Shown here piece after piece: positions 1-64,000 of a DNA stretch of 64,000 bases. Under the pieces are notes generated by a model. That model was not told where the DNA came from. It made no database searches and was given only the letters and a program-made list of their open reading frames with translations. Where the stretch lies: contig CP075496.1 of the NCBI GenBank assembly GCA_021613535.1, positions 12,772,001 to 12,836,000 of the forward strand, in the 5' to 3' direction. The first letter of the stretch is position 1. Each line of letters begins with the position of its first letter. The translations under genes were made by a program, and so were the position numbers. Origin of the DNA: Adineta vaga. Taxonomy: Eukaryota > Animalia > Rotifera.

Positions 1-1707
1 ATTGGATTTGAATTGATTTGTGGTATGGATGGTTCAAGTTGATTAACATCTACAAATAAGAATTCAATTGATAAATCTTTCAAAATTCAATTTTTTTATT
101 ACTATTGCTTCGAAATGGATTTCCAGCAATACCTAAACCAACACCAATAGATTTTAAACCACCTAAAATTCAAAATAAATTTCATTTTTTTAAATTAAGA
201 ATAGAGCATTTAGTTTACTTGGTAATTTCATTGATCTTCCATCATCTTTGCCTTCATCTTTCAAATCAATTTTAACGGCCATAATTCTATCATATAATTG
301 TTGTTCATTAAACATTGATACTGCTTGAACAGCTTCTGATGGATGTTCATATTCAACTACAGCCATACCACGACTTTGACCTTCTTTATTTCGTTTTAAT
401 GTTACATCACGTATACGACCAGCTAATGAAAAGACTTCACGAATTTTCTTCTCATCACATTTGAAATCCAACTAAAGAAAAGTTCTCGTTGTTTTTTTCA
501 TTTTCTCATTCAAATAAATCTTTCATTTCAATTACATACATTTGCTACAAAGACTTTATTGGTAATTGGTCCTTCAATACCTAATCTTTGTAATAAATAG
601 GATGGAATACCAGCAGCAGATGAATAACCTGATAAGGATGTTCCAATACCACTAAGACCTATCGATATAATGAATTGAATTACTTTTATTTCAAAAATAT
701 AATAGATGACATTACCTGCTACTTGAGATGAATGAGATAAACCACCAGAATTTCCATTATTACCATTATCAAATTGATTTGAGAGATTATTATGTTGTTG
801 TTGTTGTTGAAACATATTATTCTTTTGAGAAAGACGACCTTCCAATGATTGATATTTAGCACGACGAGTACGAAAACCTTCTTCATCCTAGAAATACAAA
901 ATAAAGATCATTCTTAAATCATATCTATTTCAAAACATATCTTCAATAGACATATTCAATCAACTAACTATCTCAATGATATATTCACTGAATCATTTTT
1001 CTTACCAATTTTACTGCTAATTTTCGACCACCATATTCAAATTGATGCATTTTTTCAACAGCACGTCTCGCTTCTTCCACTGTTCGGAATTCTACTGATC
1101 TAAATGACAAACATTAAAAATTCATTTTACAATCACATGATCTTACCCACAACCAAGTGATTTACCATCGCGTTCAAAAACTTCTGTATACATTACTTCA
1201 CCAACTATAATCAAATGATAAAAACTAATTATCAATAATCTACCATCAAACTTACCTTCTGTTCGAAATAAATCTTTCAATGCTGTCCATCTCATATCGT
1301 ATGGAATATTTGATACATGAACTGTTTTTTCCCATCTAAATTTTGAAAGTAAAGAAAATGATTTCGATGAAAATCTATTTATACCGATATTTTAATCCTA
1401 ATTCACGATCAGAATATAGATTAACGGTTTGACTAAGACGATCAGCACCTCCACTTCGATGATCATTTCCATTATTTGTATTTGATCGATATCGATTATT
1501 TCTTCGATCACGAAAATGCTGATCATTATTATTTCTTGACATCGAACGATTATTATGTGAAGGTGAAAGACGATTTGGACTTCGTGAACGTGAACGCGAA
1601 TGATCAGAAGCTCGTTGATTATTATAATCACTTTATTAAAGAAAGAAAAAAAAAGTATATATGAATTCTTCGTGTAATCATGATCGACATTAAAATTACC
1701 CAGACAT
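1..1707 (-). CDS. hnRNP M / MYEF2-like RRM RNA-binding protein, multi-exon, 3' end runs off the window
   Basis: Spliced exons give an RS-rich N-terminus (SRSRSRSP), RRM1 (VSNIPYDMRWTALKDLF..VGEV..GKSLGCG..VEF) and RRM2 (KVFVANLDFKCDEKKIREVFSLAG..GQSRGMAVVEY), then LPSGLKSIGVGLG typical of hnRNP M/MYEF2. First coding exon ATGTCTGG 1707-1700 splices in frame to 1630. Confidence 0.85.
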
Positions 1708-1788
1708 GATCTTTTCGTATGTAGAAAAAGTCAAAATAAGGAAAACAAATAGATATGAATCTAAAAAAGAAAAGAGAGCAAAGACTTG

Positions 1789-3747
1789 TTAATTATTCGA
1801 GAGATTTTCAATCTCAATCGGATCGACATGATCAGCCATTTGAAAACGGAATATTTTCGAAAAAAAATAAAACTGTCCATCTAAACTTCGTCGAATATTT
1901 TCAGCTTTTCGAAAGCCATGTTGTTCACCGTCAAAAAGAACGTAAGCAACTGGAAGATGCTTTTCACGTAAGGCATTAACCATGATTTCGGCTTGACTTG
2001 GTAAAACAATTTTATCTTCTGAACCTTGAAAAAATATAATTGGTTTCGATACACTTTTCACGTGACTAATTGGTGAACGTTCAACATAGATGTCCCTCTT
2101 CGCGGGATATTCTCCAATTAATCGATCTAAATAACGTGCTTCAAATTTATGTGTATCTTTTGCAAGTAATTCCAAATCACTAACGCCATAATGGGATGCA
2201 CCGGCAGAAAAGAAATCATACATTGTCAATGCACATAAGGTTGTATATCCACCAGCTGAACCACCATCAATCGTTAAACGATTTCTATCAGCTTTATTTT
2301 GTTGAACAAGATATTCTGCACCGGCGATCGCATCTTGAACATCATAGATTCCCCAATTATCTTTTAAACTATCACGAAATTTTCGTCCATAGCCAGTTGA
2401 ACCTCGATAATTGACGTCGAGGAGAGCAAAACCACGTGATGTCCAATATTGTATTCGAAGATTGAATGCGCTTGTTGTCGCTGATGTTGGACCACCATGA
2501 GTACGAACAAGTAATGGTGGAAGTTCATTCGAATTTGATGATATTGGATAATCATCATTTTTTGGTGGATAATAAATTCCATAAGCAATATCATTACCTG
2601 TTTTAAATGTAATCATTTCTGGAACAGATAAATAACGTGGATCAATAGTCATATTTGTCGAACGAAGAAGACCGGTTTTTGTATCGTTTTCCATATTATA
2701 TTCAACAACTTCACCTGGTTTAATTGCTGATGAACCAATAAAATAAACATTTTGATTATAAACACGAACAGAACGAATATCAGTATATTCTTCCGTTGTT
2801 GTTAATGGAGTTAATTTCTTTGTTTGAACATCGATTCGACCTAATTTTGCAATACCATTCTTCCAATAAGCACTAACAAGATTGTTATTAGAATCAAATC
2901 CATAGAATGATCCTGCGAATTGCCATGCTGGTCCACCAAATTCTGCTTGATCATCATACATCTGTTCGGAAGTTTGTCCATCAATTGTCGTACGATAAAT
3001 ATTCCACCAACCACTTTGATCACTAATAAAATAAATAAATTTTCCATCCGGTGACCATTCTGGTTGTAAAATTGATTCATCGATTTTACCAAATAATTTC
3101 TTCTTATTAATTAATGATGAATCATTATCATTATTAAATTCACCGATCCATAATTCTGTTTGATCCCATGGCATATTCGGATGATTCCATGAAATCCATA
3201 TTAAATATCGTCCATCAGGACTAATACGTGGTGATGAATAAAAATCATAACCAGAATCTAATGTTATTATTGATGATGATGATGAATCATTTAATGGAAT
3301 ACTAGCAATAGAATTCTGAACATCATGTTCACTTTTATGAACTTCATGTACACAGATTAAACGTTTTCGAAACGAATCAATAGTAAAATCTGCATAACGT
3401 AAAGACGAATTTTCTGATTGATCTGTTATTGGTATTGGTGTATCATTTTCTTTCATATTAATTTGATATAGACGTTGATCAGCAAAATTCGTAAAATAGA
3501 CGACATCATTCTTTACTAGATAAGATCCACCGCCATATTCATGAACACGTGTACGTGCATTGAATGTTGCCGGTATAAGATCTGCTTGTTGATTATTTGA
3601 ACGAATTACGTATCGACCATTTTCAGATGGACGAAGTTCAAGCCAATAAGCATTTCCATTTTCATCAAGTCGAATTTCTGATGGTGTAACAGCATTTTCA
3701 ACAATTAGCGAAGAATTTATCGGTGATAACCATGTTCCGTAAGACAT
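1789..3747 (-). CDS. S9 family prolyl oligopeptidase / dipeptidyl-aminopeptidase-like serine peptidase, CDS intronless
   Basis: 652 aa ORF: N-terminal YGTWLSPI, beta-propeller with SPDG repeats, HGGPT, VNYRGSTGYG, nucleophile GGSAGG, GSEDKIV (Asp), EQHGF (His). Confidence 0.95.
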   Translation of the reverse strand: MSYGTWLSPINSSLIVENAVTPSEIRLDENGNAYWLELRPSENGRYVIRSNNQQADLIPATFNARTRVHEYGGGSYLVKNDVVYFTNFADQRLYQINMKENDTPIPITDQSENSSLRYADFTIDSFRKRLICVHEVHKSEHDVQNSIASIPLNDSSSSSIITLDSGYDFYSSPRISPDGRYLIWISWNHPNMPWDQTELWIGEFNNDNDSSLINKKKLFGKIDESILQPEWSPDGKFIYFISDQSGWWNIYRTTIDGQTSEQMYDDQAEFGGPAWQFAGSFYGFDSNNNLVSAYWKNGIAKLGRIDVQTKKLTPLTTTEEYTDIRSVRVYNQNVYFIGSSAIKPGEVVEYNMENDTKTGLLRSTNMTIDPRYLSVPEMITFKTGNDIAYGIYYPPKNDDYPISSNSNELPPLLVRTHGGPTSATTSAFNLRIQYWTSRGFALLDVNYRGSTGYGRKFRDSLKDNWGIYDVQDAIAGAEYLVQQNKADRNRLTIDGGSAGGYTTLCALTMYDFFSAGASHYGVSDLELLAKDTHKFEARYLDRLIGEYPAKRDIYVERSPISHVKSVSKPIIFFQGSEDKIVLPSQAEIMVNALREKHLPVAYVLFDGEQHGFRKAENIRRSLDGQFYFFSKIFRFQMADHVDPIEIENLSNN

Positions 3748-4296
3748 TGTTTTATCAAAATATGATGTTAAACTTTCGTGATTTAATCTACAAGAAGAAA
3801 CATTTGAAACAAGACGATATAGGAATATCTTGACTACCTGCTACTTAGGCAATCATTCTCCTGTTCTTCATTTGAAGAACATGTGAATAAAGAACTTTCA
3901 TCATCAATGCAGTAATGATAGACAATAAATGATAAGAATAACGATGATAAAGATAAAAGCATTTTGTATTCTATATCTTAGATAAGTTATATGTTAAAAT
4001 AAGTAAGTAGAGTATGTGTGTGGTGTGTGTTCGATGATACAAATGATATAATGAACGAATGAGAATAAAACAATTTTTTAAAATAGAAGATTAGTGTTGC
4101 TATAAAATGTAAATAAAATCTTGTTGGTGTGTTTTTAATGAATGTTATATAAGAACGGACAGAGGTCAATAGCTTAATTCTGATTGGTAGATAGGATGAA
4201 CAAATGAATGAGAAAACAAGCGATAGAATGTTTGCTTAACGTTTTTCGTTTTTTTTCTTCTAAGATGAGCGTAATCAAAGGTCAATAAACAAAAAA

Positions 4297-7200
4297 ATGA
4301 GTAGTTTATCACCGTTACCCCCTCCATTTGATCCAAATAAAAACTTACACCCGATGTGGCGTCAAGCTTTTCACTGGCTCAATCAATCTCATGTTTTATC
4401 ACCTGAAGCTAATCGAATTTTAAGTCTTCCAACAAGTACAGTAGAAGATTTAGCAGATATCTTATCCGATGGTTTGTTTGACCGAAGAAAATGATATTTT
4501 ATATTCATGATAATTTGTTTCTAGGAATTGTTCTATGCAATTTATTGAATTATTTAGTTCCAGGCATTATAAAATATACAGATGTATCACTTCGTCCACA
4601 GAAAAGTCGAGTATGAAGAAAAATGAGAAGTATTATTGATGTTGGTGAATTTGAATATTATTCTAATTTAGTTTTTATGTTTACAAAATATTCGTCTGTT
4701 TTTGGATGCATGTAGACAAGGATTACATTTTCGAGATCGTGATCTATTTGATCCATATATGTTATTTGATAAATATGATTTAGATAAAGTAACTAAACAA
4801 TGATTTGTAAGAAAGATCATGTTTTTTTTTCTTTGCTTTTATTTAGATTGTTGAAACACTTTCGAAAATATCTCGATTAGAGGTAGCTAAACGAAAAAAT
4901 CTAACACCATTTCCAAGTAGTAGCCCAGTGAATTATGCTAATATTCAAAAAGAAGATAATATTAGCATCTTACCAATCATGCGATCACTTGATGAACCTA
5001 TTCCTACGCCAGAGTAAGTTGATTATTGAATGATTTGATAGATTCTTACAATATAAATTCTTATTACTCAGTATTTCTATGATGAATAATGATGATGATT
5101 CTCGAGCACTCTTGTATTATGCATCACCTGAAACAATTGTTGCTCCAGTTGAACAAAATACTCTCTATGGATGTTTAATTGAGAAGAAAAGGGTTGGTGT
5201 TCTAAAAGACAAAGAAATACTGCTTAATCTTCTATTTTTAACTACTTCGTGTTGTTTTTTTTGTTCTGCTAAATCTTGATGCACATATTGTGTTGCTTAA
5301 TATATGCTAAAACTATTCACAAACTGCTTTTGCTGCTTTTTTGCACCCTCTCTGATTTCTTTGTTAGACCGGCAAAATTACAACGTCAATCATCTTTATG
5401 TCATTCATGTCGTTATGCACGTATTCATCATGTTCCTTCATTTCATTCAACAAATTCATCACAATTTAATAAACAAGATTCACCATTAATGAAAACAACA
5501 AGTTCATCCAATATAAATGAATCACTTTCATCTTCTTCACTTGTTGCTGCCAATGCAGCATCAACACTTTCATCAGCTGTAGCTATCACTGATCATAATG
5601 CAATTGAATTACTCTCACCACTACTAAAACATCGTTTATCAACATCATCACTTCCATTTTCAATCTTGAATGGTGATGCAGGAGTTTACGGATCACGTAT
5701 AAGTATTGCCGATGATGTTTATGAACAATTATGTGAAAAACCAAAGAAATCTGTTAGTTTTTCTTTTCTTCCTCGCTTAATGCTTGTTTGACTAATATAT
5801 ACTCTTGTTTATTCAAAATATCATTCATTGATTTTGGTTTTTCTTCTTCTTTAGGACAATCATAAAGCATTCCTTCCACGTGATCATTGTGTCAAAGAAT
5901 TACTTGATACAGAATTGAATTATCGTGATTCATTGAATCAAATTGTAACTGTATGTTGAATGTTTTTCATTTTGAAATTAAAAATCTAACGGAATTTCTT
6001 TTTTTAGCATTTCATTGAACCATTACAATTGAAAATAGATGAACGAAAAAAAATCTTCTTAAATATTTCTGTAAAATCATTAAATTGTATTTGAAATCAT
6101 TGATTAAGTGACGATTTCATATTTTCTAGGAGATTCATTCATTACATTCGGAATTTTATGAAGATTTATGTCGTGCTGGTCGAAATGAAAAAGGTCGAAC
6201 ATCAAGAATTGTTGAATTATTTACTAAATGGCAAGATCGATTTTTAATCTATGCTAAATATTGTTCGGAATTACCTGATGCACAAGAATTTCTTGATCGA
6301 AAGATTAAACAAGATTCAAGTTTTGCTCAAAAACTCGAAGTAAATTGAAATTTTCTTTTAGTTAATCTTAATCATTTGATTGATTTTTAGCAATGTCGCC
6401 AAAAAGCAGGTGAACTTGGAAAATTTCAATTACGTGATACTGTTGTTTTACCATTTCAACGTATCGTTAAATATTCATTACTTTTACATGTAATTCGAGT
6501 TTTACCTTTCATTTTCATACCAAAAAAAGTATATAATTAATTATTTTAGACAATGAAAAAAAATGTTCCATCGACTGATCCAAATGGTGAAATTAAACGA
6601 CAATTATTAGAAAAAGCTGAACATCTAATGACTGTAGGAAATGAATTCTATAAGATTGAAGATGAAATTTTCATGTTTTATTCCTAGGATGTAAATCAAT
6701 ATATCAATGAAGCGAAACGTGCTCATGATAATTTGAAAGTGATCAATAATATCGAAAAAACAATTTGTGATATAAAATTACCATCAGATAGATGTTTACG
6801 TAGTTATGGAAGATTTATTGCCGATGAACAATTTACTGTTTATGAAGATGGACATCGAAATGGAACAAGGTTTGTTAGAAGCAGAAATGTCTTTTTCTTT
6901 TCTCATATTGATTGAACTTTTAGAACGATATTTCTTTTCGATCGTGTTCTTTTGATTTGCAAAGTGAAGGTAATGAAGAGCAATGTTATTCTTTATGAAT
7001 TGGAAATTTGACTTTTCTTTTAGGGATCAGAAAAATATACATTTCGTGCTGCTTTATTCATTCAAGGTTGTCAAATTGAAGAATTAAAAGCAGCAAAACG
7101 CGAAGTAAATATCTTGAAAATATTTCCAGAACATTTTTATTGATAAAATTTATTTCATGTAGTTTCCATTTATTCTTCGAGATACCATGAAACATGAATT

Positions 7201-9663
7201 TAAATTTGTCGCAAAAACGGAAGAAAAACGTTCGTTTTGGTTAAAAAATTTACGTGATGCTATGTAAAGAGAGAATTCAATGAAAGAAAAACAAAACGAA
7301 TACGATGATTTTAATTCATTTAGTGATCGATGTTCTAATCCTGAATTCTCTGAAAATGGACATTTTTTTCAAATGAAATCATTCGATGATATGAGTCCAC
7401 GTTGTGATCATTGTAATCGATATCTATGGTAAGAAAATCTTCGAATAAAACTTGATCCTATAAACAAATCTTGTTCTCGTCTAGTGGAATATTTTATCAA
7501 GGTTACGAATGTTCGAGATGTCAGAAAAAACTTCATCGAGAATGTATTAAAAAAATTGGAACATGTATTCATCGTGGTATGTTTATTTATCAACTCTATC
7601 ATTCTACATTGAGACAATAGTCATGTATTTTGATAATAAGCAAGAGAATTAATTAAATTAGTATTGAGTGCACGTGATATTTTTAAATTATCTAGATTCT
7701 TTTCGAATGAATGAACAAGTCTATTAAGTTGAGAACGTCCATTCATGTACACATCCTGTTATCATACTTCTTTTGATATAAGTTGAATATAGTGAAAGAA
7801 ATTAATAGAAAATTAAATATCTACAAATAGAAATTTAATCTTTTTTTTTTCTTTCGTTAACTATTGATTCATTGCATTCATTGAAAAACAATTTGACTAA
7901 TTTCTTGAACGTTAATAATATCGAAAATTCAAAAACGATTGATACATTTTTTGTTCTGTACTTAGTAAAAATTATATCTTTTCTTCAATTAATATTTAAT
8001 CTTGCGTAGGAGGATTCACTGTGTACTCAGAATATTTTGATGACGTCAGAAAATACTTGAAAAGGCATATTTCAATTGAAGTTCTTTTATATTTAGCATC
8101 AATTGCACGTATGCAAAGTTTTGATCGTGGCTCAATTGAATTACCACGTGCGTTTAGTAATGCTTCAAATGTTAATAATCATAGTATGTAATTAGATGAT
8201 TATCTTCTTCTTGTTTGTAAATGAAATCTTTCTTAGATCATGTCTATGCATTGTATGATTATGATGGAACATTGAATAATAACAATAGTAGAACAGCAGT
8301 GAATCGATTTGGTGATCGACATATAAAAGTAAATGAAGGTGATGAACTTGAAATACTTGAAGATGATGATGAACATATTTGGAAGGTAGTAAGAGAAAAT
8401 GAATGAAACATGAATTGAATCATATCTATTCAGGTGAAAAATCTTCGTACAAATGAAATTGGTCTTATTCCAGCTACACTAGTTGGTATTAATGATAGCA
8501 ATTCTCAAAAAACAATTCAACGTTCATCAACAACTCTCGTATGAAATCTTTCTTCAATTGCTCTTATTCAATTCTTGAGAGTGTCTCGTTATTTTTCTAT
8601 TTTCAGGCTGAAACATCATCGATGGTATGTGATTGTGAAACTTGGTAGGTATTAAAAATATATTTTCATTGAATCTTTTTAGCGTTCGAATATTTCATCT
8701 ACACTTGCTCATCATTTCCCTTTCATTCGTACACTTGTTCAAGCCTATAGTCCACCTATATCAATACGTTCAGTAAATTCGAATGCCTATTCCAATCCTC
8801 CATCAACAAATAATCCTAATCCTAATCCTAATAATATACTCGTTCAACGTTCGAAATCGATCTCAACTCCGACAACACCTGAAAATATTTTAAATAAACA
8901 TCGAACATTACAGTTATCATCATCATTTGATAATTCACCTATATCATCGAATTTTATACCAATCGTACCCAATAATCATATCTATGATTGGTAAAAATCC
9001 ATGTGTAAATAGAAGATTAATATTGTAGTTCATCTACTAATCACTATCTATCATGGGCGAATGTTTATTTTCATATTTATTAATCCAGCTTCTTAAAAAC
9101 TAAGCTAGTCATAATTCAATTCAGTTATTTTTCTCATTTTGCATAGAATAAAACTTTATCGTCTTTGTTATTTGCTCTTTAGGTATTTGGATATCAGTCG
9201 ACATCAAGCAGAAGAGATATTGAAAAATGATTCAGTACCTAATAATACATTTCTTGTTCGAAAACAAGGAAAAAATGAAGGACATGCTATATCAATCAAG
9301 TAACTATAAAATAGAACAGAAGAAATAGGAAATGTCAATCTTTTATTTAGACATAACAATGAAGTTTATCATATTCGAATATATACTCATGAATTTGAGG
9401 GTTCTATAAAACATTATTTAGTTGATAGTCTTCTTTTCGACAGTTTACAAGTAAGAAAAACAACAAAAAGCAAATGATTTGACTGATTTGTTGTTTATTT
9501 TTAGTCTTTAATTCAATATTATCAAACACATTCACTTGAAGATCGTTTTCCTCCTGTTAAAAGCTCGTTAGTTCATCCAATTGCTCATGTATGTAGTCAT
9601 GACATGTTACTCTTACCGGCCACATTGTAAATTTCAACGAAATTTATCTCATAGATGAACTAA
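4297..9663 (+). CDS. Vav-like Rho/Rac GEF (CH-DH-PH-C1-SH3-SH2), many exons
   Basis: Spliced exons give CH (MWRQAFHWL..LSDGIVLCNLLN..QKSRFLCLQNIRLFL), DH (ELLDTELNY..LRDTVVLPFQRIVKYSLLL..YINEAKR), PH (LRSYGRF..YFLFDRVLLICK), C1 (H..CDHC..GYECSRC..HREC), SH3 (ALYDY..EGD..WKV..GLIP) and SH2 (FLVR). Stop at 9630, or at 9663 if one more intron is spliced. Confidence 0.88.
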
Positions 9664-10072
9664 ACAAAAAAAATATTTTTTTGTTTGTTTTCTCTATTTA
9701 TTCTTCTTTCTCTTTCGATTCAACCAAAACGAGCTACGAGTAGAAAAACAGTGACAACTTTTTCTTTTGTTTTCTTAAGCAATATGATGAGGAGAAATTG
9801 ATCGTATAATTTAGATAATCATCATGAGTGGCTATTAGATATAAAAAGGAAACTATTCTGTTCTTTTTTTCTTCTTTCATAAATTCTTTTTTTTTCCTCT
9901 TACCATTCATTTGTGCACAATTTGTTACTGTCTATTTTTTTATTTTCTATTCAATGAAAAGATTAAAAACAAAAGTTTCCATATCGTTTCTTTTTTCTGT
10001 TCATTGTAAACAAACAATCGATATAAAACCAATTATGTTTTCTTTTTTTGTTTTTTTATAAAAACACTCTAG

Positions 10073-11749
10073 ATGACTGACTATGTATCAGTTCGATCAA
10101 ATTGGTCATCTACTAATTCTAATTTACTTGAACGCGTTTGTGATGTGGATATTGAGGAGGACAATCAATCGACTGATATGGATAAACAAGAAAATGATGA
10201 TCTTAGGTTGGTTTATTTATGATTTTATTCAACTAGATCAGAAAAAGAAAAGTCATGTTTAAGTGTGTTATTTTTATGTCAATTATGTTGAACGTAGGTG
10301 TATGATGATTCTTTCATCTTATGACTTGCTTTTATTTACTTTGTAAAACTACTGTTGATTTTCTTTATTGAAAAAAAATCATCTATTGATAAAGCGAAGG
10401 CGAGATTTTCTCTCATTAATATCTAGAAAAACGACATCATCAAATGAGAATTTAACGAATATCACACTTCAATGCAATAATCAAACAGATACACGAGAAG
10501 ATCCGTTAATTATAATCCATGTTCTCCAACCGGATGAATATCAAATTGTTTCTATTCAACTTCTTTCAAGTGCAAAACATATCGAAGTAATGATCATCAT
10601 GAACTGCAAGTACAATAGTTTTTTTTTCCTTTTCAAATCTTTAGTTCTACGAACGTGAATATATTGGCAGTTGTCAAGGTTCACGAATAACTGAACTTGA
10701 TAGTCAATCAATATATGAAGCATCATTGGAATTTCATCAAGTATATGAAGAAATTACATTAAAAGTAACATCTCTTCGAATATTTTCCATTAATTAATTT
10801 ATTTGAATTAGTGTTTAAAACTTGCTGATATAACAGATTTGACAATCTATTGTATACAAATTACAATGAAGAAAATTCAATCGATTTCATCGAGAAATTT
10901 TCCATTCGATTTAAATCGTGTTCGTTCAATGATTGATGAAACACATTTATCATCGAATGCACGTCAATTTATGAATGACCTTCAACATATTCAAGAACAA
11001 CGTCGTACCAAGGAGAACTCTTCCTCACAATTGAATATCGGTTCATTGATGTCATTAATGACTGGTAAAAACAAAGTTCAATGAAAACTATCTCTTCTTA
11101 TTTTCTCTCGTTTATCAAGGAATGAAATCTTCATCGGTGAATACAAAGTATGTAATTACTATTACAAAATTTAATAAAAGATTAACTAAAAATAACATCT
11201 CTTTTGTTCTAATATCTATGACGTTAGTAGATTTAATATTCTTGTTTGCAAACATCTTTTTTTTTCAAGTCAACTAGTAACATTTTTGTCACTAATCGTA
11301 ATCATGTATGACTATTTTCATGTCATCAATCAAATTAATTGTACTTTTTGTTAGATATTAAAAGATTAACTAAACAAACATTTCTCTTGCATGTTTTTTT
11401 GTCTTTAAAAAGATTAGAAGAAGAAGAAAGAACCTTGTATTGACTTTCTTTCAATGAATTAAATTTCATTTCAATCAAATAAATGTGTTCTTAATAAGAA
11501 CTAGCAGTGCGACGTTTTACTATTTACTATAATTTGTTTCTTTCTTTCTTTGAATTTAGACAAGCATCGACTAGTTCATTTTCATCAATAGTTAATGATA
11601 TAAAATCTTCGTTGAATGAAAACATGAATAATGATAAAAGCAAAGAAAATCATCTTGAAATTCTCATTGACAAACGATTTGATGACCTTAAACAACATAT
11701 TGATCAACGTTTCGATCGTCTCGAAGCAATATTAACTAAAAAGAGTTGA
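10073..11749 (+). CDS. PAAT: PAAT / C10orf88-like protein
   Basis: Spliced product contains IVSIQLLSSAKHIEFYEREYIGSCQG, DLNRVRSMI..LSSNARQFM and C-terminal DKRFDDLKQHIDQRFDRL, matching recalled conserved blocks of C10orf88. Confidence 0.65.
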
Positions 11750-12088
11750 AAACAAAATATTCTTTTTTTTATATGATTTTTTTTGTTTGTTAAATAAATC
11801 TACTTTGTCAAAAAAATAAATCTCAATTCAGATTAAAATCTTTGTCATCTGACGTCAAACGAAATGATGAAATTTGAAAATAAACCAATGGTTGACATTT
11901 TTAATACTTATCGTCATTAGAATTAATTGGTTTTCTTTTGTCAGTTTTGAATATTTTAGTATCATTGAAGCATTTCTTTTCTTTTCTAAAGGTTTCTTCT
12001 TTTCTCTTCTTCTTCTTTTTTCTTCATAAAGAAAAGATTGTGTCGACTCATCTTTCATTTCTTCGCGTTCACAAAGACAAACAACAAC

Positions 12089-12603
12089 ATGTTCACTATT
12101 GCACTTTTCTCAGTTTACACTTTTGCATTGGTTATCAGTTCCTCAGCTGAAAATCCATCGAATGACAAGCAATATACAATCAAAGGTGTTGATACAACCT
12201 ATACACAGCATATATCGACTCATGGTAAGTCTGTTCGAGTTGAAAAGAAACGTACAAAGACTTGTTGATCTTTTCAGATCAATGCACAGTTGAAATAAAC
12301 GATCAAAATGAAAAGACTCAAATGCTCACTGAAGGTGAAATAATCAAAATCAAAAATAAATGGTTCAAAGTCGAAGATTGTCGATTAAATCGTGCATATG
12401 TTGCTCCATGTGGTTCGAAATTATTTTCTCAAATGCGTGATCTTGTTTGTTCCTATGTTGCAAATAATTCGAAAAAACCCAGTCGTCAACGTCGACAAAG
12501 CAATGATGATTTAATCAATCTAATGGATCGAACATATTATGGTTTATGTTGTCAAAGTGCTTGTACAATCTCGGAATTACTTCAATATTGTCCACCGAAA
12601 TAA
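12089..12603 (+). CDS. Insulin/relaxin-like peptide precursor 1 with N-terminal extra domain
   Basis: Exon 12089-12224, intron 12225-12277, exon 12278-12603. Signal peptide MFTIALFSVYTFALVISSSA, B chain CGSKLFSQMRDLVC, RQRR furin site, A chain CCQSACTISELLQYC (CC-x3-C-x8-C). Confidence 0.9.
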
Positions 12604-13207
12604 TTGCAACAGGCTTTGAAAAGAAAAAGAATTTTTTTCCTTGTATTCTTCTTCTACGTTCAGAAAATATATTTCATTGCATTTGATCTCGTATTCTTGT
12701 GTTGTTTTTGTTCTTCGTATATGTACAAAAAAAAAAGAAACTTAATATATATATATATTGAAAAAACAAAAAGTCTTTCATATCTTTAATTAATAAGAAT
12801 CAAGCAGAAGTGAAATAAAATCCTTAATATGAACGTAATAAATGTATTTCGGACGCGATTAAGAACATGGAAAGTTAATCTTGTCAGTTTGATCTATTTG
12901 AAATGGATTTTATCCATCTGTTACATTATTAGAAAAGTCATGATATATGAAGAGCTTTGATCTGACTTAACTATTTGCTTTTTGAATATATACACGGAAA
13001 TGCACAGCGATGTTGATATTTTCAACATAGATAACATACGAAATTCCTGTCATACACCGTGCGATTCTTTTTTCCCTAACTTTATATTGTCAATAATATA
13101 CGTAAGATCATTTTAAAAGAATAAATTCTTTTTTTTTCTATTTTTTTCTCTTCTTCCTAATGTTAATATTTCCCTTTTTTTTCGACAAATCAACTAACAT
13201 ATATATG

Positions 13208-13216
13208 TATATAAAT
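13208..13216 (+). promoter_or_regulatory. Putative TATA box of ILP2
   Basis: TATATAAAT upstream of an apparent non-coding first exon (donor GTAAGT at ~13310, acceptor TTCTAG at ~13403) preceding ATG 13454. Confidence 0.45.
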
Positions 13217-13453
13217 ACCTGAAGTTTTCTAAACATTCAAATAACAATATACCCTTTGCAGGCAAATTTAACACTGTGCTCCGAGAGCCCAAGCAACGCA
13301 ATATAATATGTAAGTCTTTTTTCTTTCTCTCTTGTTCTCTATCCTTCTCTCTTATTTTAATGATTATAATATATTAGAAAAACTATTTTACATTTATTTC
13401 TAGTGTGCTAGTTCACATTGTATTTGAATATCATTAATAAAGCAAGCATTATT

Positions 13454-14065
13454 ATGAACACTTATATCCCATTATGCTTTGTAGCACTGGTTGCTGTTAT
13501 CCAAAGTATGCCCACCATCGACGATGATTTGATCAATCATAATACTAGTCATTTCAAAAATATCAGTAGTAATTATGATGACAATTCGAATTCTTTCATC
13601 GAAAAATTTATTCAAGTTGAACAGCAACATGAAAGTAAAGTGTTACGGCATCTTCATCATCTTATTGATGGTAAAACATATCATATAAAAGCAGCCGGTG
13701 TTTCTTATCGACAACGTTTACGTGATTATCAATGTGTTGTCGAATATGATGGTAAATTTCTAACTGAAAATAGTGTTATACAACTTCGAAAGAAACTTTA
13801 TCGTGTGGAAAACTGTTTACTAGAACGAGTCTTTCATGCATGTGGTCCAAACTTATTATTAATGTTAAATGTTGTTTGTCGAGTTGTTGAGCAACAACAA
13901 ACAACAACACCAAGAACAATTAGTTATCGACAAACAGTGCCAACATCAAAAGCTTTTATTCATCGAATATCTCCACGAGCCAATAAAACTCCACGAGTAA
14001 TCACAGAATCCTGTTGTGAAAATCTATGTACAATCTCGGAATTAACGAGATATTGCCATCGATAA
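13454..14065 (+). CDS. Insulin/relaxin-like peptide precursor 2 with N-terminal extra domain
   Basis: Signal peptide MNTYIPLCFVALVAVIQS, B chain CGPNLLLMLNVVC (C-x11-C), A chain CCENLCTISELTRYC; single coding exon. Confidence 0.9.
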   Translation: MNTYIPLCFVALVAVIQSMPTIDDDLINHNTSHFKNISSNYDDNSNSFIEKFIQVEQQHESKVLRHLHHLIDGKTYHIKAAGVSYRQRLRDYQCVVEYDGKFLTENSVIQLRKKLYRVENCLLERVFHACGPNLLLMLNVVCRVVEQQQTTTPRTISYRQTVPTSKAFIHRISPRANKTPRVITESCCENLCTISELTRYCHR

Positions 14066-14073
14066 AGACAAAG

Positions 14074-14091
14074 ACACACACACACACACAC
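14074..14091. repeat. Short (CA)n microsatellite in ILP2 3' UTR
   Basis: acacaacacacacacaca directly visible. Confidence 0.7.
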
Positions 14092-15878
14092 TCATACATA
14101 TATATCTTTTGAACTAAGATGATTGTTGATCATTACATGTAACGCTTCGCTTAAAGGTCGCTGGGCGAATTGAATAAAAGAAGAAAAAAGAAAGAAACTA
14201 ACAAATATTGATTTAATAAAAATAATTGAAAACTATATAGAAAAAAATATCATAAAAATTTATAAATCAGTTCATTATTTTGTAAACATCGATCGAATGT
14301 CATGTATAGTTTAATGATGTTGATGATTAACTTTTATTTACTATTCATCATCAACAAAACTACAATTTATTTTTGTTAAGTATGTTGAATTTATTTAACT
14401 GAGGAACACTTTTCAACTATAACCTACTTGTTGTTGTCCAGTGAATTACTCAATGTTATTTTCAACCCCAACAATATATTAATTGATTATCGAAAGTGTT
14501 GAATGACTGTGTCGATGTGTGACTTGTTTAACAATATGACTAGAATATATATTGATGATTCAAAAGTGAACGAAGAAAGTTCGATGATCATATCTTGAAG
14601 CATTTTAGGAATAGAGTCATATCCGGATTGATATTACATACGCATTATAATCTAATGATAATTAATTTGAAGTTTTATGAAAGACTTGTGGTTTGATGTA
14701 TATAATTTCTCTGACGTATTTTCTCTTTATTATATATATATATATATGAGACATAGCTTAAAGTTTTGCTTTGAATATTTATTACGTCGGTGCTGAAAAA
14801 ATATTCTTAATAAAGAAAATCGAATTTCACTTTTAGGATAAATGTTTACTGCTCTATTTTTTATATGTTATTCATTGATTATTATCAACATAAAACGAAT
14901 AATTTAGAAATTTTCTCACAAATTAGAATGAGAAACGAATATTATCGTTACTTTTGTTTTTATTAATAAAACAAAGATATATTTAATAGAATTCTATAAA
15001 ATTTGCAAATCCACCTACCTAAAACTATTTCTTTTTCTTTCATTTCACTCATCTATAGGGATTGGAACACTTTTCCTAATGATATTTGAATAATATGTTT
15101 TTTTAACTAAATTCAATTTTAGTACGATGTTATTTATGTTTTAAACTATATAGGTTATGAGAAATGAAGAGAAAGTACAATTCTAGAACAACTATATGTC
15201 ATTTTAGTCATGAGGCGATAATGAATGAAGAATATGCCCATGAAGATTGAGTTTACAATAGCGAGTAAATCATCGACTTGGAAACGGCTATGAGTAGATA
15301 TTTGATCATTAAATTTATGTAATCAATTGTGTGCTCAATTACACTATTATTACGTTAGATTAATATCAATTCAAAATGCATTGAATTAAGATATTATATA
15401 TGATATATTTCTTCTAAATAGAATATTGAAATTTGAGAATCAAACATCGTAATGACACGTTCTACTGGCTGATCTGTAAAAAATGTCTACAAAAGTTTTC
15501 TATTTTTTTTTTTATTGTTGTTAATTGTTTTTCTTCCAGCTCATCTCTCGTGCATTGTGAACATTTCTTAAGAAAAACAAACAGATAAATGAAGAAAGAA
15601 AACAAACCAGGAAAACAGTACAATAAACCCAAATGAATGCAAAACACATAGAAGATAGAAAGCAGATATACAGGAAGTGAAATGAGAGTGTGACAAAAGA
15701 CGAAGAAAGAAAATTCACAGCGATGCTTGTATTGATTTTTTATCTCAAAATGATCTTTGATCGCCAAAACGCAGAATAACAAAATAGGATAAGTTCAAAA
15801 AGTTGAATTAACCAAATGAAAGGAGAAAAAATACATCATTCAAGGGAAACACATGATTGTATTTGTTTGTTTGTTTTT

Positions 15879-17261
15879 TTACATCAGTTTCAATCCTGTA
15901 CGTGTTCGTTTATAATAACGTTGTGCTAAAGAATTAATAATTGATGCAACAAAATACAGAATCATTCCAGCAACAAAAAAATTAAATAATCGAGTCAATA
16001 AAGATATTTTCTGCACATGACCAGCAAGATTTTCACCTGGTTTTCGATGCATTTTACCTTTTTGTTCATGTAACCAATCTTTAAATGGTGTCTGTAATAA
16101 TCGACCATAATGTGGAATATGTTTCATCCAACGAATAATTCGTTCAACATGATGTTCACTAAATAGAAAGATAATAAATACTGTTTGAATGCTCATTTTA
16201 ATCAAAGCTTTGCCAATAATTGTTGCAAAAAAAAATGTCCAAAATGAAATAAGAAAATAGCCACATGTAATGCCAGCTAAATCGAATAATGGATTTGGAA
16301 TGCTTGCACATAAAAGTATGCCTAAAAATCCGATTCGTTTGATTAAACGATAGATTAAATAACGAATACGTTCGAATAAAGTTAAATTTTTTACATTATG
16401 TGTTTCATCGGTTCTTAATAATTGTTCGAAATCAATTAATTCTTCATCATCATCAATATCTGTATTGCCTAAACGAGCAGCACGTGCCATAAAATAAGGT
16501 GGTAATTCACCAAAAGCTGTACCTAAACCCCAACAGAACGCTTCTAATTTAACTTTCCATAGAATTTTCCAAAACGATATTGGTCCTGTTTCTAATAGAT
16601 CAGTTAATATTGTTTCATTTGTATTCATTGACATTCGTGCCGTTGTTGTTGTACTAACACTTGATGGACAAACAATTTCATTTGGATAAGGTGGACGAGG
16701 AAATTTTATTGTTCCACATTCATAAGCTGCTAAGGTAACTTGAGCTATAAATGGACCAAGATAGAGAAGAAATGTATGTAAACCTGTTCCAAGACCGACA
16801 GATGATGCAATACCCAGACCAAACCAATATAATGCAGATAAAAGTAAACTTTCTACGAGTGCAATACTATTTTGATGTGAACCTTCGATATTATAAATCA
16901 GTAGGAAAGAGAGAAAGAATACAATTGATAGAGATAATGTTTTTTTATAGGATATTAAACGTTTGAAACTTAGATGAATAAGATAGATTAATTCGAGAAT
17001 ACAATAATGTATTGTACGTATAGGTTGTCTCCATAGAACGATCTTCGCTGTTTCATGACGTATCATTGCTTTTTGAGACTTCTTTTGAGGTTTGCTTTGC
17101 TCTTTCGTTTGAAGTTTTTCTGATGATGAATTTGATTTTCTAAATAATGAAAAAGATAAATGACGATTTTCGAGAAAAAAAAGCAATCTTTACAAATTTG
17201 AACTTATAGAAGATTTCTCTCGCTTTCCTTTTCGCTGACGATTTGATGATGACGAAGCCAT
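15879..17261 (-). CDS. VMP1: Vacuole membrane protein 1 (DedA/VTT scramblase)
   Basis: IVLWRQPI, GLGIASSVGLGTGLHTFLLYLGPFIA, GTAFGELPPYFMARAARL, CASIPNPLFDLAGITCG. Exon 1 is 17261-17194 and the intron 17193-17140. Confidence 0.97.
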
Positions 17262-17849
17262 TATTGGATGAGGTTCAAGACCTGCTTTGAAATTCATTCA
17301 TAAGGAACTATTTTTTTAAACAAAACTTATCATTTAACATTTCATTTATATCAAATCTATTAAGATAAAACAAATAATGCAAATCAAAAATGACACGTCT
17401 TCTTTTTCCCGTAAGACAAATTCGATTTAATGGACAGATAGAAATGTAAATAGCCAACTATTTTTTTTCGACAACAAACAATTTTCTGTATGGTTAATTG
17501 AATTCACCAATAAGATGTTCGATAGATATAATTTCGAAAAAAAAATTTTAGTTGATTTTTTTCAAGATATTTGAAATAAAATGAATCGTTTCAAAAACGA
17601 ATAATAAAATAGTCTTTGTTTGAAATATTCTCTATTGACATCTATCGATGAATAACAATGAAATAGTCGAGATGTCATAAATCATACATAGAATAGAATT
17701 ACTCATCAGCATTCTTCATTTTTTTTTATCTATTCATCAACGTCAGATTTCGTCTATGTCTACTACACCCAAAAAGATCCGAGCAATGATGCATAACGAA
17801 TGTTTTCGAAATCAATCGATTCATTCTAAACATAGAAACAGTATTAAAA

Positions 17850-18378
17850 ATGTCCATGAAATTTTCCATCAATACCGAAGATTTTTCATCACGATTTATC
17901 GTACTCGATAATGAAAGTTTAGAACGATATTCAGTTAAAAATGAAATGGATTCTGTGATGAGAAAACTTACCATATATGATTTAGGTAAATTATGTTTTT
18001 TGTTTTGACTTTCTTATAATTGGTTTTTTCATTCTAGCGGATAATGTTGTTTGTACAGTTGAAAAGAAATTTTTTACTCTACGACCAACATATGTGGTCT
18101 ATAATAGACATAATCAATTAGTTATTAATATACGTAAGAAATTGAATTTATTACGTCCAGTATTTACAATAACATCGGAACTTGATGAAGTCAAATTTCA
18201 TACAATTGGAGATTATTTTGGTGAAAATTTTTCTATTACAAGTAAAGATGAACAAGAAATTATTGCGAAAGTCGTACGTAAAAATGGCTATAAAATTGAA
18301 ATAATCGATTCGGAACATGATGTTCCTGCTTTGATTGCTATTGTCATCATAATACATCTATGTTGTCAATTACACTAA
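17850..18378 (+). CDS. LURP-one-related (LOR / tubby-C / scramblase-like) protein
   Basis: Two exons (intron 17986-18037). Repeated VEKKFFTLRPTYVVY / IRKKLNLLRPVFTI, GDYFGENFSI and C-terminal buried helix DVPALIAIVIII. Confidence 0.75.
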
Positions 18379-18442
18379 AGATGAATAAAGATTTGAAATT
18401 TTTTTAAAAATTTTTCAGCTTCTTTTCTTTTCTAGATAGAAT

Positions 18443-20240
18443 ATGTCACTTTCAGAAGAATCAATTAAGTATGGACGAGATTATGTTCAATCTTTACTTG
18501 AAAATCAATGTCGAATTCCGATTCGTTCGACAACACCAATTAGTTTTTATTATAAAACATCCGATAATTTAATTGATGAAGCTGATCATTATTATCGAAA
18601 TCAATTAATTGAACAAAGTTTTATTCTTTATTCACGATATATAACGTATGTCAAGGAAATTTGATTCATTTAAACATATGAAAGATTTTTTCTAGATTAT
18701 TTGTTGAAGATCTTAAATTACTACATCCGAGTTTTGCAACTGTTTCAGTCAATGATCGTGAACATATCAAAGATGTACGAGATTAATTTATTGTTTTTCT
18801 TTGTAAATAATATGTCTTTTCGTAGATTATTCGATCAAAAGCATTTCCACGTGCAGAAGAATTAAAAGCTAAATTACAGGATAAGTATGCACGAGACCAT
18901 GACGCTACATTGGTATGCATAGAGAAGCTAGATTTTATTAGTAAGAATTATTTTGTATTTAGAAAGCAATGCAAGAAGAAGAGAACGCGAAAATTTTGGC
19001 AGCAGCAGTGAATAGACCACCGACGAAGTAGAAAATACTGCAATTAATTAATCATCGAACTCGTTTTGTTTTCTAGTATTCATAAAGAAAATAAAGATGC
19101 ATTTCAACAACTCAGAACGAACTTTACCCCTACACCACCGGCACATGTGGCTCTATTTACCGTTCCAACAACAGATAATGCTTTATTACAAAATAGCAAA
19201 GAGCCCATAAAGTAATTCATCTTTTAATAATTCAATTCTTTCACTTAATATTATTAATTTAGACCTGCTTATGATCGTACACAAAAGCCAATATTAGGTT
19301 TGTTGATTTTATATTTATGTTCATCGATTTCTTCTATTGATCTTTTTCAAAACTAGCTTCAACAAACTCAAGTATGCCAATATTTCGTCGTATTGCAGTA
19401 CCTAATGACATTACACCAAAATTTCTTCAAGTTGCACAACGAAATACAGGTTTAGATCGATGATGTTCTATGAACTTTTTCTTTTGACTTTATTATTCAT
19501 AGAACGAAAAATTGAAACGTGTGGTATTCTTGCCGGTAGCAAGGTTTGTTATTTACACAAATAACTCTTCTCTTCATTCGTTTGATTCGACTTTCAGAAA
19601 GATAATCAATATGTCATAACTCATATTGTTGTACCAAAACAAAACGGTGGACCAGGTAACAACACAATCTTATTCAATTAAATATCTGTATCTTTAAATA
19701 TTTCCTCGATTAGATTCCTGTGATACGGAAAAAGAAGAAGAAATGGTAGAATATATCGCTAGCAATGATTTAATTACACTTGGTTGGATTCATGTATGTT
19801 CAATTCAAATTTCTTTATTTCATTTATTTCATTCCATTCTCTTTTAGACACATCCAACACAGACAGTTTTTCTATCGAGTGTTGATCTTCATACACATTT
19901 ACCATATCAAATGTTAATGCAAGAAGCCATTGCTATTGTTATTAGTCCAAAATATAATGAGTAAAATCTTTTGATTGAATAAACTTTTATTAATGATTTT
20001 ATATGGTTCTAGAACTGCAATATTTTCTCTTACATCAGATACAGGTATTCCGGTGCTTTCAACTTGTAAAAAAACCGGTTTTCATGAACATATTAATAAT
20101 CCTCCGTTATTTGTGGTAAGAATTTCATTGAAGTTCAAATGGATCATAGTTCTGCTTTTGTTTTTGTTTTGTTTTAGCCTGCATCTCATACAATATATGA
20201 TCCAGGTCTTCAATGTAAAATAATTGATCTACGAAATTAA
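18443..20240 (+). CDS. STAMBP: STAM-binding protein / AMSH JAMM deubiquitinase
   Basis: N-terminal MIT/USP8-dimer-like region ([27 protein letters not shown]), [20 protein letters not shown] and JAMM motif [22 protein letters not shown]. Confidence 0.95.
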
Positions 20241-20500
20241 TCAAATGACAAAGATTGAGAATGAAGATATGTGATTTATGTGAATTCTAAATAAGAGACA
20301 AAAGCAATTTAGCCTTCTGCTAATCTATTTTCTTTTCTATAGTTGAATATAAATATATAGATTGAATGACATCCATTTCGATTATTGTATTTTCTATTTT
20401 GTTAAACAGAATCTAATGATTAAAAAAAGTGAAATAAATTCTCAAAAAAAGATATTTTATTCTGAAAACTTCTAGATTTTTATCAACAAAAAAAAGAACT

Positions 20501-23500
20501 ATGGTTCGTTGTTCATTGAAACGTGCAATTAAAACAATAAGTTTCTGTTTGATTCTAATAATTTTCTATCTATTCTCTTCTAATCAATCAGATAAAACTC
20601 AAACTTTTGTTCAAGAAAAATCCTTAACGATTGTTATTCTTTCATTAACACGTTCGAAAACAATTCAACGAACTATTTTATTTCTAAATGAACTTCGACT
20701 AACTTACATTGAATATCGACGAATTGATGAAAATTTCTATGAAAATTTAAAAACCAATCTTCCAATATTAATTATTCTCAATTATTCACCAGATAAAAGC
20801 TTCTATTCATTTATTGAACAATATCAAATAAAACTATTGATATTACTCAATGAAAAATGTCGCGATTCTATGATTATTCCTTATTCCGAGATGCTATTTG
20901 AGAATGTTACATATCCAACTATAGATTTCAATCGGAATGATTTAAAACCAGTGATTCATACAACGATCAGTCCATTTCGAATTGTACAATCAAATAGAAT
21001 TATAAAACTTTTACGATTTGAAAATATTTTACCTTATTTTCATCATCAATACAATGAACGGAATAATAAATGTTTTGCATATCCAATAATTAATAATGAT
21101 TTAATCAATACAATTGTTTACATTCAGAAAAAACCATCATTTGAAAAACTTCATCTCATATTTGAATTGAACAATAAACATATCTATGTATCGGAATGTT
21201 TGTTTCATTATTGGTTTATTTGGCCATTAATGATGGATATTCTTCGATATTTAACTTCAAATGTATATGATTATCATGGATTAAAACGTTATATTCAAAT
21301 TGATATTGATGATATATTCCTAGGTGATAAATCTCATGGAAATTTTCTATCTGAAGATATTGATGCATTGATTCAATCTCAGTTATTTATTCAAAAATAT
21401 ATTGAAAATTTTCGTTATCGATTGGGATATTCGGGATATTATTATTCGAATTGGACGAATGAAGGAAATCGTTTATTAATGCGTAAATATTTTCTTTTGA
21501 CAAATAATTTTTAACATTTGAAGACATTTTTTTTCTAGAAGAAAAAGATCGATTTATTTGGTTTCATCATACATGGAAACATGATAAATTAACAAATATC
21601 AGTGATAAAATTTCATTGATCAATTCTACGAATACAAATCTTGCTTTTGCAAAAGTAAATACTTTTCAACAACTAATCTTTCAAACGTTGTGAAGATGAA
21701 AGAAATAATGATGAATATTGTTTTTCTTTTCGAAGAAATATAAATTACCATTGGATGTCAATTATGCTGTTGCGCCACATCATACAGGTATCTATCCAAT
21801 TAATGAGATTGTTTACAATGTTTGGCAACAAATAATGAATTTTAATGTGACAAGTACAGAGAATTATCCATATCATTACCAATTAGCAGCGAATCGTCGT
21901 GGATTTAAATATCAAGGTCTTTCTGTAAGATTTGATTCATTTTGAAGGATGAAAATTTTAAATGAAAGAATCGATTGAAGGTATTACCTCGACAATCATG
22001 TGCATTGTATACAACAACACGAAATTATACGACATATCCAAATGGTAGTCATCGTTTAGAACAATATTTAATGGGTGGAAGATTATTTCGAACGATTTTA
22101 ATCAATCCCGTAATTGATACAGATCGTCTTAATAAAAATCAATTGAAAATCTGTTTTTAGATTTCGATATTTATGTCGCATAATGTAAATTATGGTCATG
22201 ATCGTTTGGGTAATTATGTTTTTTCGAAACTTATTTATTTGATTTCAAAATGGACACGAATTCAATTTTCTCATGATCTATCAACATCTGCATTAGCTGA
22301 AAAGTATTTTCAAGAATTTTATCCTCAAGAACAAATGCCGATATTTACAGTAGATTGAAACAAAATTTCATTTGAAATTGAATCAAATCAATATTATTTA
22401 GAATCCATGTGTTGATCAAATATTAATGAGTCTTTGGAATGGAAATCGTTCCATGTGTAATACTTTTCCACAATTTATCATTATTGGTCCACAGAAAACA
22501 GGTTTTAAAACAACAAAATATATCATTGTCTTTACATCTTCGAATGAAAATTTTCGTTTGATTAGGTACAACAGCTTTGCATGCAATGCTTTCTCAACAT
22601 TCCGATTTGCGTTCATCACGAAAAAGTTCGAGTACTTATGAAGAATTACAATTTTTCAGTAATGATACAATCTATCTCAAAGGAATTAATTGGTAACTAA
22701 TCAAACTAAATAAGACCAATCTTTTATAAGTAATTATTTTCTTTTTAGGTATTTAAACCAATTTGATTCAGAAGAAACATCCATTAATTTCGAAAAATCT
22801 GCGACATATTTCGATTCACTTATATCGGTCCAACGTATAAAAGCATTACTACCCAATATACGTTTAATTATCATGTTAACGGAACCTGGCAATCGTGCTT
22901 ATTCACGATATCAAGTAAGATGGCAACAACAGACAAGGTTTTTTTTATATATCGAAATCAATTAATTACATATGGAATTTTTGAGGCGATGTCAAACAAT
23001 AGTTTTCTTTGTTGTAGACTGATTTATGAAGGTCAAGGTTATTTTGTCAGACAAGTGATAACTTTGTCTTGAGGACAAATTCTTTCAGCAAATGAGAAGA
23101 TCATAGTGGAGTCTAGTACTTTCTAATAATAGATAGAAAACTTGAGGGAAGAAATGTTTAACTATCTGGTCAACATCTGTCTTAACCTTCGGATCCTTTT
23201 TTTTTATTATAATTAACTTGTATCTGACAGTTATTTATCATTGAATAATCTATGAAAACAAATAGATAAATTCATGTTGTTTCTTCTTTTTCTAGCATGA
23301 AATTGCACGAAGAAATTCAACGAAAGATTTCGATTATCTAATGAGAACAAATCATAATAAAAATTCGTATGATTTTCATTTGAAACAACGTTGTCTTCAA
23401 CCAGGTCATTATGCTGAACATATTCATAATTGGTTAAAATATTTTTCATCAAAACAAGTAATTCTTCATTTTTTTATTCGGATTTAATTTTTATAGGAAA

Positions 23501-23889
23501 TTTTCATAGATTTATATTATTGATGGTGAAAAATTTCGTCATGATCCTCGTTCAATTCTCACTGATATTGAAGTATCATTTCTTCAACTTAAGAATCCTC
23601 GAAAAGCTTCGCAATTAGTCAGGTGATTTTCTTTGTTTAATGCCGAATAAAATCTAATGTTTGTTTATTTCGTAGATATAATAAGAAAAAAGCTTTTTTT
23701 TGTCCAATCACTAGTGAACATCGTTTTCGATGTCTTGGAAATAGTAAAGGTCGTCAATATAAACCCATGTCATTCATATCACGTGAATATTTAACAAATT
23801 ATTATTTATCTCATAATGAAAATTTAATTAAACTTCTCAAATCTTATAACTATTCTTTACCATCATGGTTGTCAAATAATTCTCAATGA
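20501..23889 (+). CDS. NDST: Heparan sulfate N-deacetylase/N-sulfotransferase-like, divergent N-terminal half
   Basis: Type II TM anchor; deacetylase IQIDIDDIF, WFHHTWKH, YAVAPHH, TSTENYP, VLPRQ, MSH..NYGHDRLG; sulfotransferase IIGPQKTGTTAL, EELQFF, FEKSATYF, RAYSRYQH, CLGNSKGR. Confidence 0.93.
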
Positions 23890-23911
23890 AATATTTTTTT
23901 GTTTCTTTCAG

Positions 23912-25142
23912 ATGAATTTCTTTTTAAAAAATTCTTCTCGAATGATTTTTAATCCAATAAAAATCTCTTCAAGATTCTTCTCATTATCTCATCTTACGCG
24001 CAGTGCAGAAGGTCGAATGGGTTATCCAAATGAACGATATGAACCAACAACAATAGCAGCATTAGATCAAGATGATCAACGTTTACCTTTAATAAGTGGT
24101 TTATATGATGATGGATTTATGATCGCAGAAAAAGATCGAATTGTTGGAGCAATTTTTTCTTTTCCTCGACAAATTATTTGTTGGAATGTAAGTTATTTAT
24201 GATATCACATACTTTTTCTTTGATAAGAGATTAAACAACATTTTTTTCTATGTCCTGAATTCTATATTTAAATCCAAAGATATTGTAGTTATTTCAGTTT
24301 CTTGTCTGATGGAAACATGTCAATTAAATTGACGTGATAACGAAGAAAATGAGAAAGTATTTGACATGATGTCAGTTTGAATTCAACATGCTCTATTCTA
24401 TTGTTGATTGATGATACAAAATAATGTCAATGTGCTCTTAGTACTTCTTTCTTAAGTCATAGGCCTTTCATTCATACATAACAAATTGTTTTTTTCATTT
24501 AGGTTTTCTCACCTGAACAAATAACACCCGAATCTTTAGCCGTACTTGAAGTTGTTCAACCTCGTCCAGGTAAAACTTTTCTCTTTCGATCATAGATCAT
24601 GTATGAATGTTCTTTAGAAATCTTTATTTTGGGTATTGGTTCTCGTCAGAATAAAATTCCTCCTAAAACACTTCAATTTATTCGTTCATTAAAAATTGGT
24701 TTTGAAATTTTACCAACAGTAAGTTGCAAATCTTTTCTTTTCTTGAATGTAAAAGATTTCAATTGTTTAGACACAAGCTTGTGAAACATTCAATTTTCTA
24801 CTTTCGGACAATCGTCTTGTTTACGGTGGATTTCTTCCACAAAATGATCTTGTTGATCAAAGTTATGGTCTAAGAAAAGCTCTTGCACATAGTCAATTAT
24901 ATGAAAAAGATGAAGAATATATTAAAACCGATATGTTAAGAGATCACTATGATATATTGTTAAAAGCTCATCGAGAACGAAAATTATTGCAACCCTATTC
25001 ACCATTAGATAAAAGTCGATCTACTGAACAAGAAGCGAATGTTAATCATACTGATATACAATCATTAACTGGAACGAGTGAAATGGAAAAACGTCCTCCA
25101 ATCAAAAAAGAAAATGACGAACGAACAGATAATCGAAATTAA
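23912..25142 (+). CDS. NDUFAF3: Complex I assembly factor NDUFAF3-like (Mth938 domain) with mitochondrial presequence
   Basis: GFMI..RIVGAIFSFPRQIICWNV..EQITPESLAVLEVVQPRPEIFILGIG..GFEILPTTQACETFNFLLSDNR across four exons; Arg/Ser-rich N-terminus. Confidence 0.85.
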
Positions 25143-26135
25143 AGTTTTGTTTTTGTAATAAAAAAAAACGATCTTCTAAACAAGCAAAAGGCATTATCTC
25201 ATTTTTCATTTTATCCTTTGAACTGATAAATATTTGATCGAGTTCTAATCAAACTTTACACTATTGACCTTCATGAGTAATGTGAGAAGGTTAACAGATA
25301 ACTATAAGTAGGAATTGTCAATGATTTCTTTTTTTTGATCTATTTTTATGTCAGATATTGACAAAGTCATCGAGAAGAATACTATTGATGACTTTAATAA
25401 ATGATATCGTATATAATAGTTTTCTATTTCAGTTTCTTTTTTCCAAAGAAACTATCAGCAATCTGTCAAGTTATGTTTTCTGTTGATACTGTTGCTAGTT
25501 CGAACGTATCATTTTCTGTTTATTACGATTTCTGATATCTTCTTCGTTTTTTCTTTCCGGAAATACAAATACATGAAATTGTTCGGTTAGTGTAAACTTA
25601 AAGAGATTGTTTACATCTCAAATACGATTAACAAAATGTTGGAAGATATTTTGGTAAATAATCATTAGACTTGTCCTTTAACCGAATGATCTTTTTCCTT
25701 ATTTTCTTGTCATTTATAAGATCAATTAAATGGACCGTATCGAGAAAATCTCTCTGATCAATTAAAATTGATTCGATACCCTCGATGAAGACATTTTGTT
25801 TTTTGTTTTTATATAATAAAATTTTCTTTAATTAAGAATATCGTTAATTTGATATTTACTTTTCATCTATGATAACGAATGCTTCAGTGATCTGTTTTTC
25901 TACATTATTCTATAATAGTCATAACAAGCAGATAAATAGATTGATCGGTTAAACGGCTATTACAAACACATGAATGGATCACTGAATAGGTGAATGTTAC
26001 ATATATATGTGTGTATTTCTTTGCGTAATCAATAAACAAAACAAAGATTAGACACAAATATATACTTTCATCTTTTCGTTAATGAATTTTTGATAGATCT
26101 AAATCGATTAAGCGTCATTCTTTTTCTTTTCTTTC

Positions 26136-26863
26136 TCTGTCTCTCTCTCTCTCCTCTCTATAAAAACCATTAAAGAGTTGTGGGATTACACGTCGAACGA
26201 TTAGCACCTCGATTTGTCTCATATAATTATTAATATTAGAAGAAAAGAATGGTTTGGACCTTCACTTTATATCACATCTGTATACGAAGCAATCTAGTTA
26301 ATCATACGCTTATTAGACGAAAATAGACGATTGATCAAGTTTGTTGGATTGACTAGAGAAAATGAGGCCAATGATTATAGACATCTTATTGAATAAGAAA
26401 AAGAACTAAGAAGGAGAGAGAGAGAGACATACATACATACGTCTATAGAATATATGTCAACTATTGAAAATAGCAAAGGATAGTCGATTATTAAAAAAAA
26501 TGAATCATGGCTTAAGACATGTCAACAACATCAGTTGAATAGAAAGTGTCTTTTTAATTTCATCTGTCATATTACTACTCAATCTATTGATAACAAGTAT
26601 GAAGGCAAGCATAGTTTGGAAGAATAAATAAGACCAACGAACGAGCTCTCATCGAGCGATAATAAACAGTCATATATTTCCATTACGAGGTTTGTTCTCT
26701 CCTTTTTTCCCTCATTTTCTATATCCATATATTAGAGACGCAGTAACAAAAAAAAGAAGGAATAACTCCGATATAAAGACAATGATTGTCTCTAATGTTT
26801 TTTTTTTGTTTCTGAACGTTACTACACTAACAGACAGATAGAGAGAGAGAGAGAAAGGGAGAG
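26136..26863. repeat. (CT)n/(GA)n tracts upstream of the LRR gene
   Basis: CT tract ~26136-26158, GA tracts ~26414-26427 and ~26841-26863; possibly GAGA-type promoter elements. Confidence 0.5.
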
Positions 26864-27114
26864 GAATCAGATCAATAGTTTCGAGTTATTTGATTTGTAT
26901 TTTTCTGTATCATTCTATCCAGGTAAGTGTCATTGATTTTGTCTGATCATATTCATATATTTAAATTGACATATTGGTGGGTGTCATTCTATCTGCATAT
27001 TTTACATATTGTGATTGAATAGCATCATGTTTTCTTTGTTTTTTTTTCTCGATGAAATCAGATTGAAAAATGCTTCGAAGTAATCATTCGAATGATCTTA
27101 ATATTAGATGAATT

Positions 27115-29501
27115 ATGAATTATTCAATTCTTATCTATTTTTTGGTGATATTTATTCGCTTAATAAATACATTCGAATTCGATGATGATCATGATGAAGA
27201 CAAACAAATGGCATTACAAACATGTAAGTCTTATTTTTGACTTGTTTATCTAAGAATTATTGCGAAAAATAAGATGAATAATTAGAAAAGCTTGCAACAC
27301 CTCACGAATAAACGATTCTCTTTTTTTTCTAACGAAGTATTGTTTATATATGTATATATCTTACATAATCTTTCTTCGGATATCCTATCATAGATTATCC
27401 AATTGATCGAACTGTTATTATCTTGAAGACCATGTGAGATAAATCTAATGATTAGATATGATTACCCTCGTTTGTCTTTTCTTGCTTCAATTATTGTTTA
27501 TACATACTGATGTATCGGAACGATTTTGAAAATTTCATCCTATCAATAATCTATCAAGAATTATTCTCGTTTTCTTTTCCATGCATTGTCTTTGACATTC
27601 TTTAATCATCGAAGGTTGAAATGATGAATATCTACTTTCTTTTTTTTTAATTATTAATGATTGTTACGTGAAATACTCGTAATATGTTTTCGATATTAGT
27701 CTAATGTATATACAAAAGAAAATGATTGTGATTTGTCAATGTCGATATGTATATAGAAGAAGGAAATTATATGACAACAGTTGTGCATTAGAGAAAACGA
27801 ATGATCGATGTACTTCTTCTCATCAGATGAAGTCAACTAGTATGCTTTTTACTTTGATTAAATCTATGGTCATAATATTTCTTTCTTTATCGTATATTCT
27901 ATTAATAAGTATACCATTAATGAAGTTTTTTTTCTTTTGCCAAGGTTAATCGATGTTTTGAAGATTGAAGAATATTGATTTTGTTTCGGAATAGAAAAAT
28001 GTTTTAAGATATGAATGAATGATGATTATATAAGATTGAAATGTTTCGTAAGTTTTTTTTTAAATAGAAAAGAAAATGAAACAGTACTAGTCAAATAAGG
28101 AGAGGTTGATAAGACTATAATTTTCGAAATAAAATATAATTACTATTTTCAATCGATTGTATTCTCTCTCTCTTAGCATTGCCCATATTTGAACCAATTC
28201 AACATTTAACTTCATCAATATTTGATACATTATCTCAATCGAATCTAACCTTTAATTCAATTATATTTCCTGATCAAACAATTAATCTAGATGGTTTGGG
28301 AATACATAGTATCGAATCAGATACATTCGTCAATTGTCCATTGCCAATAACAACAATGATTTTATCATCAAACTATTTATCCGATCTTCCAAATAATCTT
28401 TTGCATATTTTTAGTTCAACATTAATTCATCTTAATCTTCAACATAATCAATTTCGTTCATTAGATAATTCTTATTTTCTTCGTCGATTAGAATATCTTC
28501 GAACATTAGATTTAAGTAAAAATCAATTATATGAATTACATAAACAAGATTTTATTGGTCTTAAACGATTAGAAACATTAATTTTACGTGAAAATAAACT
28601 AACATATTTAACATCTGCTCTATTTAGTCGTTGTCGTACAATTACAACACTTGATCTATCCGATAATCAAATATCTCGTATTGATTCACATACATTTCGT
28701 TCATTATATCGTTTAAAAGTTCTTCTATTGAGTAATAATCCATTGGGACAACGTTCATTAACAAATCATCTCTTAGAACCATTGAAAAATCTTGAATATT
28801 TTGATCTTGAAAATACTCAACTCGATAATCTTCCACCATTTCTCTTCATATCCAATCAACGTTTACAATCCATTAAATTACGACGAAATAATTTTCATAC
28901 AAGTTTATCCGATTCGTCTCATAGTTTACAACGAACATTTTGTCATGCACATTCATTAATTGAAATCGACCTTGTTAGTACACATCTACGTACATTAGAT
29001 GTTTGTACATATGATCAACTTCCATCACTACGTCGATTATATTTAATGAATAATCCACTTCATTGTTCATGTGATTTATTTTATTTAAAATATGGAGATA
29101 TTTATCGAGTTTTATTAACAGATGATAATGGTGATATTGATCTATATCTTGATCGATGGATATCAAGACCAGAACTTCGTCGTCATTTAGAAAATTCACA
29201 TGCCCGTGGTGATTTTCATCGTTTACCGATTGAATTATCATTATTTGCTCGATGTGCAACACCAAAACAATGGTCTGGACGAGAAGTCGGAAATATATCA
29301 GGTATATTTACTCAATGTCAACAACGATGGTCAATGATCGAAGAAGAATGTCAGAATTATTGTCAATTAGAACAAGAAATTCCAACGTCTACACTGACAA
29401 TTAATAATAATAATAATAATTCATCCGAATTTCGAATATCTTTTATTCTTACATATTTTATTCAAATTCTATTTGTTCTTTCGTTTTGGTTGATTCATTG
29501 A
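27115..29501 (+). CDS. Extracellular leucine-rich-repeat protein with LRRCT, probably GPI-anchored
   Basis: Signal-peptide exon 27115-27223 (MNYSILIYFLVIFIRLINT..) splices in phase to 28177. About 9 LxxLxLxxN repeats, NPLHCSCDL cap and a hydrophobic C-terminus with no cytoplasmic tail. Confidence 0.88.
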
Positions 29502-29680
29502 TCTTCCGGTGATGTTTTTTTACGATAGTATTTCGTTACTAGTTATATTTTTTTCATTCATTCATTCATAACTAGAAATTTCAATAAATAGAGCATTGTG
29601 CTTGAAAGAAAGAAAGAAGAATTCTAAGATGATATTCGCGCTTTTACGAATTTTATTTCAAGTGAAGATTTTTAATCACG

Positions 29681-30340
29681 ATGAAATTTTCATTTATTTA
29701 TTCAATCATTTGTATGATTGTAATTCTTAGTTGTTCATTGAAGATAACTTCGAATGAAACATCTACGATGTATTTTGATCAAAAGGATACGATGGATCAA
29801 CAATCGATGAATATGATTATTCGTATGATTACTTTTCGTTCGAATGAAAATTCGTCGAATAGTTCAGTATTGAATAAAGAAACGATTTTATTATCATTCA
29901 GAAAGACGGATGATTTAAGTGAACAAACTTCAGAAAATATTCAACATACATTTCTACACTTAATAATTCAGTCATTATTGAATCGAATTGATTCAACACA
30001 AAAATTCGACCAAGTTTGAATGAAATATTTCTAAATCTTTAATCATCTATTCTTATAACGTTATATATAGACTAGTGAAAAACGAAATACAACTGAAGAT
30101 CAAATTGAACAAATGATAATTGTCGCTTTTATAATTCTAAGTGGTTTAGTGATTTCACTAATGATAATTCTGTAAATATTTCTTATTTTTTCTTCTACAT
30201 ATTTTATATGATCCATTTTATGTAGAATTTTTCATCGTGCACGTCGAAATATTCGAAACAAATTTCATATCACTCGTGTTGATTCATTGTTATTGAATGA
30301 TAAAAAGAACTATGAAGAAACAATCAAATTACTTTCTTAA
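29681..30340 (+). CDS. Small type I single-pass membrane protein, unknown function
   Basis: Three exons: signal peptide with N-glycosylation sequons, TM MIIVAFIILSGLVISLMIILIF, basic HRARR stop-transfer and short tail ending YEETIKLLS. Confidence 0.7.
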
Positions 30341-30573
30341 ACTAATCTTTTGTTTGTTCTGTTTTCATCTATCGAATCATAAATAAATAAAATCGAACTT
30401 TTTTGACATACATAAATTGAAATGAGTGACATCTAGATTCTCTAGACATCACTGGTAAAATTATCGTATGATAAAGTTGGTTTTAAGAGAGGAAAAGACT
30501 CCATCCATTGTCGATGTAAAATACCGATAATGATGTGTCCTACTTTATTTTCTTGATCGATTTTTTTTCTCCA

Positions 30574-32020
30574 ATGGCATCAATATCTCAAATACCTTCT
30601 TATAATAATTTATCACGTTGTGTTTATATTGGTAATACTACATCGATCAATAATGATATTCTCTTCAATTATTGTTCACAATTTGGATCTATTAGTTCAT
30701 CTTCATTTGGAAGAGAAAAATTTTGTGATTTTCATATTTTTGAATTTACTCATTATGAACAATTGACAAATTTTCTTCAAATATCAAATCATTGTATAAA
30801 TAATCGTATTCTTGAAGTTAAATTATATAAAAATATTCTGATAAATAATGATATTTTACATCTCGATCGTAAATTCTATATTGGACCGATATTAAATTCA
30901 AATGATATTCATCTAATTGTACAATTTTATCAAAATTTTGATCCAATTTTACAATATTATCTATTGAAACAAGATGAAGAAGAATATTTATTATTACAAT
31001 TTAGTAATCGCCAATCAATATCTACTATCTTTCCAAAACATGCCAATTTCATTACTATTCAACATCGAAAGTTTTTTCTATATAAACCTTTCCATCCGAA
31101 ACAACTTGTTAGGAAAATAATATCAATGAAAAATAAAACAAATCAAATATATATTGATGGTTTAACAGATAAGATTACCAATGAAATGTTAATGTAAATG
31201 AAAGAAAATTTTTTCCGTTCCTTATATATTTATTGATTGATTTTAGAAATCATTTTCATAAACGTACACCTGTTATTGCATGTCATATACTTCCAAATAA
31301 TCCAACTTGTGCAGTGATAGAATTCAATGATGAAACAACTATTCGAAAAATTCTGGATGTACCTGAAGTACGTGTACAAGGAATTATTCTTCGATTAAGC
31401 CAAGCATCACGACATCTTGCTTCCTTATTATTTCCTTCGAATGATAATGAGGAGACTCATGATAATCATACTAAACAATCGACACAAAATTCATCTCCTG
31501 TAACTATTTCACGAATGATTACGACAGATAGTGTTTGCATTTCTTCTCCAGTGTATGTTACATTGATCGAAGAGCTTCTTTTTTTTTTTACTATTATCTT
31601 CTATTTTTAAATAGTCAAAGCGAAGCAGGTTGGTCATCACCACCACGAACTATCATTGATCATTGTCTTCCGATTGAACCACCTTCTAATCAATGCTCAC
31701 CGAAACTTTCTATGATAGATACATCGATGAAAACTGATACAACTTCTGATGTTGATATAAAACCAATTGCAAAAATTCCATCAAATAATCTACTTCGTTT
31801 TTATGAACAATATCAAGTCGAACTTGAACAGATCAAAGATGATTATATGTTAAAATTTGCTAAAGATCGAACATATATTGAACGAGAAATCGATGTTTTA
31901 ATCAATGAGGAACGTCGAACATTTGAAAATTTAAAACAATATTTAAATGATAATCAAAAACGTGCTGAAAAACGACATAATCAAAAACGAAAATCTTATT
32001 CATCTTCATCACATGATTAA
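30574..32020 (+). CDS. Protein with degenerate RRM-like domains and C-terminal coiled coil
   Basis: Three exons; RNP2-like CVYIGN, KFYIGP, QIYIDGL and RNP1-like FHIFEF, CAVIEF. Confidence 0.6.
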
Positions 32021-32420
32021 TTCTCTTCTCGTTTGTATTTCATGTCTGATAATCTTGTCAATAGCTTTGTATTTTTCTTCTAATTTTGAAAAACAAGTTT
32101 CATTAAGTATTAATGGATCAACTATGTTGCTTTTGTGTGATAATAAATTTTTCTTTTTCTATTTTTAGATTTTCGAAATTCAATGATGATCATTGGGAAG
32201 TATCTATTTACGAGATAGTTTCCAACATTGATTCACATGGCAATTTTTTCTTTCTTTCTTTCCTATGATTTTCATTGGTTACACGAGTGACATAAGCTTT
32301 GAAATGTATTACATCAGCCATCGCTTAGTCATGAGAGGAATAAACATCTGCGTTATTTAAAGAAAATGAAGGAGCGAAATCGAAACAGAAAAGTTTATTC
32401 AGTTTTGAGTTATTTCAGAT

Positions 32421-35874
<3,454 letters not shown>

Positions 35875-36014
35875 AGTTTCATTCTATTCAATGCATGAAA
35901 GGAAAAGAACAGTCTATTAACTTGTTATTGTTTTTGATTTATTTAAGAAATAAAACATATATATTCAACACTTTTATGGATACGTTGTATTTTTGTTTTC
36001 TTATTTGTTTACAG

Positions 36015-36894
36015 ATGAGTTCATCGAAAGAATCGACTAGTAAGTTTTAATAAAGAGAAAGAAAATATTTGCTTTATTGTCTATTGAAAAGAGGATAATA
36101 ATAATAATAATCATGATGATGATGATAATAATAGAAATGATTCGGTCAAAGATGAACAAGTTCGAAAAGATATTCGAATATTAACAACAAGATTATCAGA
36201 TATGAAAGAAAGATTTATGAAAATTATACAGAAAATTAATGAAGATTCAGTTGGATTTATTGATCAAACATCTGATGAAGGCAAATGATCTAATTGTTTA
36301 TTTTTTCTTGTCTTTGTAATCTATATTCTTTTTTCATTTAATCAGATGATTCAAATAATGAAGAATCAAGTGAGAATCTTTATTTGAATATTTTATAATA
36401 GATTTTTGACGAATGATGATTTTTAGACGATGAAATGATTGTTGATCGAACAAAAAATGGTAAGATTAGAAAAAGAATAACTGAATGTAAAGATATTTCT
36501 AGGCTTAGCAAGCACATCCAATGATGATGTCGATGATGAAATCCATGTAGGAAAATCTCGAATGCGTACAAGAATGTCGCAATTATTAATTGAATCTATT
36601 ATTGAACGTCAATCTCGTCAAAATGAATATCTCAAACATATTCATAATTATCCAAAAATAATGCAATATTTAGTTAATGATAGTCCAGATTGTAGTAATA
36701 TTTCTCTTCGATACATTGAACCATTTATTAAAGAGCATGTAAGTTTTCATGTCTTGTTCCTCTTACTGTTTAATTATTGTTTTCTCATTTCTTTTCAATC
36801 TTAGGTCGACAAAACTCCTACTGCTAAAATCTACGATAGAATCAATAGTCAAATTCAAACTATTCGTCGTAAATATATCAAAAGTCGTGAATAA
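36015..36894 (+). CDS. Orphan acidic N-terminal / helical C-terminal protein, about 6 exons including a GC-AG intron
   Basis: In-frame splicing from ATG 36015 (MSSSKEST) to ..IQTIRRKYIKSRE* at 36894. Confidence 0.6.
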
Positions 36895-37451
36895 AACATC
36901 TCTTTGTATAGTTATTCTCTCTCTCTCTTTTTTTTGTTTGTTATGGATCAATTCTGTTCGATATAATGTAGTCTGAAATATATTCTGTTAGAATAACGAT
37001 GAAATGCTCGTTTAATACAAATTCTATGATCGTTGTTCTTGACATTCGTTCAATCTAATGCTAAAAAAAATATAAATAAGCGTTTTTTTCCTATTTCAAA
37101 TATGGAATTTTTAAGTTAGTGTTGCTATGAAACAGAAAAGAACGTTTTATCGTTCGAGTCCAGTGGTTTTGTTAAACACTAAATTTCAAAGACAATCAAA
37201 GTAAGTTTACTAATTTTTTGAACAACAGAATTCATATGCATTGAATTTTGTCTTTAAATTATTCCTGAGAAGTAGCCTTCATCGATCTCTCTCTCTCTCT
37301 ATTCTGATTAGTTTACATAGTCAACAACAATATTTACTCATCTGGTTATTTTTTTCAAAAAGTTTTAACGTCAATTGATTTCTTCAAACTTTTTCTTATT
37401 CTCTTGTATTTTTTACCTCACATAAACTTCACACATTTATTTGGATATTTA

Positions 37452-38239
37452 ATGTCTTTTACAACCAAATCTAATCATGTCGATCGTGATGATTATTCAG
37501 CTGATCATTATGCTGATTTCATTCGTAATCCACATCGTACTCGTTTAACATTTGATTTACTTGATATTGCTAAACGGCAACATCAACGGAAAGAAAAACT
37601 TCTTTCTCAAGCTCATACAATTAGAATGAAAGAACATGTTCGAATTGAAAATGGTTTCTTGAGAAAACTCGAAAGTAATCAGCAGATTGCAAATTTACCG
37701 TTTGTTAGAAAAACTTTACGAGATCGACATCGTCAAGGTTTAACTCCATCACCTCCACCATTATCAACACGTCAATGTCAAGACAAGCCACAAGCGATTG
37801 AACAAAAAGAGAAATCTCGATCAAGTACACGACCACCATCTGCTCGTACAGAACGATTAAATGCAAATTTGGAAAAATTTGATCAAGCAAATCAAGTATT
37901 ATGTTAGATAGGACATATTTATTGAACTCGTTTGTTTAGAATTTGATCATAAAACACATGACATACAATGATCAAAAAGAGTAAAACGTCAATAAAATGC
38001 ACAAAAAAAGAAAACCTTTTCTCCGTAGAAATGATTTTAATCGATCATCAATTGAATCTTATGAGGATGCACGTTTGTCCAATGCCCAACTACATACTTT
38101 CCATAAACATTCTAAAATATTGAGAAAAACGTTTTTCAATCAAAATCATTTGAATTCAATTCGTTACTTACGTCGTCCACGTTTTTGTAAACCATGTGCA
38201 CGAGCATCAAATGGTTCAGATGCTGAATTGTCGTCATGA
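37452..38239 (+). CDS. Orphan basic protein, 3 exons
   Basis: ATG 37452; in-frame splicing across introns ~37896-37939 and ~37981-38028 into the 38239 stop. Confidence 0.6.
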
Positions 38240-40086
38240 AATAAATTTTCCGTATGTAAAAGTTTAGCAAGAAATTCATCTTTTGGTTCGATATCAAAAT
38301 CCGACCAAAGATTCCCCTACGAAAAGATGCATAGAAAGAGATGTTTTCATTGGAATCGAAATTCTTCATCTTCTTCTTACCTGTAGATGATTTAAACTAT
38401 AACAATTGATGAGAAACATTTGTATGCAAATCATACATAAGATCATTGTGATTTTTGACATGATAGAAATTAAGGATGACTGGAATTGAGATGCTAAAAT
38501 CAAAACTAAGAATGTTATTCAAAATAATTTTAAATCAAAAATAAATATATTATGAGAATACTTCCGACATTTATAGTTCGCCTAATTGAATATATGTTCA
38601 ACGAACTATGGAGTATAAATCATATGAATGTCATACTTTTATATACCTATATCTAATGAGATAAATTAACCCATAATGTTCTCTCTTTCTTCCGACTGTA
38701 AATTACAGATGAACTAACTTTGACTCAAAGTTAAAAAAAAAAGTGAAAATCATACATTTATCGCCCACTTTCTTTTTCTTTTTTTATATCTTATTAATTA
38801 ATCGTTTGATTTCGAGTAAGACGTAATTACAAAGAAACATTTCATATGTCAATGATAGAGAAAGATTACGAATATTTTAATTGGAGAGTTCGATTTGAAA
38901 CGAAGATTAAACTTACAGATAATGAAAGAGTAGAAATTACATGATATTAATAGATATTGAACAAAAGACTTCTTTTCTATATCAAATATTTTTACGGTCT
39001 AAATGAAACCTTGCTTTTTAGCACGAGCGGAAATAAAAGAAACTATCTTTACTATTTGAATTTGCTTTCAGCGTGACAAAACTAAACAGAACTATGTTGA
39101 TGATAATCAAACATTAAAAGGAATTAACTAAAGAGAATTCTCTTGTTTTTCTTCACTTCCGGTTCTGTGTAAAACATGCAATGTTATTTTAAACGATAAT
39201 TTACTCTTTTAGGACATATTAAATTCTTCTTTTTCAAATATGAATACATTTATGTAATATTCAGATGAATCATTATTTACTGAGGAAGAAATTCGATTTT
39301 AACAGTAAACAGAAAAATCACTCAAATAGTTTTAAAGATAGAAACAATATCGCTGATTTTATATGTTCTTGATATGGTTAAACAACATGAAGTATCATTA
39401 GAACATATATAACGGAAGCTGTCTAGGATAGTTTCATAGTTGAACATATAATTATCAGTTAAACTATACTTATATTAAAAAAAAACAGATGTAAAATATT
39501 GTGCCCTTTTTTCGAATATAATGACTTTACTTCTAGAACTCAACTAACAAAAGTTGATGTCATCGTGATTAGTTTATATTCAGTGTTGATTTTATTTCAT
39601 CCACGTTGAAAGAGTTTTTCTTTAATATTAAACAGATTTATGAAAATTTGCTTGCACGAATAGTCAATATTTTTTCATGTGTATATTCATTTCATTGATA
39701 GCAAGCATGATTTTGTTTTATAATAAATTATATTTCCAGTAGATCGCGTACTGATTGGTATTGACGTGACGTTACGTGACAAATAATTACTATTTCAAAG
39801 AGGTTTTAAACAACAATCTATGAAAATTGGATTGAAATTATCGGTAACTAAAATTTTCAATGAATAGCTTGTGAATTGATTAAAATAAATGTTAACTATA
39901 AAGTTTTCTCCATATGATTCATACTATTTCACTATTGGAACAATAAATAAACCATCCGCAGAATCTCGACAATTAACCAATCGAACGATTCGTTTATTGG
40001 TTGCTTGTTGTAGTGCTTAGCCATACCTTTTTTATCCTAAGCTTTTTTATTTCATTAATTTGATATTGTTGTGAACTATAGTCTAA

Positions 40087-40635
40087 ATGAATTCATCGCA
40101 TTATACAAAAGATCTTCGTATTTGTGATGATTATCTTCAATTCCAAAATCATTTAAAAGATTCAAGAAAATTAGATGATTTAATTATTAATACACTGAAT
40201 ACAACTGTTCTTACAGCTACATTTCGTTCTCAAGGTTCAGATGCTACCAAACAATGTCAACAACTTGGAGATGAAGTATATTATTTCATCACTAAATTTC
40301 CTTTATAAATTTTTAATTCGTCTTTAGATTGCATCACGTGCAGCATATCGTAATGAATTAATTGCGTCATGTTTATCTCGTACTAATGATTTAATGGCAC
40401 AAAATGATATGAATGAGAATCATCGAAAAGCATTGATTTTTCAACGACGACAATTACAAAATGAACGTAATGTTGAAGAAATTGTTAGTACAAATACAGA
40501 AAAGGTTAGACAAAATGAAAAAATTTCTTTATAAATTTGATCTTTTCGTATGTATATATATAGACATTCTATGAACGTTGTCGTGATTTTTATACACCTT
40601 CAAAATCTGGAACAACAACTGCATTGATGAAATGA
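40087..40635 (+). CDS. MIX23: MIX23 / CCDC58 mitochondrial IMS protein
   Basis: CDDYLQFQNHLKDSRKLDDLIINTLNTT..C..L..RNELIASC..LQNERNVEEIV..FYERC (Cx14C and terminal Cys pattern); three exons. Confidence 0.85.
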
Positions 40636-41040
40636 TTGTTATCAAAGCTAATCTAGTACGAAGAACCGTAGTATCTGTGTGTGTGTAGGCAACTTGCCAG
40701 TTACAGTGGTGATGTTATCTACTATAGTTTCAGAGTTTTGTTTTGTTTTCTTCCCTACACCTGTTCTTTTTGTGCTTTCATATTGGAATGGATATGATCC
40801 TTCTTCTTGTTGTTCTTTTTTTCTATTTCATTTATAGGTAATAAAAAGATTTTCATCATGTTTGTTCTTTTTTTAAATTACAATGTTCGGTTCTTGAGTT
40901 ACATATAAAAGCTTTATGGAGATTTGTGAAAGAATTGTTCCGTAAGAGTGAAATTCGAATATGTAAAATTGATTTTTGTTTTTAGAATAGAGAATTTCTT
41001 CAAACTGCCGTCGAAATTCGTGTTTTTGATTCCGATTTTG

Positions 41041-42908
41041 ATGACTCTTTTGGGAACTTATCGGCAACAGTGTTCTCAACTAATTTTTCGATATTTCACT
41101 TCAAGTTCAACACAAACAATGGCAATGGCAATGGCAACTGTTCATACTCGAGCTCGTAAATCACCATATATTGGTAACAAAGATATTCATGTAAGAACTT
41201 GCTTTAGTTCTGCAATACGATGTAAAAACTGATATAGACTTTCTGTTTGTCTTAGAGAACAAAGATACCTGACGAAAAAGTACCATGGAATGTAAAGTGG
41301 CCTGATTATAAACCGACTGAGTATACTGCACCGAGTGTATTGAAGAATCCATCATGGGCTGATGATCCTGATGTGTATGATTGATGTAAGGTAGAATTGA
41401 AAATGTGAAGAAATGGTTTTATTTAGAACAAAGATCAAACATTTCAATGAGCTTGATGATAAAATTGATCGAACGAGTTATATGGGAAAATACGAAATTG
41501 AGAAGGAAACGAATCGACCAAAGAATCCTCAAGGTCGAACTGGATGTATGTACTTCGATTTGAATCTATTTATTTAAAATTTATGAATAATTTTAGTGTC
41601 TGGTCGTGGTTTACTTGGTCGTTGGGGACCTAATCATGCTGCTGATCCAGTTGTAACACGTTGGGCTAAAGATCAGAAAGAAAAAATTCTGGAAATCATT
41701 CTTATTAATCGAAAAGATAGTGGTGATTTAGCTTTACCAGGTGGCATGGTTGATTCCGGGTGTGTAGAACTCGATATTTAACTATTAAGAAGGTTTTTGT
41801 TTCATCTAGTGAAAGTACATTCGAAGCTGTAAAACGAGAATTTATAGAAGAAGCTTTGAATTCTGATACAGATGGTGCTAAACAACTTGACAAATTATTT
41901 CAAAAAGTTGATTCAGTAAATATAATTGGATATAGTTAATCTCTCGAAATAAATTTATTCTGATCAGATTTATAAAGGTTATATTGATGATCCAAGAAAT
42001 ACAGGTTGAATATTTTTATTTAAAGGCATAGCATAGATTTGATTCTCGTGTGATTTTGTTTTAGACAATTCATGGATGGAATCTGAAGCATTGAATATGC
42101 ATGATGAAACTGGTGAATTAACAAAAGATCTAAAACTTCAAGCTGGTAAATTGATCTTTTCTTCGTAATTTCCTTCTATCCTTCGAAAGATTTGATTGAA
42201 TAGTAGATCTTTTCATTGAAGATGCATTCATATTTGATGGTGTAGATGAGGGTTGGTCTTTGATATATTGTACCATTTCACGATATAAATCACATCGGCC
42301 AACTTGACTAATGAGATGAACAAGTTCATCAAGAGTCATTTGGTATCGCCGTGGTGGTATATATGATGGATAATTTGACGGAATGAATGTAGATGGAATA
42401 AATTCTGGAGAAGTTATTTGATTGAGTATTGGCGAAGGAGGCGAGGGGAGTTTTGGTGTTGGGATTGATTGAAAATTTGGATCTTTTAAATAATCATCGA
42501 GTAAAAGTTCCCAAGATGAACGTGGTGGTGGTGGTTTAATGAGAGATCTTGTGCGCGAAATAGATGGCGATGAATTGTATTGTGGCGATTCTACTACCAA
42601 CTTTTCGTTCGTTTTCTTTTTATTCATATGATCATATTTCGCCGTTTGGTTCAGATTAGTATCAAATTAAAATAAATGAATAATTTTTCTTCTTGAGAAA
42701 AAACAAATTATCGTGAAGAAAAACATTTCTATTGATTTAAATTAAAATAATGCGCTTCTTTTTATTAGGTGACGATGCAGGTGAAGTTCAATGGATTCAA
42801 CTTGATCGTGATCATAATTTACATGCATCACATGAAACAATTGTTCAAATTGTAATAAAAAAACATGGAGCTTATGAATATTGGCATAAGAAATCAAATC
42901 CAAATTAA
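41041..42908 (+). CDS. NUDT9: ADP-ribose pyrophosphatase NUDT9
   Basis: [67 protein letters not shown]. Last intron 42146-42768; possible presequence from ATG 41041. Confidence 0.95.
42130..42627 (-). CDS. Proline-rich orphan ORF nested antisense in the last NUDT9 intron
   Basis: 165 aa ATG-initiated ORF, more GC-rich than normal introns, filling an intron about ten times the local norm; minus-strand AATAAA at 42020-42015. Confidence 0.55.
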
Positions 42909-43258
42909 TCAAAACAACGAATCAAGCTATACAATGATTTTACAGTCAAATAATCTCGCGTTTCTGCTTTGATTTAAACTAATAAATGATAATCGCCTTC
43001 ATTTCAATGTGTCACATTAGAAAAGTGAAGAATATTCTTCGAATTTACCATTTACTATCGACGAACTCATCTGTTTATCAAATCTATAAAACAGTATTTG
43101 AGAAGAATGAAAGAAAATGATTTGCTCGAGTATACCATCTAGTTATTATCATGAGTCAGATCGTACATAAGAACTAGTTTTTATTACATCCACGAATATA
43201 TTCAATCAATGAAATAGAAAAGGAAAGCAAAAACGAGAGTAAAGTTCCGTGAAGTCAA

Positions 43259-45302
43259 TTATTTCGTTGATTTTCGTTTTACAGCTGTATCATGATTTTT
43301 AATTAATTCTCGATATTTTTCAGCTTTGATAAATTTTTCGTATTCTTTTTGAATTGTTTCATCATACGAATGTAATTCAATCATAATAGAAGATTTATTT
43401 GCTAAAATTTTCAATGGTTTTTCCATTAAGTGTTTTTTTGTTTCATTTGAATCACATTCGATTATAAATTGATTAGACATATCAAGTGAATTTAGTATAC
43501 AACTTAATGGAAGATATTCGAGAGATAAAATTCGTTGTTCATTTGACGAAGTTTTTAATATATCACAAAGTGCATCATATAAAACTTGATGATCAATATG
43601 AAGTGGTGATTCAGATGGTATAAGAGCTAATAAAGCATGAGGTCGTTTTTCAGGTGGTTCACTAAAATACCAAACTTTACGATTATTCAATCGTTTTTTT
43701 AATTTTTGATAAGTTTCAAGTTTCATCTGACCAGTTTCATCGATATCATCATGTGGAACATCGTAATTAACACCACCGGGAAAGTAACTAGAAATGATAG
43801 AATTTCACCCGCTAATTAGTTTCTTTCTTTCTTGTTACCTGATATCTAATGAATTTGCTTTGACATCTTCTAAGAAATTATGTTGAACAAGTTCAGTAAT
43901 CAAATCTGATTTACGTAAGGGATCCGATCGTGTAACAAGTGTTATAAAACAATCATTATATTCACGTGGAATAGTTGTTAATGGTTTCTCACTATCAACA
44001 TCGCGTATAACGAAACGCATGGGATTATCAAGTTTAGCAAATTCAGCTTTTTGTTCACGAATTTCATCCGCATATTGTTCAACAATTTTCTCTATATTAC
44101 TTACTTGATGTCTTGTTACACAAGCCGAATCGAAAACTAAATCGAAATAAAAAAAATTAATTGCTATTTGTTGTTATTGTTCTTGTCTTCATCTTTAACT
44201 TACACATTTTAGGTTTATATTCTACAATTTTTGCTGCTAATTCTTCATTTATTTCTTCGGATGTTGCTCGTTGTTGTGTATGTTTCATTCGACGAAAATA
44301 TTCCATAAGATGTTCAGCATCAGCATCTGGAAGATTTTTATAGAAAGTTTTCGATGGACGAATTGTACCGAGAACAAGTAATCGACGAGCACTATCATTT
44401 AATAAACTTGGTCGTCGTTCATATTGAATATTCTGTTGACCATCATCATCTTCATTCTCATCATCAACATTTTCTAAATCTGATGTTGACGATATCTTTC
44501 CGCCTGACATCGGATATTGTTTAGGTTGGTTTAGTCGTTGAAGATATTCTAATTGTTCATCATTTTCAGAATTTAATGAAAAGCCACGATATCGATAGGG
44601 TTCAGTTGATGGATCAATAAATGAAGATTTTGTTCGTCCATAAGAATTTACTGTTCGATTATATCGATTATCATTGGCATTATTAGTATTGTACGTCGAT
44701 CGTGGTTCATTTCTACTGGCATTGTTCAAATAGATCACAGGCATATGAAGTACATCAACACGTTGAGATGTTCGTCCTAATGATGAATATGAAAGAAAAT
44801 GAAGAAATTTGATAATCAAAGATCTTTTTTTCTGAAGACAAGAAGAACTGAAGCTTAGCGAGCAGCAATAATACCCATAGTCCTACGAATAGTAGGATGG
44901 TGATGATAGTGATGATGCATACATCTTGCATGTCTCTGTGCTGAGCGAGTACTTTTTAATTTTACTGGAATAAACATGTCAATTCGATTTTCTTTATCAA
45001 ATAAAATATCCAACAATCTTCTTTGTTTTCTACTTACCATCATTAGGTTTATCAGAACTTTGTCGACGATTGATTACATTTGAAGGTGGTGGAGAATGAT
45101 CTTCATCATTATATCGGTTTCCAATAGAAGGTCGTCGATCTTCTTTCACAGAACGTCGTCTTGCTTCGGATACTCCCGTTTGATTTGCAGAAGCACGAAC
45201 AGGTGATTTGTTTGTTCGATTTTGTCCACTTGGTTTTTGTTGTTGCTGAAGTAGTTGTCCATCGACAACGGAAAGAATTTGTGATTGACTTGATGTTGGC
45301 AT
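43259..45302 (-). CDS. Uncharacterised multi-exon protein (disordered N-terminus, globular C-terminus)
   Basis: ORFs 45302-45036, ~44990-44876, ~44777-44204, ~44136-43838 and ~43788-43259 join at GT-AG sites in compatible phase. Confidence 0.7.
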
Positions 45303-46352
45303 CTATTGAGATGATTGTTGATTCAAAGATAAAGAGTTGATCTTCGTAGATCTTACGTTAAAGATGAGAGAGTAAAAGAATGTTGGATGTTATTTAAAAC
45401 AATTTACAAATAACATAACGCAATAGATGAAAATGAATGATTCGATTTGTGTGTTTTGATGTTTTTTTTTTGTTATTGAAATTTTACCGATGACGACGAT
45501 CACTGATGATTGCTTTTCTACGTCGTTCTTTTTTTCTAGAATTATAGAAGAAGAAGAAAAAGAAGAAAAATTGTAACCGAATGAGTTAAAGATTGTATTA
45601 AGATCAGGAGTATAGCAACAATAGTGAATACTTTTTTTTGTTCTTCACGTTGGCATATATGTTACTCTTCACTTTTTCACCTTGCTTTTGTCTATGTGAA
45701 TATTGTTGACATAAGGTCAGAAGAAAAGAAGAGAGAATATGATGATTATTATCATGGCAATGACTGATGATAGACGAATAGAATCATTTGAAGTTTTATT
45801 CAGAAGAAAGAAAAGAATCGATTGAATTTTTAGTTATCTCAATTCAATGATATTTATTTATTCTTGGAGACAGACGACCATGAGAAGTAATCTTTTCACT
45901 TGAATAAGATGTCTCAAGAGAAAGAAGTTGTACCCATAATTTCGATGATATATATATGAGAAAATGAAAATCTTTCATCGAGATCAACGTTTTACATTGT
46001 TCTGAAATTTCACCTGTAAATTTATTCGTAAAATAACAAAATAATTCAGTTTAAAGTTCGTTGACGTCGCCCATGATTATGAAAAGTAAACGAAAACTGA
46101 AGAATTTTCGAAGTATACCTCAATGAATTAACCTATTCATATGATGAAGAAGAAAAGAGCGAATGTTGAAAAAATAACACTGCGAAATATAGAAATATTT
46201 TCTTTGAAAATAGAATTAAGATAGGTTAGTAATTATCTCTATTGTACAGAACACTTATAATTCAAGTATTCAACGACAACGAGAAAGAAATAGAAGTTTA
46301 GATTCATTGATTATTCTCTTACTTAAACTCAACGAATAGAGTAGATTGAAAT

Positions 46353-47051
46353 ATGTTGACAACTACTGATACCGATAATCTTGCAGAGTTTCGTGAAAAA
46401 CATGCATTTTCACCAAATATATTATCATTAACATTTCCAAATGAGAATTTTACAAACAATCAACAATTATCTCATAGTCCATCTGCAAAACTTCATTTTC
46501 ATCGTCAACAACGACGGCCAATGACATCCTATACTGTTAGATCAAATAGTAATACTTATAATTTACAAAATTCAACATTGTTATCCTATACTTGGTTACG
46601 AAAATATGAACGAGTCGATCCAATCGTTCCAGCACCTGATCTTCTATATCGATATTCACATTTAGAAGCACCCAAACGAAAAAAAACAACACCAATGAGT
46701 CATTCCTTTTCATTTTCTACACGACCAATTTCCCAACCACCAGTACGTCCAAAAACGGCTATTTCATTATCACGTCAATCTCCTTCAGTTTATGATTCTA
46801 TTCTTCATTCATTTCGAGAAACCCAACGAGAACGTTATCGTAAACAAGAAAACTTTCCTACACATATCAAACGTCCACTCAATAATGATATTATTTTACA
46901 ACGCGCATTAAGTCCTAAACGATACCCAACGTGTGTGAAGCAAATTCTCTCTTCTAAAGAAGATTTTCGTCATATACAAACGATGAATACTTATATCACT
47001 CAATCAATTGATGAAACTCGTCCATCAACACCAGATGAATTCAATATTTAA
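46353..47051 (+). CDS. Single-exon orphan, Ser/Arg/Pro-rich basic protein
   Basis: 232 aa ATG ORF with coding-like codon usage; RPMTS/RPKTA/RPST motifs; AATAAA overlapping the stop. Confidence 0.65.
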   Translation: MLTTTDTDNLAEFREKHAFSPNILSLTFPNENFTNNQQLSHSPSAKLHFHRQQRRPMTSYTVRSNSNTYNLQNSTLLSYTWLRKYERVDPIVPAPDLLYRYSHLEAPKRKKTTPMSHSFSFSTRPISQPPVRPKTAISLSRQSPSVYDSILHSFRETQRERYRKQENFPTHIKRPLNNDIILQRALSPKRYPTCVKQILSSKEDFRHIQTMNTYITQSIDETRPSTPDEFNI

Positions 47052-47552
47052 TAAAGAAAGAAAAACAAAACTGAAGTTAGTATTACGAGATTACAATAAC
47101 TTACATCCTAGTGTTTGTACCTATTGGCAATGTCATGAATACTAAAAGGACACAAAGAGCGCGAGTGTATGCATATGAAAGAATGAATAAAGTAAAACCT
47201 GTTCAAGCTGAAGGACAGTTTCGATTGAAGATCGTATGCATTCGTTCAAGGTTATTTCTCTTAAGAATTCTATACATATAAAGTTTCTTCTTCATCTTCT
47301 CTTCTTTCAATTATTTGATTGACTTAATTTTCGAATAATATTCTTTCGACAAAGAACGTATTCTCAACAAAAATCAATCAATATATATATATATGTCTGC
47401 AATTTTAATTTCATATTATACATCATTCTATTATTTTATTATTTGAAAAAATAGGAATATATAAGTCGGTGAATCACATCTACTCTCTTTCACTTATTTT
47501 ACGATTTACTCAAAAATATTATATTTTATTATTTGTCATTTGTAAATGAATT

Positions 47553-49045
47553 TTATATATCTGCTCTTCTCAATAATGAAACATATGGTTCATTATTAGT
47601 CTTGCTCATAATAACATTTAATGGTTGTTGATCACGTTGTATTCGAGATAAATTTGTTGAAGTTGTTCGAGGATGACGATTATTCAACATCGGTTGATGT
47701 TCTTCTACATAGCCACCACCACCACCACCACCTATTCCGACATGTTTTGCACACGAATCACTTTGACTAATAGGAGATGTTAACGATTGTTTATGTTGTG
47801 AATTAAATTGAATTTTAGGGCGATTCATACGTTCAGGTGCATTTTTCCATGCAGATCGACCAAGTTTAGCCGAATTCGGTATACGTTCAAATTGAAACAC
47901 GGAGGTTGATAAGACTCCCCTAGAAAGAAAAACCAAACAAACAGAAGTGAATCATTATATCTGATCAATGAGACAAGGAAAACTTACATAAAATTGCGAA
48001 AAGTTCGATTATAAATGAAAAATTTACACGATAGACTAATTTCATACAGAAGCATTGTTATTTTTCTTGAAAAAAGAATAAGAACTGTTTTTAAAGTTGG
48101 CCCATTCGATCCATAAAATAAATGAATACCAATGGTAATACCTAAAAGAACACGAAGATTATTAAACTCAACAAAAACAAATTAACTACCAGTCGGAGTA
48201 TGAAAAACTAAAAATAATATAGCAATTAAAAGAACAGCTCTTGTCGCTTGATTGTATTGAGATCGATGAATTTTGGAAGAATTTGAATTCATATTTTTTG
48301 TCACCGATTTGATTTTATAGATAATAATTAAACTCAAAATGAATGTTAAACATTCCGGTAAGATTGCCCAAATAATTAAATTCATATTTCTTAACCATTC
48401 AATACGATGAGCATCATTACATGCAACGACTGAGAAGGCACTTAATTGATCAATACCTTTGGAATCGAATAAACGATAAAAACTAAGAATAAAAACAAGA
48501 AGAACTAAAATCATTATCGAAATAATCGCTTGTTTTTGTGTATAAGGTGGACGATTTCTTGTTGGAGATGAAATTGTTATTAAACGTTCGATTGTTAATA
48601 AAACAACAATCCATGTTGGAAATATCAGAAAGAATTCCGTGAAAACACCCGTTATACGACATGCAATACCTAAACTACGAAATGTTGTATCGATAATTTC
48701 AAATTTTCTTAACATTGGTAAACCATAATTAATATGTAAATTAATTGTATCACCAAGTGATAGAGCTGATAGATAAATATTTTGTGAACTTCGTTTATTT
48801 GTTTTTAAAAAACAATATAATGAAAGTAAATTTAAGATTGTTCCAATTAAAATTAATAAAATAACCAATGGATAAAATATTCGATTAATATAACAATCAA
48901 TTTTTAATAAATTTACTACAGTTGGGAGAGATTCACATTGTTTGATATCAAGTATTGAACTATTTGAACAGAGAGCTAACAAAATTTCTACATCTTTTTT
49001 TCGTAAACATGATCTATCAAACGTACTGTCTTCAGATACGTCCAT
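47553..49045 (-). CDS. Class A (rhodopsin-like) peptide-type GPCR, divergent
   Basis: TM1 GTILNLLS, TM2 IYLSALSLGD, TM3 WIVVLLTIERL, TM5 ILPE, TM6 FLVFHTP, TM7 SCKFFIY; three coding exons. Confidence 0.88.
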
Positions 49046-50050
49046 CTATCTATTAGTTTGTATCTAAAACAAAACAAAAAGAAAACTAAGCTAATAGTAA
49101 TCTACCTTGTCAAAAAATAAATGGTTTTGTTTTTTTAAATAAGCGAAATAAAAGATCGTCATTGTATTATCTAATATGTCTTGCGATGAGAATAAATTAA
49201 TAGAGGTTCATAGAAAAGATAATAATGAGACGACAAAAAACAGATACAAAATAAAAGAAAACATTTCCTGATCGTGACACATAATCACGAGTCTTTTAGC
49301 ATATAAATTATCTCTTTACTTCTTCTTTCTACAGTATTATTATCGATCTACTCCTTTTTTTTGTTTTTTTATAAAATTCATAGTAAATAAATAAAACTAA
49401 AGCTCTATTTAGAATTCTATACTCACCTGGCAAACTGTTGAATATTTGAAATATGATTATTGACTGACACTGATGAAACACTATTGTGATTAATAATATT
49501 TAACCATCTGTCATGAAGAATATTTCCGTTTAACATCAATATTAGACTTAACCTCGATGAAAAAATATTCTACATAAAATAGACATAAGCTTGCTAAACG
49601 TAGGTGTGTATGTATTTATAAAAAAGGAAAATCTTTTCTAATGCAAATACGATGTTGTTTTTTTGTCAATTTGTTCGAGTATTTTCTATACCTTGTAATT
49701 ACTAAAGAAGTTCTTCTTTCCACTTGATGAGAATAAATGTCAATTCTACTGACATTTTGCAACTAGTAACAATGTGACGAAAAGAAAAACGCGAGGATGA
49801 TTAGTTTCCATTTGTACTCGATAGTATCTCTTTCATTGAAAAAGAAAAAAACTCATTCTATTATATTCAACACGTTACACGCAATAAGATAAGCGTGAAT
49901 GTGCGTTCTTTAATTAAGATTTAATCTCTTATATACTTATGATAATTTATATTTACAGATAGGAATGAAAATTGATTTTATTTTTCAAAATAGTAAATAA
50001 GAAAATATGAAAATGAAGAGAAAAAGAAAATGTATATATATATCGATTGT

Positions 50051-52031
50051 TTATTTCTTCTTCTTTTTTCCTTTTTTTCCTTTTTTTTTCTTATATGGTC
50101 CAATAGCGTTTCTAACCAGCATTCCTCGCCACCATGATTGTATTTTAACAGCAGCAAACATTTGTTGTTGTTCACGTTCTAATTGTCGACGACGACGTTC
50201 TTTCTCTGCTCGATCTTCACGTACAACTTTTTCATATAATGTAAACTAAAAACAAATGGATTTAAAAAGCAAAACAAATTTTATTTTCTCTCCTTACATC
50301 GGCTGCAATCTTTTGATAAGCGGCTAAATCAGCTGCACGTGATGCTTTTAATTTATCGAGTTGTCTTTGTAAATCGGCTGTCTCTGAATTGTATTTTTCC
50401 AGCCAGTCATCAGTCTTTTTTACTGTATCCTATAAAAAATTTGTTTTTTCTTTGAAAACGAAAGCGAAAAGTTTGGTTTATAAAATACTTTGATATAAAC
50501 ACGTAAATAATTTTCTGTTTCTGAATTGGATTTCATTTCATCTTCAGAACGATTTTCTAAAGACTAAAAGATAAAGATATTCTTTCTTGTTAGTGAACAA
50601 TTGAACAAAAACTTACGTCTTGATCATGACGCATTTCTTGTTCAGCAATTAAACAACGTGCACGAATTTGTTCAAGATGATTTTCACATTTCTTCTTTTC
50701 ATATGTGATTTCTAATTGTGCCTTTGCTTTTGCTTCTTGCAATTGATCTTTTTGATAGGCAATAACTTCTGCACGTTTTGCTAATTCAGTGATTTTTTCT
50801 TGTCGAACATTTTGAATACGTTGTGTTAAATCTTTAATGCGTTGGCGGCTTTCTTCTTCACTAAATTATCAAAAATACTTTCTTTGATTGCATAAGAAAC
50901 AAGCAAGAAAAACACAAAAACAAAAATTCTAATGCAAAATGCCAAGCATATTTCCACATGAATACCTTTGTGTAATATCCTAAATAAATCTAAAAGAATG
51001 GCGCATAATTCAAATGAATGTAAGACATTAGAACATAACGGATGTGTAATTAAAAACTAAATTTGATCACAGACTTTTATGCCTTTGTTATAATTCCTAC
51101 CATTCAACGTAATGTTTCCTTCCTTAGCGTTTAATGGCGTTTTACCGAACGTAAAACCAATGTTGCGATAAACATCATCTTCGTCTCGAAAAGATTGAGT
51201 AAGAGTTTGCCCTTAAGGGAAAAGATTGAAAGTGTTAATTAAACACATTTGACTATTATGTATTGCAATTAACAAGTTAGTTTTAAATCGCAGGAGAAAG
51301 TTTTATGATACGTGGAGAAACTTATCAAAATCATGATCTTTCCGAAAGTGCCTGAAAAATAATTTGAATGGATGATGAATAACTAAGAAATACCTTCGAA
51401 CAACACGATGAAATTGATTTTTCGATTCTTGTTCTTGTTCTACCATCATTTTAAGTGGTTCAATAGATTTATGATCATTGAGAGCAAGTATAGATTTTGT
51501 TAATAATTTCTCGAAATAAGTTCTAAAACGAGATTTTTAAAATTAGCATTCTATATATATATATGTCTTCTTACCGATCTTTTTCAACTTTTTTCATATT
51601 ATCTGCTGTTAATGGATTTTGATTGAACATTCGATTGATTTTATTTACACCTGTTTTTAAATCAGATGTCGTTTTCTTTAATTCATTGCTTAATTCTTCC
51701 ATTAATTTTTGACTTTCTTTTGCTTCGGGTTGTTGAAATTTTTCATCTGTTCGATCTTTTTGTAATTGACTTCGCTGTGTTATTTGAACATCATAATCAT
51801 TTTCAATTCTGTTTTGAGCACTCAATACACGTCCAACTTGATTTCGTACAATCTTTAATAAGAAAAATTCTTATTAAAAAGAATATATTTATCATTACAA
51901 ACCTCATCAGATGCACCTGAATATTGATAATGTGACGGTACCAATTTACCGAGTATATGTAATTCTTCAGCTGCATCTTCAAAGACTGCTCCATAATCAA
52001 GTGCATCAACCGTTGATAATGCGAACATCAT
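50051..52031 (-). CDS. IQCG: IQ motif-containing protein G / dynein regulatory complex subunit 9
   Basis: Long coiled coil, ADNMKKVEKDR, DDWLEKYNSET, C-terminal IQ motif AVKIQSWWRGMLVRNAIGPY followed by KKKKGKKGKKKKK. Confidence 0.88.
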
Positions 52032-52114
52032 TTTTCGGTCAACAGACTTTCTGATTTCGTCATACTGAATAAAAATTGTATAAAAAAGATGATCAAAGTT
52101 TCGATCATTTTCTA

Positions 52115-52131
52115 ATTGGTTGCTAAGCAAA
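52115..52131. promoter_or_regulatory. CCAAT (ATTGG) plus X-box-like RFX site in the IQCG/ATP5F1B divergent promoter
   Basis: ATTGGTTGCTAAGCAAA ~90 nt upstream of a motile-cilia gene; imperfect match to the RFX X-box. Confidence 0.35.
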
Positions 52132-52450
52132 GTCCTCCAACCTAAATGCATAAGTGTGTTAAAATATGCATTAGAAAACGTGTATTTCGATATTATTTCC
52201 TATGATTTAGTTCCATAATTAGAATATAATGTTATTTAATTCTATTGCAGATTTAAAAAAATTCGCCATTGATCATTACTTTATACCTCACCAAAGGACA
52301 TCAGATGTTTACGATGCAGTACAGTACAGACAACTTTTTCGTTTTGTGGTCTGAGAAAGAAAGATTTACGTCGATTTTGCTCCGTCTTTTGTTTCTTTTA
52401 TCTAGAGTTGTTTGTTTCTTTTTTTTTTCAGACTACCTAATTGTACAATC

Positions 52451-54833
<2,383 letters not shown>

Positions 54834-57800
54834 AAACCTATCAAGTCAATGAACATTATCGAATCGACCAACAGTGTTCTTAGTACATCACATTTTCTTT
54901 CGTCTATCTTGTCTTTTTTTCTCGAATGTTTACTTCTTTTTCCATGCACCTCTATAGATTATTAGCAGAGTTTAAACATACAGACAATTGTGCCATCATT
55001 ATCATTATTTGTCAAACTTTATCATTTTCTTTTATGTTTATGTTTGGATTTGTGAGAGAAAAAAACAGTATTATGCATCCTCCCGTTTGTTTTTTCTTCT
55101 CTTTCTCTAATAAACACCTGAATCAATTGTGCTTTACATGCACGAATCGAATCTTCTTATTATCAAGAAATAAAAATCAATATTCGAATGATTAAAAGTT
55201 ATTCTTTATATATATATGTGAACTACAAGATCGTAGTCACTTGTTTTCTTTCGTTCCATCAATTTGTAGTAAAAGATTTTTATAATTAAAACTTTCTAAG
55301 AGATAGTTGTAATGTTTGAAATAGTTTCTTGACAACGGTACTATTTTCAGTACAACTTGTATATGCCAGACGACAAATAGTAAAAAGGTCAAAGGAAGCG
55401 ATTCATTTTTGTCGATGCCTGATCTCTTTCTAAATGCAAAGTATATAAATAAACGTTCTATCATTGATACTAAACGATAAAAACATGTTATTTCTCTTTG
55501 TCTGTTAAGATTGTTCTTACTGTTCTTCTCAATTGGAAATCATCTCAAAATATAAGATAACACCGTACACAGAACTGTCTAGTGTCTGATTTTTACACAC
55601 TTTCAAATCAATTGTCACAGCTGCAACTGATGGAAATTGATCATAGTGTTAGAAAGGTGTCTGATATGCTCAGCAGGTGTGCTAACACATTCTTTCTTTT
55701 GATTCTGTTTTATTTATTGTAATGAAGATTAATCTGTTGATAATATCGGTAGGAAGGCCAAGTGCTTATTTTTTTTCTATATCTATTTATCTTTCTCCTA
55801 GGAGGAATTATGAGGAATCTTGATTCTATAGAAAAAAACAGTAACACTGATCAATGTTTATACTATATTGAACAATCAACGTTTTTTCTTTGATAAAAAT
55901 CTTTATTGTCATTCTCAATTCATTGATCACAGATTGAAATTCGATTGATTCACGGATAAAAACAAAAACCTTTTATCACCTATGACAGTTCGTCAAAAAT
56001 TTGCATGCAATTAGTATTTGTCAACGTTTCTTTCATTTGTTCAAAAAATAAAATAAATTATATTTTATCATGTCAGATAAATGGGTATGGATGTACATAC
56101 ATCTACCATAAAATAAGGTATGTAACTCCTCATTACAAAGTTGATCACAAGTAAAAGATGGGAGATACATCTTTCTATCTATGTATCTATCTATCTATCA
56201 AAGAGACGAATGCTTGCTTGTATATGTATAAATGTGATAAATGATCATCGCACGTCTGTTCATACGATAGAAGAACGTAACAAACCCGACAGATATCAAT
56301 TATTAGCCACACTCTCAATGTTTATTCTTTCTTCAATATATATTCGTTTATATAGAGATAGACTTCAAGGGTGTGAATCTTGCACGTTCGTATAGTTCAA
56401 TGCCAGACATCGAGATGACTGTCAATCTTCTCCTGCTGTTATCATCCATTATATTTTCATAGTTTGAAGAGGGAAAAAACAGAACATCATAGAAAAAGCA
56501 ACTGTTCAATGAAGTGATTATAGAAATGAAGGAGGAGTAAGAAAAGAATAGGGACAGTGCATTGAAGTGTTTAGAAGAAGAAAGGTAACTGTCTTCCTTT
56601 TATATTGAAAGAGCACTTTCCATCTCTCACTCTCTCTTTCTCTCTATACAATCACCATACACGCATGCTTGCTTGCACAAATCGTGATAATATCACACAG
56701 AGGTCTTCTCTTATTGTTATTATACACTCGTCCTTCGTCGATACTCACACACACACACATACAAAGATGTATATGAATATACCCGGCGGGCATTCTTTCA
56801 TTTTAAAATGATTATTGAACTAGTTGAGTCTGGTCATTTTCTTTTACTTACTCTTTTGACAAATGAGTATTGAAAATGTATTGAGAGTATTTATCAAGCA
56901 AAACAACAGGAGAAAAAGAAGAGACGGAGAGTTAAATCTATTGTTGTTAACCGCTCGATCATATGAGAGAATAATTCATTCATCATTAAAAAATCTCTTC
57001 AGCATATATTCTTCAAGATATAGTACAAAATATGTAAGTAAGTAATAGTTAAAAGTTCAGAATAATTGAATTGACTGATATGTTTATTTGAAAAGTAAAT
57101 CGAATCATATTTAGGTCTTACTCAATCGGATAATAGATCAGTCCAGTCTATCTATTGTTTTCTTAATTAAGTCAGTATTCTCCTTCGTTAAACATCTAAT
57201 CAAATATGTCTGAGACAGTATCGATTAGTTCTCTTGTCTAACAAAGAAATTGTTAATCAATAAGATATTTCAACCGAAATTGATGACATTTTTCTTTTAT
57301 CGTGATCTTTAACCTCTCTGAAAAATAAAGAAATCGAGTCAGTATAAAATATTTTATGACAGGAACTTATTGACTAGAAATTGAGTCAGTATATATTTCT
57401 CTTTCATCGATTGACTAATTCATATCGATATTGTACGTTAACATATATAATACAATTAAGATGTTGCCGATTTCGCAATCATGCATAAGTGCGGTTCTAT
57501 TCACAAGAGACAAAAAAAACTATATAAGTTCAACGACAACGATCGTTTGCGTCCGAATGTCATTAAATGTCATATTCGATGCGGACAATTAGGTAGTTGA
57601 ACTCATGTTCAGTCACTTTTTTTTCTTCTTGGTGTTCATAAAAATATTTCGTTGATATCGATGTTTAAAGTGTGAATTAGAGATTTTTGTATCGTCACTC
57701 CTTTTCTTCCCTTCGTAGTGTATGTTGTTGAGGAATGCATGCCTGTAAACATCTGTTCATTTCTTGTCATCTATGTTGTAACGATTTATCTTTATATTGA

Positions 57801-57943
57801 GCATAGAACGAGAAAGTAATGAGAGTTCAAGCTGTAACGTATGATGACAAGCCGGCCCTTTTAGGCGTGTCCATCACCATCATATAAATTTTCTTTCTAA
57901 TTGCTTAGTTTTATATCATTTATATATATTTAGATCTCGAAAG

Positions 57944-58651
57944 ATGATTATAGAAAAACTTCTATTCATCTTACTCTTTATTCCGATTATCTCTGGTCTT
58001 CCATCGAATTCATTCTATTTAATTGAACTTGATCAAAAATCATCATCGAATGAAACTTATTGTTCAAATATCTTTACTAATCAACAAACGTATCGTCTTC
58101 CAAAAGAATGTCATAAACATTTACTTTGTGATCCATATTATTGCGATGATAAATCATTTCGTTGTATGAAAATTCGAGAAACATTATGTTGTTTACATCA
58201 ATATTTTCAATCTCATTGTCAAGAAGATAATGTCAATCGACTTAAAGATCAATTTCGTTCAGTATATTTTCAAATATCAATTGAACATGGATATTGTGAA
58301 ATTAATCTAGAAAGAATTGAAAAAAATGATCAAGCTTATTGTATTGCAGATATTATCGAAGAACCTAAATCAAGTGAAGCAATAAAAACAACAACAACAA
58401 CAACAATGATTCTATTGGATACTTCAACACGATCAACATTTAAACATTTCTATCGACGTACATCTACAATACGATCTAATCGACATCGTCATCGAATAGC
58501 TATACGACCAAATTATTCATCATTAGCTAATTTAGATTATTTACGACAAGTGACAATAATTGAAGAAAATATTTCATCAAAATGTTCAAGAATTTTTCTT
58601 CATTGGTTTTCTATTAGTATTTTATTATCATTAGCGTTTTTATTGAAATGA
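57944..58651 (+). CDS. Secreted/GPI-anchored 10-Cys orphan protein with Thr-rich stalk
   Basis: Signal peptide, Cys-rich domain including CC, TTTTTT linker and hydrophobic C-terminus; single coding exon. Confidence 0.8.
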   Translation: MIIEKLLFILLFIPIISGLPSNSFYLIELDQKSSSNETYCSNIFTNQQTYRLPKECHKHLLCDPYYCDDKSFRCMKIRETLCCLHQYFQSHCQEDNVNRLKDQFRSVYFQISIEHGYCEINLERIEKNDQAYCIADIIEEPKSSEAIKTTTTTTMILLDTSTRSTFKHFYRRTSTIRSNRHRHRIAIRPNYSSLANLDYLRQVTIIEENISSKCSRIFLHWFSISILLSLAFLLK

Positions 58652-60282
58652 ACGTGTGCACTTTTTTCTTTTCTTTTTTTTTTGTATAAATTAAGTAAAT
58701 AAGATTTGTGACTGATTATCTTTTGTTTTCTTATTAGTATGAAGAAGGTTTGTTATTGTACAATGATACTATTCAATATCAAATCGATTGTCAGTTGATG
58801 AGACGAACGAATGCTATTATTTATTGTTTATAAATAAAAGAATTCATAGGTGTGGTTTTTCTTTCGAGAAAGTGTGTGCTTATTTTGATATGTTAAAGGT
58901 TATGTTAACTGATCAATTATAGAAATGCAATGTGCACGAGTGATGAATAGCAATTAAATAAAAACATTCGATCATGATTCTAAAGATTATTTCCTTTGCT
59001 AAAAGAAAGGGTCACAGAAAACGATCGGTTTACACTGTAAATAAAGGTCGTAGTCGTCTATCTGGGTAATACTATTTGATCAATCAATCTACTGCAAAGT
59101 TCAGCAATTCATTTTTTTTCTCTCGTTTTCTTGTCGGTTACAGTATAATGTGATGATGCATCATTCAATATCATAATAGAATCATACTGCGTGTAATTAT
59201 TTCTTATTTGGTCTTTGTATAATACTATGACATAGAAAAAAAAATCATTAACGTCAGCTCTATATCGTTGATTTGTTTGTTACGATGAGTACAAAGCCTT
59301 TGGTGAACAGTTCACACTCTTCTTACTTTTATCCATTATCACTATCAATTTAAATGAGTTCTTTCACGGTTAATTATATAGTTAGCATGGTTTTGTTCAT
59401 TATATATACAATAATACGAACGGATATCAATAGGAAATGATTATTTGATATCAGGACAATTTGTGAGAACTCATTAAATCATTACCATTGAGTACAAGAT
59501 TTGCGTACGTACAACCTATATGTCTGGAAGGAGACTCAATTTCCGTAATGTGCTGAAGGAAATTTTAAATGCTCCGATGTATTAAACCAGCCTTTAAAAA
59601 TTTATAAAGTGAAGAAAACACGATGACAAAATGATTGATAAATACATTCGAAAAAGTACAAGAGAGCATTTAGATAAATCTATACTAAGATTTCCAATGA
59701 CTTGTCAACTTTTGACTTTTTCTCTTCTTTTGGAAATTTTGTTTTTTTTTGCTTCAAAATATATGTACCCAATACATAGATGAGTACATAAGTCTAGTGA
59801 ACTAGACAAATAACTTCGATTGATTTTGAATAGATTCATTGATACAAATATTCCATGAAACATGAATAATTCATATCTATGAGAATAATTGCTCTTTTAC
59901 GCAGTTTCATGAATATAAAATGTCTTTCATTACCTGGAGTCATTTCTATGTGATTTTATTTTATAGATACTATTTCTTATGCATAGGTCATCATACCTAC
60001 TAAGATCTAATGATTCATATGTGTACTTGTGAATGAATATTCGATTTTAAATTTACTAATAAGATGACACAATTTATACTAATCATATCATCATGATATC
60101 ATATTTTGCATATCATTATTCATTTTTTGTTCATATCATCGACATCATCATTTAGCCACTGTTCGGAAAGTGTTACACATGAACAAAAAAATAAATAAAA
60201 GAAACAATTTAAATTAAAAGAGAAAAAGAAAGAAAATCGGTAAAAAATACAATAAAGATATACGTATATAAAGAACACATAA

Positions 60283-62381
60283 TCAACATGTTTCAACAAT
60301 ATATGCTGGCGATTGTTCTTCTTCTATACGGTTCTGTACAAATACATGAGATTCTTCAATGTCTTTTGTTGCAGTAAATTTTGCATTGTATACATCAGTC
60401 GTTGATAATGGTAAATCAGAGGTATTAGTCGATAAAGATTCTTTATCTTTGGATAATGATCGACGTATTGATGTTAAATCTGTATTTACTGAGGGTGATG
60501 GATTTACAATAGCTGCTAATGTTGATGATGGTAAATGACGAAAACAATGTACAATAGTAGCCGAACGTGGACGAATCGTTGATCGATTCTGATCATTATT
60601 TGGCGTATAACAAACAGTATGTTGTCGACGAAGTTGATGTTCAAATGTTGCTGATGATCTTGGTGAATGAGAACATGTACGAGATTTTCGAGGTGAACTA
60701 TAAGCATTATTATTATTAATAACTGTATTTGTCATTGATTTACATATAGTTGAACGACGTGATGTTAGATCACCATTGGATGAATATAATGAATGTTTAT
60801 TCGATAGATTAACTGTAAAACCACAACAGTTAAATAATGAAGGTTTTCGTAATTGATGTATAGGATAATTTACATTGCTATATTGTCGAGATAAATAATT
60901 TGAACGATTTTGTGAATGAACTGTTAATCCACAATAAGGTGAAGCTGCTGTTGTTGCTATTGAATGATCGGTTTCATCATCGTCATCATATAGAAAAGAA
61001 TGAGTTTGCATTTTTGAATTTTGACGACTTGATTTTGTTCGTTGAAATCGCCAAAAAAAGCATTCCCATAATAATTTACGTATTTCACGACGTGATGTTC
61101 GACCACTGAAAGAAAATCCATAGAAAAATATTAATAAAACTTGTTTCAAATATCTTACCTCATAATAGCAAACATTAAATTTAAAGAATAATTACACATT
61201 TCTAATACACGAAATACAGTATTTAAATTAACATAAATATAAAGAGGCATCAATGGTGTTTTACTAATATTAGAAGCAAATGCATTGACCATAGTTAAAA
61301 TATATCTTGGAGATATGGTAAAAATAACAAAAAATGATGAAAGAACAAGTTGAATAGTTTTTTCTTTAAATTGTTTTTCTCGTTTAATTACATTTCGTGC
61401 ATCAATTGAACCAATTTTTGATAGAATACTACGTTGTCTTGATAGACTATATAGAATTAACCAATTAATGACAAGTAACAAAATCGAGGGAATAATTGAA
61501 TGAAAAAAAATGGTATTAAATGTGAAATAATGTTTTTTCCATTGATCATATCTCGTTTTTGATGATTGAGCATTCGTTTGCCATATACACATAAATGTAT
61601 GAATAGATACATTTGCATAAGCATGTAAGAAGAAAGTTGGTAATAAATAAATAACATTTGCAAATAGGACAAGGAATAAAACGACAACAAGAACAATTTT
61701 TGATATTAACATTGTAAAACATAGACGACCTTTGATAGGAAACCAAATGATAACACATTTTTCAACTGCTAATGCAACTGTTAACCAGATACTTGCCTAA
61801 AATATAGTATTGATTATAGATAATCTTTTATTCAAAATCATTCATTAGACTTTTATTATAACGCTTGATTAATTCTTTTCATATCTTAAAAACTGTCATT
61901 TATCTCTTCTGAGAAAGAAATGATATATTCGATTTATATCTCATTTTCATCTTCTATTGTTTTTATCAGAAGAAAAACAAAGATTTCTAATTATTGTCAT
62001 AATTACCTGTCCAGTAAACATTATAGTAAAGAATACCCAACGACATAATTGCAAGGTAACGCGAAGATATCCTTTATCAAAAAGAATAAAAATAAAGAAT
62101 TCAAATAATCGTACTGTATCGAGAATACAAATAATTGAAAAATAAAGTTGAAATGTCGTATGACGGAAACTGCGTGATGCACGAAAATATAATAAACTTA
62201 AACAATTAAATGTCAAACCGAATAGAAATAATAAACTGCCAATACCAATTTGTATATATGTATTAAATGCATCAATAAGAACTTGTTCACGTTGTGGTAT
62301 TCGACTTGTCGTACCACGACTAAGAATCGTTGAAGTTAAAACGACTGAACGATTCAAATCACTCCACGTTGTTTCATTCAT
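60283..62381 (-). CDS. Class A peptide-type GPCR with long Ser/Thr-rich C-tail, divergent
   Basis: GLTFNCLS, LYFSIICILD, ASIWLTVALAVEKC, IIPS, FTISPR, NYSLNLMF; exons ~62381-62008, ~61796-61158 and ~61106-60283. Confidence 0.88.
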
Positions 62382-63985
62382 TTCATTGACAAAAACTATC
62401 TAGAAAGAGAAAACAAAACGAAAATAAAAATCAATAATATTTTTATCTAGACAAGAGAACGATTTGTGTATATAGTTACATTCTGATTGTATCAAGGGAA
62501 TCCGTTCAAATTATTGATGTGATCACACGAGAGAAAAAAGTACTCATAGATTCAAATGGCACATTAGGAAAGAAAGACAGAGAAAATCTCAAAACATCTA
62601 ACACTAATCGATCAATCAATTCATTTTTTTTCTGTTCTTTTTTTTCTTGCATTTGAAAAACATGAAAAGAAACGCAGCAGTTGGACATGAATAGAATCAT
62701 ATAAATCAAAACGGAAAAAAATACATGATTTCATATAATGCATACTTTTCTTCTTCTATTCTGTTTTTTTTCTATAGATATATGATGATAATAATAATAA
62801 TAATGATTTAATGTTTAGCGTCTTTTTCTTTTCGTCTCTTCATTCTTACCCTTTGCTCTTGTCATGCTAATCAATTTCACCAAGTTATTCACCTGCAATT
62901 ATCCACGACATCATATTTGTCTGTTCTGTTCGTATGCACGTTTGATTACGATTCTCCCTCTACAAAATATCTCCCTCGACATGTCGGCGACAATCATCCA
63001 TCTTGTTTTGTCTCTCTCTCTCTCTAAGCATCATTCTTGGCTAGCAGAGCATTATAATTACATCCTCACTTTATTAATCTATCAGTCAAATATCTTGATT
63101 CATTTTTCAGTTGAATATGATGTGAGGAATACAAAACAAAATGTCCTAATATCAGTAGATTGACTCTATCATTCAGTGAATGTTTTTCTTTACTTGATCG
63201 TTTTCGTCGCAATAGATACTATCGATATGTATCGACAAGAGACATTTTAAAAAAACAACACAAAAAATAAAATGACGCTTGTAATTAATCATGAAATACC
63301 ATGGAAAAGAAAAGATTCTTAATTTCTAATTTAAAAACTTCATCCATATATGATTTTTAATAATATGTACTGTTATAATACCTGTTCGCGTAATTGATTA
63401 TATACGATCTGTAAAAATGATCGACTAATTTCTTACTAATAAATGATTTATTTCGTTCTAGATATTTTCTTAAATCTGTTTTTCATGATAAAAAAGAAAT
63501 ATACATAAACTGTAAAGAACAATATTTACAAATCAATGGTTTTTATTTAAGTAAAATCATGTTTTTTTTCTAAAAAAAGTTCTTTTTCTCGCTTTACTTC
63601 CTCGCTTATATTTATGAGAAGAAAAATGTATCGATGAGTAAATAATATGTAAACTTAGTGATGAAGAAAAAGCATGTCGAAAAAACTAACAACAATCACC
63701 TTAGAAATCTTATACGCTTGTACGAAAATGTCTCTGTTACTTCCCTTTCTTACTAGTGCAAACTTCCGTAAAGATAAGTCTGTTTTGTTTTGCTCAACTA
63801 GAATAGTAATTCTGTTCTATCTGACATATCCGACGAAAAAGACTAAATCTTTCTAAGCCTATTACAACTAGTCTTTTCTTTTTGAAATCTATCTATTTTT
63901 TTAATATTCTTACTTCATCATGTATGTATTACTTTATCCGTAATAACAAATCGAGACAATAGAAGACTTTACTCGAATACATTGT

Positions 63986-64000
63986 ATATATATATATATA
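63986..64000. repeat. (TA)n microsatellite at window end
   Basis: tatatatatatatat visible. Confidence 0.7.

Follow-up and report, generated by a model that had tools for sequence, protein, structure and literature searches.

Two insulin-like genes lie in tandem on the forward strand of the 64,000-nucleotide stretch of Adineta vaga DNA analysed here (the window), gene 1 at positions 12089-12603 and gene 2 at positions 13454-14065 (Table 1). In both precursors the signal peptide is followed by an N-terminal block, then the B chain, the connecting peptide and, last, an A chain of the form CC-x3-C-x8-C. Gene 1 begins with the ATG at 12089 and consists of two exons (exon 2, 12278-12603) separated by a single phase-1 GT..AG intron of 53 nt, which interrupts the N-terminal block one codon ahead of the first extra cysteine; the A. 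steineri orthologue carries a 53-nt phase-1 intron at the identical position. Gene 1 was scanned and searched exon by exon, and the full-length form used in the alignment is the database protein I4U23_021229, a 153-amino-acid A. vaga entry at NCBI to which the translated exon pieces are identical. Gene 2 is a single exon encoding 203 amino acids; an intron in its 5'-UTR is possible.

Table 1. Features of the two insulin-like genes (positions in the window)
Feature	Position	Strand	Description
Gene 1 exon 1	12089..12224	+	signal peptide (about residues 1-19), short linker, first half of the N-domain from about 12167 (KQYTIKGVDTTYTQHISTH)
Gene 1 intron	12225..12277	+	53 nt, GTAAGT...TTTCAG, phase 1, read from the sequence
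Gene 1 exon 2, first part (Cys-loop core)	12278..12393	+	(D)Q-C-x31-C-R-L-N-R; last residue is the invariant Arg
Gene 1 B-chain region	12394..12459	+	AYVAPCG...C-SYV; Pfam Insulin spans residues 39-104 of the exon-2 piece, 15.3 bits
Gene 1 connecting peptide	12460..12531	+	RQRR close to the B end; single Arg ahead of TYYGL-CC
Gene 1 A chain and stop codon	12532..12603	+	CC-x3-C-x8-C
Gene 2 signal peptide (residues 1-19)	13454..13510	+	by inspection; AlphaFold2 helix at residues 4-17
Gene 2 pro-region (residues 20-69)	13511..13660	+	variable, acidic, Asn-rich; K-x-x-R at its end; low pLDDT
Gene 2 N-domain (residues 70-127)	13661..13834	+	extension (IDGKTYHIKAAGVSYRQRL) and Cys-loop C94-x26-C121-L-L-E-R125
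Gene 2 B-chain region (residues 128-146)	13835..13891	+	HACGPNLLLMLNVVC...; Pfam Insulin over residues 128-201; predicted helix 132-150
Gene 2 connecting peptide (residues 147-181)	13892..13996	+	K-T-P-R at its end
Gene 2 A chain (residues 182-203) and stop codon	13997..14065	+	VITESCC...C-HR

The initial annotation had taken both genes for insulin precursors, and this identification was borne out. Against the Pfam Insulin family (PF00049), gene 2 scores 32.5 bits, above the cut-off of 23, and exon 2 of gene 1 taken alone scores 15.3 bits, under it. This exon aligns with residues 93-201 of gene 2 at 33% identity (E 1e-12), a span that includes both extra cysteines, the B chain and the A chain. 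The six core cysteines (C-x11-C in the B chain, CC-x3-C-x8-C in the A chain) are invariant in the nine A. vaga paralogues and in the 127 aligned family members, and inspection of the precursors revealed hydrophobic N-termini as well as KR, RR and K-x-x-R sites. The Pfam model of the nematode beta-type insulins, Ins_beta (PF03488), reached 15.1 bits, below the cut-off of 21. The exon-1 piece of gene 1 alone aligns weakly with residues 74-90 of gene 2 (E 0.044), a stretch that orthologues of both genes bridge in the multiple alignment. No alignment was found between the pro-regions or the connecting peptides of the two genes.

The tandem arrangement also occurs on A. vaga chromosome C1 and in A. 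steineri. Flanking synteny was not found when 22 kb of the window (2000-24000) were compared by tblastx with 20 kb around the C1 pair, the two insulin genes being all that was common. Nine module carriers were counted among at least ten insulin-like genes of A. vaga, and bdelloids also retain an ordinary insulin-like gene without the module, which in A. vaga lies at C4:3387493-3387897. A candidate at C2:6949960 was rejected as a chance match (E 1.8) that lacks the insulin cysteine pattern.

Composition and range of the N-terminal module

The initial annotation had described a shared block of 55-60 residues with two aligned extra cysteines. The block is real and the cysteines are shared, but it is not one unit: a Cys-loop core of about 33-38 residues, present in all nine module-bearing genes of A. 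vaga, is combined with an extension of about 24 residues that is limited to long forms. The core reads Cys-x26-Cys-x-L-x-R (x28 or x31 in gene-1 types) and lies 5 or 6 residues ahead of the Cys-Gly of the B chain, so that the nine paralogues share the pattern C-x26-31-C-x-L-x-R-[AV]-[YF]-x-x(-x)-C-G. The extension, IDG-x3-I-K-x5-Y-x-Q-R, characterizes the long forms, to which genes 1 and 2 both belong, and is conserved among the gene-1-type orthologues of Adineta and Rotaria. The five short-form genes are single-exon, like gene 2.

Across the 127 aligned members the two extra cysteines are invariant or almost so, the Arg ending the core loop is invariant (127 of 127), and the Leu two residues earlier is kept in at least 90%. 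The cysteines are spaced by exactly 26 residues in 119 of the 120 database relatives fetched, the lone exception being N-terminally truncated. Among 32 gene-2 orthologues, mean pairwise identity is 0.76 in the N-domain, compared with 0.31 in the pro-region, 0.45 in the connecting peptide, 0.97 in the B chain and 0.95 in the A chain, in agreement with the earlier view of a conserved block amid pro-regions and C-peptides that cannot be aligned. A maximum-likelihood tree (63 rows, 73 columns) recovered a gene-1 clade (100/96) and a gene-2/long-form clade (98/97); its backbone is without resolution, and the extension is therefore called neither ancestral nor derived. The description of the module as basic applies to gene 2 (net charge +4) and fails for gene 1 (0) and for the short forms (mean about -0.4, range -7 to +4). 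Since the module is not generally basic, heparan or matrix binding, as had been suggested, was rejected as a property of the family.

A word-index search returned 182 relatives, every named one from Adineta or Rotaria. In an exhaustive profile search of 1.84 billion representative proteins, of the kind proposed in the initial annotation, 53 matches were obtained, of which 38 form the family proper (at least 73 bits) and are followed by a gap in score. The tail holds two more module carriers, a fragment and a divergent Didymodactylos member; the other tail matches fetched are insect, ostracod and fish insulins, assembly sequences and one module-less Rotaria insulin. In those tail insulins without the module, alignment begins only at about the B chain (profile positions 48-59 or later) and extends through the A chain (as far as 131), and no non-bdelloid protein in this search aligned to the module columns. 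Module carriers thus come from Adineta, Rotaria and Didymodactylos, all the bdelloid genera sampled, the most divergent being from Didymodactylos carnosus, likewise a bdelloid. Within the A. vaga genome the N-domain matches insulin paralogues alone, and a feature search of the ESM Atlas returned only insulin clusters, with scores below 0.8. On this evidence the module is found only in bdelloid rotifers, as judged from predicted proteomes, in which small genes are often missed, and with monogonont, seisonid and acanthocephalan genomes outside the search. The proposal of a lineage-specific class of two-domain insulins is well matched by this distribution.

Predicted structure and fate of the module

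AlphaFold2 predicts the module as all-beta with pLDDT values of 83-96 and running directly into the B helix, which agrees with the beta-strand patterning noted earlier. In gene 2, residues 72-127 have a pLDDT of 90-96 and the N-domain comprises seven beta strands; in the short form the module reaches 83-93 and its final strand passes straight to the B helix. The B helix and two A helices are likewise predicted, superposing weakly on IGF1 and IGF2 (Z 3.0-3.8). An independent ESM Atlas model from a Rotifera cluster superposes on residues 71-202 of gene 2 with 2.2 Å over 106 residues, and the two models therefore agree on the placement of the module relative to the insulin core; how extensively the module would pack on that core is read from these two predictions.

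No established domain could be assigned to the predicted fold, in line with the initial annotation, which did not recognise the architecture. Four fold searches gave no significant match for the module (best Z 4.4, Foldseek E at least 0.15), and fibronectin type I, VWC and VWF E-type modules gave no significant match with equivalent disulfides (Z at most 3.9, Foldseek E at least 0.4). Among 34 module sequences no Pfam family was hit consistently (best E 0.0075, in three members), and the best match to PDB sequences was not significant (E 0.06, an unrelated kinetochore protein).

No conserved dibasic site was present at the junction of module and B chain in the family sequences compared. Only one Arg stands at this junction, preceded by Cys at P5 and followed by Ala or Val at P1'. 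This invariant Arg, with Leu at P3, could be a monobasic processing site; the gene-1 types of A. vaga and A. steineri read R-L-N-R before the B chain, and in two of three aligned Rotaria orthologues Gln takes the place of the basic P4 residue seen in the A. vaga gene-1 types. Elsewhere, the ends of the connecting peptide are marked by KR, RR or K-x-x-R, and K/R-x-x-R or RR sites were read by eye upstream of the long-form N-domain. An R-K-K run lies inside the module of all 53 long-form members counted, and basic pairs alone are therefore no sign of cleavage here. Because no conserved dibasic site separates it from the B chain, the module probably stays attached.

Retention has to be weighed against removal. 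The module could be cut off at the invariant Arg (L-x-R / A/V-Y/F) to leave an ordinary six-cysteine two-chain insulin, with the module serving as an intramolecular folding aid or released as a disulfide-looped peptide with an activity of its own. Such a cut would be in keeping with the strict conservation of this Arg and its Leu and with the furin-like character of R-L-N-R in the Adineta gene-1 types; it would leave 4 or 5 residues ahead of the first B-chain Cys, which is normal in invertebrate insulins, and nematode insulins shed an N-terminal F peptide. However, P2, P4 and P6 are without a basic residue in most members, and Cys at P5 and, in gene-2 types, Val at P1' are disfavoured at monobasic prohormone sites under Devi's rules. 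Furthermore, the furin-like motif is replaced by Q-L-N-R in two of the three Rotaria orthologues, the Arg lies within a confidently predicted beta strand that reaches the B-chain Cys, and the R-K-K run is kept within the long forms. Removal of the module is thus a possibility that we consider real but rather unlikely.

Two further readings concern the origin of the block. It is improbable that the module derives, by divergence and fusion to an insulin gene, from a known small disulfide-bonded beta domain, for instance a fibronectin type I finger, a VWC or VWF E module or the F-domain of dilp7-type peptides. Weak look-alikes do recur (tPA finger, factor XII FnI, fibronectin FnI pairs, VWF TIL'E' and C4, mucin E modules; Z 2.0-3.9, rmsd 1.6-4.7 Å, 34-48 residues), but all scores obtained, including the best, are within the range common for unrelated chains. 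Moreover, the module has two cysteines only, whereas fibronectin type I, VWC and VWF E-type domains have at least four in two disulfides. The extended B-chain N-terminus that dilp7 orthologues conserve (PMC8286064) would also suit this reading, yet the exhaustive search aligned no protein from outside the bdelloids, dilp7-type included, to the module columns, the N-module profile matched neither Pfam nor PDB sequences, and insulin paralogues are its only matches in the A. vaga genome. A chance resemblance or an artefact of gene prediction, as the weak alignment of the exon-1 piece might suggest, is effectively refuted as an explanation of the block by family-wide conservation: hundreds of orthologues and paralogues have invariant cysteine positions and spacing, and both the gene 1 intron, conserved in A. 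steineri, and the recurring tandem arrangement argue against it.

We therefore favour, with moderate confidence, the explanation that the tandem pair belongs to a bdelloid-specific, eight-cysteine insulin-like subfamily with a probably retained beta module. In the precursor the small, predicted all-beta module lies ahead of the B chain and follows the signal peptide or a putatively removable pro-region. At its core the two extra cysteines would close a loop of 26 residues, and a beta strand would continue into the B chain; the long forms, genes 1 and 2 included, would have two or three further strands N-terminal to this core. The module would most likely be kept in the mature hormone, whose B chain would then comprise both module and B helix and would be held to the A chain by the three canonical insulin disulfides, while a putative fourth disulfide would lie within the module. 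We rate the prospect that the module remains attached, stapled by this fourth disulfide, as somewhat better than even. The hormone may act via an insulin-receptor-type tyrosine kinase encoded in the genome, for which the A. vaga L1-CR-L2-fn3-tyrosine-kinase gene at C4:~8291500-8296000 is a candidate, and the probable contribution of the module is to make the hormone more stable or to provide or modify a binding surface.

We suggest only tentatively that the module is a true second functional domain. It may bind the receptor or a partner and make these peptides natural two-domain insulins with altered signalling, or it may be released on its own as a disulfide-looped peptide, in which case one precursor would give rise to an insulin and a new bdelloid peptide hormone. 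In both cases the domain family would be an invention of the bdelloid rotifers that became fixed in nearly all their insulin genes.

Relation to other insulin-like peptides

With the insulin/IGF/relaxin family (PF00049) the bdelloid precursors share the signal peptide, the C-G-x10-C B chain, the connecting peptide bounded by basic residues, the CC-x3-C-x8-C A chain and the three predicted helices with their weak superposition on IGF1 and IGF2. They differ in that the B chain is preceded by a continuous predicted beta module of 33-58 residues with two more cysteines, in that the genes lack the typical phase-1 intron in the C domain, and in that the peptides lack an aromatic B24-B26-type segment after the last B-chain Cys.

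Extra sequence between signal peptide and B chain is also found in the nematode insulin F peptides. These are short, show little conservation and are cut away at basic sites, whereas the bdelloid module shows strong conservation and a predicted fold and has no conserved dibasic boundary. Eight cysteines, and therefore four predicted disulfides, are shared with octinsulins, some multinsulins, molluscan insulin-related peptides and nematode beta-type insulins. In those eight-cysteine peptides the extra cysteines belong to the A and B chains themselves, inside them or at their ends, and link one chain to the other, whereas the bdelloid peptides have both extra cysteines ahead of the B chain, where a bond between the two is expected. 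The placement in the eight-cysteine peptides is documented in part (PMC8286064).

In the orthologues of dilp7 a conserved F-domain extends the B chain at its N-terminus, and these genes share a phase-2 intron and a phase-1 intron in the C domain (Veenstra 2021, PMC8286064). The bdelloid precursors resemble them in having a conserved extension of the putative B chain whose cleavage is not obvious. However, no sequence similarity to the F-domain was detectable, as judged by the exhaustive profile search rather than by direct comparison with dilp7, and the bdelloid module, predicted as all-beta, contains a pair of cysteines. The phase-2 intron is absent, gene 2 and the five short genes being single-exon and the sole intron of gene 1 being of phase 1 and inside the N-domain. 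Finally, dilp7 is a single conserved orthologue, whereas the bdelloid family has expanded to nine genes within its lineage.

Natural insulins with a folded domain fused to the N-terminus of the B chain appear undescribed, no such description having been found in the literature. The sole report found on rotifer insulin-like peptides is a 2024 preprint (10.1101/2024.07.20.604414), the main text of which is silent on the module, and the present finding corrects the picture of these peptides. Since nine of at least ten insulin-like genes of A. vaga carry the module, which is kept across bdelloid genera, the main insulin signalling of this animal probably runs through the module-bearing architecture. 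The small insulin fold, which has been studied intensively, now has natural predicted two-domain variants, and these provide a test case for the effect of extra structure on the B-chain arm on folding, stability, receptor engagement or carrier binding. For bdelloids, which survive desiccation, an effect on stability would be of special interest.

Module-bearing insulin genes in the window and the genome

A six-frame search of the 100.8-Mb A. vaga genome (six contigs, with the window on a 15.2-Mb chromosome), with gene 2 as the query, identified nine insulin-like genes bearing a two-cysteine module before the B chain. These comprise the neighbouring genes 1 and 2 of the window, a second tandem pair on chromosome C1 and five short genes. 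All nine share the pattern C-x26-31-C-x-L-x-R-[AV]-[YF]-x-x(-x)-C-G, so that the two extra cysteines, together with invariant Glu, Lys, Glu, Leu and Arg residues, immediately precede the B chain. The shared block reported in the initial annotation is therefore real, and the two extra cysteines stand exactly 26 residues apart in 119 of 120 fetched relatives, the lone exception being a truncated protein; in gene 1 the loop is C-x31-C. Three A. vaga database proteins (I4U23_021229, I4U23_000510, I4U23_000511) are identical to insulin-like genes of this genome. When the module alone was searched against the A. vaga genome, it matched insulin paralogues only, and no flanking genes common to the window and C1 loci were found.

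Coordinates of the insulin-like genes, adjacent features and receptor loci (window positions unless a chromosome is named)
Feature	Position	Strand	Remark
Upstream neighbour gene	11507-11749		end at 11749
Gene 1, exon 1	12089-12224	+	start at 12089
Gene 1, intron	12225-12277	+	53 nt, GT..AG, phase 1
Gene 1, exon 2	12278-12603	+	Cys-loop to A chain
TATAAATA	13210-13217		upstream of gene 2
Candidate 5'-UTR intron, gene 2	13310-13403		94 nt; GTAAGT at 13310, TTTCTAG ending 13403; ATG at 13454
Gene 2	13454-14065	+	single exon, 203 aa
(AC)n microsatellite	14073-14092		about 20 nt; adjoins gene 2 stop codon
Second tandem pair, L008 then L002	chromosome C1		order and orientation as in window pair
L008, gene-1-type paralogue	G000:C1:1891847-1895155	-	NCBI model P0180, 151 aa
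Short module-bearing genes, L003 to L007			five, single-exon
Module-less insulin-like gene, L011/L012	C4:3387493-3387897	-	canonical
Insulin-receptor-type gene, L020	C4:~8291500-8296000	-	
Second receptor L-domain locus	C1:4865416-4865676		

The exon pieces of gene 1, with Asp at the junction, equal a 153-aa NCBI protein (P0188) returned by the search. Gene 2 exceeded the Pfam Insulin cut-off of 23 bits (32.5 bits), and gene 1, scanned per exon with the pieces unjoined, scored 15.3 bits for exon 2 alone; this exon aligned with residues 93-201 of gene 2 at an E-value of 1e-12. The gene upstream of the pair encodes a short, charged, helix-like C-terminus (...DLKQHIDQRFDRLEAILTKKS).

In the C1 paralogue L008, the splice donor of the NCBI model cuts out Q-R-[IV]-S-D-x, residues kept in orthologues. 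The best-looking donor, AAG/GTGAGT, does not keep the phase; seven nucleotides downstream of it lies a weaker candidate that does, and its use would leave a phase-1 intron of 49 nt. The module-less gene on C4 shows 63% identity to Rotaria sordida P0167, matching in two pieces 39 nt apart. With the module-less insulin of R. sordida, this A. vaga orthologue indicates that bdelloids keep at least one canonical six-cysteine gene beside the module-bearing expansion.

Composition, distribution and conservation of the module

The initial annotation treated the block as one unit of 55-60 residues. In the five short genes, a Cys-loop begins some eight to twelve residues after the signal peptide and stands alone, so that the block resolves into a Cys-loop, universal in the nine genes, and an extension of about 24 residues (IDG-x3-I-K-x5-Y-x-Q-R) limited to gene-1 types, gene-2 types and some Didymodactylos genes; its "IDG" start is lost in gene 1. 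Asn-Cys-Thr/Ser, a possible N-glycosylation sequon that would include the cysteine itself, occurs at the first extra cysteine in 38 of 81 short forms (e.g. L003-L005, P0001-P0066) and is absent from all long forms.

A profile search of a word-indexed database returned 182 relatives, of which those named all belong to Adineta or Rotaria, the rest being metagenomic. An exhaustive HMMER search of 1.84 billion representative proteins, using a 131-position profile from the module to the A chain (E <= 0.001), gave 53 matches. The family proper accounts for 38 of these (at least 73 bits), after which scores drop to 48 bits. Below this gap lie a protein fragment that carries the module (P0156) and a divergent member from the bdelloid Didymodactylos carnosus (P0164), several of whose genes bear both extension and loop. 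Among the other tail matches, most cover only the B-to-A part (profile start 48-59, end near 130) and three no more than the A-chain end at the C-terminus. Those that carry a name are insulins of insects, ostracods or fish and one module-less R. sordida insulin; a further three are assembly sequences without a name, and the fetched set comprises all but P0162. Wherever named, module carriers are thus bdelloids (Adineta, Rotaria, Didymodactylos), in searches that covered proteomes, which are prone to miss small genes, rather than the genomes of monogononts, seisonids or acanthocephalans. The proposal of a lineage-specific class of two-domain insulins is supported to this extent.

Orthologues of the gene-1 type are present in A. 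steineri, A. ricciae and five species of Rotaria. That of A. steineri has the same 53-nt phase-1 intron as A. vaga gene 1 and is followed, 2.9 kb further on, by a long-form insulin gene transcribed in the same direction, which indicates that the tandem pair, present twice in A. vaga, is older than the split of the two Adineta species. Across 32 gene-2 orthologues, mean pairwise identity was 0.97 in the B chain, 0.95 in the A chain, 0.76 in the module, 0.61 in the signal peptide, 0.45 in the connecting peptide and 0.31 in the pro-region.

Predicted fold and processing

AlphaFold2, run with a 127-row alignment, predicted the beta module that had been proposed: seven strands over residues 75-127 of gene 2 (pLDDT 90-96), the last of which (122-127) holds the invariant Arg and stops three residues short of the first B-chain cysteine. 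The B helix (132-150) and A helices (183-189, 194-200) follow, with the pro-region and connecting peptide at low confidence. For the short form L004, five strands (residues 34-66, pLDDT 83-93) precede the same insulin core. An ESM Atlas model from a Rotifera cluster superposed on residues 71-202 of gene 2 at 2.2 A over 106 residues, so the two predictors agree on module placement relative to the core. Foldseek gave no match in the PDB below an E-value of 0.15, and the best Z from an exhaustive structural aligner was 4.4. Recurrent look-alikes were FHA domains, FnI fingers, VWC and mucin/VWF E-type modules, with Z of 2-4, scores that by the tool's own description are common between unrelated chains; for the insulin part, Z against IGF1 and IGF2 was 3.0-3.8. 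With a profile of just the module, neither Pfam nor the PDB sequences gave a match.

Clear basic sites mark the ends of the connecting peptides: runs of KR and RR in the short forms and, before the A chain of long forms, K-T-P-R or K-T-K-R. In the long-form precursors read by eye, the variable pro-region closes with K/R-x-x-R or RR, a few residues upstream of the module. At the module/B junction (slash), short forms read C-x-L-[HQ]-R/A-Y, gene-2 types C-L-L-E-R/V-F and Adineta gene-1 types C-R-L-N-R/A-Y; C-Q-L-N-R occurs in two of three aligned Rotaria gene-1 orthologues. A basic residue at P2, P4 or P6 is thus not conserved, while Cys occupies P5 and Val often P1', features that under the rules for monobasic prohormone sites argue against cleavage. 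Given the junction features, the continuity of the last strand towards the B chain and a conservation level near that of the core, the module is probably retained in the mature hormone, its release at this Arg being less likely. The eight cysteines of such a hormone would form three canonical insulin disulfides and one within the module.

Module chemistry and relation to known insulins

The initial annotation also envisaged a basic module binding matrix or heparan. Net charge averages about zero; of the two window genes only gene 2 has a basic module (+4), that of gene 1 being at 0. Since the module family is not basic overall, such binding was rejected as a general explanation. Both faces of the strand G-K-L-Y-K-V-E-D-C are conserved, a pattern that would fit either burial between module and core or use as a binding surface. 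The exons of L020 match, in order, Recep_L, Furin-like, Recep_L, fn3 and tyrosine-kinase domains in Pfam, and this L1-CR-L2-fn3-tyrosine-kinase gene makes an insulin-type receptor available.

In the literature searched, the NP-HMMer preprint (10.1101/2024.07.20.604414) was the only report found of rotifer insulin-like peptides; a starfish relaxin paper did no more than list Rotaria socialis in a survey. UniProt labels some family members "Insulin-like domain-containing protein". The closest concept is Veenstra's F-domain (PMC8286064), a conserved stretch that extends the B chain of dilp7 at its N-terminus; no similarity between it and the bdelloid module was detected. Module-bearing insulins are of real interest for comparative endocrinology and for insulin structural biology.
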